From an uncultured cyanobacterium (GTDB lineage: Bacteria; Cyanobacteriota; Cyanobacteriia; Cyanobacteriales; Cyanobacteriaceae): a stretch of DNA of 64,000 nt. The stretch covers positions 192,001 through 256,000 of the forward strand of contig CAVQBA010000006.1 of NCBI GenBank assembly GCA_963710605.1, read 5' to 3'. Numbering within the stretch: the stretch's first letter is position 1; each line of letters begins with the position of its first letter. The notes under the pieces were generated by a model. That model was not told where the DNA came from, made no database searches, and saw only the letters and a program-made list of their open reading frames with translations. The position numbers and the translations under genes are program-made. Shown here one piece after another: positions 1-64,000 of this stretch.

Positions 1-920
1 TGAGCGTTGATATAAGATACTTGGTCAGGTGTGATACCAGCATCTTTCATTGCTAATTCGATCGCTCTAGTAGCACCAGCACCATCGGGTACAGGGGCTG
101 TCATATGATAAGCATCACAAGTCATGGCATAACCAATCATCTCGGCATAAATTTTAGCTCCACGAGCGATCGCACTTTCTCTTTCTTCTAAAATTAGAAT
201 ACCTGAACCTTCACCCATAACAAAACCATCTCTATCAGCACTAAATGGGCGACTAGCAGTTTCGGGGCTGTCATTACGAAAAGAAAGAGCCTTAGCCGAG
301 GCAAAACCAGCCATTGATAATTGTGTAATTGCCGCTTCTGTACCGCCACAAATTACGGCTTGAGCGTAACCTGATTGAATCAAACGAAAGGCATCACCGA
401 TTGCATTAGAACCTGCGGCACAAGCGGTTACAGGGCAACAATTAGGTCCTTTTGCACCGGTATGAATAGCAGTTAAACCTGCCGCCATATTACAAATCAT
501 TGTTGGTACAAGAAAAGGAGTTACTCGACTTGCCCCTTTTGTGAGTAAAACTTCATTTTGCTCTTCCATGACGCTTAAGCCACCAACACCTGTACCAATA
601 ATAACGCCAATATCATGAGCATTATCCTCATTAATTTCTAGCTGTGCATCTTTAAGGGCATCAAGACTAGCCGCAACGCCAAATTGCGAAAAACGAGCCA
701 TCCGTTTGGCTTCTTTGCGTGTTATGTAAGCTAAAGGATCAAAATCTTTTACTTCACCTGCTATTTTACAAGCATAATCGGTAGTATCAAAATGGGTAAT
801 ATAACCGATACCATTTTTGCCTTCTGTTAGCCCTTGCCAATATTGCGTTACATTATTACCAATTGGGGTAATAGCACCTAAACCTGTAACTACGACTCTG
901 TTGAGTTGTCGATCAGTCAT
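1..920 (-). CDS. fabF: Beta-ketoacyl-ACP synthase II (3' part runs off the window)
   Basis: Manual translation from ATG at 920 gives MTDRQLNRVVVTGLGAITPIGN..., with the catalytic motif CPVTACAAGSNAIGDA; lies downstream of acpP. Confidence 0.95.
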   Translation of the reverse strand, partial: MTDRQLNRVVVTGLGAITPIGNNVTQYWQGLTEGKNGIGYITHFDTTDYACKIAGEVKDFDPLAYITRKEAKRMARFSQFGVAASLDALKDAQLEINEDNAHDIGVIIGTGVGGLSVMEEQNEVLLTKGASRVTPFLVPTMICNMAAGLTAIHTGAKGPNCCPVTACAAGSNAIGDAFRLIQSGYAQAVICGGTEAAITQLSMAGFASAKALSFRNDSPETASRPFSADRDGFVMGEGSGILILEERESAIARGAKIYAEMIGYAMTCDAYHMTAPVPDGAGATRAIELAMKDAGITPDQVSYINA

Positions 921-1240
921 AATGTTATTGATATAATGAAAAATCTGACTCCTTGAGCAGACCAAATTTATAGAAATTTACTTTATTATTTTTACTGTAT
1001 GGGGTTTTAGCCAACAGACATAATAATTAATATCTAAATTAGTTTGATTTTACTAATACTTAATGTAAAAGCAGTTTTTTCCATTGCCAACAACAAAGTC
1101 CACAACAGATTAATTAATCACACGTCATCTAGATAATATTTACGTCTGAGAGTCAATTGTTTAAATGATATGAGCTATGATTAACCCCATAACTGAAATA
1201 TTGAAAAATTAAATTAATTGAGAACTAATTAATTAATTAA

Positions 1241-1489
1241 TTAGGCTGTTGCTTGTGTTTTAGCTTCAATATGCTCGACTGCGGCACCTACTGTAGCAAT
1301 TTTTTCTGCTTCTTCGTCAGAAATTTCAATTTCAAATGCTTCTTCTAAAGCCATGACTAATTCGACTACATCTAATGAGTCGGCATCTAAGTCATTAACA
1401 AAGTTGGCTTCTGGTGTTACTTTTTCTACGTCTGCATCTAATTGTTCAACAACGATGTCTTTGACTTTATCTAAAATTGCTTGATTCAT
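1241..1489 (-). CDS. acpP: Acyl carrier protein
   Basis: [18 protein letters not shown] phosphopantetheine motif; adjacent to fabF. Confidence 0.97.
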
Positions 1490-1832
1490 GTTATTTTCTA
1501 TATTGTTTTATTTATCCGTCTTTGATTTAATTGTGGTTACAAACAGCTTATATTCTTGACTAAATATAGTCTTCCAAAATTTTTAATGGCTGTTAAATGA
1601 TTTATTTTTATCTCACTTTTTATCTTTTAGTTATTGTGGCTAAAAGTTTTATGCGTGTTTTTTTCTCAAATAAATCGTTAAATCATAAATTAAGACGATT
1701 GAACTGTTTCTTAGTTTACATTTTTTTGGTAGATCGATCGATAAAATTTGCTAAAATTTACCTTTTTCATTTTGACCATTACCAATGAGTTAATTTGGTT
1801 TAGATAATCTAAATATCTTTGCTTTAATTATT

Positions 1833-2054
1833 TTAGTTATCTAGTAAAGCACAATTGTCAGCATCCCTGAGATTATCACAAACTCTGGTTTTGAATGCGT
1901 CTGGGATTTGTAAAAGAGAATTACGTTTACTCATGTAAATTGGATCATCCCATAAAGTTTCGGCATGATTAGTTAATAACCGACAATCATTATTAGTCCA
2001 TTGAACCAGTTTTACGCCACAACGATCGCATTGTTTAATTACTTTAAGATCCAT
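1833..2054 (-). CDS. Small hypothetical Cys-rich protein (73 aa)
   Basis: ORF with N-terminal CDRC, purine-rich leader GAGAGAGAAAG before the ATG; family not recognised. Confidence 0.45.
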   Translation of the reverse strand: MDLKVIKQCDRCGVKLVQWTNNDCRLLTNHAETLWDDPIYMSKRNSLLQIPDAFKTRVCDNLRDADNCALLDN

Positions 2055-2233
2055 TTACTTTCTCTCTCAAAATTTTTAATTCAAGTGTGTGATTATTTTA
2101 TCTCAAATTATGCTCAATAATTGACAATTGACAATTGACAATTGATAATTATAATAATTTTAAATAAAAACCGATCGTTATAATGTCGTCAATTTCTCAC
2201 CTTTTAACGTTTAACTCTAACGGGTGTTAGGTG

Positions 2234-3781
2234 TTAAGATAATTTCGTTAAAAATTGCAAAAGTTTTTTGGTGTTAGATGTTAACAAAGTACGACGATAA
2301 GCATCAGCGGCTTTTTTGATGGCATCGGCTTGAGTGGGATAAGAATGAATCACGCTTGATAAACCATTCAAACCTATTTTATTAACCATCGCACTGGTAA
2401 TTTCTGAGATTATCTCTCCTGCATGACTAGAAACAATTGTTGCACCTAAAATACGATCGCTTCCTTTTTGGTAATGTACTTTGACAAAACCTGTTGTTTC
2501 AGCATCAGTTATTGCTCTATCAACAGTATCCATCTCAATTTTGATTGTCTCTACTTCTATTCCTTTTTCTTTAGCATCTGTTTCATACATTCCCACATGA
2601 GCAATTTCTGGTTGAGTATATGTCACCCAAGGAATAACTAAATCACTAAACTTGGCTTTACCAAAACCAAAAGGAGAAAACAAGGTATTTTTAATGACAA
2701 TACGGGCGGCGGCATCGGCTGTATGGGTAAATTTTTCACTTAAACAAATATCACCTGCGGCGTAAATAGAAGAATTTGTTGTTTGTAAATTATCGTTAAC
2801 TTTAACTCCACGTCGATCGTATTCTACCCCAACAGCATCTAAATTAAGAGTTTCTAAATTTGGTTGTCTTCCTGCACCCATTAATATTTCGTCAACTTCG
2901 ATCGATTTTACTTGTCCATTACCTTGATAATAAATCTTTTTACCTGTTGCTGTTTTTTCTGCTCTAACAACATCGGCATTCAACACCAATTTGATTCCTT
3001 CTTGAAGAAACTGATTTTGAACAATCTCAGCGGCATCAGCATCTTCACGGTTTAATAAATGTCCGTGTTTATGAAATAAAATTACTTCTGAGCCTAAACG
3101 ATGAAATGCTTGAGCTAACTCACATCCGATCGGACCTCCTCCAAATACAGCCATAGTTTTAGGTAATTGAGTTAAAGAAAAAATAGTTTCATTAGTTTTA
3201 AATCCTGTTTCTTCTATTCCCTCTATTTCGGGTTTAACTGCCCTTGCACCTGTAGCGATGACAGCTTTTTTGTAACTTAAATTTTGACCATTAACCACGA
3301 TCGTTTTATTAGCTTGAAAACTAGCTTCACCAAAAAAAACATCAATACCCAAGTCTTTAAATCTTTTAGCAGAATCATGATGACTAATACTTGCTCTAAT
3401 ATTACGCATTCTCGCCATTACTTGAGCAAAATTAACTTTAACTTCGCCAACATCAACACCTAAATGTTTGCCTTTCATTATTTCGCCGATTACCTTTGCC
3501 GATCGAATCACTGCTTTTGAAGGCACACAACCGAAATTTAAACAATCTCCTCCCATCAAATGTTTTTCAACTAAAGCTACTTTCAAACCAATATCTAATC
3601 CTGCCGCCCCTGCCGCTACTACTAATCCTGCTGTACCAGCACCGATAACAACTAAATCATATTGACTTTCAGGAGTTGGATTTGCCCAATTTGATGGATG
3701 CACATGATTGATAAGTTTTTGATTATACTCATCCATTGGTGCGAGGTTAACGGCTTGGTCGTTTTTAGATAGTGTATTCAT
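2234..3781 (-). CDS. FAD-dependent pyridine nucleotide-disulfide oxidoreductase (mercuric reductase/dihydrolipoamide dehydrogenase-like)
   Basis: GAGTAG FAD motif, redox-active GGDCLNFGCVPSK, GGGPIGCE NAD(P) motif; no C-terminal Cys-Cys pair of true MerA. Confidence 0.85.
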   Translation of the reverse strand: MNTLSKNDQAVNLAPMDEYNQKLINHVHPSNWANPTPESQYDLVVIGAGTAGLVVAAGAAGLDIGLKVALVEKHLMGGDCLNFGCVPSKAVIRSAKVIGEIMKGKHLGVDVGEVKVNFAQVMARMRNIRASISHHDSAKRFKDLGIDVFFGEASFQANKTIVVNGQNLSYKKAVIATGARAVKPEIEGIEETGFKTNETIFSLTQLPKTMAVFGGGPIGCELAQAFHRLGSEVILFHKHGHLLNREDADAAEIVQNQFLQEGIKLVLNADVVRAEKTATGKKIYYQGNGQVKSIEVDEILMGAGRQPNLETLNLDAVGVEYDRRGVKVNDNLQTTNSSIYAAGDICLSEKFTHTADAAARIVIKNTLFSPFGFGKAKFSDLVIPWVTYTQPEIAHVGMYETDAKEKGIEVETIKIEMDTVDRAITDAETTGFVKVHYQKGSDRILGATIVSSHAGEIISEITSAMVNKIGLNGLSSVIHSYPTQADAIKKAADAYRRTLLTSNTKKLLQFLTKLS

Positions 3782-4734
3782 TTATCTTTAATATCTCTAC
3801 TTTTTAGTTTAATTAACAATGATTAGAAGTTGGGAATAATAACAATTCAAATAAAACTTGCAACAGTTTTTGTTAGTAAGTCTTTCAAAAATAGGAGCGA
3901 GGCATCCGCACAGCCTCCCCCACAATTAAAGCGAAGAAGCATCCTTTATTGTCCCCCAGAATTGGGGGATTTAGGGGGCAGGGGATAGAGGGGGATCGGA
4001 ATTTAAGGAGCTTAATCTATCTTTTTAGTTTTTTATCTTTTAAATATTTTCATCTATTAAAATCTTGCTGTTGTCTTAGTTTTAATTGTAATTATCAAAT
4101 CTGAGAAACAAATAAATAAAACTGAAGAATTAGATAAGACTTTGATCAAGGTGTTAGGTGTTAGGTGGAATGCTTATAACTTATAGCTTATCTTTTATCA
4201 AAGTATCGTAAAGATATTTCAATTGTTGTAAAGGAATAATAATTAGTAGTTAATAAATATGAAAAAATATGTCAACTTCAATACAGATGGCTTAATTCAA
4301 TTGGGGAAAAGATATATTAGAGCTATAGACCACTAATACTTAATGACCAAAAAATAGTCGTTGATTAGTCAATGTAAAATAGCTAGTTTATGTTAGTGCC
4401 AGTAGATCTTAAAGTTTTTTATCTATTTAATTCTCTACTTAAAAATAATGAGAAAAGAATAGTTAATTATCGATCGTAACTACAAAAAAATTAAGTATTA
4501 GTTATTTAAACTTTTGTAAAAAATATTTGACAATTGGCTAAATTTAATTGAATACAAAACAAAAAGATCGGTTTAAAACGATCGTAAATACAAAATATTA
4601 GCAAATTAAATCTTGTCAAACATTACTTAAGTAACTTGAAAGACTACTGCAAAATAAACTTTATTCAAAGCGATCTCTTTGTGTAAACTTTCAAAGTACG
4701 ACTATCACAACAATAATAGAAAAAACGGAACTAA

Positions 4735-7032
4735 ATGAACAACACCCCTCCTACCTCTTCTTCTGGACAGTGTCCCTTTCGTGGAACCCGCGTTGGAGGT
4801 GCACTTGGCTCTAAGCCACAAACAGATGATTGGTGGCCAAATCGACTTCAAGTAGAGCTACTTCATCAGAATTCACCTTTAGCTAATCCCCTCAAAGATT
4901 TTAATTATCAAGAAGCGTTTCAAAAAATTGACTTCCAACAGTTAAAAAATGATATTAAAGCTTTACTAAAAGATTCAAAAGATTGGTGGCCAGCAGATTA
5001 CGGTAACTATGGACCTCAAATGATTCGTATGGCATGGCACTCAGCGGGAACATACCGTATCGCCGATGGTCGTGGTGGAGCCGCTCAGGGTATGCAACGC
5101 TTTGCCCCAATTAATTCTTGGTGGGATAACGGTAATACAGATAAATCAAGACGGTTACTTTGGCCCATCAAACAAAAATATGGAGCGTCACTAAGTTGGG
5201 CAGATTTAATGATTTTAGTCGGTAACTGCTCTCTTGAAATTATGGGTTTAAAACCCTTTGGTTACGGCGGTGGTCGTATTGATGCTTGGGAAGCAGATAA
5301 AGCCACTTATTGGGGTCCTGAATTCTGGAACGGTGAACCTTTTGGAGGAAATGAAAAAGCTAAACCCCTTGAAGGACATCCAGATCAAATGGTTACTCGT
5401 GATATTCGTTGGGTTGGCGAACCAAAAGACGAGTACTATGACCTCGAAAATCCTTTAGGAGCTTCCCATCAAGCGTTGATTTACGTCGATCCTGAAGGTC
5501 CTGGTGGAAATGGCGATCCGATCGCATCTGCCCGTGACATCCGTGAAACTTTCGCTCGTATGGCAATGAACGACGAAGAAACTGTAGCCTTGATTGCAGG
5601 TGGTCATGCTTTTGGTAAAAGTCATGGTATGGTCGAGCCAGATAAAATCGGTCCTGCCCCAGAAGGTGCCCCAATTCAAGCAATGGGAATGGGATGGCAA
5701 AACCCTGAAGGTACTGGCTTTGCTGAATATACGATGACCAATGGTATTGAAGGCTCTTGGACACCAAACCCAACTCAGTGGGATAATAGCTACTTAGAAA
5801 ATTTATTTAAGTACGAGTGGGAAAAAACAAAAAGTCCCGCAGGTTCGGTACAATGGCATCCAAAAGATTCAGACGCACCTAAAACACCAGACGCACACAG
5901 AGAAGGTGTTGAGCATGCGTTAATGATGATGACTTCGGATATTGCCTTAAAAGAAGATTCTGCTTATAATGAAGTTTGTCAACGTTTCCTCAATGACTTT
6001 GAGTATTTTAGCGAAGCATTTTCTCTGGCTTGGTATAAGCTAACCCACAGAGATATGGGACCAAAAGTACGTTATCTAGGTCCAGAAGTTCCTGAAGAAG
6101 AGCTATCTTGGCAAGATCCAATTCCAGCACTCGATCATGATGTTGTTGATGATGCGGATATTAGTTCTTTAAAAGACAAACTTTTAGCAAGTGAGCTTTC
6201 TGTCTCGGCATTAGTGTCGGCGGCTTGGGCATCGGCATCAAACTATCGTAATACTGACAAACGTGGTGGTGCAAATGGTGCGCGTGTTGGCTTAAATCCT
6301 CAAAAAGAATGGGAAGTAAACCGTCCGCAAGAACTAGCTCAAGTTTTATCGACTCTCGAACAAATTCAAACTGACTTTAATAATAGTCAGTCAGGTAACA
6401 AAAAAGTATCGATCGCCGATCTTATTGTTCTCGGTGGCTGTGCTGGTATCGAAAAAGCGGCTAAATCTGCTGGAGTAGATGTGACTGTTCCCTTTACCCC
6501 TGGTAGAATGGATACTACTCAAGAATTAACAGATATTGAAACCTTCCAATGGCTCAAACCTGTCTCCGATGGTTTCAGAAATTACCATAATGAGGCGATC
6601 GGTTATAAAGTAAAAGCCGAGCGTATCTTCCTCGATCGAGCCCAATTACTTACTTTAACTGCACCTGAATGGACAGCTCTTGTTGGTGGACTTCGAGCTT
6701 TAGATCAAAACTGGGATCATTCTAAGCATGGTATCTTCACCGATCGTCCAGGTGTTTTAACTAATGACTTTTTCCGTGTCTTGACTAGTATGGATTATGA
6801 GTGGAAACCGATCGATAATCGTGAAATGATTTTTAATATTTGCGATCGTCAAACAGGTGAAACCAAATTTACTGCTACACGTTGCGATCTCATCTTTGGC
6901 TCTAATGCCGAACTACGTCAGGTAGCTGAAGTTTATGGTGCTAATGACGGTCAAGAGCTGATGGTTAAAGACTTTGTTGCCGCTTGGAATAAAGTGATGA
7001 TGCTCGATCGTTTTGATGTTCGCACTGTGTAA
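4735..7032 (+). CDS. katG: Catalase-peroxidase
   Basis: [11 protein letters not shown] distal heme motif, [10 protein letters not shown] proximal His, duplicated C-terminal domain ending KVMMLDRFD. Confidence 0.96.
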
Positions 7033-7098
7033 TTACTAATTGTTATAGCCTTTATGAAGCTATATAGTAATTTCAAATAAAAACCGATTGTATAGGAT

Positions 7099-7127
7099 GT
7101 AGGGACGTAGCAATGCTACGTCCCTAC
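7099..7127. repeat. GTAG-type REP-like palindrome (near-identical copy at 57863-57891)
   Basis: GTAGGGACGTAGCA-A-TGCTACGTCCCTAC perfect hairpin; related GTAG/CTAC palindromes near 7953, 11842, 16044, 47142 and 50508. Confidence 0.85.
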
Positions 7128-7222
7128 CAGATCTTTTACATATGGTTTGGAACTTGATTTAAATGACTATAATTATTAATTGTTAAAGTTATTGACAGTA
7201 AAATATTTTTAACTCTTCATTT

Positions 7223-7759
7223 ATGATAGATAGAGAAAAAAACCGCCCGACATGGAATGAGTATTTTATGCTGATGGCAAAACTAGCATCGAGCCGATCG
7301 ACTTGTTTGGCTTTTCCTGTAGGTGCTGTGATTGTCAAAAATCGACAAGTTTTAGCGACAGGTTACAATGGTTCGCCTTCAGGTACTGCTCATTGTATCG
7401 CTCAAGGTTTTTGTTATGAAGGTTTAGATAGTTGTGATGCAAGTAAATCATTACCTTCTCGTGCCGTTCATGCCGAAGCAAATGCGATCGCTCAAGCGGC
7501 TAAACATGGTATTGCTACCGATGGAGCAACAATTTATGTCACTCTTGAGCCTTGTCTGGCTTGTTTAAAATTAGTAATTTCAGCAGGAATTAAAGAGGTT
7601 TTTTATGAAACTGATTTCAATTCAGGAAAAAAAGCCTTAGTCAGAGATAGTTTTGTGGCGGATGATCTGGTTAAATTACATAAAATGACTGTACGTGAAG
7701 AGTTAGCTAATAATATAGCCGATTTTTTGCTTACACCTATTTCGATCGTTGGTGATTAG
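7223..7759 (+). CDS. dCMP deaminase (ComEB family)
   Basis: RPTWNEYFM start, HAEANA and PCLAC zinc-deaminase motifs. Confidence 0.9.
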   Translation: MIDREKNRPTWNEYFMLMAKLASSRSTCLAFPVGAVIVKNRQVLATGYNGSPSGTAHCIAQGFCYEGLDSCDASKSLPSRAVHAEANAIAQAAKHGIATDGATIYVTLEPCLACLKLVISAGIKEVFYETDFNSGKKALVRDSFVADDLVKLHKMTVREELANNIADFLLTPISIVGD

Positions 7760-7803
7760 AGAAATTAATGAATAATTAATAAGTATTTATGGTAGGGGTG
7801 TAA

Positions 7804-7889
7804 GCGGTGGAAACCCGCTCAGATGCGACAGAAGCAAGCGGTGAGACCCCCAAGACCACACTTTTCCGCAAGGGAGCGCTGACCAAGAC
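7804..7889. mobile_element. Small GC-rich structured element (GCGGT...ACCAAGAC) inserted in the loop of a GTAG palindrome
   Basis: Same termini and internal GCAAGCGGTGAGACCCC as the element at 24440-24540; flanks GTAGGGGTGTAA / GGCTTGCATCC form the host hairpin. Confidence 0.65.
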
Positions 7890-8115
7890 AGGCTTGCATC
7901 CTCCTTCTGCAATAATTGTAGCCATTCCAGTTAAATAATGGTCTGGTAAAAAAGGGTAGAATGATATTCTACCCCTACGGTGTTTGAATTTGTATAATTA
8001 AAATTTTATTCTTAGTTCATGTCAATGAACGATTCCTATTAGCCTTGCACGATAGTTCAAGGCGGGTTATAACAATAAGTCTGACTCATCTTCATCTCAT
8101 CGATTTAATTATCTC

Positions 8116-8220
8116 TCAACGAGATAAAAACTCTAAATTTTTCCCTGTCTGAGAACGAAAATCTTTGATTGAACAACTAAACTCTAATTTTCCTTGCTCT
8201 AAAAGAATAATCCAATCGGC
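8116..8220 (-). pseudogene. C-terminal remnant of an ABC-transporter ATPase (resembles peptidase-containing exporters)
   Basis: Reads ADWIILLEQGKLEFSCSIKDFRSQTGKNLEFLSR*, matching the post-H-loop ADxIxxLxxG segment; no upstream ORF. Confidence 0.5.
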
Positions 8221-8597
8221 AGAAGCGATCGAATTATGAAAGCCGATTACCGAACTAACTGATGATGATAAATATTTACTTTTAGATTTAGAAATAAATA
8301 CTCTAGCTTTTTGTTCACCGGTTTTTTACTGGGCAGAAGATAGCTTAAAAGTAGTAACTGCTTGCGATTAGTCTCGGTCAAACATTTTTATCAAAAATTT
8401 AAAATTCTTTGACTATTAATGGTCAAATCGAATAAATGACGATCGTTATTTATCTAACTATTCCTTTTAGAAGATGCCGTATTTGTTGAAGAGTAATAGA
8501 ATTTATTTAAATTATAATTATTTATTAATTTTTTCCAACTTAATTTTGTACCCATAAATTTTACTAAGATTATTATTTTCTAAGTTATCTAATAGAT

Positions 8598-9326
8598 TTG
8601 ACTACAAAAACAGTTCGTATTCCTAATCAAGATATACTAATTGACGCTTATTTAGTACAACCAAAAACTACAGAAAAATTACCTGCAATTATCGTTATTC
8701 AAGAAATCTTTGGTGTCAACGAGCATATTAAAGATGTAACTGAGCGTTTAGCCAAACAAGGTTATATCACAATTGCCCCTGCCATGTATCAACGTCTTGC
8801 ACCAAATTTTACCGCAGGTTATACGCCAGAGGATGTCAAAATAGGTAAGGCTTACAAAGTACAAACTCAAGCTAGTCAATTACTTAGCGATATTCAAGCA
8901 ACGATCGATTTTTTGTATCAATTACCGCAAGTCAAAAAAACAGGTGTTGGTAGTATCGGTTTTTGTTTTGGCGGACATATAGCTTATCTATGTGCTACTT
9001 TACCTGAAATTAAAGCCACAGCCTCTTTTTACGGTGCTCAAATAGCGACTTGGTGTCCGGGTATTGAAGATACAGCTACGATCGATTTTACTAAAGAGAT
9101 TAAAGGAGAGATACACTGCTTTTTTGGTTTAGAAGATGCCAGTATTCCTAAATCACAAATAGAACAAATTGCGACGGAATTAGATAAACAGCAAATTCAA
9201 AATCAAGTTTTCCGCTACCCTTCGGCAGGGCATGGGTTTTTTTGCGATTGTCGTCAAAGTTATCATCAAAAATCGGCAGAATCTGCTTGGGCAAAAGTGT
9301 TGACTTTATTTAACAGATTGTTATAA
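8598..9326 (+). CDS. Dienelactone hydrolase family protein
   Basis: QEIFGVN, GFCFGG nucleophile motif, AGHGFFCD. Confidence 0.92.
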   Translation: MTTKTVRIPNQDILIDAYLVQPKTTEKLPAIIVIQEIFGVNEHIKDVTERLAKQGYITIAPAMYQRLAPNFTAGYTPEDVKIGKAYKVQTQASQLLSDIQATIDFLYQLPQVKKTGVGSIGFCFGGHIAYLCATLPEIKATASFYGAQIATWCPGIEDTATIDFTKEIKGEIHCFFGLEDASIPKSQIEQIATELDKQQIQNQVFRYPSAGHGFFCDCRQSYHQKSAESAWAKVLTLFNRLL

Positions 9327-9900
9327 TTACAAATTATGGTTAATTGACTAAGTTAAATGTATTTAAATGAAGTTGTTGTAATAATGATTCATAATTATTT
9401 AAAACTTTTATCGATCATTGCCATATTTAGGCTGTAATATACTAACAATTGGTTATCGAAATAATTACAATTCGATCGTTACATTAGTTTATCTTAAACA
9501 AAAAATAATCAAGGTTCGTTTTTAGTGGTTAAAAACTGAGTTAAATGTCTATTTTTAGTAATTATAGGGGAATAGTATTAGATAATCTCATCGAAAATAG
9601 GAAAAAGAACTCATTTCGTTCTCTGTTAACTTTTATTGATACAATTACGATTAATAATAAGATAATATGACAACATAAATATTTATATTATTTTCTGTAG
9701 TATATGTCCTCGTTGCTTTAATGAAGATTATAAAGTTTTTGTTAAGAGTAATTACGATAACTACACCATAAACAATTATTTATGATTAAATACAGATATA
9801 AAGAGTAATTAAGCAACTACTGAGTAATGATTTAGTTATTAAAAACCCAAATGTTGAAAAACTTGATTAGTGAGTAGGAAATAAATAGAGGTTAAAGTAC

Positions 9901-10774
9901 ATGAAAGCAAGCCAATTTTTACGTCTATATGAACAAGGAATTCGTGTGTTTCACGGGATTAATTTACAAAGTGCCCAGTTACATCGATCGGTTTTAGTTG
10001 CTTTAGATTTAGAAGGGGCAAATTTGATTGGGATTGACTTTGATAGTGCTTTTTTGACCAAATCTAATTTTAATAATGCTCAACTAAATTGGTCTAATTT
10101 CACTCACGGAAAATTAAGTGAAGCTCAATTTAATCAAGCTGATTTAACTAAAGCTAATTTTTCAGGTGCTTTTATGGTACGTTCACAACTAATTAGTAGT
10201 CAGTTGAGCGGTGCGAATCTAAGTCATACTAATTTGCGTCATGGTAATCTTCAATTATCTAATCTCTGTGGTGCTTCTTTATACCGTGTTAATCTGAGAG
10301 GCTCTTTATTGATGGAAACCAATCTTAATTGGACTAACTGTCAAGAATCTCGATTGAGTGGCTCTAATATGCAAAATTGCTCGGCTTACAATGCTAATTT
10401 TACTCGAGCGTTTATGAAAGAAGTTGATTCTTAGTAATAGCGATTTAACTAACGCTAATTTGTATGGTGCGAGATTAAACGATGCTAATTTACAAAATGC
10501 TAATTTACAAAATGCTAACTTGTCTAATGCGAGACTAAAAGGTGCTAATTTGGAAAACGCTGATTTACGTGGTGCGAATTTAAACAATGTCGATTTAGAA
10601 ATGGCTAATCTTAAAGGTACTATTCTCGATCGTTATCATCCACAATATACTAATACACGTAATACTAAATTAGCTCAAAATTACTTACATAGAGCATGGG
10701 AGCAAGAAAAAGTTTTTGCTGAACAAAACTATTGTTTAATTAATAGCGGTGGTTGTTTCAATTATAGTTTCTAA
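9901..10774 (+). pseudogene. Pentapeptide-repeat protein split by a +1 frameshift at ~10429
   Basis: Overlapping ORFs 9901-10434 and 10424-10774 are both A(N/D)Lxx repeats; removing one T in GATTCTT gives continuous EVDLSNSDLTNANL. Confidence 0.8.
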
Positions 10775-10801
10775 TTATTTCGATGATGATTATTCTGTTG
10801 A

Positions 10802-11752
10802 TTATAAGGGGATAATTCCGCTGGGGTTAAGAGGAAAGAGATTACCAAAATAATCTTGTTTGACTGCATCAACGTCGTAAGTCTCTTTAATATTAGGTAA
10901 ATTATCAATTTGGGTAACGTACCGACTCAAATTAGGATAATCACTGATACGTTTAAGACTACACTTGAATAAACTATAATAAGCCACATCAAAACGAATT
11001 AAAGTAGTAAACAAACGAACATCAGCTAAAGTTATTTGCTCGCCACATAAATAAAGATTATCTTGTAAATGTGATTCGATCGTATCTAAAGTATCAAATA
11101 ATCCCTGACAAGCTTCTTCATATGCTGATTGAGTAGTAGCAAAACCGCAACGATAAACGCCATTATTCACATTATGATATATCTTTTCGTTCCATTCCTC
11201 TATCTGCGATCGTAAATCATCAGGATAAAGATTCAATTCGGGTTTCTCGGCAAATTGATTAAATTGCTCGTTGAGGATAATAATAATCTCGGCACTCTCG
11301 TTATTGACGATCGTTTTAGTGGTTTTATCCCATAAAATAGGTACAGTAGAACGACCACTATAACCAGATTGAGCTAACTGATAAAGTTGTTTGACAGATT
11401 GACAATTTTCTGACGGTTGTGTCATTACCCAACCACCTTCATTAACTGAAGGAATTAAGACTGTAACATCGATCGTTTTTTCTAAACCCTTTAATGCCCT
11501 CACCATCAAAGTACGATGCGCCCAAGGGCAACTCATCCCCACATACAAACGATAACGCCCTTCTTCTGCGGGATAAACAGCAGAAGAATTGTTACTTACA
11601 GATTGAGTAAACTGACTTGAGGGGCGTTGATAACTACCTTCTTTTGAGCTAGGTGCGAGTTGAGACATCATCGTTTGCCACATAGTATGCCAAACCCATT
11701 TAGCTGTCACAATCAAAAACGATGTCGGTAATGATTTGTTTTTGTTACTCAT
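10802..11752 (-). CDS. Glutathionyl-hydroquinone reductase / GST (YqjG-like)
   Basis: SCPWAHR, TVPILWD, NNESAEII and NNGVYRCGFA motifs. Confidence 0.9.
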   Translation of the reverse strand: MSNKNKSLPTSFLIVTAKWVWHTMWQTMMSQLAPSSKEGSYQRPSSQFTQSVSNNSSAVYPAEEGRYRLYVGMSCPWAHRTLMVRALKGLEKTIDVTVLIPSVNEGGWVMTQPSENCQSVKQLYQLAQSGYSGRSTVPILWDKTTKTIVNNESAEIIIILNEQFNQFAEKPELNLYPDDLRSQIEEWNEKIYHNVNNGVYRCGFATTQSAYEEACQGLFDTLDTIESHLQDNLYLCGEQITLADVRLFTTLIRFDVAYYSLFKCSLKRISDYPNLSRYVTQIDNLPNIKETYDVDAVKQDYFGNLFPLNPSGIIPL

Positions 11753-11904
11753 AAAAAAATTACGCCTAGATATTGATGATTATACCTCAATCAATAATAA
11801 GAGAAAGAATCACCACTTTCTCAATTTTTGACAAAAATAAAGGTGGGCATTGCCCACCCTACTTAATTCTCTTCCACTGCTAATTGTCAATTGTCAATTG
11901 TTAT

Positions 11905-12834
11905 CTAAACTTCGTATGCTATTTCAGCATTATTAGAATTATCTGCTACGATTTTTGATTTGTTTGCTAACCAAATAAATACAGTCAGAGGTAAAATACC
12001 CAATAAAATACCTAAAGCGATAGGAAGATAAAAACCCGCACCCATACTCATAATCATCGCAAAACCAAAGTTACCGATATAAACTAGAGCGGGAATAGTT
12101 AAAGATATTTCATCAAAATTAAGCGGTTTTAAACGCCAGATAAATGTCGCTACAGTCATGAATACAACACCTGTACCAAACCAACCGGCAAAGTTTTGAT
12201 AAGGCATACCAAAAAATGCTCCTGGTTGATCCCATAACCAAAATGGTACAGTAGTTTGACTCATGGCAGGATCTAAAACAAAATCCCATGAGGTTAGTAA
12301 TAATGAACCAAAAACGATCGCACCTAAGTCTTTTAACCAAGGATTGATAGATAGCTGATTTAAACCTACTCGTGCAACCAGATAACTACTCAAACCAAGA
12401 TAAAACCAAGACAAAGGAATAGTAAAAGGTACTAAACCGGCAATCTTGTAACCTAATCCTGAAAGATAATGATATGCACCGAAAGGAAAACCTGTGCTTG
12501 TACCTAATAATTCGCTGGTTAAAGAAATTCCTAAAGCAGGAATCATAAATCCGAAACAATACCAAGCACCTAATTGACGATAAGCATATACTGCGACTGC
12601 CGCCCAACCCAAAATCATATAAACGACACCGCCACCAATCATTGACCAACTAAATGCTGATTGTCCGATTGGCGGTAAACTAGCTATAAATTGCGGATTT
12701 GGTAACACTAACAATAATCCTGCTAAACCAAACACCATCGATATTATATGACCAACTAAAAAATAGCCTTCTGTCGTTAGTATTTTGTCTTTGACTACAG
12801 TCGTTGTTTCTTTAAAATTTCCCTTTAACAACAT
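11905..12834 (-). CDS. cruF: Carotenoid 1'-hydroxylase (myxoxanthophyll pathway)
   Basis: Multi-TM protein with SELLGTSTGFPFG, WDFVLDPAM and MPYQNFAGW. Confidence 0.85.
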   Translation of the reverse strand: MLLKGNFKETTTVVKDKILTTEGYFLVGHIISMVFGLAGLLLVLPNPQFIASLPPIGQSAFSWSMIGGGVVYMILGWAAVAVYAYRQLGAWYCFGFMIPALGISLTSELLGTSTGFPFGAYHYLSGLGYKIAGLVPFTIPLSWFYLGLSSYLVARVGLNQLSINPWLKDLGAIVFGSLLLTSWDFVLDPAMSQTTVPFWLWDQPGAFFGMPYQNFAGWFGTGVVFMTVATFIWRLKPLNFDEISLTIPALVYIGNFGFAMIMSMGAGFYLPIALGILLGILPLTVFIWLANKSKIVADNSNNAEIAYEV

Positions 12835-12955
12835 AAAATGATTTCATTGTGTATAAGTAAACGTATGGTTAACATTTTACTGATTTTTTATTAAGTTTTG
12901 TGAATATTTAATCAAATATCAAGATCTAAGCTTGTTTGATAATTAGAAACTTGCT

Positions 12956-13501
12956 TTAAGCAGAACATAATAATAATCGATCGTATTTATTAATGATAGA
13001 CAATAAAATGGGTTTGATCTTAACTTTCTCTACCCAAGATAAGATTAAACAAGGATAAACCGCTTTGCCCCATATATTATGATATAAGCCACAGCTACCA
13101 TTTTGTTTTTGAAAGCTAGGTAAGTAACGTGTAACGATCGTATTTAGATCAAAAATATCCGTTCCCGATTTTGAGTATAAAGGTAAACCAGAGCGAGGAC
13201 AAATAATTTCTACACTAATATTTTGCTCCTGACAAGTAAGATAAAAATCACGACTCAAACTTTCAAACTCTTTTAATAATCGATCTTTTTCTAATTGCTC
13301 TTGTTTTAAATTAGTACCATCTAAAGGTAAATTACATTGGAAAAAAATAAAAACGATCGTCTTTGGTGGTTGTTGATATTCAGGTAGTAATCGATCGTGA
13401 TATTGAATAATATACTCTTCAGATATACTTTTTAACGGTTGAATAGATATTTCTATTTCTTGTTGATTAAAAGTAGTTTGATGTTTTTTCTTTTTGTTCA
13501 A
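12956..13501 (-). CDS. MMADHC/CblD-like cyanobacterial protein
   Basis: EKDRLLKEF, ICPRSGLP and CGLYHNIWGKAVYP resemble the methylmalonic aciduria type D-like family. Confidence 0.65.
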   Translation of the reverse strand: MNKKKKHQTTFNQQEIEISIQPLKSISEEYIIQYHDRLLPEYQQPPKTIVFIFFQCNLPLDGTNLKQEQLEKDRLLKEFESLSRDFYLTCQEQNISVEIICPRSGLPLYSKSGTDIFDLNTIVTRYLPSFQKQNGSCGLYHNIWGKAVYPCLILSWVEKVKIKPILLSIINKYDRLLLCSA

Positions 13502-13636
13502 AATTAAATATTTTTAATCGTATAACAGTAAACGGTGTTCACTTTTGACAAATTCTCAATCGATAAATTTTAGACTTAAAACTGTGATTAAATCCCCCTC
13601 CTTTCAAAGGAGGGGTTAGGGGTGGTTTAGAATCTT

Positions 13637-15515
13637 TCATCTCATTAAATCAATAATCGTCGTCTTATCTAACATTTCTGGAGATAGATTAATATATTCT
13701 TTTTCCTGCTCTTCTTCAGTCACCGCAACAATAACTATTAGCTCCTGCCTTAGTCAAAATTTCTCTAAAATCAAGAGAATTAACTAATTTACTTACTAAA
13801 AATTTTCTAGTATATAGAGACTGTTCATTCTGATAAGAAGTAATAGAATTACCGATACTTACGTTAGCAAAATAAAATCTGTTTTCTTGGTTTATATTAA
13901 CTATTAAACCTAAAATATTTTGTTTTTTAGTGATGCTTATATTAGCAGAAGCAATTATTTTATTAACATCTACCATATAGTTTTTACCGAAATTATCGGG
14001 TTTTTCTTGGGCAACCAAAATCTTCGCTTCTACTTCGTCGCTTTTATTAAAATTGTAGTAATTAACCGTTAAAATACGTGCTTCTTGCTCAGCCTGTTTA
14101 AGATAAAAAAGTTCAGATGCCCCTTTTGGTGCAGGTGCGTTAGTAACATCTCCAGAAAATAAGACTTGTTTATCTGAGGAGCGATAATCGGCATCCCAAC
14201 CAATTTTACCTGATTCTCCAATAACAGATAAATCTAAATCGACTCTCTTAGTTTTTGTATTTGTCCAATGGATACCAACGATCGTATCTTGCTTGGTTAC
14301 AACATAACTACCCGTAGGTATATACCCTGTAAATTGCTTTTCGGTAGCAGGTAGAGCATAATGGACGTTAGCAGGAATATAAATAGTTTTACCTTCAACG
14401 TTTTTTTTCACATCTTCAACGATCGAATTTATAACTGCATTCAATGCTTGTTGGGTTTTATCTTTAACCACAGTCCACCATTCAAAGTCAAATTCCGTCG
14501 CCCAACCTTTTCCATTTCTGACTGTATAGACGATCGAATCACAAGCATTAAGACGATATTTTAAAGCATAAGCCAAACGAATTTTACGAAAAATAGTTGC
14601 TTTACCCAGTTTTTGAGCTAAGGTTTCTAGATTTAAGTTGTCCTGTTTTATCTGACTAGTAATGCTATTAAGATAATCTGGTGGTAAAGGTTTATGTAAC
14701 TTGTTCGCTTTTTTTCTTAACTGATTAAAATATGTTTTGTTACTAGAAATAGACTTCATTGCTAAGAATAAAGGTTTGAAGCGAAAGAAAATTGAGGCTA
14801 AATCATTTGGGGCATCTTGCAATAAAGTATCTAATAATTTACCGTTAGCTTGTTTAATTTTGTCGATTAGGTATTGATTTTTGATTAGTAATGATTCATC
14901 GGTTAATTTACTAATCAAATGACGTAAAAATTCAACTGGCTCTGATGGTACAATATGATAAAAATCGTATAGTAAGGCTTTTAATTCTCGATTACCTATT
15001 TTCTCAACAAAGCCTTTATCGTAATTGTGAGCTTTAATGATACTCATCATATCAGCCAGTGTTTCTGGAGATAAGGCGATACCATCGGCTAATTGAATGA
15101 TATTAGCTAAAATTTCCTCAGCAGTCATCGCTTTGATAATAACTAAAGGAATATCATCAGTAATCTCTGGTAACTCTAAAACTTCTTTGGGGATATAAAC
15201 GGCATCTTCTCGATAAATACCTATACTTTCAAAGCCGTAGGTGGTGATGTAATGAATAATCTGTTGCTTGACCAAAGATTCCATATCGGTATCTTGAATA
15301 ATCTGCCATGATTTGTGGAAAGCAGAATTAGCTTTAATGCCTGAAATACCGACTACACTTTCAATTGCATTTAGTAATTTTGTCTTAGGATTAATTGCTC
15401 GATCGAGAATATAACCCTGAGCGATCGTTCTTGCTAAAATAGATTCAGATATATCTTGATTATTTTTATTCTCAACCTCGATCGCATTAAATAATCTTAA
15501 CGTTGCTGGATTCAT
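13637..15515 (-). CDS. ~600-aa protein with predicted helical N-region and TerD-like C-terminal domain; probable start ATG at 15515; C-terminus frameshifted near 13735
   Basis: VGIHWTN...RVDLDLS...FSGDVTNAP...GASE...VNYYN is TerD-like. The ORF-track extension to 15653 overlaps structured RNA. The shifted frame continues VIVAVTEEEQEKEYINLSPEMLDKTTIIDLMR* to 13637. Confidence 0.75.
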
Positions 15516-15536
15516 TTTTCGTACTTTTAATTTTAA

Positions 15537-15608
15537 AGAGGGCGAGAGATAATTTGTTTTATTGCAAAAAACTGGCTTTCGCCATTCAAGGAATCTCTTT
15601 TGCCCTCT
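15537..15608 (-). ncRNA. Bulged-helix (Y-RNA-like) structured RNA
   Basis: AGAGGGC-AAA-AGAGAT pairs with ATCTCT-C-GCCCTCT, enclosing a TGGC-GAAA-GCCA tetraloop hairpin and a GTTTT/AAAAC hairpin. Confidence 0.65.
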
Positions 15609-15613
15609 CTTGT

Positions 15614-15730
15614 TGGGGAAGGTAGGATTTGAACCTACGTCCAACGAGACCAATAATAAAAGGAACTTTGGAGTGCATAGTAATGCGCAAAGTAAAAAAT
15701 CGTTGCTCTACCAGACTGAGCTACTTCCCC
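15614..15730 (-). ncRNA. tRNA-like RNA with expanded anticodon arm (no readable anticodon)
   Basis: Acceptor GGGGAAG/CTTCCCC-A, D-arm GCTC-AGTCTGGTA-GAGC, T-arm GTAGG-TTCAAAT-CCTAC, stem AACGA/TCGTT enclosing ~52 nt with an internal hairpin. Confidence 0.85.
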
Positions 15731-16092
15731 TTAATTGTTCCCTTTTCAGTTTAGCTTATTCATAAAATAATCAAGTTGAATTTTTATGAAGAATGAAAAG
15801 CGATCGCTTTAATCAACTCTCTCTATCGAAAAATATTTGTTGACTTAAAACCAGTTATTCTCTCTTTTTCTCTTCCTCCTTTCCACCTCTGATTCTGTAT
15901 TTTTCTCTCCTCATCTTTCTTCTCTCTGCGTACTCTGCGTACTCTGCGGTTAATTACCACTGACAATAAATGTCTAACACCACAGATATTTTTTACGATA
16001 CGATGCTTTAAAACTAAATTACCAGATCAATGACAAAATAAAAAGACAAGGCGTACCTTGTCTCTACGTTAGAAAATAAATTGTACCTTTAA

Positions 16093-18912
16093 TTAAACAG
16101 GTTGTGGTTGTGGCTGTGGTTGGAATTGGAATAGAGAATAAACGACATTACGACGAATATCGATCATCATTTCCAAGAACATTTCGTATCCTTCTTGTTT
16201 GTACTCAACTAAAGGATCTTTTTGTCCATAACCACGTAAACCAACCGATTCTCTTAAACCATCCATTGATTGTAAATGTTCACGCCATAGGTTATCAATT
16301 TGTTGCAGAATAAAGAATCTTTCTGCTTGTCGCATCAAACCCGGTTGCATTTGTTCAACTTGATTTTCTTTCAAGTCATAGGCTTTATGTACTTCTTCAT
16401 GGAGAAAAGTTTTCATTTCGGTAACTGTCATATCCGCCATATCTTCAATGGTGACATCTTCTAATAGATAGATAAATTCTTTAGCTTTAGCGACTAACGC
16501 TTCTACATTCCATTCATCAGGTGGTAAATCGGGGTTAACATAGGCATCAACTATCTCATCCATTGTACGAGTAGCGTAGTCTAAAACTTGCTCTCTTAAG
16601 TCTCTTCCTTCTAATACTCGACGACGCTCAGCATAAATAGCTCGACGTTGGTTGTTCATTACCTCGTCATATTCAAAGACTTGTTTACGGGCGTCATAAT
16701 AAAAGGTTTCAACTTTTTTCTGTGCACCTTCTAAAGAGCGAGTGAGCATACCCGATTCGATCGGCATATCTTCTTCTACTCTAAAAGCATTCATTAAACC
16801 TGCAACTCGATCGCCACCGAAAATACGTAGTAAATTATCTTCTAAGCTCAAAAAGAAGCGTGTAGAACCAGGATCTCCTTGTCTTCCTGCTCTTCCTCGT
16901 AATTGGTTATCAATACGGCGAGATTCGTGTCTTTCTGTCCCGATTACGTGCAAACCACCGTTATCGATTACCAAATCATGTTCACCATCGGTAACGCCTT
17001 CGTATTCAGCCAAAATTGCTTGATATACTTCTCGTAGTTTTTGAATTACAGAATCGTTTGTGGGTGCTTTTTCAGCGGCGATCGCAATTTTTTCTTCTGC
17101 GTCTAATTCAGATAAACTTTGTCTGCCATAATTTTGGACTGCAACGGCAACAGATTCTTTGAGTTTATTTTCGGTTTCAGGAGAAAGTTGGCAAGGAAAA
17201 AGATCAGATGTCGGTTTCCAGTTTTTGAGTTTTTTACCATTTTCGGCATTACCATCACCATTAAAACCTTGTCCTTTGGTGTGTTTTTTTAACATCGATG
17301 TAGCCATTAATTGATCTTCTTCAGGGATGACAATCTGAGGCATGAGATATTCTCTGATTTTTAATCTTGCCATATAGTCAGAGTTACCACCAAGGATGAT
17401 ATCTGTACCACGCCCTGCCATGTTGGTTGCGATCGTTACTGCTCCTTTTCTTCCCGCTTGAGCAACAATTTCGGATTCTCTTTCGACGTTTTCTGGACGA
17501 GCATTCAGAATGTTATGAGGTATTTTTTTCTCGACTAATAATTTAGATATTACCTCTGATTTCTCAACACTTGTAGTACCAACTAAGACAGGTCTGTTTG
17601 TTTCGTGCATTTCGGCACATTCTTCGGCTACTGCTTTCCATTTAGCAATTTCGTTTTTATAAACAACATCGGGTAAATCAGCTCGATCGGAAGGACGGTT
17701 AGTAGGTATGATGGTAACTTCAAGGCTATAAACTTTTTCAAATTCAGTTTCTTCAGTTTTAGCTGTACCTGTCATACCTGAAAGTTTGTTATATAACAAG
17801 AAGAAATTTTGATAAGTAATACTAGCTAGAGTTTGAGTTTCTTTTTGAATATCAACACCTTCTTTAGCTTCCATAGCTTGGTGCAAACCATCACTCCATC
17901 TTCTACCAGATAAAACCCTACCTGTATATTCATCGACAATGACAACTTCGTTATTACGAACAATATAGTTAACATCAGCGACGAATAATTCTTTGGCTTT
18001 AATAGCATTAAAAATATAATGAGCCCAAGGATTTTCTTGATCGTATAAATCAGTTACGCCTAATAATTCTTCAGCTTTAGCAAAACCTTCTTCAGTAAGA
18101 ATGACACTACGAGCTTTTTCATCAACTTCATAGTCATTACCATCATTTTCTTCTTTTTGTCTGACAAGCATGGAAGCAACTTCTTTGGCTTTAAGATATT
18201 TTTCCTGAGGGCGTTCAATTTGCCCTGAGATAATTAAAGGAGTACGAGCTTCATCAACTAAAATAGAGTCAACCTCATCAATGATGCAATAATTAGGTGG
18301 ACGTTGGACAACTTCATTAATGTCAGTTGACATATTATCTCGTAGATAATCAAAACCCAATTCACTGTTAGTAGCGTAGGTAATATCAGCGTTATAATTT
18401 TTTTGTCTTTCGGTGGCTGTCATCCCACCTTGAATTAAACCAACTTCTAAACCTAAAAAGCGATGTACTTGCCCCATCCACTCTGCGTCTCTTCGGGCTA
18501 GATAATCGTTGACTGTGACGACATGGACTCCTTTACCTGTTAAACCGTTAAGATAAGCGGGTAAAGTAGCAACGAGGGTTTTACCTTCCCCTGTTTTCAT
18601 CTCAGCAATTTGTCCTGAATTTAAGACAATTCCGCCTAACATTTGTACGTCATAATGACGCATTCCTAATACTCTAATTCCTGCTTCTCGCACCAAAGCA
18701 AAGGCTTCGGGAAGAATTTCTTCTAATATTTCTTCTTGCTCTTCGGTGGTATCTACTTTAGCTAACATTTGTTGGAATTCTGCGGTTTTCGATCGCATTT
18801 GGTCGTCTGTTAGCTGTTTGATATCTTCTTCTAAAAGATTAATCTCGGCGATTGAGGGTTGTAATTTTTTGAGTTTACGAGTGTTTGGATCACCAAATAA
18901 CTTTTTAAACAT
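16093..18912 (-). CDS. secA: Preprotein translocase ATPase SecA
   Basis: [50 protein letters not shown]. Confidence 0.99.
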
Positions 18913-19082
18913 ATTTAATTTTATATAATATCTTTCCTATATATTAATAATCATAAGGGATAATTGATAGTTGACTGTTACGGCAATTAATAATTGCTAA
19001 TAATCTGTTTTACTTAACTAGTTTATTACTTATAATGGAGTTTAACTATTAGCTGTATAATCACCCTATCCAATTACTCATT

Positions 19083-19487
19083 GTGCCTCTGCGAAAAACT
19101 AACCCTATCGACCTTAAAAATGAATATCCTTGCCCTTGTCGTCGTCAAGGTAAACTGTGTAATATTATTTTAACCGAAGCAATGGGTTGCCAATTATGTC
19201 AAACTATTTTTGTTTTGTCTGCTACAGGAGAATCTTTAGAGCAATTAAATGCTCATTATCCTTATAAGAAAGAGTGGCGTTGGACGGGTAAAAAATGGAT
19301 TAGTAACCATAAACGTTGGTATGAAAACTATTTTGTTCTTTCTACTATTTGCTTATTTTTTTCGGTTTTGATTTCTAGTCCTTTATTGATTACTTTTAAA
19401 GGAGGAATTCATTTAATCTCTGTTATTATGGTAGGGCTAATAATTATATTACTAGCCGCATCTTTATGGTTTGCTTATCGCCGTTAA
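19083..19487 (+). CDS. Hypothetical membrane protein with N-terminal Cys motifs
   Basis: YPCPCRR...CQLCQ followed by two hydrophobic helices; just upstream of proA-like gene. Confidence 0.7.
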   Translation: MPLRKTNPIDLKNEYPCPCRRQGKLCNIILTEAMGCQLCQTIFVLSATGESLEQLNAHYPYKKEWRWTGKKWISNHKRWYENYFVLSTICLFFSVLISSPLLITFKGGIHLISVIMVGLIIILLAASLWFAYRR

Positions 19488-19497
19488 TTAAATAATA

Positions 19498-20763
19498 ATG
19501 AATGATCATAACCCCCCACCGATTTCTGTAATTGCACAACAAGCACAAACTGCTTTTTTAGAGCTAAATTCGATTAAGGGGATAGAAAGTTCGGAGGCTG
19601 TCGCACAAATGGCGAGTAAGTTGAATGAATGTATGGATGATATTCTTCAGGCTAATACTTTAGATTTAGAAATTAGCCGAGAAATGGCTGTACCTGATCT
19701 GATTTTGGAGTGGTTGAAACTTACTCCCCAAAGGTTAAGGGCAACTGTTGAGATTCTTGAAGCCCTCGCCGAATTACCTGATCCTTTTCAGAAGGTAATT
19801 AATTCGCCTTATCAGGTTACTTATTGTCAAAATTATTCTCAATTGATGCCTTTAGGTACTGTTGCTTTTATTTACGAAGCGTTACCTGAGTTAGCGATCG
19901 TTGCCGCTGGTTTAGCGATTAAAACGGGTAATACGATCATTCTTAAAGGTAGTAGCGAAGCGAGTAATACCAATACAATTATTGCTCAGGCTTTACAAGT
20001 GGCTTTAGAAGAGGTTAATTTTCCTGATAATTGTTTACAGTTTTTGCCTCCTGAGCAAGGATATTCGATCGAAGATTTGGTAACTCAAGATGAATGTATT
20101 AGTTTAATTATTCCTTATGGTAGAACCAGTTTAGTCAAACAAGTAACTCAATTTGCTACCGCACCAGTACTCAAATCAGCTATTGGTAATTGTTATTTAT
20201 ATTGGTCATTATCTAGTGATTTAGATTTAGTCAGACACATAATTTTAGATAGTTATACCACCATACCAGAACCTGTAAATGCGATCGAAAAAGTATTAAT
20301 TAGTACCCAACAAAAACCTAATTCTTTGATCAGATTATTTAATTATTTACGAGAACAAGAATTTACACTCATGGGGGATGAAAGTTTGATGAATGAATTC
20401 GGCGAATATTTAACTTTTATTCCTGCTGATTCTCCTAAATGGGGTGAACCTTTTTTAAATAAAACGATCGCTTTTCGTTTAGTTGATGATCTCGATGAAG
20501 CTATTACCCTGATTAATAAGTATAGTAGTGGTCACGCTAATTGTTTAATTACCGACTCCTATCAAGAAGGTAGAATCTTTGGCATGGAAACTGATAGTGC
20601 TTTAATTTATATCAATTCATCTCCTCGTTTTTACCGTTATTTACCCGGTAGTAATTCTGTATTTTTAGGTATTTCTAATCAAAAAGGTCATCGCCGTGGC
20701 TTAATCAGTTTAGAAACTTTTACTACTCTCAAACAAATTGTTGTCGGAGACGGCGAGGTGTGA
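19498..20763 (+). CDS. Gamma-glutamyl phosphate reductase-like protein (ProA paralog)
   Basis: PLGTVAFIYE, IKTGNTIILKGSSEA, SSGHAN; expected catalytic Cys position reads PVNAIEK. Confidence 0.85.
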   Translation: MNDHNPPPISVIAQQAQTAFLELNSIKGIESSEAVAQMASKLNECMDDILQANTLDLEISREMAVPDLILEWLKLTPQRLRATVEILEALAELPDPFQKVINSPYQVTYCQNYSQLMPLGTVAFIYEALPELAIVAAGLAIKTGNTIILKGSSEASNTNTIIAQALQVALEEVNFPDNCLQFLPPEQGYSIEDLVTQDECISLIIPYGRTSLVKQVTQFATAPVLKSAIGNCYLYWSLSSDLDLVRHIILDSYTTIPEPVNAIEKVLISTQQKPNSLIRLFNYLREQEFTLMGDESLMNEFGEYLTFIPADSPKWGEPFLNKTIAFRLVDDLDEAITLINKYSSGHANCLITDSYQEGRIFGMETDSALIYINSSPRFYRYLPGSNSVFLGISNQKGHRRGLISLETFTTLKQIVVGDGEV

Positions 20764-20802
20764 GTTAAGAGTTAAGAGTTAAGAGTTAAGAGTTAAGAGT
20801 TA
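20763..20802. repeat. Heptamer tandem repeat (GAGTTAA)n; similar short tandem arrays at ~2120, 23578, 34786, 45903, 49007, 59700 and 63578
   Basis: Directly visible 7-mer arrays, mostly right after stop codons. Confidence 0.9.
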
Positions 20803-20880
20803 GTTGATAATTTTTATTTCCTATTTCTTAATTCCCTATTTCTCGATTCTCACCGAAGACGTGCGAAGCAGGGATTCATC

Positions 20881-21159
20881 TCAATTATTACCACGAGCGT
20901 CTTTTTCTACTTGCTCGATAATTTCGTCTGTTTTTTTATTATTGTATTTGTTGTTTTCTAATACATCTTCATCAAAAGAGCCGACTAAAGCATTATTTAT
21001 TTTAGTCCTAGTTTGATAACTCCAGCTATTAAGAGGATAAGGTAAAAACTTATCTCCATAAGCGATCGCAACGATTAAAAATACAGGTAAAAGCTGGAAT
21101 AAGCGAACGAAAATACTTCTTATTAAGCTACCTGAACCATTTAGCAATTTGATTTTCAT
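20881..21159 (-). CDS. Small hypothetical membrane protein
   Basis: Single TM segment followed by YGDKFLPYPL. Confidence 0.65.
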   Translation of the reverse strand: MKIKLLNGSGSLIRSIFVRLFQLLPVFLIVAIAYGDKFLPYPLNSWSYQTRTKINNALVGSFDEDVLENNKYNNKKTDEIIEQVEKDARGNN

Positions 21160-21265
21160 AGTAATTGTTTGCTCAAATTAAATACTATTGTTGATCTTGT
21201 TCTTAATCTAGCAAAAATTAAAATCATATAATAGAAATGTTAATGTTTAATTACAAAATTTAATT

Positions 21266-21610
21266 ATGACTCAATTTTTAATTACTTTGTTGGTTACGGC
21301 TGTATCAATGTTGATAACTTCATATTTGATACCGGGTATTGTTGTCAGTAATATTGTCGCCGCTGTGATTGCGGCATTTATTTTTGGTATAGTTAATGCG
21401 ATCGTCAAACCACTTTTAATTCTATTAACTTTACCTGTAACGATCGTAACTTTGGGTTTATTTTTATTTGTCGTCAATGGAATTTGTTTTGCTTTAGCGG
21501 CGGCTTTTACCCCCGGATTCGCTGTTAGCGGTTTTCTCAGTGCTTTAATCGGTGCTGTGGTTGTTTCTATTATTTCTAGTGTTATTAGTAGCCAAATCGA
21601 TTCTAAATAA
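21266..21610 (+). CDS. Phage-holin-like 4-TM membrane protein (YvlD/DUF360 type)
   Basis: GIVNAIVKPLLILLTLPVTIVTLGLFLFVVNG signature. Confidence 0.88.
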   Translation: MTQFLITLLVTAVSMLITSYLIPGIVVSNIVAAVIAAFIFGIVNAIVKPLLILLTLPVTIVTLGLFLFVVNGICFALAAAFTPGFAVSGFLSALIGAVVVSIISSVISSQIDSK

Positions 21611-21819
21611 TTTCTATTTCAATAATTAATTTTAAAAAATCAACTCAAAATTTCTCACTCATGAGCAACATGAATTATTAAGATAACTCGATCGTAAATG
21701 ATAAATAGACTTCTAGTCAAAAAGGTTTAATAATAGTTTTGGGTTGAATACTATTCAACCCTGACAATTGTCTTTTCTTCATTCTTTATTCTCGCACTCT
21801 TTCAATCCTCAATTCTTTC

Positions 21820-23577
21820 ATGATTCATCCAATCTTTCGTTTACTAAGATATGCTCATAAATATCAAACTCGCATTAATCAAGCTAGTATTAGCTCAATT
21901 TTAAATAAAGTATTTGATCTCACACCACCGATTTTGATTGGTATTGCCGTCGATATTGTTGTTGAACAACAAGACTCTTTTGTCGCTCAATTTGGAATCG
22001 AGGGGGTTTTTAATCAATTAGTCGTTTTAAGTATCTTGTCGTTTATTGTATGGAGCTTAGAATCAGTTTTTGAATATGCCCATGAGCGTTTATGGCGTAA
22101 TATTGCTCAGAATATTCAACATGATTTACGGATTAATGCCTATAGTCATATTCAAGATTTAGAATTAGAATTTTTTGAAAATAATAGTACAGGTCGATTA
22201 TTAGCTATTCTTAATGACGATATCAATCAATTAGAAAGGTTTTTAGATGTCGGGGCGAATGAAATTATTCAGGTTTTGACTACTGTAATTATTATCAGTA
22301 CAGCTTTTTTTATTTTAGCCCCTAGTCATGCTTGGATGACCATTTTACCTATTCCGATTATTATCTGGGGTGCGGTTAGTTTTCAGAAATTATTAGCCCC
22401 TCGTTATGCAGAAGTTAGAGAACAAGTTAGTTCATTAAGTAGTCGTTTAGCAAATAATTTGTCAGGGATTACGACGATTAAAAGTTTTACTACTGAATAT
22501 TACGAAATCGAAAGGGTAAGAAAAGATAGTCTGGCTTATCTTAATAGTAATCAAAAAGCGATTAATTTAAGTGCGGCTTTTGTACCTTTAATTCGCTTTG
22601 TTATTTTGGCAGGATTTACAGGTATTTTACTTTTTGGTGGTTTAGAAGTAGAAAAAGGTAATTTGGCAGTTGGTACTTATAGTGTATTAGTTTTTATGAC
22701 ACAACGGTTACTATGGCCACTAACTCGTTTGGGGCAAACTCTTGATTTATATCAAAGGGCGATGGCTTCGACGAATAGAGTTATGAATTTATTAGATACT
22801 CCTGTGACGATTCATTCAGGGGATACATCTTTGCCTTTGCATAGTATTCGAGGAGATATTGTTTTCGATCGTATTAGTTTTGCTTACAATCAAAGAGAAT
22901 CTGTCATTAAAGATTTTAACTTAACTATCCCCGCAGGAACAACGATCGCAATTGTTGGTTTGACAGGCTCAGGAAAAAGTACTTTAGTCAAATTATTATT
23001 ACGTTTTTACGAAATCCAAGCCGGTAATATAACAGTTGATGGTATTGATTTAAGAAAAATAGTCCTTTCTGATTTACGTCGAGCAATCGGTTTAGTTAGT
23101 CAAGATGTATTTTTGTTTCATGGTACGGTTAGAGACAACATTGCTTATGGTAATCCTGAGGCAACCGAAACCGAAATTATTAATGCGGCGAAAATGGCGG
23201 AAGCTCATAATTTTGTGATGGAATTACCTGAAGGTTATGACACCATCGTCGGTGAGAGAGGGCAAAAACTTTCTGGGGGGCAAAGACAACGGCTTTCTAT
23301 TGCTCGGGCGATTGTCAAAAATCCACCGATTCTAATTCTTGATGAGGCAACCTCAGCCGTGGATAATGAAACAGAAGCGGCGATCGCACGATCGTTAGAA
23401 TATATCACTAAAAATCGTACCACGATTATGATTGCTCATCGTCTTTCTACTATTCGTAATGTCGATCGTATTTATGTACTAGAAAGAGGCAAGATTATCG
23501 AGCAAGGCACACACGAAGATTTAATTACCCAAGAAGGAGTTTATAATAATCTATGGCGAGTACAAACAGGGCAATAA
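21820..23577 (+). CDS. ABC exporter, fused permease/ATPase (MsbA-like)
   Basis: TM domain plus [30 protein letters not shown]. Confidence 0.93.
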
Positions 23578-23657
23578 AAGTTAAGAGTTAAAAGTTAAAA
23601 GTTAAAAGTTAAAAGTTAAAAGACTGATTACCCATTTATCCCTCATTCTTCATCCTT

Positions 23658-24254
23658 TTATTGTGGTGTTTGGGGAGAAAGATTTGTGGTTATCCATTGA
23701 TTGTCTGAGTTAAGAGAGTAATAATAATGATTTTGAGGATTACCTCTTAATTCTAAATGATCGACTTGTTCAGGAGCGAATAATAATAAACAAAAATTAC
23801 TGACAGGTTGTTGCTTATCAACGGGTGTATCTATAGGCGGTAGGCTTTCTTCGGGTAGAATTTGAGGATACGACCAAAAAAATTGAGCTTTGGCATTATC
23901 GCTAAGTCTTTGCCATGTTTGTTGACGTGTCTGCTCGAATTCTGTATTTTCTTCTGCGGTAACTAAGATAATCTTACCGCTAATTCTAAATTGTTCTCTG
24001 GTTTTGGTGAAATACCAACAAATTTCAGCTCTATGATTGTTTTGTAAATGAGTAAACTTATCACTACGAGTATCAGTAATTATTTTAATCTGGTTACTAT
24101 CATCAAGAAAGCCACGGAAGACAACTGTTCGATTTGTCGGAAAACCTTGCTCATTTATAGTTGCTAATTGAAAATACCGACTAAAAACCTGCGATCGATT
24201 TCTATGTAACGCTCTTTGTAATACGCTTCGCCATGGGGCTAAATTTTCGTTCAT
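23658..24254 (-). CDS. FMN-binding pyridoxamine-5'-phosphate oxidase-like protein
   Basis: LAPWR, FQLAT, PTNRTVVFRGF, CWYFTKTREQFRISG. Confidence 0.88.
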   Translation of the reverse strand: MNENLAPWRSVLQRALHRNRSQVFSRYFQLATINEQGFPTNRTVVFRGFLDDSNQIKIITDTRSDKFTHLQNNHRAEICWYFTKTREQFRISGKIILVTAEENTEFEQTRQQTWQRLSDNAKAQFFWSYPQILPEESLPPIDTPVDKQQPVSNFCLLLFAPEQVDHLELRGNPQNHYYYSLNSDNQWITTNLSPQTPQ

Positions 24255-24439
24255 TATCTATTAAATTTAAAAGCTAAATATTGGAGTTTTTGACAATTTT
24301 TTATAATTATTCTTGATAGTAAAATGTTGATTTTGGTAATAGTAAATTTGATGTATCTTATTTTATTTTCATACGATCGATAAAATTCAGAGTTTTTTTC
24401 TTACTCCCCTCTCTTTTCTTACTCCCCTCTCCTTGAGGA

Positions 24440-24540
24440 GCGGTCAGACCCCGCGTCGGCGTAAGACGCAAGCGGTGAGACCCCGCGACGACTATAAGTC
24501 GCAAGGGAATGCTCACCAAGACGGGAACGCTGACCAAGAC
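24440..24540. mobile_element. Nested pair of ~50-nt structured mini-elements inside a CCCCTCTCC palindrome
   Basis: Outer GCGGTCAGACCCC...GGGAACGCTGACCAAGAC contains inner GCGGTGAGACCCC...GGGAATGCTCACCAAGAC (24472-24522). Confidence 0.75.
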
Positions 24541-24983
24541 AGAGGGGCTGGGGGTGAGGTAGTATTTTCAAACGTAGTAGAAGTTAAAGGCAAAGCGTAA
24601 TCAACAATTTTATTTAACACCATTTCCAAATTATCAAAAACTTCCTCATTAGTAAATCGAATCACAGTCAAACCATGAGACTTTAACCAATTTTCTCGAT
24701 CTAAATCTCTTTCTTTTTGCCTTGGTAAATCATGAATTTTACCATCAACCTCAATGACTAATTTGGCATTGTAACAATAAAAATCAACAATGTATTGTCC
24801 AATATTATGTTGACGACGAAATTTAGTATCAAATAGTCTTCTTCCTCTTAAACATTGCCATAATATTTGCTCAGCAGGAGTTTGTTTTTTTCTTAATTCT
24901 CTGGCTTTGGCTAATAATTCTCTAGGAATTTGACGGTTTGCACCTGCTATTTTACTTATTTCTAGTGGCTCTTTTTTGCTCAT
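24513..24983 (-). CDS. DUF559 endonuclease-domain protein (probable start MSKKEPLE at 24983)
   Basis: ARELRKKQTPAEQILW, KFRRQHNIGQYIVDFYC, IEVDGKIH, RFTNEEV. Confidence 0.88.
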   Translation of the reverse strand: MSKKEPLEISKIAGANRQIPRELLAKARELRKKQTPAEQILWQCLRGRRLFDTKFRRQHNIGQYIVDFYCYNAKLVIEVDGKIHDLPRQKERDLDRENWLKSHGLTVIRFTNEEVFDNLEMVLNKIVDYALPLTSTTFENTTSPPAPLSWSAFPSW

Positions 24984-25156
24984 CCTTAACTCTTTTTCCA
25001 CTGGAGTATTTGCCCTCATCCCTAACCCTTCTCCCACTGGGAGAAGGGGACAATATTCTTTCTGCGTCTTCATAACGCCATAAATCAATCTTAAAAGTAA
25101 AAGGTATTTTTTGCATACTCTTTATTTTTTCAACCTATAGATTAGCACAACAGAAA

Positions 25157-25684
25157 ATGTATATCGATCGATTTGAGGAATTACTTATGACTACTAAAAA
25201 TTTACAAAAATCAAAAACTATCTCAGAAGTTGTGAATATAGACAATTCCCAAGACGGTATTCTGACTTCTTCTTCTACTCAAGAACGTTTACAAATGATT
25301 GGTGCGATCGCACATCTGATGATTAATTCTCCTCTCCATCGTCAATACAACATCAGTGACATTGCCGAGCGATTTGTACCTGCAATGCTTCACAATCAAT
25401 TTCGCTATTACGAGATCGATGGTAACCCAATCGGTTTTGTTAACTGGGCATGGCTAACTGATGAAGTAGAACAAAAATTTATTGATGGGGCATATGTCTT
25501 AAATCTTGATGAATGGCAAGGAGGAAATAACTTATGGTTTCCCGAATTTATCGCTCCTTTTGGTCATGCACGATACATAGTCAAAGATTTACGTACCAAT
25601 ATTTTACCTAAAGGTACACCAGCTAAATCCTTTAAAATCAACCCCGATGGTAGTTTTAACACTATCTCTCACTGGAAAATATAA
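25157..25684 (+). CDS. Toxin-activating acyltransferase (HlyC/RtxC family)
   Basis: SPLH Ser/His motif, PIGFVNWA, W..G.NLWF.EFIAPFGH. Confidence 0.9.
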   Translation: MYIDRFEELLMTTKNLQKSKTISEVVNIDNSQDGILTSSSTQERLQMIGAIAHLMINSPLHRQYNISDIAERFVPAMLHNQFRYYEIDGNPIGFVNWAWLTDEVEQKFIDGAYVLNLDEWQGGNNLWFPEFIAPFGHARYIVKDLRTNILPKGTPAKSFKINPDGSFNTISHWKI

Positions 25685-25750
25685 TTCTTTCACTTCACAT
25701 TATGAAATTTTACGTTTAAGACATTAATTTAATTTATTTGGAGACATATC

Positions 25751-28700
25751 ATGGGGAAAGCAGTTAAAGCAGTCAAAAAAACCGTCAAGAAAGTTAGTAA
25801 CAAGGTTAACCCTTTCTATAAAAATGGCGGTAACCGCAACGATAGTTTTTCAATTTATGGTGCAGGTGCGGCTTATGGTAACGGAGGAAATGATACCCTC
25901 AGGGCTTATGCTATTTATGTCAAACTCAGTGGCGGTTGGGGTAATGATAATATTAAAGCCTATTCAGGTAGATCGGACTTGTACGGTGGCTCAGGTCATG
26001 ATTATATGGAAGCATGGGGGCTTTCTAACAAAATTAGAGGCGATTCAGGAAACGATACAATCAAAGCTCACGCCGCTCATAATGACATTTCAGGAGGAAC
26101 GGGACATGATAAAATCTACGCCTATGGTGGCTATAACAATGTCCGTGGTGATAGTAATAACGATCGTATTTATGCTTATGGTGCGGGTAATACAGTAGAT
26201 GGTGGTAGCGACAGTGACTATATTTATGCGGCGGCGGCTGGTAATTGGCTTTACGGCGGTTCGGGTAATGATACCATCGAAGCTCATGGTGGAGCGAATT
26301 TTATTTACGCAGGTTCTGATTACGATACTATTAGAGCTTACGGCGGTGCGAATATTATCGATGCTAATGACGATAGTGATTATGACAATATCGAAGCCTA
26401 TGGTGGTGCTAATGTAGTGAATGCAGGTGGTGGTAGCGATCGAATTATCGTCGGTGGTATCGGTAATAAGGTTAATGCAGGTAACGGTAATAACTATATT
26501 GAAGGTTATGGTGGTGCTAATGTAGTTAATACTGGTAGTGGAAACGATCGTATTATTGCAGGTGGTATCGGTAATGTAGTTAACGCAGGTAGTGGTAATA
26601 ACAGTATCGAAGCCTATGGCGGTGTCAATGTAGTTAATACTGGCTCAGGCAACGATAATATCACTGTCGGTGGCGGATTAAACGTCGTTGTTGCGGGTAC
26701 TGGAAACGATAAAATTAAAGCCTTTGGTGGTGCTAATGTTGTTTACACTTCAGGTGGTAATAACGAAATACTCGGTATCGGGCTTGGTGGTAACGTTTTT
26801 GTCAAAACAGGAAATGGTAATGACAAAATGTATGCCGCAGGTGGTTTAAATGTAATGGCTAAAGTCGCCGACGGCGATACCACAATGATGGTGGGAGGGT
26901 TATATAATATCCTGACTAAAATCGGTGACGGTGATGATACTTTTGTCACTTTAGGTAAAGGTAATCTTAATACTAAAATTGGTGATGGTAGCTCTTTAAT
27001 GCTCAGTGGCGGTTTATACAACATAACCACCTCATGGGGTGAAAGCAATGATTTAATCGCTTCAGTTGGTTTATCTAATGTAGCGATCGCTGGTGCTAAA
27101 GACGATAAAATATTTTTAGCAGGAATAGGAAACCTTGCCTTTGGTGATTCTTTAGCAATTTCTCTTGATAGCTTTAAAAGTGAAGAAAGCAAACAAGCAG
27201 GAAAAGATGCTAAAACAGATGAGGTAAATACGGGTGTTGATTGGGAAAGTGTAGTCAATAGCCTTACTGCTACCCTCGATGTTACTGGAGATGATTTGGT
27301 TGTCGCTTTGGGTTTAAATAACGCCGTAGTTGGCGGTAGAGGTGCGGATACATTAGTAACAATGGGACAAAATAATGTTTCTGTAGCTGATAATTTAACT
27401 GATGTAATTAATGATTTTAGTATCGATTTAACTAATCTTACTAATATCGGTGCTAACGTTATTCTTCCTGAATGGAATTTTGACTTTTCTCCTGAAGTAA
27501 CTCTTCCTGAGTTTAATTTCGATTTTTCTCCTGAAGTAATTTTGCCAGAATTTAATTTAGATTTAACTCCCTCTATTATTCTCCCTGAATGGAATTTTGA
27601 TTTTTCTCCTGAAATCAGTTTACCTACTTTCAGTGCTGACTTATTCCCTTCTATCACTTTACCAGAATGGAATTTAGATTTCGATCGTCTCAATTTTGAT
27701 TTTACTGGCGAAAATGACGATACTCAAGTTAGTCTTGGTTTAAACAATATCTTATTCAGTAATGACGGAAACGATCGAGTTTATGCAGTGGGTAAAAACA
27801 ATTTCATCCACAGTGGAGAAGGTGATGATTTAGTAACCAGTCTTGGATTAAATAATGTCATTGTTGGTGATGAAGGTGCGGATACAATCATTAATGTCGG
27901 TAAGAATAACTTGATTTTAGGTGATTATTTAGAAATACCTGATTTAAGTGATTTGACGATCGATTTATCGGGTTTTGGCTTTGACTTTAGTTTCCCAGAC
28001 ATCGACTTATCAGATTTTGGCTTTGATTTAGGTATTCCCACGATCGATTTATCGGGTTTTGGCTTTGACTTTGCTCTCCCCGATATTGACTTGTCAGGAT
28101 TAGGATTTGATTTTTCACTTCCCGATTTAGATTTATCAGGCTTCGGTTTTGACTTTGCTATTCCTGATTTAGACTTATCTGGTTTAGGATTCGATTTAAG
28201 TCTCGATTTTGAAGATATTATTCTTAGTGCTGGTACAAATAATATTGCTTATAGTGGTGGTGGTGATGACTTGACTGTAACCTATAGTCAAAATATTAAA
28301 AGTCAGGTACAAGAAAGCTCTGGTAACGACAACCAAAGCACTTTAACTAAACTAGCTAATATGGGTTGGAATGTCTCGCTATCTGGTGATGGTGATGATG
28401 TAACGATCGGTGTTGGTAACTATAATATGCTTAGTGGTGGTGATGGTGATGATAATCTTTGGGCAGGGCAACTACCAAAAATAAAAGATACTACTGGCGA
28501 TTCAACCTTAACTAATCTTAAAAACAGAGCTAGTAATTTATTAACCATCAAAAGATTAGCCACTGGTGCAATCGAATATATCGGCAGTGGTGATGAAGTT
28601 TCTGCAATACAAACGATCGCTGGTAAAAGTAATTTTAATATGTTGCTCGGTGGTGAAGGAAAAGATACTTTATGGAGTAAAGGTAAGGGTAATATTCTCC

Positions 28701-29320
28701 ATGGTGGTAAAGGTGACGATGTAATTTCTGCTAATGGGCATCTTAATATTGCTCTTGGTGGCGATGGTGATGATTACATTGAAACAACAGGATTATTTAG
28801 CTCGGTGCATGGTGGAGATGGCGATGATGCAATTTTTGTCCAAGATGTAGCCAGTCAAATTTATGGTGGTGATGGAGACGATTTGATCGGTTTAGGTGGC
28901 ATCAAAGGTGGTATTCTTAGTACTCTAGATGGTGGTAAAGGAAATGACACTTATGCGATCGATACTGATTTATTTCAACTCTCAACTTTAGCTAGTGCTA
29001 CTTATATCAATAATGATGGCGATAACAATAGTATAGATACTCTTTTGTTTGGTGGCGAAGTTACTGCAACAGAGATTAAATTTAGTCGCTTTGATAATAC
29101 AGATTTGGAAGTAGGCATTTTCGGTACTAACAGACATCTTATCCTTCAAGATTGGTATGAAAACGAAACTGGACGCATTGATACTTTCCAAATTAGTCAA
29201 GGTGCTAGTTTAGAGAAATCACAAGTTGAGCAGTTAGTAAATAATTGGGAAAACTTTGATACTGGTTTGATTAGTCAATCTCAATTAGATACTACGATTA
29301 ATAATAGTTGGATTGTTTAG
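25751..29320 (+). CDS. Large secreted RTX/MARTX-like Gly-rich repeat protein with acidic repeat blocks
   Basis: Many GGxGxD nonapeptides, GGxNxxxxGxGND repeats, NILTKIGDG repeats, RTX-type C-terminal QDWY...QVEQLV segment; GGAG ribosome site; follows the acyltransferase. Confidence 0.85.
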   Translation: MGKAVKAVKKTVKKVSNKVNPFYKNGGNRNDSFSIYGAGAAYGNGGNDTLRAYAIYVKLSGGWGNDNIKAYSGRSDLYGGSGHDYMEAWGLSNKIRGDSGNDTIKAHAAHNDISGGTGHDKIYAYGGYNNVRGDSNNDRIYAYGAGNTVDGGSDSDYIYAAAAGNWLYGGSGNDTIEAHGGANFIYAGSDYDTIRAYGGANIIDANDDSDYDNIEAYGGANVVNAGGGSDRIIVGGIGNKVNAGNGNNYIEGYGGANVVNTGSGNDRIIAGGIGNVVNAGSGNNSIEAYGGVNVVNTGSGNDNITVGGGLNVVVAGTGNDKIKAFGGANVVYTSGGNNEILGIGLGGNVFVKTGNGNDKMYAAGGLNVMAKVADGDTTMMVGGLYNILTKIGDGDDTFVTLGKGNLNTKIGDGSSLMLSGGLYNITTSWGESNDLIASVGLSNVAIAGAKDDKIFLAGIGNLAFGDSLAISLDSFKSEESKQAGKDAKTDEVNTGVDWESVVNSLTATLDVTGDDLVVALGLNNAVVGGRGADTLVTMGQNNVSVADNLTDVINDFSIDLTNLTNIGANVILPEWNFDFSPEVTLPEFNFDFSPEVILPEFNLDLTPSIILPEWNFDFSPEISLPTFSADLFPSITLPEWNLDFDRLNFDFTGENDDTQVSLGLNNILFSNDGNDRVYAVGKNNFIHSGEGDDLVTSLGLNNVIVGDEGADTIINVGKNNLILGDYLEIPDLSDLTIDLSGFGFDFSFPDIDLSDFGFDLGIPTIDLSGFGFDFALPDIDLSGLGFDFSLPDLDLSGFGFDFAIPDLDLSGLGFDLSLDFEDIILSAGTNNIAYSGGGDDLTVTYSQNIKSQVQESSGNDNQSTLTKLANMGWNVSLSGDGDDVTIGVGNYNMLSGGDGDDNLWAGQLPKIKDTTGDSTLTNLKNRASNLLTIKRLATGAIEYIGSGDEVSAIQTIAGKSNFNMLLGGEGKDTLWSKGKGNILHGGKGDDVISANGHLNIALGGDGDDYIETTGLFSSVHGGDGDDAIFVQDVASQIYGGDGDDLIGLGGIKGGILSTLDGGKGNDTYAIDTDLFQLSTLASATYINNDGDNNSIDTLLFGGEVTATEIKFSRFDNTDLEVGIFGTNRHLILQDWYENETGRIDTFQISQGASLEKSQVEQLVNNWENFDTGLISQSQLDTTINNSWIV

Positions 29321-29534
29321 TAATACCAAGTTTATTAAATAAGGCTACAGATAGAATAGCTCCCCCCAACCCCCTTACAAAGGGGGCTTATGTTAACGCT
29401 TTGGATGAATACTAATAAATAGAGCTTGTAGTAATGACCTGAGTCATTAAATTATTCTCAAATTAAAATAAAGTTACTATAACCTCTGTTCGCTCAACAC
29501 ACGAGAAAAAGATTTTATTATTTAGAAATCGATC

Positions 29535-32451
29535 TTAGATTGCTTTACCAATTAGTGTAAAAGCCGCCCAGTTATACGGTTCAGGATATTTTTCTTTTAT
29601 TGTCAGCATCGCTTGGCGTAAAGCCTGAGCTTTATTCGGGTTAGATTCAAGATTTTGATAGAATTCAACCATTAATTCAGCCGTAGGACTATCTGGAACT
29701 GACCATAAGGAGGCAACCACAGTAGGAACACCATTAATAAGAAAAGGGCGAGCTAATCCGATTACTCCTTCCGTAGAAGTTTCTCCTAATCCAGTATCAC
29801 AGGCACTCAAAACTATTAAATTAGCATTTAGATCGAGACCATAAATTTCTGCTTCATCTAATAAACCGTCATCTTGATCAGATGGAGTAAATGCCAATAC
29901 GTCAATTCCTTCTTTTTGTATTTGACAAAGCTCAATTAATTTTATAGTTGAATTGTATGGTGTATCACTATCAATATTATGTCCCTCGTTGTAATCTTGA
30001 CATTGTGGGCTGAAAATTTTCGCATTTAGAACTCCATGGGTTGCAAAGTGTACTATTTTTGCTTCAGATATTCTGTTCGTAACTTCTGTTTCAGTTGCGT
30101 CTTTACCCAATAAAGGTTTGGTATTAAGTATCTGTGCAATAGTTCTAGCTTCTTTTTCTGCTCCAGGTAGTGAAATAAGTTCTTGCTCTGTTCCTTCCAC
30201 AGTATTTGCAATAGTTACTTCAGGCATTATAGGATTACCAACAACTAAAGCCTTTGTGTTTGTCAATGAATTATTTCCATTCGCATTTAAAAGCTCAAGT
30301 ATTTTGAGAGAAGGAATACTACTAATAGTATGCTTATCAATTAAATATTGTCCTTTTGAATCTTGTAATGCTGCAAATGAAACAGTATGTAATTCTTCAT
30401 CTGGAACGAAGATGATTCTGTTCTTCTGTATTATCTGGCAATAAATCTTCTATAGGTTCAATTATAATTTCAGACAAAGAGCGTAAACAATTGTTTTGTT
30501 CGTGGCAGTTCAACTGTTGCTCAGAGATAGAACGCTTTTGTTTATTTATCCCTCTAGTTTCTGTAACAGCAGATTGAATTAAAGAAGAAAAATGGACGTT
30601 GCTAAATTCTTTTGTATTAGAAAAAGACAAATTAGTGGAACTATTTTGACAAGAAGAAAGAGTTAACAATGGAATGCAAAGAATCAGTGCACCCTTGGAT
30701 AATTTATGACCTTTAAATTTGTAACAAATAAAGAGATAAAATATTATTAATATGGTAAAAAAAGTAGCTAACGAAGTTTTTTGAGTAGATTTAGAGATCG
30801 ATAAGTTATTACCCAAATTCAAATGAATTTGACGTAAGTTTATTACTCCTTCAGAATTGATTACCCAGATGGCAAGTTTCTCTTCTGTTAACATCGAGTA
30901 ATAAACAATAGTGCTACTGTTTTCTTTCGCAATTTGCTTAATTTTATCGATAGTAAGTGTATCAAATCGTTTGTAATTAGTATTAAGTTGCTCTGATAAT
31001 AAAATTGCCATCGCTCCAGTTCTACGTTCTTCTGCAAATTCTAAAGCTTTTTCATAATTACCCTGTTCAATATTCAGTTCTTGTAATCCATCGTATAGAA
31101 ATTCGTATGTATGATAAACTGAAGTAACTTGATTTGTGACTCCTAGAAATGGATTTGTTCCTCTATTACTTGTATATTTTTGAACAAGAAAATCTTCTCT
31201 TTCTTTAAACATTTGATATGTTTTGTCAAAATGTAATTTGGCTTTTTTAATTTTATTTTGACGTAATAATGAATATCCTAAACCAGTAGAGTCCATAATA
31301 GGGTAATTTACTAGATCGGAAGAATCTTCATTTGTAGAAGGATATTTTTGTTCTAATTCAATCCGTGTGTTTTTTGCCTTTGTATAATATTTAACCGCTA
31401 AGTCATAATCTTGATCTAAAAAGGCTAATTGAGCTATTCGTGTAGAAAATTTAGCTCTTTCTATCTCTATCATTTTTTGTCCAAGAGCAGAATCGACTTC
31501 ACCTCCTACTCTCATAATTTCACGACTCGTTTCTTCAATTCGATGTCTCTGTTCTGCTTTTTTAGTTGTAGAAATTGCTTTTTTATAGTTACCTAATTGT
31601 TCATAAATAGATGCCAAACTACTATAAGCCACATGTGTGGTTATTTCTGGATTTGACTTTTGTAATTCTTGCTGTATCTCTAAGCTTAGTTGACAATATT
31701 TTTCTGCACTACTCCAATCCTCAATTTCAAAAGCCGCCGCACATAATTGACTAGCGATATTCTGAGCAAAAAAGAGACTATTTGGATTATCAATATTTTG
31801 CTGTAAAATTGATAGTGATTTTTTTAAATTGGCAATTGCAGCTTTTTTTTCTTCTAAAGAACCATAATATAGAGGAAGTTCTGTCTTTTTTACTAATTGT
31901 TCTGCTTCCTTATTCAAGTTTCTTGCTGAGTTAGACTGAATAGCAGGGGAAGGTGTAGTAGAGAAAGGTATCTTCTGATACCAATCTATTTTTACATCAG
32001 ATACAATTTCTCCTCTTTGTATAGACAATATCAATGGAGTTATATTATTTCTGTCAAAGCAATCAACTTCGAACTGGCATTCTGATGCTTGAGTGAAAAA
32101 ATTACCTTCGGAGTATTCATCTACAGGTTCAAAACTTAAACAATCAAAAGTACTACTGTATGAACTACATAGTGTAGCTGAAACAATATAGTTTCCAGGA
32201 GGAACTTTTATTTCATAACTTCCTTGTTCTTCTTCTGTCTCTGTACAGTGTTGCTGACGTGTTTCTATATTTGTAGCACAAAGTTTTTGTGCTGGAATAA
32301 AATCGCTAGGGTAAGATGTCGCTCCTTTAATGATACCGAAACCTTCATTTGCTTGAGCAAGAAAAGGTTTATTGTTTGAAAATAATGAAACTCCGTATCC
32401 TAAAAAAATAATTAGTAATAGTGTTTTCTTTGATATGTTAGTAAATTTCAT
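29535..32451 (-). pseudogene. TPR + CHAT (caspase-like) protein split by a frameshift at ~30420
   Basis: 5' ORF has signal peptide and TPR-like helices; the shifted frame reads RIIFVPDEELHTVSFAALQD into the 3' ORF carrying HFATHG and VLSACDTG. Confidence 0.82.
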
Positions 32452-32539
32452 TATTCTATATACTCTTTTGATTATAATTCATTGTCTTTACTGATACGAT
32501 ACTTTGTCTTCTGTTTTAACTATGGGTATATACTCGTAT

Positions 32540-33163
32540 TTAAAAACCACGTATTTTAGGTTTAAGTTCTTTTTCTAAGTTATAAAAAACTCTTACTTTT
32601 TGGGCTGAGCCTCCTCTTTTGAGAGGTTTACCAGTTTCTGGTTCGCTACGAAGGGCTATTATTTCTTGCAATACTCGATCTGGCTCGTCATCTGACTGAA
32701 GAGTAAATAATAAATCTTCTTCTTCACATTGAGTATATTTTTGCTCGACACCACAAATAATATTAGTATTTGAATGACCGAGCCATCTGGCAACATCATT
32801 AGTAATAAAATTAATCCCGTTACGATCGTGTATAGATTGAAATCGCTCGGAAACTGTTTCACATCGCTTTTGAGGAGACCATTTTTCGCCAAAATATTGG
32901 TTATCCCCATCCCAATAAATTAGAGTTAAAGGATTATCTAGCAAATCGTTATTTACGACAGTAGCAAGTACTTGTTCACCATCTTTTTGAGTATCAACAC
33001 AGTAAAACTCTACGTTTGTAACCTCATCTTCTTTAGGTTTGGAGGTATTTTCTTTGTTTTGAGTTGTAGAATCAGCTTTAGTTTTTCCCGTACAACCAGA
33101 GGTCAAAAGCAATAAAATTGCCAAAACAGAAATAACAGACGAATAACGGATGCTCTTCATCAT
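32540..33163 (-). CDS. COP23-domain lipoprotein
   Basis: Lipobox LTSGC; FYC...WSPQKRCETVSERFQ...IICGV...LLFTL. Confidence 0.75.
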   Translation of the reverse strand: MMKSIRYSSVISVLAILLLLTSGCTGKTKADSTTQNKENTSKPKEDEVTNVEFYCVDTQKDGEQVLATVVNNDLLDNPLTLIYWDGDNQYFGEKWSPQKRCETVSERFQSIHDRNGINFITNDVARWLGHSNTNIICGVEQKYTQCEEEDLLFTLQSDDEPDRVLQEIIALRSEPETGKPLKRGGSAQKVRVFYNLEKELKPKIRGF

Positions 33164-33625
33164 GATTGAAAAATTATTTATGATCTAACTCAATTTACAA
33201 TAACATGATTTTTGATGTTCGTATTTTAATGATTATTTGTTAAAAAAAAAGTAAGTAACTTTACGTGAATAAAGTTAAGTTTTTAATAAACTATTTAAAG
33301 TTTTTTCTCTTTAAATTACAAAACTTTTTCTATTTACTTATACGATCATTTATACTATTTTAAATAATTAAAACTACACTTATAGCTAGTCAGCACCCAA
33401 AAAAGCGGTGCATCTGCATATTTTTTACCTTCGCTAACTGAGATAGAGAGATTGAGGGTATTTATCTATATCTTTATTTTTAGAACTTGCTATTAGATTT
33501 AGTTATTACAAGTCTTGTAACCCTAACACCTAATATTTAGAATCTATAAACATTTATAAATTTATATTAAATATTACTAAATTCTATTTTTGTAAATATT
33601 TACAAGGTCAATCGATTAAACCTTA

Positions 33626-34780
33626 TTGTGTAAACTTCAATTATTATTAATTATTAATCAATTAGTTATGTTCTTTCAAATATCTATCGATCCAAAAAAA
33701 AGAGTTAAAACTCTCACTAAAATTGTTATCGGTTATTTTTGCTTATCCTTGACTACTAGTGTGACACTTGCTCAAGAAAATACCAGCACACTTAGAGTCG
33801 CTACCAAAAACTTTCCGCCTTTTGCCTTTGAACAAAACGGACAATATGTCGGCTTTAGTATTGATTTATGGAACGAAATTGCCCAAGAATTAGATGCCAA
33901 CTCGCAAATATACGGAGAGGCAACTGTACCCGCATTATTAGAGTCAGTAAGTAATGGAGAAACAGATATTGGTATCGCAGGAATAACTATTAATCAAGAA
34001 AGAGAAAAGATAATTGATTTTTCGCACTCTTTTTATGAGTCAGGATTACAAATCATGGTTTCCACCAGCAATTTATCCCCTTGGCAAACTTTTTTTGCTT
34101 TTGTTTTTTCTCCTGTTTTATGGAGTGCGATCGTATTTTTGATAGTCGTAATCACCATCGCCGCCCATATTATTTGGTATTTTGAAAGAAAAGCTAACCC
34201 GCAAATGTTTCCGCAAACATATTTAGCCGGTGTCGGTGAGGCTTTGTGGTGGGCGGTAGTAACTGTGGTAACAGTGGGTTATGGAGATAAAACTCCTAAA
34301 GGTATTATCGGTAGAATAGTCGCCACAATTTGGATGTTTACGGGTATTTTATTAATCTCTTATTTCACCGCTTCAGTAACATCTGCTTTAACTGTGCAAA
34401 AATTAGATCAAAATATTACCACCATTCAAGACTTACACAATCAATCGATCGGTACTGTTAAAAATACTACTGCCTCAGACTTTTTAGCAACTACACCTGC
34501 TTATGTAATTGATTTTGATACCATTGAAGATGCTTATCTAGCTTTGACTGAAGGTACGATAAAAGCGATCGTTTATGATGCACCTGCACTACGTTACTAC
34601 GTCCAAGGAGAAGGTAGAGGTAAGGTTAAAGTCGTGGGTACAGTTTTTGCCCAACAAAGTTATGGTATTGCTTTACAAACAAATAGCCCTTATCGAGAAT
34701 CCATTAATCAAGCAATTCTTAAACTTAAAGAAGATGGCACTTATGGACAAATTTATCAAAAATGGTTTGGTAAAGACTAA
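33626..34780 (+). CDS. GluR0-like ligand-gated K+ channel (split amino-acid binding domain + pore)
   Basis: PPFAF...GFSIDLW S1 segment, TVVTVGYGD selectivity filter, YGIALQ S2 segment; start may be ATG at 33668. Confidence 0.88.
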   Translation: MCKLQLLLIINQLVMFFQISIDPKKRVKTLTKIVIGYFCLSLTTSVTLAQENTSTLRVATKNFPPFAFEQNGQYVGFSIDLWNEIAQELDANSQIYGEATVPALLESVSNGETDIGIAGITINQEREKIIDFSHSFYESGLQIMVSTSNLSPWQTFFAFVFSPVLWSAIVFLIVVITIAAHIIWYFERKANPQMFPQTYLAGVGEALWWAVVTVVTVGYGDKTPKGIIGRIVATIWMFTGILLISYFTASVTSALTVQKLDQNITTIQDLHNQSIGTVKNTTASDFLATTPAYVIDFDTIEDAYLALTEGTIKAIVYDAPALRYYVQGEGRGKVKVVGTVFAQQSYGIALQTNSPYRESINQAILKLKEDGTYGQIYQKWFGKD

Positions 34781-34904
34781 TTAATAGCTATAAGCTATAA
34801 GCTATAAGCTATAAGCTAAGGCACGAAATTCACTTTTTATTCTCAATTCTCAATTCTACATTCTCCATTCTTTTACCTACTCCTTACTCCTTACTCATTA
34901 CTCA

Positions 34905-35876
34905 TTATTTAATGCGGTGAATAACATAATTAGTTAATTCAGCCAAAGAATCAGTAGCAGGTGAAGATGACAGACATTCAATGTCTTGTAATGCTAATTG
35001 ACTGTGAGTAAATGCTAATTCTCTTGCCCTTTCAATCCCATTACTTTCATGTACTAAAGTCAATGCTTTTTCTAAATCGCCATCTTCATTAAATTCTCTT
35101 TCAATCAATGTAGTTAAAATTGGTTTTTCTTCCATAGCATACAATACAGGAATAGTTAAGTTTCCACTAGCTAAATCTGAACCTGCGGGTTTACCTAATA
35201 CTTCAGTAGAAGACGTAAAATCGATAATATCATCAACAATTTGAAAGGCTAAACCTAAGTTACGTCCATAACTATAAACTTTATCTGCTATTTTTGGAGT
35301 TTGACCACTTAATACCGCTGCGGCTTTAGCACTGTTGGCAATTAAAGAAGCAGTTTTAAAATAACTTTTTTGTAAATATGCGTCCAAAGTTACCTCTGTA
35401 TCAAAACAACTCAATCCTTGTTGAATTTCTCCCTCAGCAAAATCTCTAATCACCTCGGATAGTAATTTGACTACTTCTAAGTTATCTAAATTAGCTAAAT
35501 ACCAAGAAGATTGAGCAAAAAGAAAATCTCCTGCTAATACTGCTATACGATTACCAAAAAGTGAGTTGACTGTTTCGACTTGTCTTCTTAATTCTGCTTC
35601 ATCAACGACATCATCATGGACTAAACTTGCAGTATGAATCATCTCCGTGATTTCTGCTAAACGTCTGTGTTTAGGGCTTAAATCCTCTGTTTTCATTGTC
35701 GCACGAGATACCAGTAATACGATCGCAGGTCGAATTCTTTTACCACCAGCAGAGAACAGATGTTCTGCGGCAGCTCCCAAAATTGGATGTTGGGCTTCAA
35801 CAAGGCTAGTTAGATTATCAATTAATACGGATAAATCTTTTTCTACAGGGGCAAATATCGAGGTTGCAGTCGTCAT
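34905..35876 (-). CDS. sds: Solanesyl diphosphate synthase
   Basis: GGKRIRP, LVHDDVVD and FQIVDDIID prenyltransferase motifs. Confidence 0.9.
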   Translation of the reverse strand: MTTATSIFAPVEKDLSVLIDNLTSLVEAQHPILGAAAEHLFSAGGKRIRPAIVLLVSRATMKTEDLSPKHRRLAEITEMIHTASLVHDDVVDEAELRRQVETVNSLFGNRIAVLAGDFLFAQSSWYLANLDNLEVVKLLSEVIRDFAEGEIQQGLSCFDTEVTLDAYLQKSYFKTASLIANSAKAAAVLSGQTPKIADKVYSYGRNLGLAFQIVDDIIDFTSSTEVLGKPAGSDLASGNLTIPVLYAMEEKPILTTLIEREFNEDGDLEKALTLVHESNGIERARELAFTHSQLALQDIECLSSSPATDSLAELTNYVIHRIK

Positions 35877-36674
35877 TGATGAATAGCTTTTATAAATAAT
35901 ATTTAACGAAAGTTTACATATCTTATTGCTATTTTAAGCTATGGTTTAACAACTCGACCAAAAATCAAGAAATATTTTAGTTTTTCCGATTTTCATGAGT
36001 CTTTATACTCATTACTAGGACTAGTTTAGAGCTAATTTAAAAAAAAGTAAACTTTTTTTAATTATTGCAAAAGATATGTTATATTAAAAGTAAGAAAAGT
36101 CAATCTTAAAAAAATCTATAATTCATTAGAGATTATAGTTTCTATAGAGCATTCTGTTCTAAATCTAAACAAGTAAGAAACTTAATCTAATCACTTTATC
36201 TAGTGTGACCAATTTTCGAGATTACACAACACACTATTTTATTATTTAGTGATTTTGTAGTCAGAAAAAATATTCATTTGGTTACTGTTATAAGAATAAG
36301 TTTTAATTGACAATAGCAAAAATATTGTTTGTTGAAGATTTAATCAGTAGCTTTATAAATAACAAGTGATCAACAAAATTTGGGTAATTAAATTTTAATT
36401 ACTGAAAACAAATAAGGTGAGTAATCACCATAACTAGATTAATTTAAGTTGCCAGATAAGACTAGTGAGAAAATACTTTGATGTTAATATCCAAAGTAGT
36501 ATTTCGGATATACTTATATTTACAATCTAGTTATCTTTAAATGGTTGGTAACTAAAGTAATTAATTAGTTCTCAATAATTATTAGTTAATTCTATGATGT
36601 GAAGCAATTTGTAAATAGCTTTACTAAAAGAGTTATAGTTTGACTTTTTTTAAAATTATTTTTAGGAGAACTTC

Positions 36675-36770
36675 ATGTTGATACCGGTACTGGCTTCGTT
36701 GTACGCATTAACTATCTATTTACTTTTAGGCACAATGGCTAAAAGTCTTAATAAAAAAGAGCTTAGTTAA
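36675..36770 (+). CDS. Putative 31-aa single-TM small protein (not in ORF track)
   Basis: AGGAG 6 nt before ATG; MLIPVLASLYALTIYLLLGTMAKSLNKKELS*. Confidence 0.55.
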   Translation: MLIPVLASLYALTIYLLLGTMAKSLNKKELS

Positions 36771-37034
36771 AAGTTAAAAGTGCTTGCGACTCACTTAATT
36801 GAGTATAAATAAAAAATATTTTCAGAGTTTTTAACTCAATTAGTTTTTGCATAGATGATCAAAATTTGTCTATTACGAAAACCAATAGTAATAATTCCAA
36901 TACAATTAAACAATTAGTCATCAAACAAGTATATCTTGATCTATATAAATCTTGAGCACTTGCTTAATGGCTAATCTTTTTTGTCTGATTATAAAAAGAT
37001 CAATGATCGATCGAACTGTAGATACAATCTAATC

Positions 37035-38381
37035 TTAATCCGATAAATTTTGTTCAATAAAATTGGTGTAAATATTACCGGCGAGAAATTCAGGATGATT
37101 AAGAATACGTCGATGAAAATCAATGGTAGTACAAACACCTGTTATGGCACATTCTCTTAATGCACGTTTCATTCTTTTAATGGCTGTATCTCTATTTTCG
37201 CCCCAGACAATCAATTTACCAATCAATGAATCGTAATACGGCGGAATCTCATAATCTGGATAGACAAAAGAATCCATTCTCACACCCGGACCACCAGGTG
37301 GTAAATAAGCGATAATTTTACCCGGATTAGGACGAAAATCATGTTTTGGATCTTCCGCATTAATACGACATTCGATCGCATGACCTTTTAATTGTACTTC
37401 GCTTTGAGTAAAAGATAGTTTTTCGCCTTGTGCGATCGCAATTTGTTCTTTAATTAAATCCAAACCTGTAATCATCTCCGTCACAGGATGTTCAACTTGA
37501 ATACGAGTATTCATTTCCATAAAATAAAAATTATTATATTTATCTAATAAAAACTCAACTGTACCCGCACCCTTATAATTGATAGATTTAGCCGCTTTTA
37601 CTGCCGCCGCCCCCATTTTTTGGCGTAACTCATCACTAATAACGATCGAAGGTGCTTCTTCCAACAACTTTTGATGACGACGTTGAATTGAGCAATCTCT
37701 TTCTCCTAAGTGAACTACATTACCATAACTATCAGCTAAAATTTGAAACTCAATATGACGGGGTAATTCAATACATTTTTCGATATAAATACCGCCATTA
37801 CCAAAAGCCGCTTCCGCTTCACCTTGAGCGGCGGCTAATAAACGAGGTAATTCTGAGGCATTAGGGACGAAACGCATTCCTCTACCACCACCCCCTGCTG
37901 TAGCTTTTACAATGACAGGATAACCTATTTCTGCGGCTATTTTACTAGCTTCTTCTACTCCGCTGACTAAACCTTTACTTCCGGGGATGGTTGGTACACC
38001 TGCTTTTTGCATCGTTTTTTTTGCTGTTGCTTTATCACCCATGGAGATAATCGATTCGGGTGCAGGACCAATAAAACTCAGATTATGATCAGCACATATC
38101 TGTGCAAAACGAGCATTTTCAGCTAAAAACCCATAGCCAGGATGAATTGCTTCAGCACCTCTGGTTAATGCCGCCGCAATAATGTTGGGTATATTTAGAT
38201 AACTTTTATTACTAGGAGGAGGGCCGATACAAACACTTTCATCAGCGAGTTTAACATGTAAAGCATTACGATCGATCGTAGAGTGAACCGCAACTGTAGC
38301 TATACCCATCTCTTCACAACTATGAATAATCCGTAAAGCAATTTCACCTCGGTTCGCAATTAAGATTTTGGCAAACGGCAT
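37035..38381 (-). CDS. accC: Acetyl-CoA carboxylase biotin carboxylase
   Basis: [38 protein letters not shown]. Confidence 0.98.
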
Positions 38382-38455
38382 TGTTGATCCTTAAACATAT
38401 ATCATCAGTATCATATTTTGTTTTGGTACTTCTGGCAATTTATTGCTCAGTAATT

Positions 38456-39751
38456 TTATTCTGGTATTGCCCATACTCTAATTGATGTATCAGTGCTGTA
38501 GCTAGCGATAAATTCTCTGTCGCTACTCATTGCTATATAGCCTATTGGTGCTGTATGCCCTTTTAATTTTACTAATTCTCGATTGTTAACTAAATCCCAA
38601 ACTACAATATCATAACCGTCATTACAATAAATAAAAATTCTACCATCAGCGGTTAACAAAGTAGGAGAAAAAAAAGGAAAAGACTTAATAATTTTATCGC
38701 TTTGTAATTCCCAAACACAAACGTTATCTTCTCTGATGCCACCTGCGATAATTTTTCCTTCTGGATTGATGGCTAATGAATGTACAGCAAGTAGAGGAAG
38801 ATTATCTATTTCTTGGATTAATGTACCTGTTTCTATTTCCCATAGTTGAATAACAATATGACAAGGACGTACATAAATATTAACGTAACAAACTACAACA
38901 AATTTACTGTCAGGAGTAAAAATAAAGCGAGAAGATTGATTTAAAGAAAACTCAAAGGGATTTTTTTTAACTCTTGTCTCTATATTTGAATTAAATGGAA
39001 AGGAGAGTTTATCAAATTTATAATTAAAGTATAAAGAATTAGTTTCTAGATTCCAAACATAAAATTCTCCTTCATGACCATTACACGCACTAGTCATAAT
39101 AATAGGTTTATAAGGACAAATTACTATCGAACTAAAACAATATTTATTCGTAGGTGTTGCCAGAGAATGATACTTTTGTGTTTCTATCTTTACACTTATA
39201 AGTCTCTCTTGATAGTTATAGACGCAAAGTTTTCCCTTTTCTATCAAACCTAAATCATGAGCTGAATTAACAGAGAAACTTGTTTTTAAATTAGATGTTT
39301 TTAAACACCAAGAATTAAGAAAAGAATAGTTATAATTTATATCCCAATAACAAACTAAACTCTTGTCGTACTCAGCAATACCGATAAAAAAAGGATGATA
39401 TATTGTGCCAAAATCATGTTGTTTTCTCTCATCTTTTTTCCAGCTAAAAAAATTATCGTAACTACCAAGACTGTAATCGTCAATCAAATGAATACATTGC
39501 ATTTGTGAGAAAGGCAAATGATTGTATATAATAGCATTTTTGGTAGTCTCATTATCAATCTCGGTTAATAAAATAAAAGCTGATTCTCTTACTTCCCTAA
39601 CCGAATTATTTAACATCAAAGCGACAAGTTTTATCCCTTCGTCTCCACAATCGACAGCATCAAGAAGAGCATCTATTTTCTCTTCGATTAAATTACTTTT
39701 CAAACGCTCTGTAATATTATCAATAGCTTGTTTATTTTCTTCAGAAGTCAT
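38456..39751 (-). CDS. WD40-repeat protein with N-terminal HEAT-like helices
   Basis: LKGHTAPI...IRVW and other W(D/E/N)-ending repeats. Confidence 0.75.
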   Translation of the reverse strand: MTSEENKQAIDNITERLKSNLIEEKIDALLDAVDCGDEGIKLVALMLNNSVREVRESAFILLTEIDNETTKNAIIYNHLPFSQMQCIHLIDDYSLGSYDNFFSWKKDERKQHDFGTIYHPFFIGIAEYDKSLVCYWDINYNYSFLNSWCLKTSNLKTSFSVNSAHDLGLIEKGKLCVYNYQERLISVKIETQKYHSLATPTNKYCFSSIVICPYKPIIMTSACNGHEGEFYVWNLETNSLYFNYKFDKLSFPFNSNIETRVKKNPFEFSLNQSSRFIFTPDSKFVVVCYVNIYVRPCHIVIQLWEIETGTLIQEIDNLPLLAVHSLAINPEGKIIAGGIREDNVCVWELQSDKIIKSFPFFSPTLLTADGRIFIYCNDGYDIVVWDLVNNRELVKLKGHTAPIGYIAMSSDREFIASYSTDTSIRVWAIPE

Positions 39752-39847
39752 TATTGATTGATGAGAATAAGTACAAACGTTTATTGGTGAAAAAACTTAA
39801 ATGTAGGGGGCAAGGTTTATGCCCTTTTTATATTTCCTTCCAAAATG

Positions 39848-39880
39848 AAAAACTGCCCTTCGTATATAAAAGAGCAGTTT
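39848..39880 (-). terminator. Probable intrinsic terminator after psbJ
   Basis: Minus strand AAACTGCTCTT-loop-AAGGGCAGTTTTT. Confidence 0.55.
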
Positions 39881-39963
39881 ATTTAATTAGTTATTTTAAA
39901 TAATTTTTGTTTCAATTAAGCTATTCAATTGAAAACATTGAATTAATTGTGTTTAAACTAAAC

Positions 39964-40080
39964 TTACATTGAAGAACCGATACCAGCGTAAGCACCATAG
40001 AAAAATAGTGCAACTACGCCCAAAGCACCCATTCCAGCGATCGTACCAACGATCCATAAAGGAATTTTAGCATTACCCAT
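39964..40080 (-). CDS. psbJ: Photosystem II protein J
   Basis: Manual translation [38 protein letters not shown]. Confidence 0.96.
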
Positions 40081-40112
40081 AACGAAACCTCCTAAATTAA
40101 TTAATGAATTTT

Positions 40113-40232
40113 TTAGTTGAAGAAGTAACTAGAGAATAAAACACCTAGTACTGCTACCCCCAATAAGCCTAAATACAAGGAAGTACGGTTTAATTCTACA
40201 GCTTGTCTATTAGGATTTGTTTTTCTTTCCAT
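40113..40232 (-). CDS. psbL: Photosystem II protein L
   Basis: Manual translation [39 protein letters not shown]. Confidence 0.97.
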
Positions 40233-40252
40233 GATTACTCCTATTTATAATT

Positions 40253-40390
40253 TTATCTTTGAATAAATTGCATTGCGGTGATGGCACCGACAAAAAACAC
40301 ACTAGGCACTGCTAAAGTGTGTACTGCTAACCATCTTACTGTAAAAATGGGGTAAGATACTGGTTGTTCAGGACTATTACTACTTGTCAT
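40253..40390 (-). CDS. psbF: Cytochrome b559 beta subunit
   Basis: Manual translation ...[35 protein letters not shown]. Confidence 0.98.
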
Positions 40391-40429
40391 ATTTTTTACT
40401 ACTTGATTAATCTAATTAAATTATCTGAA

Positions 40430-40675
40430 TTATTTATTAAATTCTTCGATTTGTTTTGTTGCTTCGTATCTATCGCTGACGATCGGTAATTCATCACGGG
40501 TTTGAGTAAAATACTGATCAGGGCGAGGAGTACCAAAAACATCATAAGCTAAACCAGTTTGGATAAATAACCAACCTGCAATAAATAACATCGGAATTGT
40601 AATGCTATGAATAATCCAATAACGGACACTTGTCACAATATCGGTAAACGGACGTTCGCCTGTATCTCCAGCCAT
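40430..40675 (-). CDS. psbE: Cytochrome b559 alpha subunit
   Basis: [24 protein letters not shown]. Confidence 0.98.
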
Positions 40676-40801
40676 AATTAAAATATGCTCCTAAAGTTTT
40701 TTCTACCTAAATCTAATTTACAACATTAATGGCTTAACTAATCGATTATATAAGCCTATTTTATGAATAAAAGGTATTAAATATCAATACCTCGAAATAA
40801 T

Positions 40802-41800
40802 TTAAACGTTCTGAGTATTATATTTTAACAGAACACCACGCTCTCCTAAAATAAAACCTTTATTTTGCTCAACAAAAACAATTTTATAAAGATTAGAAGG
40901 CACAGAAGTTATCTCTTCATCTTTTAACCAAGAATCTCCGCCATCAGGGCTAAGTAATAAATTACCACTACCACCTGACAACCAAATGTTTTCACCATCA
41001 GGTGTGGCTAAATCGAGAAAACCCCAACTAGTAGAATATTCGGGTGTAATTGGTTCATCCCAATCTTCAAAGTCTTCTGAATTACTAAATTGAACTTGAC
41101 CACCTCTGGCAATTAACCATAAAGTTTCGTCATCAAAAAAGCCCATGTTTTGTAAACGACGAGAAGAAGTACGTTGATGAGGCACCCATTCTGTAGCACC
41201 TGGTTGCCATGTAGAATAAAAGTTTCCTCTAGCACTAACAGCGACGTATTTACCATCGGTAGAGCGATTAACGCTACGAGCAACACCGACTGCACCTTCT
41301 ACTAGTGCTTTCCATGTTTTGGCGTTATCGGTTGTTTTATAAATAGCACCTAAATTAGTAACCATTTCTGCGGTATTATCACCTAAAGCAATTACTCCGT
41401 AAGGAATACCGGGAAGTTGATCACTTAAAAGTACTCTTTCCCAGTTGTTACCACCATCTTTGGTATGTAAAAGTATTGTCGGTGCGCCAGTTATCCAACC
41501 TTCATCGCCAAAAAAGCTAACTGCGGTAAAGTTAACTCTTTCTTCTCCTAACTCAATAAATCTCTCTGCCCATGTGTTACCACCATCGTTAGTTTCAAAC
41601 AATGCTGACTTGGTACCGACTAACCAACCATGATTGGCATCACTGGTAAAGGCAATATCAGCAAAAATTGCTTCTGTATTTAAATTGATGGTTGTCCAAG
41701 GATTTTCACTCAGTGAAGGTAAATAAGAACAACTAATACAGAAAAAAGTAAGTACTACAAATACTAAAAGTGATTTTAGTCGATTCAATAATAAATTCAT
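40802..41800 (-). CDS. ycf48: Photosystem II assembly factor Ycf48/Hcf136
   Basis: Beta-propeller T.DGG..W repeats, VSARGNFY, SSRRLQNMGF; upstream of psbEFLJ. Confidence 0.95.
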   Translation of the reverse strand: MNLLLNRLKSLLVFVVLTFFCISCSYLPSLSENPWTTINLNTEAIFADIAFTSDANHGWLVGTKSALFETNDGGNTWAERFIELGEERVNFTAVSFFGDEGWITGAPTILLHTKDGGNNWERVLLSDQLPGIPYGVIALGDNTAEMVTNLGAIYKTTDNAKTWKALVEGAVGVARSVNRSTDGKYVAVSARGNFYSTWQPGATEWVPHQRTSSRRLQNMGFFDDETLWLIARGGQVQFSNSEDFEDWDEPITPEYSTSWGFLDLATPDGENIWLSGGSGNLLLSPDGGDSWLKDEEITSVPSNLYKIVFVEQNKGFILGERGVLLKYNTQNV

Positions 41801-41846
41801 TTTTATTTCGGAAAAAAGTTCATAATGGATTAATCTATTTGTTTAC

Positions 41847-42221
41847 TTAGTTCAATCCATATAGACTAAGAAAAAATAATGCACCTAAGGCTAAAGCACC
41901 AAAAATCAACAGATTTTTTTGTCCTGGTGTCATACGATTAACACCAAAACCGTAATTCAAATTCTCGGCAAATCCCGATGGTGCGTCGGTTGCCCCAATA
42001 TTTTTGAATAGAGTTTGATTCGCCCCACAAACTGGACAACGCCATTTTTTAGGTAAATCGGCAAATAATGTTCCCGGTGGAATATTTGTATTCGTGTCTC
42101 CTTTTGAAGGGACGTAAGTATATCCGCAAGAGCGACATTCAAAACTAGCTGGTGCTTGTTCTGCTAATGTTTTTTCTTGACTCGCTTGACTAACTTGTTT
42201 TTGTTGATTGTCTTCAGTCAT
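41847..42221 (-). CDS. rubA: Membrane-anchored rubredoxin
   Basis: CRSCGY...WRCPVCG, C-terminal TM helix; conserved position before ycf48. Confidence 0.95.
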   Translation of the reverse strand: MTEDNQQKQVSQASQEKTLAEQAPASFECRSCGYTYVPSKGDTNTNIPPGTLFADLPKKWRCPVCGANQTLFKNIGATDAPSGFAENLNYGFGVNRMTPGQKNLLIFGALALGALFFLSLYGLN

Positions 42222-42739
42222 GATTACAATTGTCCAACCAAACCTTAAAAGTTTTTTAAGAATTATTACGTTAACAAACGATCGTCTATTAAACTTTCGA
42301 TCGTTTTTTAAGTCAGGAAAATAATTGCTTTAAGACAAACATTTTAAAGCGTTTGTTAGCTATAATATTTCCGAACTTGTTTACGGTATCGCCTTAGTAT
42401 ATCTTAAATTAGCTACTTTAGTCGAGATGGTTTGCTTACTAGTTTATTTATCACAGAAAACTTTTAATTAGTTAATGATGACTGTTTTAGCTACGAACGT
42501 AATTAAGTCAACTTTTTACCTTGATTTGTTAAGTTATACGTCAAGTTTTTCATAAACTAGTTGATTCTGAGTCAAAAAAACTTTTTTTAGATTAACGAAC
42601 ATTTTGATAAGCTCTTGCTTTTTTGGTAATAATAAGCAATCTTTATCTTTGAGAGATATTGTTTAAAGAAAAAAAACTTTCAATCGGTAGTTTTCGTACT
42701 AAAATTCAGCAAACGCTAAAAAGATTAGGTGAGATAGAT

Positions 42740-43798
42740 ATGGGTAATTCAGAAAAAACAACTGTTGGAATTGTTGGTGCTTCAGGTTACGGTGGTGTAC
42801 AGTTAGTTAGATTATTAGTTGAGCATCCTCAAGTCGAAATTGTTTATTTAGGAGGTGATAGTAGTGCCGGTAAACAATATGGTGAATTATATCCTCATCT
42901 ACGTCATCGGATAACTACTAAAATTGAAAAAGTGGATTTAGAAACGATCGCTTCTCGTTGTGATGTCGTCTTTTTAGGATTACCTAACGGATTAGCTTGT
43001 GATATAGCACCTCAATTACTAGCAAATGGCTGTAAAGTATTAGATTTGTCCGCTGACTATCGTTTTAAAGATTTAGATACTTACACTCAATGGTACAAAA
43101 CAGATAGAAAAGATATAGAAACTTCTGCTCATGCAGTTTATGGCTTACCAGAATTATACCGAGAAAAAATTAAAAATAGCCGTTTAATCGGTTGCCCTGG
43201 TTGTTATCCTACAGCTAGTTTGTTAGCACTCGCTCCTTTATTAAAACAAGGTTTAATTGATCCTAATAGCATTATTATTGATGCCAAATCAGGAACTTCA
43301 GGCGGTGGCAGGCAAGGTAAAATAAATTTGTTATTAGCTGAAGCTGATAACTCTTTAGGTGCTTATGGTATCGCCAAACATAGACATACCCCAGAGATAG
43401 AACAAATCTGCTCTGATTTAGCTCGTGATGAAGTGAAGGTACAATTTACTCCTCACTTGATACCGATGCCTAGAGGAATATTATCTACTGTCTATGGTAC
43501 TTTAACTGATCCGGGTTTGGTCACAGAAGATTTATTAACTGTTTATACAGCTTTTTATCGTAATTCTAAATTTGTTAATGTTTTAGAAAGAGGTATTTAT
43601 CCGCAAACTAAATGGGCTTGTGGTACGAATGTTGGTTATCTAGGTTTAGAAGTTGATTCACGTACAGGAAGAGTTATTGTTGTCAGTGCGATCGATAATT
43701 TGATTAAAGGACAAGCAGGACAAGCTGTTCAATGTTTAAATATTATGATGGGATGGGCTGAAGAAACTGGTTTACCTACTTTAGGTTTTTATCCTTAA
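42740..43798 (+). CDS. argC: N-acetyl-gamma-glutamyl-phosphate reductase (start at MGNSEK)
   Basis: [41 protein letters not shown] ribosome site before 42740. Confidence 0.96.
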
Positions 43799-43941
43799 AG
43801 ATCAACAATTGATAGTAAATAGTAGGTAGTTAGGTAAAATTAATTAATCTGTCAGAAATTATTGACGATCTTTGAATTGATACACTTTACTATTAATAAA
43901 CTATTTACTATTTACTCAGTCATAGTTATTAAAAAACTTAT

Positions 43942-44817
43942 ATGAACAAAAAAAATTGGTCTTCATTAATCTTTGGTATTACTAGTTTATTTTTTTTGAC
44001 AACATCAGCTATTCAAGCTGAAACAGTTTTAGAAGAAATTAATCGTACAGGAATTTTAAAAGTTGGGATTAGAAATGATGTCATCCCCTTTGGTTATCTG
44101 GATAATCAAGATAATTTAGCAGGTATCTGTTTTGATTTAGTTAAGTTAATTGAAACAGAAATTCCCAAATATCTCGATCGAGATATAATTGCCACAAGAC
44201 TATTAATCTCAAGTTTGTACAATCGTTTTGAAATTGTTCAAGATGAATTAGTACATTTAGAATGTGGTCCTAATACAATTAGAAAATTAGAACAAGAGCA
44301 AGTAAGTTTCTCTAAGCCATTTTTTGTTTCTGGTGTTCGATTTTTGGTAAAAGAAGAATCGGCAAGAAAGCTAATTAATTCTCAAGGAAAAGATTTTCGG
44401 ATTGGTGTATTGCGTTACACAAGTACAGAAGAATTAATTAAACAAAAATATCCTCAAGCTACCTTTGAATATTTTCAAGGTGATGGGGCGGCTTCACAAG
44501 CGTTTGAATTAGTTAAAGCCGGACAATTAGATGCTTTTATCAATGATACTATTTTACTAACCGGTCAATCTGTAGCCCAAAGATTTCCTATCGGCGAAAC
44601 TACAGAGTATGTTTTAACTCCTGAGCAACCTTTTAGTTGCGAAAAATATGGTTTTATTTTACCTAAGAATAATCCTGATTGGTCGAATTTAGTTAATTCT
44701 GTTATTCAATCAACACAAACTCAAGAAGTATTTCAACGTTGGTTTAGTACTTTTAATTCGGATTATGGTTCAGATGTTCTAAAATGCCCTAAAGAGTTAG
44801 ATGATATAGTTGAATAA
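43942..44817 (+). CDS. Amino-acid ABC-type substrate-binding protein (orphan)
   Basis: Signal peptide, LKVGIRNDVIPFGY, LECGPNT, FSKPFF. Confidence 0.85.
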   Translation: MNKKNWSSLIFGITSLFFLTTSAIQAETVLEEINRTGILKVGIRNDVIPFGYLDNQDNLAGICFDLVKLIETEIPKYLDRDIIATRLLISSLYNRFEIVQDELVHLECGPNTIRKLEQEQVSFSKPFFVSGVRFLVKEESARKLINSQGKDFRIGVLRYTSTEELIKQKYPQATFEYFQGDGAASQAFELVKAGQLDAFINDTILLTGQSVAQRFPIGETTEYVLTPEQPFSCEKYGFILPKNNPDWSNLVNSVIQSTQTQEVFQRWFSTFNSDYGSDVLKCPKELDDIVE

Positions 44818-44838
44818 TTGATAATTAACAATTAATAA

Positions 44839-45861
44839 TTGAGGAGAAAAAATCATATTTTGAGTATGGATTATGGTTTACAAGAAAAAATAATTACTGT
44901 CGGTTTAGTTGGCACAGGTTATGCGGCAAAAAAAAGGGCAGAGGCTTTTAAAAACGACCCTGATAGTGAATTAGTCGCCGTCGTTGGTAATACGGTTGCT
45001 CATACTCAAGATTTTTGTCAAACTTTTGAGCTTCGGGTGGTGGCTACTTGGCAAGAATTAGTAAACGATCGTAATATTGATTTAGTCTGTATCTGTAACA
45101 TCAATAAAGAACATGGAGAGATAGTTAAAGGAGCTTTATTGGCAGACAAACACGTTATTGTTGAGTATCCTTTAAGTTTAGACCCAATTGAAGCAGAAAA
45201 ACTCATTAAATTAGCCCAAGAAAAACAAAAATTATTACACGTCGAACATATTGAAGTTATCGGTGGCGTACATCAAGCTATTAAACAAAATATCGACAAG
45301 ATTGGTACTCCCTTTCTCGCCCGTTATAGTACTATTTTAGCTAAGTCCAAAAAAGCTCCCCATTGGACTTATAGTTATGATGATTATGGCTTTCCTTTAA
45401 TTGCCGCTTTATCTCGTATTAACCGTTTTGTCGATTTGTTTGGTGACGTTGATTCAGTTGGTTGTTACGGGCGTTATTGGGATGCACCTATAGCAGGTTA
45501 TTTTAGTGCTTGTTTTTTTCAGGCACAACTCAAATTTAATAACCAAATGATGGTTAATCTTACTTATGGTAAAGGAGAAAAATTTAAAACAAGCGATCGT
45601 ACTTTAGAAATACATGGAGATAAAGCAACCCTTAAATTTGTCGGCGAAAAAGGCACTATCACCAAAGGAAAAGAAGTAACAGAGATTGAGGTAGGTAGCA
45701 GAGTCGGTTTGTTTAACAAAGATACGCAAATGGTTTTACAACACCTTAAACAAAGCAAACCACTATACATAGATAACAATCAAAGTGCTTATTCGTTAAA
45801 AGTAGCCCAAGCAACTAATCAAGCATATCAACAAGAAACGATCGTGATAGTTAATAATTAA
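44839..45861 (+). CDS. bvdR: Biliverdin reductase (Gfo/Idh/MocA family)
   Basis: VGLVGTGYAAKKRA, KHVIVEYPL, LLHVEHIE. Confidence 0.8.
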   Translation: MRRKNHILSMDYGLQEKIITVGLVGTGYAAKKRAEAFKNDPDSELVAVVGNTVAHTQDFCQTFELRVVATWQELVNDRNIDLVCICNINKEHGEIVKGALLADKHVIVEYPLSLDPIEAEKLIKLAQEKQKLLHVEHIEVIGGVHQAIKQNIDKIGTPFLARYSTILAKSKKAPHWTYSYDDYGFPLIAALSRINRFVDLFGDVDSVGCYGRYWDAPIAGYFSACFFQAQLKFNNQMMVNLTYGKGEKFKTSDRTLEIHGDKATLKFVGEKGTITKGKEVTEIEVGSRVGLFNKDTQMVLQHLKQSKPLYIDNNQSAYSLKVAQATNQAYQQETIVIVNN

Positions 45862-45994
45862 TAATTAATAATGAAAATATCTATTAGGCTATAAGCTGTA
45901 TTCTGTTCATTGTTCACTGTTCATTGTTCATTGTTCATTGTTCGTTGCTATATAATGGAATTTAAACATTTAAAGATAAAAAAAAGAATATAAT

Positions 45995-47092
45995 ATGTCA
46001 GTATTGGCAGCGATCGCAGTTTTAGGTATCTTAATAGTAGTACACGAACTAGGACATTTTGGAGCGGCAAGACTTCAAGGTATTTATGTCACCAAATTTT
46101 CGATCGGTTTTGGTCCAGTTTTAGCTAAATACGACGGTAAAGAAACAGAATATGCACTTAGAGCGATTCCTTTAGGTGGATACGTTGCTTTTCCTGATGA
46201 TGAAGGTGAAGATAGTGATATTCCTCCAGATGATCCTAATTTACTACGAAATCGTCCCGTATTCGATCGGGCAATTGTAATTAGTGCAGGAGTAATCGCT
46301 AATCTTATCTTTGCTTATTTGCTTTTAGTCGGACAAGTTGCCACCGTCGGCGTACAAGATATTAGTTATCAACAAGGCGTTTTGATTCCTGAAATAATTG
46401 CCGAAGCAGATTCTCCAGCATATGTAGCAGGATTACAAAATGGTGATGTTATTGTGGCTATTGATGGTAAAGAGTTACCCGCATCAGAAGAAGCTATCAA
46501 TTCACTTAGAAAAACAATTCAAGCCTCACCTAATCAACCTTTAAATTTTGAAGTTAAAAGAAAAGAAGAATTAATTAATCTTGAGATTACACCTCAAACA
46601 ACAGAAAGTGGACAAGGTAAAATAGGCGTTATGCTTTCACCTTATGGCGAGTTAATCAAACGTCATCCTGAAAATGTTACTGAATTATTTACTGTCGCTT
46701 CTCAGCAATTTGAACGTTATACTCGTTTAACAATTCAAGGTTTTGGGCAACTAATCACCAACTTTAAAGAAAGCTCAAAACAAGTAGCAGGACCTATCGC
46801 TATTGTAGCAGTAGGAGCCGAGTTAGCTAAAAATGATTTAGGTAATCTATTTCAATTCGGTGCTTTGATTAGTATCAACTTAGCAATTATCAACATTTTA
46901 CCTTTACCTGCTTTAGATGGTGGACAACTAGCATTTTTAGCTTTTGAAGGAGTGATGGGTAAACCTTTACCTAATCGTTTACAAGAAGGAATTATGCAAA
47001 CAGGTTTGGTTTTATTACTTGGTTTAGGTATTTTCTTGATTGTAAGAGATACTGCTAACCTCGCTTTTTTCCAACAACTTTTACCTGAATAA
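45995..47092 (+). CDS. rseP: RIP metalloprotease RseP
   Basis: HELGH, PDZ domain, NILPLPALDGG. Confidence 0.93.
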   Translation: MSVLAAIAVLGILIVVHELGHFGAARLQGIYVTKFSIGFGPVLAKYDGKETEYALRAIPLGGYVAFPDDEGEDSDIPPDDPNLLRNRPVFDRAIVISAGVIANLIFAYLLLVGQVATVGVQDISYQQGVLIPEIIAEADSPAYVAGLQNGDVIVAIDGKELPASEEAINSLRKTIQASPNQPLNFEVKRKEELINLEITPQTTESGQGKIGVMLSPYGELIKRHPENVTELFTVASQQFERYTRLTIQGFGQLITNFKESSKQVAGPIAIVAVGAELAKNDLGNLFQFGALISINLAIINILPLPALDGGQLAFLAFEGVMGKPLPNRLQEGIMQTGLVLLLGLGIFLIVRDTANLAFFQQLLPE

Positions 47093-47247
47093 TTAAATCT
47101 CAAAATTATTAATTATCATTAACACGAAATAAAACGAAAAAAGGGTGCATACCATGCACCCCTACATATAATTATGAATATTTATTTAAAAAGACAATAT
47201 TTAATTCTCCATTCTCAATTCTCAACTCTCCATTCCCGAAGGCAGGC

Positions 47248-48084
47248 TTAACCTTTGATTGCACCTGCTGTAATACCTTGCACGATTCTTTTTTGGAAAA
47301 TTAAAACTAAGACGATTAAAGGAAAAGTACCTAAAATTGTTGCCGATGCGATCGCACCATAAGGAATCTCAAAAGCACTACTCCCACCAACTTTAGCCAC
47401 TGCCACGGGTATAGTTTGTAAACTTTCTCTAGAAATAAAAGTAAGGGCGAAAATAAATTCATTCCAAGCAAAAATAAAAGCCAAAATTCCAGTAGTTATC
47501 AATGCAGGAATAGTTAAAGGGAAAACTATTTTTAATAGCATTTGCACCAGATTGTAACCATCCATACGGGCTGAATCTTCTAAATCTTTGGGTAATTGTA
47601 AAAAGAAACTACGCAAAACTAAAATAGTTAATGGTAAATTAATAGCCGTATAAGGAATAATTAAGGATAAATAATTGTTTCCTAAATCTAAAAATTTAAC
47701 GATTTCTAATAAGCCTAAAAAAAGTAAAACATAAGGAAACAAACTCACTACTAAAACAAAACCGATAATGATGTTTTGATAGGAAAGATTAAACCTTGCT
47801 AAAGCATACGCACAGGGTGCACCCAAAGCCAAGCATAAAATTGTCGAAACAAGAGCAACAAAAGCACTGTTGAGCATATACCGTAAGAAAATTGCTCCTA
47901 AGCTCGAATAGTTAGTCCAAGTTAATTGCTCTGAATTAGGAAAATAAATTGTCGGAATTTTAGCGATCGCTTCGTTAGTTTTTACTGAAGTTAAAACTTG
48001 CCATAAAACAGGAGCAAGACAAAAAGAAATTATTAGAATAATTCCCAAATATAAAAGTATTTGTTTATAATTATTTTTTAACAT
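47248..48084 (-). CDS. Carbohydrate ABC transporter permease (MalG-like)
   Basis: LEDSARMDG EAA loop, FIFAWNEF. Confidence 0.92.
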   Translation of the reverse strand: MLKNNYKQILLYLGIILIISFCLAPVLWQVLTSVKTNEAIAKIPTIYFPNSEQLTWTNYSSLGAIFLRYMLNSAFVALVSTILCLALGAPCAYALARFNLSYQNIIIGFVLVVSLFPYVLLFLGLLEIVKFLDLGNNYLSLIIPYTAINLPLTILVLRSFFLQLPKDLEDSARMDGYNLVQMLLKIVFPLTIPALITTGILAFIFAWNEFIFALTFISRESLQTIPVAVAKVGGSSAFEIPYGAIASATILGTFPLIVLVLIFQKRIVQGITAGAIKG

Positions 48085-48100
48085 TATTAATTATTAATTA

Positions 48101-48997
48101 TCAATTATTTTTACTGATTTTATTTAAAACAAAACTAACAATAGTTACTACCAAAATCAGAATTAAAAAAGTAACCGTAACTAAAGTTGCCCCATAGCCA
48201 AAATCGAGATAACGTCGTACCGTTGCATATATATACACAGCGATCGTTTCTGTACTACCAGCAGGACCACCACCAGTCATTACTTGTACCAAATCAAACA
48301 CCCCAAAAGATTGAGCAAAACGAAATAAAAGAGCGATCAAAATTTGAGGTATTAATAAAGGAAAAGTAATCTGCCAAAAACTTTGCCAAGGATTTGCACC
48401 ATCCATTTGATGTGCCTCATACAAATCACTAGAAATAGATTGCAAACCAGCTAGTAAAATCAAAGCAATAAAAGGAGTCGTTTTCCAGACATCAGCCACA
48501 ATTAAAGAAAACATTGCCCTTGTCGGATTGCCAAGCCAGTTAATACCTTCATTGATAATACCTAAACGCAACAGAATATCATTAACTACACCATATTGGT
48601 CATTAAAAATCCATGCCCACGCTAAACCCATTACAGCAGTCGGTAACGCCCAAGGAATCAAGGTAATAGTACGTACTAAGCCTCTACCAACAAAAGCTTG
48701 GTTAAGGATTAAAGCAAAAATCATCCCTAATACTAACTCCAAGGTTAGACTAATTGTCGTAAAAACTGTCGTATTAGCCAAATCCGCCCAAAAACGTCCA
48801 TCACCAAATAGACGAATATAATTACCTAATCCTGCAAATTCAGGTTGTAATTGCGTACCTAAATTTTGAAGATAAAAACTACTCCAAACAGCACGAGTAA
48901 TAGGGTAAACAAAAACAAAAATAAGTAGTAATAAAGCAGGTATTACTAATAACCAACGAATATATTTTTCTCGACTAGAAACTTGTTGTAAATTCAT
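48101..48997 (-). CDS. Carbohydrate ABC transporter permease (MalF-like)
   Basis: WKTTPF, LYEAHQMDGA, MTGGGP. Confidence 0.92.
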   Translation of the reverse strand: MNLQQVSSREKYIRWLLVIPALLLLIFVFVYPITRAVWSSFYLQNLGTQLQPEFAGLGNYIRLFGDGRFWADLANTTVFTTISLTLELVLGMIFALILNQAFVGRGLVRTITLIPWALPTAVMGLAWAWIFNDQYGVVNDILLRLGIINEGINWLGNPTRAMFSLIVADVWKTTPFIALILLAGLQSISSDLYEAHQMDGANPWQSFWQITFPLLIPQILIALLFRFAQSFGVFDLVQVMTGGGPAGSTETIAVYIYATVRRYLDFGYGATLVTVTFLILILVVTIVSFVLNKISKNN

Positions 48998-49038
48998 TAT
49001 TTATAAACTCTTAACTCTTAACTCTTAACTCTTAACTC

Positions 49039-50313
49039 TTAACTCTTTAGCAGTCTTCTGGTTTCTCCCGCCGCTTGTTGCATCGCTTTTTCTGGTGTCA
49101 TAGTTTGAGTTAATGCCGCACTCAAATACCTTTGTAAAATATCGGAGGCTTGAGCATATTGAGGAATAGGAGGGCGTAATGCCGAGCTTTCTACAACTTT
49201 TAATAAGTCAGGATAATAAGGATATTTGGCAACAATTTCTTCGTTATTAAATAAAGAAGTACGACTAGGTACGTAACCTGTTGCTAACACCATTTCTTTT
49301 TGATTCTCTTCGCTGGAGAAAAATTCGATTACTCGCCATGCTTCTGAGGGGTGAGAAGTAAACGCAGACATCCCAAAACCCCAACCACCTTGACAAGCAC
49401 CACTTTTTTCGTTGGGTTTATGCACCATCGGCTTAAGGGCAAATTTACCTGCAATCTCGGATTCAGAAGCTAATCCTGCCACATATGGCCAATTACGGAG
49501 GAAGATACTTTCGCCATTTTCAAAGATACGTCGGGTTTCTTCTTCGGCATAGGTTGTGACACCTGGAGGAGATATACCTGTTTCGATTGTTTCTAATAAA
49601 AATTGTACACCAGCGATCGCTTCTGGGGAATCTAACCCCACTTCATTAGTTTCAGGATTAATCCAATAAGCACCAAAACCTTTGAGTATCTCAACAAACA
49701 TCGCCGATAAACCTTCATATTGTTTCCCTTGCCAGAGATAACCCCATTTGGCGACATTTTTGCTTTGTAAATCTTGAGAAATTTTAATTAATTCACTAAA
49801 AGTATTTGGAGGATTATAGCCATTTTCTGCTAACAAGTCACTGCGATAATAAAGCATTCCGCCATCAGAACGAAAAGGCATTCTGTATAATGAATCTTGA
49901 TAACTTCCTCCTCTTATATCTCCTTTGAGATAAGCATCTAGATAATCAGGAGTGACAAATTCATCTAAAGGTTTTAACCATTTTGCCGCCGCAAATTTTT
50001 GCACCCAAGCAATGTCTAAATAGACTAAATCGTAAGGTGAATCTCCTAATAAAAAAGCTGAAGTATATAAATCTTCTACTATATTAGTTTGGTTTGGAGC
50101 GGTGATAATTTCTAAGTTTAGATCGGGATTATTTTGATTAAATTTATCGATTAAAAATTCTAGTCTTTGTTTTTCAAAAGCCTGCATTAAAACCGTAATT
50201 TTAGTTGGCTGTTGACTATAGCTAAGTTTGGTAAATAAAACTATAGAGAGAAAAATTGATAATACGATCCAGACTAATCTTTTTTTTAATTGTGAAAATA
50301 AATAACTAATCAT
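49039..50313 (-). CDS. Carbohydrate ABC transporter substrate-binding protein
   Basis: LYYRSDLL, WQGKQYEGL, FLRNWPY, GGWG; first gene of the three-gene operon. Confidence 0.92.
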   Translation of the reverse strand: MISYLFSQLKKRLVWIVLSIFLSIVLFTKLSYSQQPTKITVLMQAFEKQRLEFLIDKFNQNNPDLNLEIITAPNQTNIVEDLYTSAFLLGDSPYDLVYLDIAWVQKFAAAKWLKPLDEFVTPDYLDAYLKGDIRGGSYQDSLYRMPFRSDGGMLYYRSDLLAENGYNPPNTFSELIKISQDLQSKNVAKWGYLWQGKQYEGLSAMFVEILKGFGAYWINPETNEVGLDSPEAIAGVQFLLETIETGISPPGVTTYAEEETRRIFENGESIFLRNWPYVAGLASESEIAGKFALKPMVHKPNEKSGACQGGWGFGMSAFTSHPSEAWRVIEFFSSEENQKEMVLATGYVPSRTSLFNNEEIVAKYPYYPDLLKVVESSALRPPIPQYAQASDILQRYLSAALTQTMTPEKAMQQAAGETRRLLKS

Positions 50314-50587
50314 TATATTTATTTAATTATCGTCGTCACTAATTTTAACTTAGCTTAGATTACGATCGTATTAATAAAAAATAATTTGTCATATTTTCGT
50401 GGAGATGAAAATTAATAGTTTTACTTGTAACTAATCTTAAATATCTTTTATTGTTGGTAAATATTGATATTAATAATTTTTTTAGATTCATCGACTACAA
50501 AATATTCGGGTGCAAACCTTGCACCCCTACCTACAATTAATTGGAAATCAATATTACTTAATCGTTTTTTTCCCCATTCCCACCCTC

Positions 50588-50765
50588 ACTAAATTAGTAA
50601 ATCTATACATGGTAGTTACAGTTACAATACCCGATACTCATGTAACAATACTGAGTATTAAAGTGTAATTTAGGGAATCGAACCCATTTGGCTATGACTC
50701 TTCAGCCGTACCTAGCTAACTAATTACCCGTTAGCGAGGTTTGTATTCGCCTTTACTAATTTAGT
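50588..50765 (-). ncRNA. Candidate structured RNA downstream of DIP1984-family gene
   Basis: Perfect 14-bp closing stem ACTAAATTAGTAAA/TTTACTAATTTAGT enclosing four hairpins, including GGG-TTCGATT-CCC (T-loop). Confidence 0.75.
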
Positions 50766-50780
50766 TACCAACAAAGCAAA

Positions 50781-51239
50781 TTATTCCATTAATTCAGTTG
50801 ACCAATTCAATTGTTGTATTTTGGCATCTAATTCTCGATATTGTTTTGATAGAGCATCCGCTTGTTTTTGAATTTCTGATACTTTAACTGTACTTTTAAA
50901 TTTTACCTCGGATTTGCTATAACGATCTTGAGTAATTGTGGCTGTTTGTGCTAAATTTTTATATGCAGAGTACTTGAGCAACATAACATCTCTAGTTGCA
51001 AGTTTGTCCGCAATTGTTTTATCATCACTAACAACTGTATTGGAATTAGTTCTATTAATTTTTTGGATGATACTTTCTAACTGCCCGGATGTACTTTCTA
51101 AATCCTCTATCAATTCTTGAGGAGATTCTGAAGGAGAGTCTCCTTCTTGTACTTTGGCATTTTGCGTTAGTCTATTTTTTAAGTCGCTCAGTTTTTTTTG
51201 ATAATTAGCTCTTAATAAAAGTGCTTCAGCTAGTTTCAT
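50781..51239 (-). CDS. DIP1984-family coiled-coil protein
   Basis: MKLAEALLLRA...NAKVQEGDSPSESP...INRTN...RYSKSEVK...LDAKIQQLNWSTEL. Confidence 0.88.
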   Translation of the reverse strand: MKLAEALLLRANYQKKLSDLKNRLTQNAKVQEGDSPSESPQELIEDLESTSGQLESIIQKINRTNSNTVVSDDKTIADKLATRDVMLLKYSAYKNLAQTATITQDRYSKSEVKFKSTVKVSEIQKQADALSKQYRELDAKIQQLNWSTELME

Positions 51240-51604
51240 GTTAATGTTTTTCTTTTTTTACGAAACATATATATCTTTAATTATGTAACTATTAAAATTT
51301 AGACAAATATTTTAGTTTCATCGGTTTTTATTATTAATCATTATAATCATGTTATAACTTTTTCTAGTTACGATCGTAATTGACTATGTAACAATAATTA
51401 TTACCATAATCGATCGTGAATTAACTTTTTCAACCAGTGTTACAAACAATCTTAATCGTGATAACTAGTACATATTAGCAATAAAAATTATTGTAAGTGA
51501 TAGTGGTGTAGTCAATAAACCTTGAATATGATTATTTTGAATTAGTAAGACCAATCGTCAAAGTATTCATAGTATATAATTACTAAAAATACTTATAAGC
51601 AAAA

Positions 51605-53308
51605 ATGTCAGAAATCACTAATGCAGTCAAAAGAATTGCTAACATTGCTAGAAACAAAAATTGGAGTAATCTACCAGCAATATCTCTAATTTATTCTGGG
51701 GAATATCAAGACATCCCTTCAGGAAAAATCAAGCCAGAACAACTAACACAGGAACAACTAAAATATATAGATGATGTTTTTGGTGATTTTCAGCCATATT
51801 TAACCAAAGAAAAAATAGAAAACAAAGTCAAGACATATCCCTTTAAACTTCCTCAAGAATTTTATGAATTGTATCAACTAGGTAATGGTTGTCTTCCTTT
51901 TGATGTTATAGATGAATCACAAAACGATCGCAAAAAGTCGAGCTCAATTTATGACTACTTTTATTTTCCTAATCCTGATGATAAATTATTAGATTTACAT
52001 TCAATTATGAATTTTTATTCTCGTACCAAATATGCAGTTTGAATACTTAGAAAATAAATATTAGTAGCATTGGATGGAATCCAATATTATTCCTCTAAAA
52101 AGATTTATTGTCCTCATTGTAATTGTCGCAATCATAGAAATGGTGAAACAACTTATTATCATCAAGTAATTACTCCAGTTATCGTCTCACCAAACAAAAA
52201 ACAAGTAATTAACTTAGAGCCTGAATTTATTAGAAAACAGGATGGTAAAACGAAGCAAGATTGTGAAAACGTAGCGGTAAAAAGGTGGTTATTACGAAAT
52301 TCAAATGACCAAGAAAAAAATCAAATAACCTTATTGGGAGATGATCTTTATTCTCGTCAGCCAATATGTGAATTAGCGATAAAACAAGGATATAATTTTA
52401 TATTTGTGGCTTTACCATCATCTCATAAAAGTTTATATGAATGGCTTGATTTTTTAGAAAAAAATGAAGAAATAAAGAAAGGAGAAATCAAAAAATATGA
52501 AAAAGGAAGACCGATAATTTATCGTTATAAGTATGTAAATAATGTACCAATGAGAGAAAAAAAGCCAAGCTTAATGGTCAATTGGTATGAGGTCGAGATA
52601 ATTGATAGAATTAAGAATAAAGTAATTTATTATAATAGCTTTATCACTAATCATAAATTAAAAGAAGACAATATATTAGTAATAATAAAAGGGGGAAGAA
52701 CAAGATGGAAAGTAGAAAATGAAGGTAATAATATCTTGAAAAATCAAGGATATAATTTTGAACATAATTTTGGTCATGGGCAAGAGAATTTGTCCGAAAT
52801 ATTGTTATCATTAAATCTACTAGGATTTCTCTTTCACAATGTTTTAGAATTAGTGAATGTTAACTATCAAAAAATTAGAGACAAATTAGTGAGGAGAAAA
52901 ACATTTTTTAATGATATAAGAGCGTTATTGAAATATATATGGTTTGAAAGTTGGCAGGATTTATTCATATTTGTACTAACGGAAGGAGAAGAAAGAAAGT
53001 TAATCAACACAAGTTAAAAAGAGAAAAAATAAACAGTAAATTCTCCTTTACTACCTATTTTTATGTATTTAGATGCTGGAGAGTATTATCTATGTTTGGA
53101 AGGAAGTAATCAACAAGAAGAAACTTCTTCGTTATCGTTAACAATTCATGGAGGAGATTTGAGTTTTGACGTAATAGAAGAAATGTGGCCCAGTCTTACT
53201 AATATGATATTAGCCTATGCTCAATTACAAGAAACAAAAGATTTGAAAAAAGATATTTATGAAGAGTATGGTAGCTGTTGTGAGTATGCAGATGATTTTT
53301 TTACATAA
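51605..53308 (+). pseudogene. SMI1/KNR4-like gene interrupted by a transposase fragment
   Basis: 5' half has PFKLPQEFYELYQLGNG; removing 52039-53037 restores in-frame KYAVNSPLLPIFMYLDAGEYY...WPSLTNMILAYA. Confidence 0.75.
52039..53037 (+). mobile_element. 5'-truncated DDE transposase fragment (ISNCY/IS4-like), flanked by CAGT direct repeats
   Basis: ALDG...KQDCE...LLGDDLY...GRTRWKVENEGNNILKNQGYNFEHNFGHG; N-terminus and terminal inverted repeats not seen. Confidence 0.85.
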
Positions 53309-53516
53309 TTGCTATTCACAAAGTAAACACAAGCCTTTAGTCTTTAATGCGTTATTCTTTTAATTTTTTACTCCTTGACTATAAGTAAAACAAAAAATTT
53401 TAGTTTCGATCGTTTTGTACTTCAATTCTTAATTAAATAGTATAAAATGAAATTCCGTTAAGAAATGTAATAATATATTACGAAGACGATCGCTCAATTC
53501 ATCGAGGAGACAATAA

Positions 53517-55217
53517 ATGCTCAGACTAGAACATATCAGTAAAATATATCCCACAGGCGAAATTCTCAAAGATGTAAACTGGGAGGTAAACCCAGGAGAA
53601 AGAGTGGGATTAGTTGGGGTGAATGGAGCGGGAAAATCCACCCAAATGAAAATTGTTACGGGCGAAATTGAACCTACCGCAGGAGAAATAATCCGTCCTG
53701 CAAGTCTGCATATTGCTTATCTTACTCAAGAATTTGAAGTTGAACCGACTCGTACTTTAAGAGAAGAATTTTGGACTGTATTTACTGAAGCCAATGATGT
53801 ACAAAAAGCTTTAACTCAAGTTGAGTTAGATATGGGAGTAGCTAACCCTGATGAATTGGATAGATTAATTCACAAACTAGATAAATTACAACGTAAATTT
53901 GAAGGTTTAGATGGTTATGGTTTAGAAGCTCAAATCGAGAAAATCATCCCTGAAATGGGTTTTAATATTGAAGATGGCGATCGTTTAGTTAGCTCTTTTA
54001 GTGGCGGTTGGCAGATGCGTATCAGTTTGGGTAAAATCCTCTTGCAAAATCCCGATATCTTGCTGTTAGATGAACCAACTAACCATTTAGACTTAGAAAC
54101 GATTGAATGGCTGGAAAACTACCTCAGAAGCCTGAAAACACCGATGGTGATAATTTCTCATGATAGAGAATTTCTCGATCGTCTTTGTACTAAAATTGTG
54201 GAAACCGAAAGAGGTGTATCGACAACTTATTTAGGTAACTATTCTGCTTATTTACAACAAAAAGAAGAAGCCAAAATTGCTCAACAATCAGCTTATGAGC
54301 GTCAGAAGAAAGAAATAGAAAAACAACAAGTATTTGTCGAACGTTTCCGTGCATCTGCTACCCGTAGCACCCAAGCCAAAAGTAGAGAAAAGCAACTCGA
54401 TAAAATAGAACGTATCGACGCACCTACATCCAATCTACGTGGTTTACATTTTCGTTTCCCTGATGCCCCTCGTAGCGGTCAGGAAGTTGTGAGAGTTGAA
54501 GATTTAGTGCATACTTATAATGAAAATATTCTGTTTTTAGGAGCAGAATTATTAGTTGAAAGAGGCGATCGCATTGCCTTTTTAGGACCTAATGGTTGCG
54601 GTAAATCGACCCTTTTACGCATGATTATGGGGAAAGAAAAACCCGATGAAGGTATTGCCGAATTAGGAAAGCATAATATTATTTCTGGTTATTTTGAACA
54701 AAATCAAGCCGAAGCCTTGATATTAGAAAAAACTGTCATGGAAACAATTCATGATGAAGTGCCTGAATGGAAAAATGGCGAAGTTCGTAGTTTGTTAGGT
54801 AGTTTTTTGTTTAGTGGCGAAACAGTATTTAAACAAGTAAAAGCCCTTAGTGGAGGCGAAAAAGCACGTCTTGCTTTAGCAAAAATGCTCTTATCTCCAG
54901 CGAATTTACTTATTTTGGATGAGCCTACTAACCATTTGGATATTCCTGCTAAACAGATGTTAGAAGAGGCAATTCAAAACTATGAAGGTACGGTGATGGT
55001 TATATCTCACGATTGTTATTTTATCTCTCAAGTAGCTAACAAAATTGTCGAAATTCGTGACGGTGAGTTGCTCGTTTACAACGGAGACTATCAGTATTAT
55101 CTAAGCAAACTTGAAGAAGAAAAACAAAAAGAGCGTCGTCGTATAGAAACTGAAAAACAAGCGGCGAAAAAAGCTAGTAAAAACAACAAAAAGAAAAAAC
55201 AAACAACCAAGGCTTAA
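53517..55217 (+). CDS. ABC-F family ATP-binding protein
   Basis: Two ATPase cassettes (GVNGAGKST, GPNGCGKST; LDEPTNHLD twice), no TM segments. Confidence 0.94.
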   Translation: MLRLEHISKIYPTGEILKDVNWEVNPGERVGLVGVNGAGKSTQMKIVTGEIEPTAGEIIRPASLHIAYLTQEFEVEPTRTLREEFWTVFTEANDVQKALTQVELDMGVANPDELDRLIHKLDKLQRKFEGLDGYGLEAQIEKIIPEMGFNIEDGDRLVSSFSGGWQMRISLGKILLQNPDILLLDEPTNHLDLETIEWLENYLRSLKTPMVIISHDREFLDRLCTKIVETERGVSTTYLGNYSAYLQQKEEAKIAQQSAYERQKKEIEKQQVFVERFRASATRSTQAKSREKQLDKIERIDAPTSNLRGLHFRFPDAPRSGQEVVRVEDLVHTYNENILFLGAELLVERGDRIAFLGPNGCGKSTLLRMIMGKEKPDEGIAELGKHNIISGYFEQNQAEALILEKTVMETIHDEVPEWKNGEVRSLLGSFLFSGETVFKQVKALSGGEKARLALAKMLLSPANLLILDEPTNHLDIPAKQMLEEAIQNYEGTVMVISHDCYFISQVANKIVEIRDGELLVYNGDYQYYLSKLEEEKQKERRRIETEKQAAKKASKNNKKKKQTTKA

Positions 55218-55304
55218 ATATGGTTAGTTAATTGATTGCCCCTTTCTAAAGAGGACTTTGTCTTCGTAAATGTAAGACCTAATGTAGGGTGGGTAAAATA
55301 TGAA

Positions 55305-55616
55305 TATCAAACCCACCTTGAAGTTAACTTCAAGGCTAATAGAATTCGTTTAATAAATTAAACTTTATCTGAATGGTGTTAGTTCATTAAAATGAACGAT
55401 CGTTTTTAGCCTTGTCAATTTATTGCAAGGCTTCTCACAGATTAATTAATAACTACCAAATATAATGTTTTTACTTTATTTTTCGTAATAAATTAAACCC
55501 TAATTTTTGAGAAAAATTTTAGTATCAAACCCACCTTGAATTGCCACCTCTTCGCTAACAGAATCCGTTTAATAAATTAAACTTTATCTGAATGGTGTTA
55601 GTTCATTTCAATGAAC
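55305..55616. repeat. Two ~93-bp direct copies of a palindromic dispersed repeat (~55305-55397 and ~55523-55616)
   Basis: Shared TATCAAACCCACCTTGAA...CGTTTAATAAATTAAACTTTATCTGAATGGTGTTAGTTCATT..AATGAAC. Confidence 0.8.
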
Positions 55617-57666
55617 AATTGTTTTTCCCGATAAGTATTACCGCGATTGTAATAAGCATCAGCATCATTAGGATCGAGTTCAATTGCTTTACTGTAATCG
55701 GCGATCGCTTGTGAATATTTTTTTAAGCTCCGATAAGTATTACCACGATTGTAATAAGCCCAAGTATAATTGGGATCGAGTTCAATTGCTTTAGTGTAAT
55801 CGGCGATCGCTTGTGAATATTTTCTAAGCTCCGATAAGTATTACCACGATTGTAATAAACATCGGCATGATTAGGATCGAGTTCAATCGATTTACTATAA
55901 TCGGCGATAGCCTGTGAATATTTTTTTAAGTCATCATAAGCAACACCACGACTGTTGTAGGCATCAGTATAATTAGGAGCGAGTTCAATCGCTTTACTGT
56001 AGTCGGCGATCGCTTGTGGATATTTTTTGAGGTTTTTGTAAGTAATACCACGATTACGGTAAGCATCGGCATGATTAGGAGCGAGTTTAATTGCTTTACT
56101 ATAATCAGCCATAGCTTGTGAATACTTTTTGAGGTTATTGTAAGTTACACCACGATTATTGTAAGCATTAGCATAATTGGGATCGATTTCAATCGCTTTA
56201 TTATAATCAGCGATAGCTTGTGAATGTTTTTTTAAGTTATCATAAGTAATACCACGACTGTTGTAAGCATTAGCATAATTGGGATCGAGTTTAATTGCTT
56301 TATTATAATCAGCGATAGCTTGTGAATGTTTTTTTAAGTCATCATAAGTAATACCACGATTATTGTAAGCTTTAGTATAATTGGGATCGAGTTCAATCGC
56401 TTTATTATAATCAGCGATCGCCCGTGAATATTGTTTTAAGTCATCATAAGTAATACCACGACTGTTGTAAGCATTAGCATAATTGGGATCGAGTTCAATC
56501 GCTTTATTGTAGTCAGCCATCGCTTGTGGATATTTTTTTAAGTCTCGATAAGTATTACCACGATTATGGTAAGCATAAGTATGATTAGAATCGAGTTCAA
56601 TCGCTTTATTATAGTCCGCAAGCGCTTGTGTATATTTTTTAAGCTCATCGTAAGCAATACCACGATTGTTGTAAGCTTCAGTAAAATTGGGATCGAGTTC
56701 AATCGCTTTACTATAGTCAGCGATCGCTTCTGTATATTTTTCTAAGTCAGAGTAAGCATTACCACGATTTTTGTAAGGGTTAGCATCGTTAGGATTAAGC
56801 TCAATTGCCTTAAAATATTTTCTTAGTTTTCTGTGAGCATCAGTATTATTAGTATTGGTTACAATATTTTCTTCACTTTCTTCTGGTTGATTATTAATTT
56901 CAATAGGTTTAACAACAGGCGAATTATTAGGTTGTAGTGTATTTGTGGCTATCTCGACTGGATTTTGTTCTGTCCAACTAAGATAAAGATAAATAGGAAT
57001 ACTTAAAAAATCTCTCACCGCAACGGTCGGATCTTTGATAACATGACCATTGATACCGACTAATTGTCCTTTGTTATTTAATACCGCCCCGCCACTCATC
57101 CCCGGAATTGTTTCTGCTTTATGGGAAATCTGATAACCTTCTCTGGCTGTATTACTAATACCATTAATATCGCCCTGGTTAAATAGATAACGTCGTTGAG
57201 CATCTAACTTACTGTTACCACCAAACCCTGACGCATAAATAGTTTGCCCTTGACTTAATTTAGCTGAATTTCCTAATTTAGCTACTTGATATTTTTTATT
57301 AGTTTGAAATTTTATTTGAGCTAAATCGAGGTTATTGTCTTCTGTATAGCGACTAATTTGATTGGAGGAAATAGTATAAGTATCTTCTTGATTATCTTGA
57401 TAAATAGTGATTTTATAATCACCATCGTTTTCTACTACATGATGATTTGTCACGATAGTATAAATATTACCATCACGATCGATTAACACTCCCGAACCTT
57501 GACCTGCACCTTCAATCTTGACTGTAATGTTTTGGGCGACTTGAGCGATTTTAGTTGAATGCAGAGGGAAGCCTAATCGTGCGTATAAATGAGGTTGCCC
57601 AAATATTATTAAGATTATAGTCGCTACCATCAAAATAGCAGTAATAACGATCGATCGTTTTTTCAT
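55598..57666 (-). CDS. Trypsin-like serine protease with long TPR array; frameshift at ~55822 near the C-terminus
   Basis: GSGV, TNHHVV, DLA, PGMSGG catalytic triad; ~10 34-aa AYNNRG...AIADYxKAIELDP repeats; one A missing in GAAAATAT, after which about two more TPRs read to TAA at 55598. Confidence 0.85.
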
Positions 57667-58009
57667 GGGGATAGTCAATAGTTCAAACTTATACTAATTT
57701 ATCCTCCCCCTTTATAAAGGGGGATAGAGGGGGATCGAGATTTAGGGAGCTTGTTCTGTTTTTTTTTGTATTATTTCAATAATTATAGATCGAAGGGCAA
57801 GGGGAAATTTAAAATTAATACAATCATTTCAATTAAGTTTCAAAGCATATATAAAATGTCTGGTAGGGACGTAGCACTGCTACGTCCCTACACCAATACC
57901 GTAACACAGAAAAAATTACGATCGTGATTCTTTCATTTTGCTTCATTTCTTGATTGAATATTAAATAGTAATGAGTCATCATTGTTTAATAAATCGATCG
58001 AGTTAATTA

Positions 58010-58591
58010 ATGAAAAAACTAGTTGTAGCTACTGGTAATTCGGGTAAAGTGAAAGAAATGCGAAAATATCTCCAAGAATTCGCTATCGAATTAGTTCCAA
58101 AACCTCAAGAAATCGAGATCGAAGAGACAGGAGATACCTTCATCGCTAATGCTATCCTCAAGGCAACACAAACAGCTAAGGCAATGCAAGAATGGTCGAT
58201 CGCTGATGATTCTGGTTTGATGGTAACTGCTTTGAATGGACAACCGGGGATTTATTCTGCTAGATACGGAAAAACAGATCACGATCGTATCGAGCGTTTA
58301 TTGACCGAATTAGGAGATAATCAAAATCGTCAAGCTCAATTTGTCTGTGCGATCGCTATTTCCAATCCTCAAGGAGAAACTGTGATTCAAACAGAAGGTA
58401 TCTGTCAAGGACAAATACTAAAACAAGTATCAGGAGAAGGCGGTTTTGGTTACGATCCTATTTTCTATGTTCCTTCAGCACAGCAGACTTTTGCTCAAAT
58501 GTCAACTGAAGTAAAGAAAAATTATTCTCATCGTGGTCTTGCTTTTGCTAATCTTGAACCATTATTAAAATCATTGTTAAATAAAAATTAA
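58010..58591 (+). CDS. rdgB: Non-canonical purine NTP pyrophosphatase
   Basis: ATGNSGK, ADDSGL, GFGYDPIF, SHRG. Confidence 0.95.
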   Translation: MKKLVVATGNSGKVKEMRKYLQEFAIELVPKPQEIEIEETGDTFIANAILKATQTAKAMQEWSIADDSGLMVTALNGQPGIYSARYGKTDHDRIERLLTELGDNQNRQAQFVCAIAISNPQGETVIQTEGICQGQILKQVSGEGGFGYDPIFYVPSAQQTFAQMSTEVKKNYSHRGLAFANLEPLLKSLLNKN

Positions 58592-58599
58592 TCACAAAA

Positions 58600-59496
58600 A
58601 TGAGCGAACAAGAAGTAATCGGTGTCGATTTAGGTGGTACTGCAATCAAACTAGGACGGTTTAGAAAAGATGGTACTTGTGTAGAACATATTTCTATTGC
58701 TACTCCTCAACCTGCGACTCCTAGTGCTGTCATTGAAGCGATCGCATTAACTGTAAATCTATTAAATACCGCCAAGAATGCAGTAGCTATTGGTATGGGC
58801 GTACCTGGTCCTACAGACGCTGAAGGTAGAGTTGCTTTAGTGGCGATTAATCTTTTTGGCTGGCACAACGTACAGGTTGCTGATGAATTAGAAGCCCAAA
58901 CTGGTTTACCGACTATTCTTGCTAATGATGCCAATTGTGCAGGTTTAGGTGAATATTGGTTAGGTGCAGGTAAAGACTATCAAAATTTGATTTTACTAAC
59001 TTTGGGTACAGGTGTTGGTGGTGCGGTAGTATTAGACGGCAAGTTATTTACAGGGCGTTTAGGCTCTGCTGGTGAATTAGGGCTAATTACACTTAATCCT
59101 GATGGTCCTCCTTGTAATAGCGGCAATAACGGCTCTTTAGAACAATATGTATCGGCTACGGCTATCAGGAGAGATACAGGTAAAGCCCCTGCGGAATTAG
59201 GTAAACTAGCTTTACAAAATGATCCTTTTGCTTTGACATTTTGGATCGATTATGGTAAAAAATTAGCGGCTGGAATTGCTAGTTTAGTTTATATTTTTAC
59301 CCCCGAAGTAGTTGTCATCGGTGGTGGTGTTTGTGCTAGTGCGAGATACTTTTTTCCCGCATTAGAAGCAGAAGTTAATCGTCGAGTTTTAGAGACTTCT
59401 CGTGCTGATATGAAGTTAATTGTTGCCGAGTTAGGTAATAATGCAGGTATGGTGGGGGCGGCGAAGTTAGCTTGGGAAGCGGTTTCGAGAATTTAA
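58600..59496 (+). CDS. ROK family sugar kinase (glucokinase-like)
   Basis: GVDLGGT, ANDANCA, TLGTGVGG. Confidence 0.9.
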   Translation: MSEQEVIGVDLGGTAIKLGRFRKDGTCVEHISIATPQPATPSAVIEAIALTVNLLNTAKNAVAIGMGVPGPTDAEGRVALVAINLFGWHNVQVADELEAQTGLPTILANDANCAGLGEYWLGAGKDYQNLILLTLGTGVGGAVVLDGKLFTGRLGSAGELGLITLNPDGPPCNSGNNGSLEQYVSATAIRRDTGKAPAELGKLALQNDPFALTFWIDYGKKLAAGIASLVYIFTPEVVVIGGGVCASARYFFPALEAEVNRRVLETSRADMKLIVAELGNNAGMVGAAKLAWEAVSRI

Positions 59497-59693
59497 AACT
59501 AATTTTAGTTAACAGTTAAGAGTTAATTACCAAAAAATCAAGGGTTTAAAGCCCCGAATCTCCCCCCTTACAAAGGGGAGGGGCTGTCATCTGAATTTAC
59601 GTGACTATGAATGTCAACGCCCCGTAGGGATGGGGGGGATACTCCATTGATAGGCGTATTGGATTTTAATGGTAGTTCAAGCTATTTTTAAAA

Positions 59694-60056
59694 TTACCTT
59701 TGCCCCTTGCCCTTTGCCCTTTGCCCTTTTGACCAGATTTGTTTGTTTCCTTGTCCCCAGAAACGATCGTATTTGGTTACTTTAATATCTCCTAAAACTT
59801 TAGTTTGACAAGCTAGGCGTAAATCACGCTCTTTATCGTGAGGTGGTAATGAGCGTCTGGCTTTGTCTTTCCAATTTACTTGACTAACTTCTCCTTCAAT
59901 TTTAACTGCACAAGTACCACAAGTACCTAACGATCGACAATTAATTATTTTGGCTTGACCATTATATAAATCAATGTCACTGGCTAACAATACTTGACGT
60001 AAGTTCGCTCCCTTCGCACAGTTGATTATTTTTCCCTGAGCTTTGATTATCGGCAT
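59694..60056 (-). CDS. 2Fe-2S ferredoxin-like protein
   Basis: NCRSLGTCGTC...RLACQ; C-terminal KGQRAKGKGQR encoded by a heptamer repeat. Confidence 0.9.
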   Translation of the reverse strand: MPIIKAQGKIINCAKGANLRQVLLASDIDLYNGQAKIINCRSLGTCGTCAVKIEGEVSQVNWKDKARRSLPPHDKERDLRLACQTKVLGDIKVTKYDRFWGQGNKQIWSKGQRAKGKGQR

Positions 60057-60213
60057 TTTTCATCTATTTTCGTGCGTTTAAGACAGAGCTTATATCCCCA
60101 TTTTTTCGGTCAGGGGAATAAAACCTAATTATATAACAAATAATTAAGTAGTTTTGAGATTGATAAATTCAACTAAAACCTACGTCCTTTACCCTAAACT
60201 AGGAAAAAGAAAA

Positions 60214-60284
60214 AGGCGACACCCAGATTCGAACTGGGGATAGAGGTTTTGCAGACCTCGGCCTTACCACTTGGCGATGTCGCC
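60214..60284 (-). tRNA. trnC: tRNA-Cys(GCA)
   Basis: GGCGACA acceptor, GAGGT-CTGCAAA-ACCTC anticodon arm, CCCAG-TTCGAAT-CTGGG T-arm, U discriminator. Confidence 0.97.
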
Positions 60285-60336
60285 GCTTTTTAATACTTTG
60301 CTAGTATAACAAATATTTGAGTATTTAACAAGAAAA

Positions 60337-60810
60337 ATGGGTTTAGAAATAGAACGCAAATTTTTGGTCAACCACGATCGATGGCTTCCACCAGATCAAG
60401 GTATAATTTATCGTCAAGGTTATATCTATACTCATAACGGTAATACAGTCAGGATTAGGGTAGCTGACAGTGAAGGTTATTTGACTTTGAAAAGTAAAAC
60501 TAAAGGGTGTAGTCGTGCGGAGTTTGAATACTCAATACCGTTAACCGAAGCTGAAGAAATGTTGAACTTATTATGCGATCGACCTTTAATCGAAAAAATT
60601 AGATATAAAGTAACGATTGAGGGTTTTTTATGGGAAGTAGATCAGTTTTTAGGCGAAAACAAAGGTTTAATTTTAGCCGAAATTGAGTTAGAGAATGAAG
60701 CCCAAAATTTTACTTTACCAGAATGGATAGATAAAGAAGTAACTCATGATAAACGCTACTATAATTCTTATCTGGCTAAACATCCCTATCAGTCAATTGT
60801 TAATAATTAA
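60337..60810 (+). CDS. CYTH domain protein
   Basis: EIERKFLV, RQGY, VRIR, EFEY, WEVD, AEIEL. Confidence 0.92.
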   Translation: MGLEIERKFLVNHDRWLPPDQGIIYRQGYIYTHNGNTVRIRVADSEGYLTLKSKTKGCSRAEFEYSIPLTEAEEMLNLLCDRPLIEKIRYKVTIEGFLWEVDQFLGENKGLILAEIELENEAQNFTLPEWIDKEVTHDKRYYNSYLAKHPYQSIVNN

Positions 60811-61073
60811 TTAAGAGTAAAATTAATTGTAAAAATAAACGATCGTCTTGACTAAATTATTCTGTAAAATTTACTTATAATTTAATTAAGCTACTTTGAA
60901 ATAATCAATAAACAAAAAAAAAACTCTTATTAATGGATATACAATTTGGCAGATGACATATTATCTTAGAATGCTACAATATTGATAAAAATCATAAATT
61001 AGATTTGAATTAAAGTCTTGAGATTATAACTACAAACTAGCAATTATTTATTATCAGTTATCAATAATTATTT

Positions 61074-63575
61074 ATGGTATTTAACCCCTTTAAAAAGACT
61101 TCCTGGAAGACAAACATAAGACTATTGTTAGTATTACCATTCGTTTGTCAAATTTTAGCTGGTTTAGGAATATTTGGTTATTTATCATATCGTAATAGTC
61201 AGAAAGCCTTAGAAGAAATAACGGTAAAACTAAGACAAGACATGGCAATCAGAATTGATAACCAAGTCGAGAGATTAGTAGAAAATGGTAATAATTTAAA
61301 TCAAATTAATGAAAATCAGCTTATTTTAGATCCTTCATTAATAAAAAATACTAGTCAATTAGCCCGTTATTTTGCTTTACAATATCAATGGACTGAATAT
61401 ATCAATTTGATTGGCTTTGTTAGTCAAAAAGAAGGAAACTATATAGAAGTAAGAAAACAATCTACAGGAGAATTAGAGTTAACAATTCTCGAAAAAAATA
61501 AATCTAATGCTTTATTAACTTATCAAGTTAATTCTCAAGGAGATATTATTAAACTTTTGCGTAGTCAACCAAACTTTGATTTTAATCCTCGTCAAGAATC
61601 ATGGTATCAAAACACTTTAGCCAATAAACAAGAATATTGGCATCAAACGCAAAAAAATAGTACAACAGACAAACTAGTTTTTGTTAATAGCAAACAAGTT
61701 TATAACTCACAAGGTGAATTATTAGGAATCGTTACTAATCAAATAGATTTAATTGAATTAAGTTTCTTTTTGAGCAGTTTAAAAATAGGTAAAACTGGAT
61801 CAGCTTTTATTATTGATAAGCAAGGAAAATTAATAGCTGATTCTATAACTATGAAAAGAAGCGATGCTATTTACAACGAAAAGCTTTTATTAAATCCAGC
61901 AACTAATCATCCTGATCAATATATTAAAGGAATTACTAGTTATATTTTTAAAAATCAATCTAATTTAAATAGCTATAATCAATCTCAGTTTACATCAATA
62001 AAAGTAAATAAAAAAAATCTTTTAATCGATGTAAATAATTTTGATAAAAGTAATAGTATAGAATGGTTGATTGTTTTAGTAATTCCTAAATCTGATTTTA
62101 TGGACTTTATTGGTAAAAATAATCGAGTTACATTCATGCTCTTATTTTTAGCTTTAATTATTGCAATTATCAGTGGGTTAGTTACATCTAAATTAATTGT
62201 TCGTCCAATTATTAATTTACAAGACGCATCACAGAAGATTGCACAAGGAGATTTTAATCAAAATATATCTTTACAAGGAATAAAAGAATTAGATACATTA
62301 GCAAATTCTTTTAATTATATGACACAAATGTTAGATTCTTTTTTTAATGATTTAAATAAGTCTTTAAAAAAGGTTTCTAATCTCAAATATGCGATCGATC
62401 AATCAGCAATTGTAACTGTCACAGATACAGAAGGAAAAATAATTTATTGTAATGATAAATTAACTGAAATATCAGGTTATACCCCTCAAGAATTAATTGG
62501 CAAAACAACTAGTATTTTAAAATCGGGATATCATCGAGATACCTTTTATAAAAGAATATGGGTTCAAATATCTGAACAAAAAGTATGGCGAGGAGAAATT
62601 AAAAATAAAACTAAAGATGACTGTTATTATTGGGTTGACACAACGATCGTACCTTTAAGTAACGAAGAAGGTAAACTAGTTCAATATTTATCAATTCAAA
62701 CTGAAATAACAGAAAGAAAACAGTTAGAAAAAAACTTAGAAGAAGTAGTTGATATTCGTACTCAAGAATTAGCAAATGCTAACGAAGAAATTACGCTTTT
62801 AAATCAGCGTTTATGTACCGAAAATATCCAGATGAGTGGTAAACTAAGAATGCTCCACGAAATGCAACAATTAATCTTACCAACTACTGAAGAATTAAAG
62901 AATATAGAACATTTAGATATAGCAGGTTATATGGAACCAGCTGATGAATTAGGCGGGGATTATTACGATGTTTTAACAGGAGATAATACAGTTACAATTG
63001 GAATTGGAGATGTAACAGGGCATGGGTTAGAAAGTGGTATTCTAATGGTGATGACACAAGCGGCAATTTGTACTTTAAAACAACTTGGAGAAACTAATCC
63101 GCTCAAATTTTTAGATATTTTAAATCGGACTATTTACTATAACGTTAAAAGGATGAATTCGGAAAAGAATCTTTCTTTAGCAATTATTAATTATTTTAAT
63201 GGTACTGTCTGTATTAGTGGGCAACATGAAGAAGTTATTATAGTCCGTAAAAAAGAATGTAAAGTAGAAATAATTGATACGATCGATTTAGGTTTACCAA
63301 TCGGTATTGATGAAGATATTCGTCCTTATATTGATCATACTATTATTACTTTAAATCAAGGTGACGGTATTGTACTTTATACAGATGGTATTACTGAAGC
63401 TAGAAATATGGAAAAAGATCAATACGGTATTGAGCGTTTATGCAAAGTAGTTAGTCAACACTGGCATCTTAATAGCGAAGAAATTAGAGATATTGTTATT
63501 AATGATGTTAAAAAATTTATTGGTTTACAAAAAATAGAAGATGACCTTACTTTATTATTATTAAAACAACTCTAA
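61074..63575 (+). CDS. Membrane sensor with Cache-like, HAMP and PAS domains and a SpoIIE/PP2C phosphatase
   Basis: Two TM helices, HAMP (ELDTLANSFN), PAS (WRGEIKNKTKD), GGDYYD, IGDVTGHG, LYTDGITEA, DDLT. Confidence 0.9.
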   Translation: MVFNPFKKTSWKTNIRLLLVLPFVCQILAGLGIFGYLSYRNSQKALEEITVKLRQDMAIRIDNQVERLVENGNNLNQINENQLILDPSLIKNTSQLARYFALQYQWTEYINLIGFVSQKEGNYIEVRKQSTGELELTILEKNKSNALLTYQVNSQGDIIKLLRSQPNFDFNPRQESWYQNTLANKQEYWHQTQKNSTTDKLVFVNSKQVYNSQGELLGIVTNQIDLIELSFFLSSLKIGKTGSAFIIDKQGKLIADSITMKRSDAIYNEKLLLNPATNHPDQYIKGITSYIFKNQSNLNSYNQSQFTSIKVNKKNLLIDVNNFDKSNSIEWLIVLVIPKSDFMDFIGKNNRVTFMLLFLALIIAIISGLVTSKLIVRPIINLQDASQKIAQGDFNQNISLQGIKELDTLANSFNYMTQMLDSFFNDLNKSLKKVSNLKYAIDQSAIVTVTDTEGKIIYCNDKLTEISGYTPQELIGKTTSILKSGYHRDTFYKRIWVQISEQKVWRGEIKNKTKDDCYYWVDTTIVPLSNEEGKLVQYLSIQTEITERKQLEKNLEEVVDIRTQELANANEEITLLNQRLCTENIQMSGKLRMLHEMQQLILPTTEELKNIEHLDIAGYMEPADELGGDYYDVLTGDNTVTIGIGDVTGHGLESGILMVMTQAAICTLKQLGETNPLKFLDILNRTIYYNVKRMNSEKNLSLAIINYFNGTVCISGQHEEVIIVRKKECKVEIIDTIDLGLPIGIDEDIRPYIDHTIITLNQGDGIVLYTDGITEARNMEKDQYGIERLCKVVSQHWHLNSEEIRDIVINDVKKFIGLQKIEDDLTLLLLKQL

Positions 63576-63788
63576 ATAGTTAAAAGTTAAAAGTTAAAAG
63601 TTAAGAGTTAAGAGTTATTTTTTAAACAATTAGCTATTCTTTATTACTTCTTACATCTTATCCCTTCCAAATTCCGAATTCCGAATTCCGAATTCAAACA
63701 ACCTAGTTTTTTTGTTCTAGACTAGATAATGTGATGATATTATGATTATAATTAAAATTATTTTATGTTCATATATTAAGAAATATTA

Positions 63789-64000
63789 ATGCAGACGTTA
63801 AGTAACCTAATAAGTACCCGTATTAATCCTAATATCTCATCTCCTTTGAAAATTATTGCTATCGGTGATAGCTTAGTTTATGGGTATGGAGATACCGAAG
63901 CAGGAGGTTGGGTAGAAAGGTTAAGACTTAACTTAATGAATAATGAATCAGGTCATGTATTGTATAACTTAGGGATAAGAGGCGATCGAACTCAACAAGT
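63789..64000 (+). CDS. GDSL/SGNH hydrolase (partial, runs off window)
   Basis: Manual translation MQTLSN...KIIAIGDSLVYGYGDTEAGGWVERLR...YNLGIRGD. Confidence 0.88.
   Translation, partial: MQTLSNLISTRINPNISSPLKIIAIGDSLVYGYGDTEAGGWVERLRLNLMNNESGHVLYNLGIRGDRTQQ

Follow-up and report, generated by a model that had tools for sequence, protein, structure and literature searches.

Within the window (the whole 64,000-nt stretch of cyanobacterial DNA analysed here), a gene of the DIP1984/DUF6847 family lies on the minus strand, with its stop codon at 50781-50783, and a structured RNA of ~204 nt lies directly 3' of it (50571-50774, minus strand). The parts of this pair, in gene sense, are the following:

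50781..51239, minus strand: DIP1984/DUF6847 family gene, 152 aa (ORF list and profile matches)
50571..50774, minus strand: DIP1984-associated RNA, matched by covariance model R1 over its full length (model positions 1-201; 156 bits, E 4.7e-42)
50766..50769, minus strand: invariant GGUA, 5' side of the loop below the closing stem (G, G, T and A invariant in 82/82 aligned sequences)
50752..50765, minus strand: P1 closing stem, 5' strand ACUAAAUUAGUAAA (partner 50588-50601)
50746..50751, minus strand: GGCGAA motif in the internal loop between P1 and P2 (family consensus GNCGA[A/G])
50742..50746, minus strand: P2, 5' strand AUACA (pairs with UGUAU at 50605-50609)
50715..50735, minus strand: P3 hairpin GCUAAC-GGGUAAUUA-GUUAGC (94.6% paired; two-sided changes in all 5 pairs)
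50690..50707, minus strand: P4 hairpin GGCUG-AAGAGUCA-UAGCC (86.9% paired)
50697-50700, minus strand: 5' strand of the pseudoknot, GAGU in the P4 loop
50673..50685, minus strand: T-arm mimic GGG-UUCGAUU-CCC (97.4% paired)
50653..50656, minus strand: 3' strand of the pseudoknot, ACUC, partner of the P4 loop
50611..50651, minus strand: conserved 3' domain with no supported helix and an invariant A or AC about every 7 nt
50605..50609, minus strand: P2, 3' strand UGUAU, then A-G-A facing the GGCGA loop
50588..50601, minus strand: P1 closing stem, 3' strand UUUACUAAUUUAGU
50572..50587, minus strand: invariant G-rich tail GAGGGUGGGAAUGGGG (family form GAGGG-N-GGG-NNN-GGGG)
50498..50526, minus strand: terminator-like hairpin GGGUGCAAGGUUUGCACCC and U-rich tail, 45 nt beyond the RNA (hairpin itself 50508-50526)

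All the sequence features that the first-pass annotation had listed are present on the minus strand, namely a perfect 14-bp closing stem starting 15 nt past the stop codon (ACTAAATTAGTAAA at 50752-50765 with TTTACTAATTTAGT at 50588-50601), GGCGAA (50746-50751), the hairpin GCTAAC/GTTAGC with the loop GGGTAATTA (50715-50735), the hairpin GGCTG/TAGCC (50690-50707), the T-loop hairpin GGGTTCGATTCCC (50673-50685), AATTAC (50665-50670), ATACTCA/TGAGTAT and CATGTATAG. Its left boundary at 50588 was too short: the model match reaches 50571, and the invariant tail GAGGGTGGGAATGGGG occupies 50572-50587. A consensus scan of the region found three terminator-like sites (0.5 expected), and promoter matches were at chance level (10 found, 8.9 expected), as were those to the TrcR-type promoter repeat described in PMC8421152 (152 matches in the window, 141 expected). 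The sole tRNA gene of the window is a tRNA-Cys at 60214-60284.

The protein belongs to the DIP1984 family, as had been proposed from the sequence, matching NF038048 at 7.2e-56 (188.5 bits, cut-off 70) and PF20935 at 3e-54 (183.2 bits, cut-off 27). It is homologous to PDB 3kdq (E 1.2e-38), which was also the sole match with E < 1e-3 in a fold search with the DIP1984 model (pLDDT 82), the other matches being generic helical bundles; the protein is itself a helical bundle for which this search returned no nuclease-like fold. DIP1984 proteins carry no known RNA-binding domain, and their pI is mildly acidic in nine relatives (5.0-5.9) and 7.8 in the window protein. The homodimer prediction scores 0.77 (best control 0.00) and passes the mark; among proteins solved as pairs 20 of 30 do so, and among those solved as single chains one of 23. 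Because the solved homologue 3kdq has four chains, this pass may reflect memory of the known structure. Contacts agreed to at least 98% between runs, and the pLDDT of the partner was at least 90. Members of the family are frequently mislabelled 'septicolysin'.

Folded alone, the window copy of the RNA reaches a minimum free energy of -51.4 kcal/mol (z = -2.44), a modest excess that 3 of 200 shuffles equal, and the case for more-than-chance structure therefore rests on comparison with relatives. The consensus structure of 82 aligned homologues is 88.5% paired, compared with 76.1% in shuffles, and its covariation score of 0.415 (0.196 in shuffles) was matched by none of 500 shuffles; controls with the structure slid along the alignment paired at only 28-40%. 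Pairing is better on the sense strand, with G-U pairs at 6.4% in sense and 2.7% in antisense. Covariation supports the closing stem, the GNCGA internal loop, three hairpins (one of them the T-arm mimic) and a pseudoknot. Two-sided changes occur at all pairs of P1 across the 82 sequences. Within the GNCGA motif both G's flanking the C are invariant, and the C forms a standard pair with a G of the 3' strand throughout (C-G in 78, U-A in 3, U-G in 1 of 82); scored as one helix, inner P1, this C-G pair and P2 (columns 25-38/233-243) are 97.7% paired with compensatory changes. The pseudoknot of the P4 loop is 95% paired with both sides changing, as GGGC/GCCC in most sequences and GAGU/ACUC in the window.

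Comparison with relatives also corrected parts of the structure first drawn from the window alone. The pseudoknot suggested there, between a GTAATT loop and AATTAC, is not conserved (35.4% paired, 32.2% in shuffles), and the hairpin ATACTCA/TGAGTAT, which can form in the window, does not hold in the family, where ACUC pairs with GAGU of the P4 loop. The motifs GCGA(A/G) and GGTTCGA, in turn, were correctly anticipated to be conserved. An alternative UAA/UUA pairing is 61% paired. A CC/GG pairing beside P3 is 89% paired, with nearly invariant bases that give no covariation test for that reason. The AGUNAC/GUNACU complementarity shows no covariation and is mismatched at its centre in 67 of the 82 sequences. 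The T-arm mimic is present in 68 of the 82 aligned sequences and missing in 14, several cyanobacterial members among them.

Conservation extends to unpaired parts of the RNA. In the 3' domain, the invariant or near-invariant positions of the window RNA are A126, A132/C133, A140, A147, A153, A159/C160 and A162-C164, and the Deinococcota version carries CAC with a 7-nt period. Twelve G columns of the G-rich tail are invariant, and a further G and an A are each kept in 81 of 82 sequences; the Deinococcota and Acinetobacter versions have neither this tail nor GGUA. A G-quadruplex built from these G's would be conjectural, since the G4 option of ViennaRNA left the minimum-energy folds unchanged in five members.

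The long terminal inverted repeats of the window element, and the small modular plasmids that host the gene in Acinetobacter, could also suggest an element acting as DNA, such as a recombination site, a MITE or an attC-like cassette site. We consider this barely credible. The element is single-copy, its orientation relative to the gene is fixed, and its internal sequence is kept across phyla, with compensatory changes in the helices and more G-U pairs on the sense strand; neither a dispersed-repeat distribution nor strand-symmetric conservation was seen.

The RNA is coupled to the gene almost without exception. Of 90 DIP1984 loci, which represent at least six bacterial phyla, 87 have a single R1 match each, immediately 3' of the gene and in its orientation; these matches come largely from sequences used to build the model. 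The three other loci are one with no downstream DNA (L092), an internally deleted remnant (L066) and one whose contig stops 220 nt past the gene (L017); the genome of L017 carries the RNA on a different contig, at its beginning. A survey of 61 related genomes gave strong RNA matches in the ten with the gene and in no others; a further partial match of 25.6 bits lies in a genome that is 61% complete. A dispersed repeat, one of the outcomes raised against the first interpretation, is not what was found: BLAST and the covariance model each detect one copy in the window's own genome, and the RNA is likewise single-copy in five of five genomes from other phyla.

Whether homologous genes carry a conserved downstream structure had been set beforehand as a refutation test, and they do so both in the 87 loci and in plasmids, viral contigs and Deinococcota, which lie outside model building. 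A Picosynechococcus plasmid matches at 106.7 bits and an Enterococcus plasmid at 41.4 bits (E 2.3e-11); A. baumannii pAB0057 matches weakly at 16.8 bits, with the P1/GGCGAG/P2 core still readable. Weaker or partial copies were found in seven of eight viral contigs and in 12 of 12 Deinococcota loci; under strict filters the RNA was recovered in 7 of 101 Deinococcota genomes, each time just 3' of the gene, and with the filters off in 11 of 11 further loci. Carriers thus include at least Cyanobacteriota, Chloroflexota, Acidobacteriota, Deinococcota, Armatimonadota and Bacillota, as well as, weakly, Pseudomonadota plasmids, and viral contigs. The gene itself occurs in 371 PLSDB plasmid records, 342 of them from Acinetobacter, where it sits on small modular plasmids and where the pair was seen on one of 8.7 kb; it is also present on viral contigs, and five matches to the protein come from cultured-phage records. 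Distribution is patchy at close range, none of 19 other genomes of the window's own family carrying the pair.

In most loci the RNA starts 0-15 nt past the stop codon and it is always in cis, which would suit a 3' UTR element that works in cis alone. Such an element would stabilise or process the DIP1984 mRNA, or link translation termination to folding, and would have no function independent of that mRNA. In line with such a role, the flanks often form an outer stem over the stop codon (mean length of the best flank helix 7.5 bp, shuffles 5.2 bp; 12 bp in L024 and 15 bp in L028), and the DIP1984 protein is acidic and lacks an RNA-binding domain. However, ~200 nt with a pseudoknot, invariant loops and a T-arm mimic kept across phyla far exceed the needs of known 3' stabilisers. 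Additionally, stop codon and RNA are separated by tens to ~250 nt in L012, L018, L039 and L045, the viral contigs L110 and L111/L112 carry two RNA copies behind a single gene, one of them past an intervening endonuclease gene, and in tRNA arrays a tRNA gene directly follows the RNA, so that tRNA processing would release it. We therefore regard a solely cis-acting role as unlikely. The double RNA copies behind single genes and the gene-RNA pairs flanked by tRNA genes suggest instead that the RNA acts in trans rather than only in cis.

No named family accounts for this RNA, in agreement with the first-pass annotation: Rfam 15 returned nothing on the window element at E <= 10, nor on the RNA in 12 loci at E <= 0.1 or in 12 Deinococcota loci at E <= 0.05, and neither ARAGORN nor Rfam called a tRNA or tmRNA on the element. 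In the literature on DIP1984/DUF6847, YrlA/Ro60, RNA repair and tRNA arrays (for the last, the main articles), no description of a DIP1984-linked RNA was found. The RNA is thus a member of a widespread structured non-coding RNA family for which we found no published description. Together with the 87 of 90 loci and the single-copy state, this supports the core of the initial proposal, a two-component unit of protein and non-coding RNA.

The closest likeness is to the YrlA Y RNAs (RF02553), whose GNCGAA motif is described by Chen et al. 2014 (PMC4201824). Both RNAs have a basal stem made of the 5' and 3' ends, with GNCGA(A/G) on its 5' strand, and a mimic of the tRNA T arm; both occur near Ro60/RtcB RNA-repair genes and in phages that carry tRNA clusters, and the DIP1984-linked RNA is probably a protein-bound scaffold too. 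Where YrlA has GNCGAA(N0-1)G, the window has GGCGAAUA and most relatives have G-N-C-G-A-G-C/U-A, the same in form and position with the trailing G lost. The differences are substantial. The DIP1984-linked RNA is ~200 nt long, whereas RF02553 spans 114 model positions. In the former, the P4 loop forms a pseudoknot with GCCC, a G-rich loop and tail are invariant, and the unpaired 3' domain follows a heptad pattern. No D-arm or acceptor-like stem layout was recognised in it; the hairpin preceding the T arm (itself present in 68 of 82 members) pairs its G-rich loop with the downstream GCCC instead. RF02553 (gathering score 69 bits) gave no match on the window element at E <= 10, and its matches in 12 related loci (32-66 bits) fall at separate sites, never on the DIP1984-linked RNA. 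Finally, the coupling partner is DIP1984, not Ro60.

These likenesses could mean that the RNA is a true Y RNA bound by Ro60/Rsr at the GNCGA stem, with DIP1984 merely a frequent neighbour or an RNA-tethered effector. GGCGAA/GNCGAG occupies the place that the motif has in YrlA, the 5' strand of the basal stem (PMC4201824), the T-arm mimic is shared, and YrlA-like matches occur in the same loci as the DIP1984-linked RNA. Ten of the 90 related loci have a Ro60 gene within ~4 kb in the same orientation: Ro60 proper (TROVE plus vWA_Ro60) in three and, in seven, a ~480-aa Ro60-like protein that aligns to Ro60 across 408 residues, including the vWA DxSGSM motif, and is encoded directly upstream of DIP1984 in six cyanobacterial loci. 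Nevertheless, neither a TROVE nor a Ro60-like gene was found in the window's own genome (85% complete); the Ro60-like protein was not found in three cyanobacterial carriers, each 99% complete, and 12 Deinococcota loci have no Ro60 or RtcB inside 1.5 kb. The pair on the 8.7-kb Acinetobacter plasmid also counts against a Ro60 partner, as do the near-absolute coupling to DIP1984, with no such coupling to Ro60, and a YrlA model that matches other sites in the same loci and never this RNA. A Y RNA in the strict sense accordingly has, in our judgement, a small chance of being correct.

Neighbouring genes point to tRNA biology and RNA repair. tRNA arrays or genes for HNH, RtcB, RtcA, RNA ligase or Ro60-like proteins lie beside the pair in 43 of 90 loci (HNH 19, RtcB 10, RtcA 4, RNA ligase 3, Ro60 3, Ro60-like 7; at least five tRNA genes in 24 loci, with a maximum of 27), counts that are not independent because many positive loci are from related Pyrinomonadaceae. 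tRNA genes flank the gene and RNA directly in L108, L054 and L036, and RtcB comes after the pair on the phage contig L109. Within the flanks covered, 47 of the 90 loci, the window's included, have no tRNA or RNA-repair neighbour. According to PMC8421152, tRNA arrays with HNH and RtcB form a translational-stress regulon; in Pyrinomonadaceae and viral contigs the pair lies inside such arrays or closes them, in the orientation of the tRNA genes, and HNH and RtcB are close by. The accessible main text of the tRNA-array papers names HNH, RtcB, DpsA and the hypothetical all4315, and mentions neither DIP1984 nor a non-coding RNA; the window's own pair sits outside any array, near a large unannotated ORF. 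On the Picosynechococcus plasmid, the pair lies among toxin-antitoxin genes.

A compact module of gene and RNA on plasmids (the 371 PLSDB records, 342 from Acinetobacter) and viral contigs invites comparison with type III toxin-antitoxin or abortive-infection systems; DIP1984 would then be a toxin held in check by the RNA as antitoxin, and the pair would stabilise plasmids and phages. In ToxIN, the antitoxin RNA consists of tandem repeats and lies 5' of the toxin gene, with a terminator between them. Like ToxIN, the pair joins a small protein gene to an adjacent structured RNA on plasmids and phages; the toxin-antitoxin genes around the Picosynechococcus pair, the unannotated ORF near the window pair and the absence of the pair from 19 other genomes of the same family fit this reading as well. 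Unlike ToxIN, the RNA lies downstream of the gene and has no tandem repeats (none occurs in 50450-51330, and the one array found, of a 9-nt unit, lies upstream of the gene at 51330-51350), and the helical-bundle protein has no endoribonuclease-like fold. Moreover, PADLOC gave no match for the DIP1984 gene or three neighbouring ORFs, and the pair is stably embedded in chromosomal tRNA operons. A type III-like system, one of three readings offered at the outset, is thus very improbable. A broader role in defence or conflict, the second, is plausible from the genomic context, with the lack of a PADLOC match standing against it; the third, a candidate RNP, has the best support of the three.

Conservation, covariation, strict genetic coupling and the genomic contexts are established for this pair, and the explanation that we consider rather probable is a new Y-RNA-like, tRNA-mimicking non-coding RNA that would assemble with DIP1984 into an RNP active when cells respond to damaged tRNA or RNA. 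The RNA would probably be cotranscribed with the DIP1984 gene, the window transcript ending at the hairpin 50508-50526, and would be released from the 3' end of the mRNA to assemble with oligomeric DIP1984 protein; the unpaired 3' domain, with its A or AC about every 7 nt, would be the likeliest platform for several protein subunits. The particle may serve as a Y RNA-type tRNA mimic when tRNA or RNA is damaged and translation is under stress; it could, for instance, decoy tRNA-recognising nucleases or repair enzymes such as RtcB, or offer them a scaffold. Such a role would explain the T-arm mimic, the YrlA-like GNCGA motif and the positions in tRNA arrays, beside RtcB, RtcA, RNA ligase and Ro60, and in phage tRNA clusters. 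tRNA mimicry cannot be the whole function, because 14 of 82 members lack the T arm. A bolder version, which is possible but which we hold only tentatively, is a widespread translation-protection RNP, i.e., a tRNA-mimicking particle of tRNA arrays, plasmids and phages, in which DIP1984 oligomers would coat the heptad strand and the G-tracts (GGUA and GAGGG-N-GGG-NNN-GGGG) would form a G-quadruplex-like core, and which would decoy or recruit tRNA-directed nucleases or repair enzymes in phage-host or toxin conflicts.

DIP1984/DUF6847 has been a family with a solved structure (PDB 3kdq) and a blank function, and the strictly coupled structured RNA, from a large and highly conserved family that has no Rfam match, is a first concrete testable lead to it; two unusual features of the RNA, its invariant G-tracts and its 7-nt pattern, are open to direct probing. 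Its position in tRNA arrays and beside RtcB, RtcA, RNA ligase and Ro60 bears on the purpose of these arrays and of Y-RNA-like tRNA mimics, and on how phages and their hosts contest tRNAs.

The hairpins and motifs that a first-pass annotation had described behind a DIP1984-family gene were all found on the minus strand, together with the perfect 14-bp stem that it placed 15 bases past the stop codon. No Rfam family matches the element, which that annotation could not match to a named RNA family either (0 matches on the element at E <= 10, Rfam 15, permissive mode), and ARAGORN found no tRNA or tmRNA there. The window copy folds on its own at -51.4 kcal/mol (z = -2.44; 3/200 shuffles equal), which is only modestly unusual, so that the case for the element rests on comparison with its relatives.

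The DIP1984 gene lies above the cut-off in 10/61 genomes of the window's relatives and in 0/19 other genomes of its taxonomic family; inspection of the 400 nt downstream of the ten genes revealed the same element in nine. A scan of species-representative genomes gave 510 loci with relatives, and the best 80 of these, which were retained, belong to Chloroflexota, Acidobacteriota (many Pyrinomonadaceae, Blastocatellia), Deinococcota, Armatimonadota and Cyanobacteria, with one Clostridia and one Methanoregula MAG. An alignment of 82 elements (A2) yielded a covariance model, R1, of 201 positions and 34 base pairs. R1 matches the window RNA at 50571-50774 (156 bits, E 4.7e-42) and 87/91 sources in all (window plus 90 loci; 87-200 bits). 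Each matching source has a single match, which invariably lies just 3' of the gene and in the gene's orientation; the conserved structure proposed to follow homologous genes thus exists. The four sources lacking a match are L019, which does not represent a DIP1984 locus; L092, whose sequence stops with the gene; L066, with an internally deleted remnant of the RNA; and L017, whose contig stops 220 nt past the gene and whose genome carries the RNA, by R1, at the beginning of another contig. Since most of these matches are training sequences of R1, independent tests were relied on. Over the 61 relatives, strong matches occur in exactly the 10 gene carriers, the remaining match being a 49-nt partial one (25.6 bits) in a genome 61% complete, and genomes of other phyla hold one copy each (5/5). 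In the window's own genome, which is 85% complete and comprises 3.93 Mb in 7 contigs, R1 also finds one copy, and BLAST of the 196-nt stretch recovered itself alone, the 24 other matches being 14-26 nt long with E of at least 0.36; the element is therefore not a dispersed repeat. In the relative genome G026, the gene lies near the end of contig C120 and the RNA at C68:192-412, the start of another contig, which suggests an unassembled insertion or repeat between them.

Features of the gene and its RNA, in window coordinates, are as follows.
50781-51239, minus strand: DIP1984-family open reading frame, 152 aa
P0, outer stem drawn from the flanks, often formed, overlapping the stop codon
50766-50769, minus strand: GGUA, invariant (82/82)
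50752-50765 with 50588-50601, minus strand: P1, closing stem
50746-50751, minus strand: GGCGA(A) internal loop, opposite A-G-A
50742-50746 with 50605-50609, minus strand: helix P2
50715-50735, minus strand: P3 hairpin
50690-50707, minus strand: P4 hairpin
50673-50685, minus strand: T-arm mimic
Between T-arm mimic and 3' domain, minus strand: strand ending in GCCCAG (window: ACUCAG)
50611-50651, minus strand: 3' domain of about 40 nt
50572-50587, minus strand: tail GAGGG-N-GGG-NNN-GGGG, 3' of P1
50508-50526: terminator-like hairpin after the RNA in the window

The structure is conserved, covarying and strand-specific. In A2 the consensus is 88.5% paired versus 76.1% in shuffles and 28-40% in slid controls, both sides change in 42/48 pairs, and the covariation score of 0.415 (0.196 in shuffles) was reached by 0/500. 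A pseudoknot between the P4 loop GGGC (window GAGU) and GCCC (window ACUC) is 95% paired and covaries, while the one first proposed, joining a GTAATT loop to AATTAC, stands at shuffle level (35.4% versus 32.2% paired) and was abandoned. The C of GGCGA(A) makes a standard pair with the 3'-strand G in 82/82 sequences (C-G in 78), the T arm is present in 68/82, and the tail keeps 12 G's in 82/82 and a thirteenth G and the A in 81/82. The 3' domain shows no supported helix in A2 and has an invariant A or AC at approximately every seventh base. For the best flank helix the mean length is 7.5 bp (5.2 bp in shuffles), with 12 bp in L024 and 15 bp in L028, P0 being weak in the window, and some relatives insert an extra hairpin between P3 and P4. 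G-U pairs make up 6.4% on the sense strand versus 2.7% antisense, and we consider an element acting at the DNA level extremely improbable.

In different phyla, as on plasmids and in viral contigs, the RNA is genetically coupled to DIP1984 almost absolutely. Of the 371 PLSDB plasmid records that encode a relative, 342 come from Acinetobacter, and R1 with filters off matches directly 3' of the gene in plasmids of Picosynechococcus (106.7 bits), Enterococcus lactis (41.4 bits, E 2.3e-11) and A. baumannii (pAB0057; 16.8 bits, E 1.9e-4). The Enterococcus copy retains AGCGAGCAC, GUUACAAGCGUAC, GACC-AC-GUGCUGG and an GGUGGGUG tail, followed by a terminator; the Acinetobacter copy comprises the common core without the G-rich tail, its closing stem having 10 bp and its sequence including GGCGAGUAC as well as ACUACC-AU-GUACUGA. 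Among 101 Deinococcota genomes sampled, 34 carry the gene above the cut-off; strict filters gave seven R1 matches, each just 3' of the gene, and with filters off 11/11 further loci gave a match (9-46 bits) that takes in P3 and P4 as well as the T arm and GCCCAGCA. In these loci (L117-L127) the RNA lies about 30-230 nt past the DIP1984 stop codon, GGUA and the G-rich tail are missing, and the 3' domain is C-rich, with CAC repeated six or seven times at a 7-nt period. CACCCCUCAC occurs there twice in 4/11 loci and at most once in each of the others; as the complement of GUGAGGGGUG, it is close to the complement of the main-type G-tail.

Eight viral contigs in IMG/VR encode a relative, and R1 matches 3' of the gene in seven (19-65 bits) and not in L113. 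L110 and the near-identical L111/L112 have two RNA copies after one DIP1984 gene, as given by R1:
L110:4993-5179 and 5794-5984
L111:4459-4664 and 4670-4871
Between the two copies of L110 lies an ORF of the Endonuclease VII family (5241-5789). A 3' UTR element acting purely in cis would also sit behind its gene, as the RNA does; alongside the doubled copies, we judge this reading improbable.

Neighbourhoods of tRNA and RNA-repair genes recur around the pair. In 90 loci with flanks of 1.5-3 kb, where neighbouring ORFs were clustered and representatives scanned with Pfam, at least five tRNA genes occur in 24 (maximum 27), with gene and RNA on the tRNA strand, inside the array or at its end. An HNH endonuclease is near the pair in 19 loci, RtcB in 10 and RtcA in 4; three loci have an RNA ligase (PF09414), and three have Ro60 proper (TROVE + vWA_Ro60). 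Such contexts, together with the Ro60-like protein described below, cover 43/90 loci, and the other 47, the window included, show none within these flanks. Viral pairs lie within tRNA clusters (L108, 9 tRNAs; L109, 7; L115, 9), with RtcB after the pair in L109. According to published work, long tRNA arrays with linked HNH/RtcB genes are part of a translational-stress response (PMC8421152, PMC10272220), and Ro60 with a tRNA-like partner forms an RNA-repair platform (PMC7824862).

Several further observations concern these loci and the window. Pyrinomonadaceae have long tRNA arrays in which genes for HNH and RtcB are embedded (L082, L054, L046, L031 and L036, whose 27 tRNA genes span about 3.8 kb), DIP1984 and the RNA standing at the 3' end, at times before one more tRNA-Gln. 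ARAGORN reports a suppressor-type tRNA with a CUA anticodon (L108:7017-7107) and another tRNA whose anticodon has 4 bases (L114:2805-2878), and a TnpB-like ORF (OrfB_IS605 + Cas12f1-like TNB; L109:2268-3410, minus strand) lies beside a phage tRNA cluster. An ORF family of 150-198 aa without a Pfam hit adjoins the pair at L042:3614-4210 and in L023, L029, L040, L057, L067, L094 and L096. In the window, a 315-aa ORF without a Pfam or PADLOC hit (52070-53017, plus strand) has a short ORF in its own orientation on either side (51605-52042 and 53063-53308); the arrangement may represent a gene, divergent from DIP1984, that an insertion has split. At 55631-56600 lies a tandem array of 9.5 copies with 84% matches; its period of 102 nt equals 34 codons, so a repeat protein may be encoded there.

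Ro60 itself bears on whether the element is a Y RNA proper, bound by Ro60. A protein of about 480 aa without a Pfam hit occurs in seven loci (L096:1488-2927, L009, L010, L014, L016, L097, L027), directly upstream of DIP1984 in six cyanobacterial ones. Its alignment with bona fide Ro60 spans 408 residues, among them the vWA DxSGSM motif (pairwise E 0.007); judged by this alignment, the protein is probably a divergent form of Ro60, one that would escape TROVE-based surveys of cyanobacteria. Of five further cyanobacterial carriers searched for it, two gave a match and three, each 99% complete, gave none, and no TROVE or Ro60-like gene was found in the window's own genome (85% complete). Sub-threshold matches to the bacterial Y RNA YrlA (32-66 bits) appeared in 5/12 loci scanned (for example, L096:802-917), elsewhere in the locus and never on the DIP1984-associated RNA. 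We regard a Y RNA proper as unlikely.

The 152-aa protein belongs to the DIP1984 family by its match to NCBIfam NF038048 (188.5 bits against a cut-off of 70; 7.2e-56), also matches Pfam PF20935 (DUF6847; 3e-54), and is homologous to 3kdq, a solved but uncharacterised protein (E 1.2e-38). AlphaFold predicts a four-helix bundle with two short strands (pLDDT 82.4), for which Foldseek gave no significant E-value except to 3kdq; the calculated pI is 7.8, and 5.0-5.9 in nine relatives. A homodimer was predicted with a score of 0.77 (best control 0.00), passing a mark reached by 20/30 proteins solved as pairs and 1/23 solved as single chains, with at least 98% of contacts in agreement between runs and pLDDT of at least 90; this pass may reflect memory of 3kdq, which was solved with four chains.

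Collectively, a functional structured RNA coupled to DIP1984 is close to certain. A type III-like toxin-antitoxin pair would likewise join a protein to an RNA; Tandem Repeats Finder detected no tandem repeats within this RNA, and we hold such a pair to be very unlikely. A ribonucleoprotein concerned with tRNA or RNA damage, taken as a whole, seems reasonably probable to us. The RNA would be made out of the 3'-terminal part of the DIP1984 transcript, ahead of the terminator-like hairpin in the window, and would bind DIP1984 oligomers, most plausibly along its heptad-patterned single strand. The literature searched held no account of an RNA tied to DIP1984/DUF6847. We class the element as an RNA family of its own, newly paired with a protein, and place the pair in a system of known kind, the Y-RNA-like tRNA mimics of RNA-repair loci; as such a mimic, the RNA would act in responses to tRNA or RNA damage.
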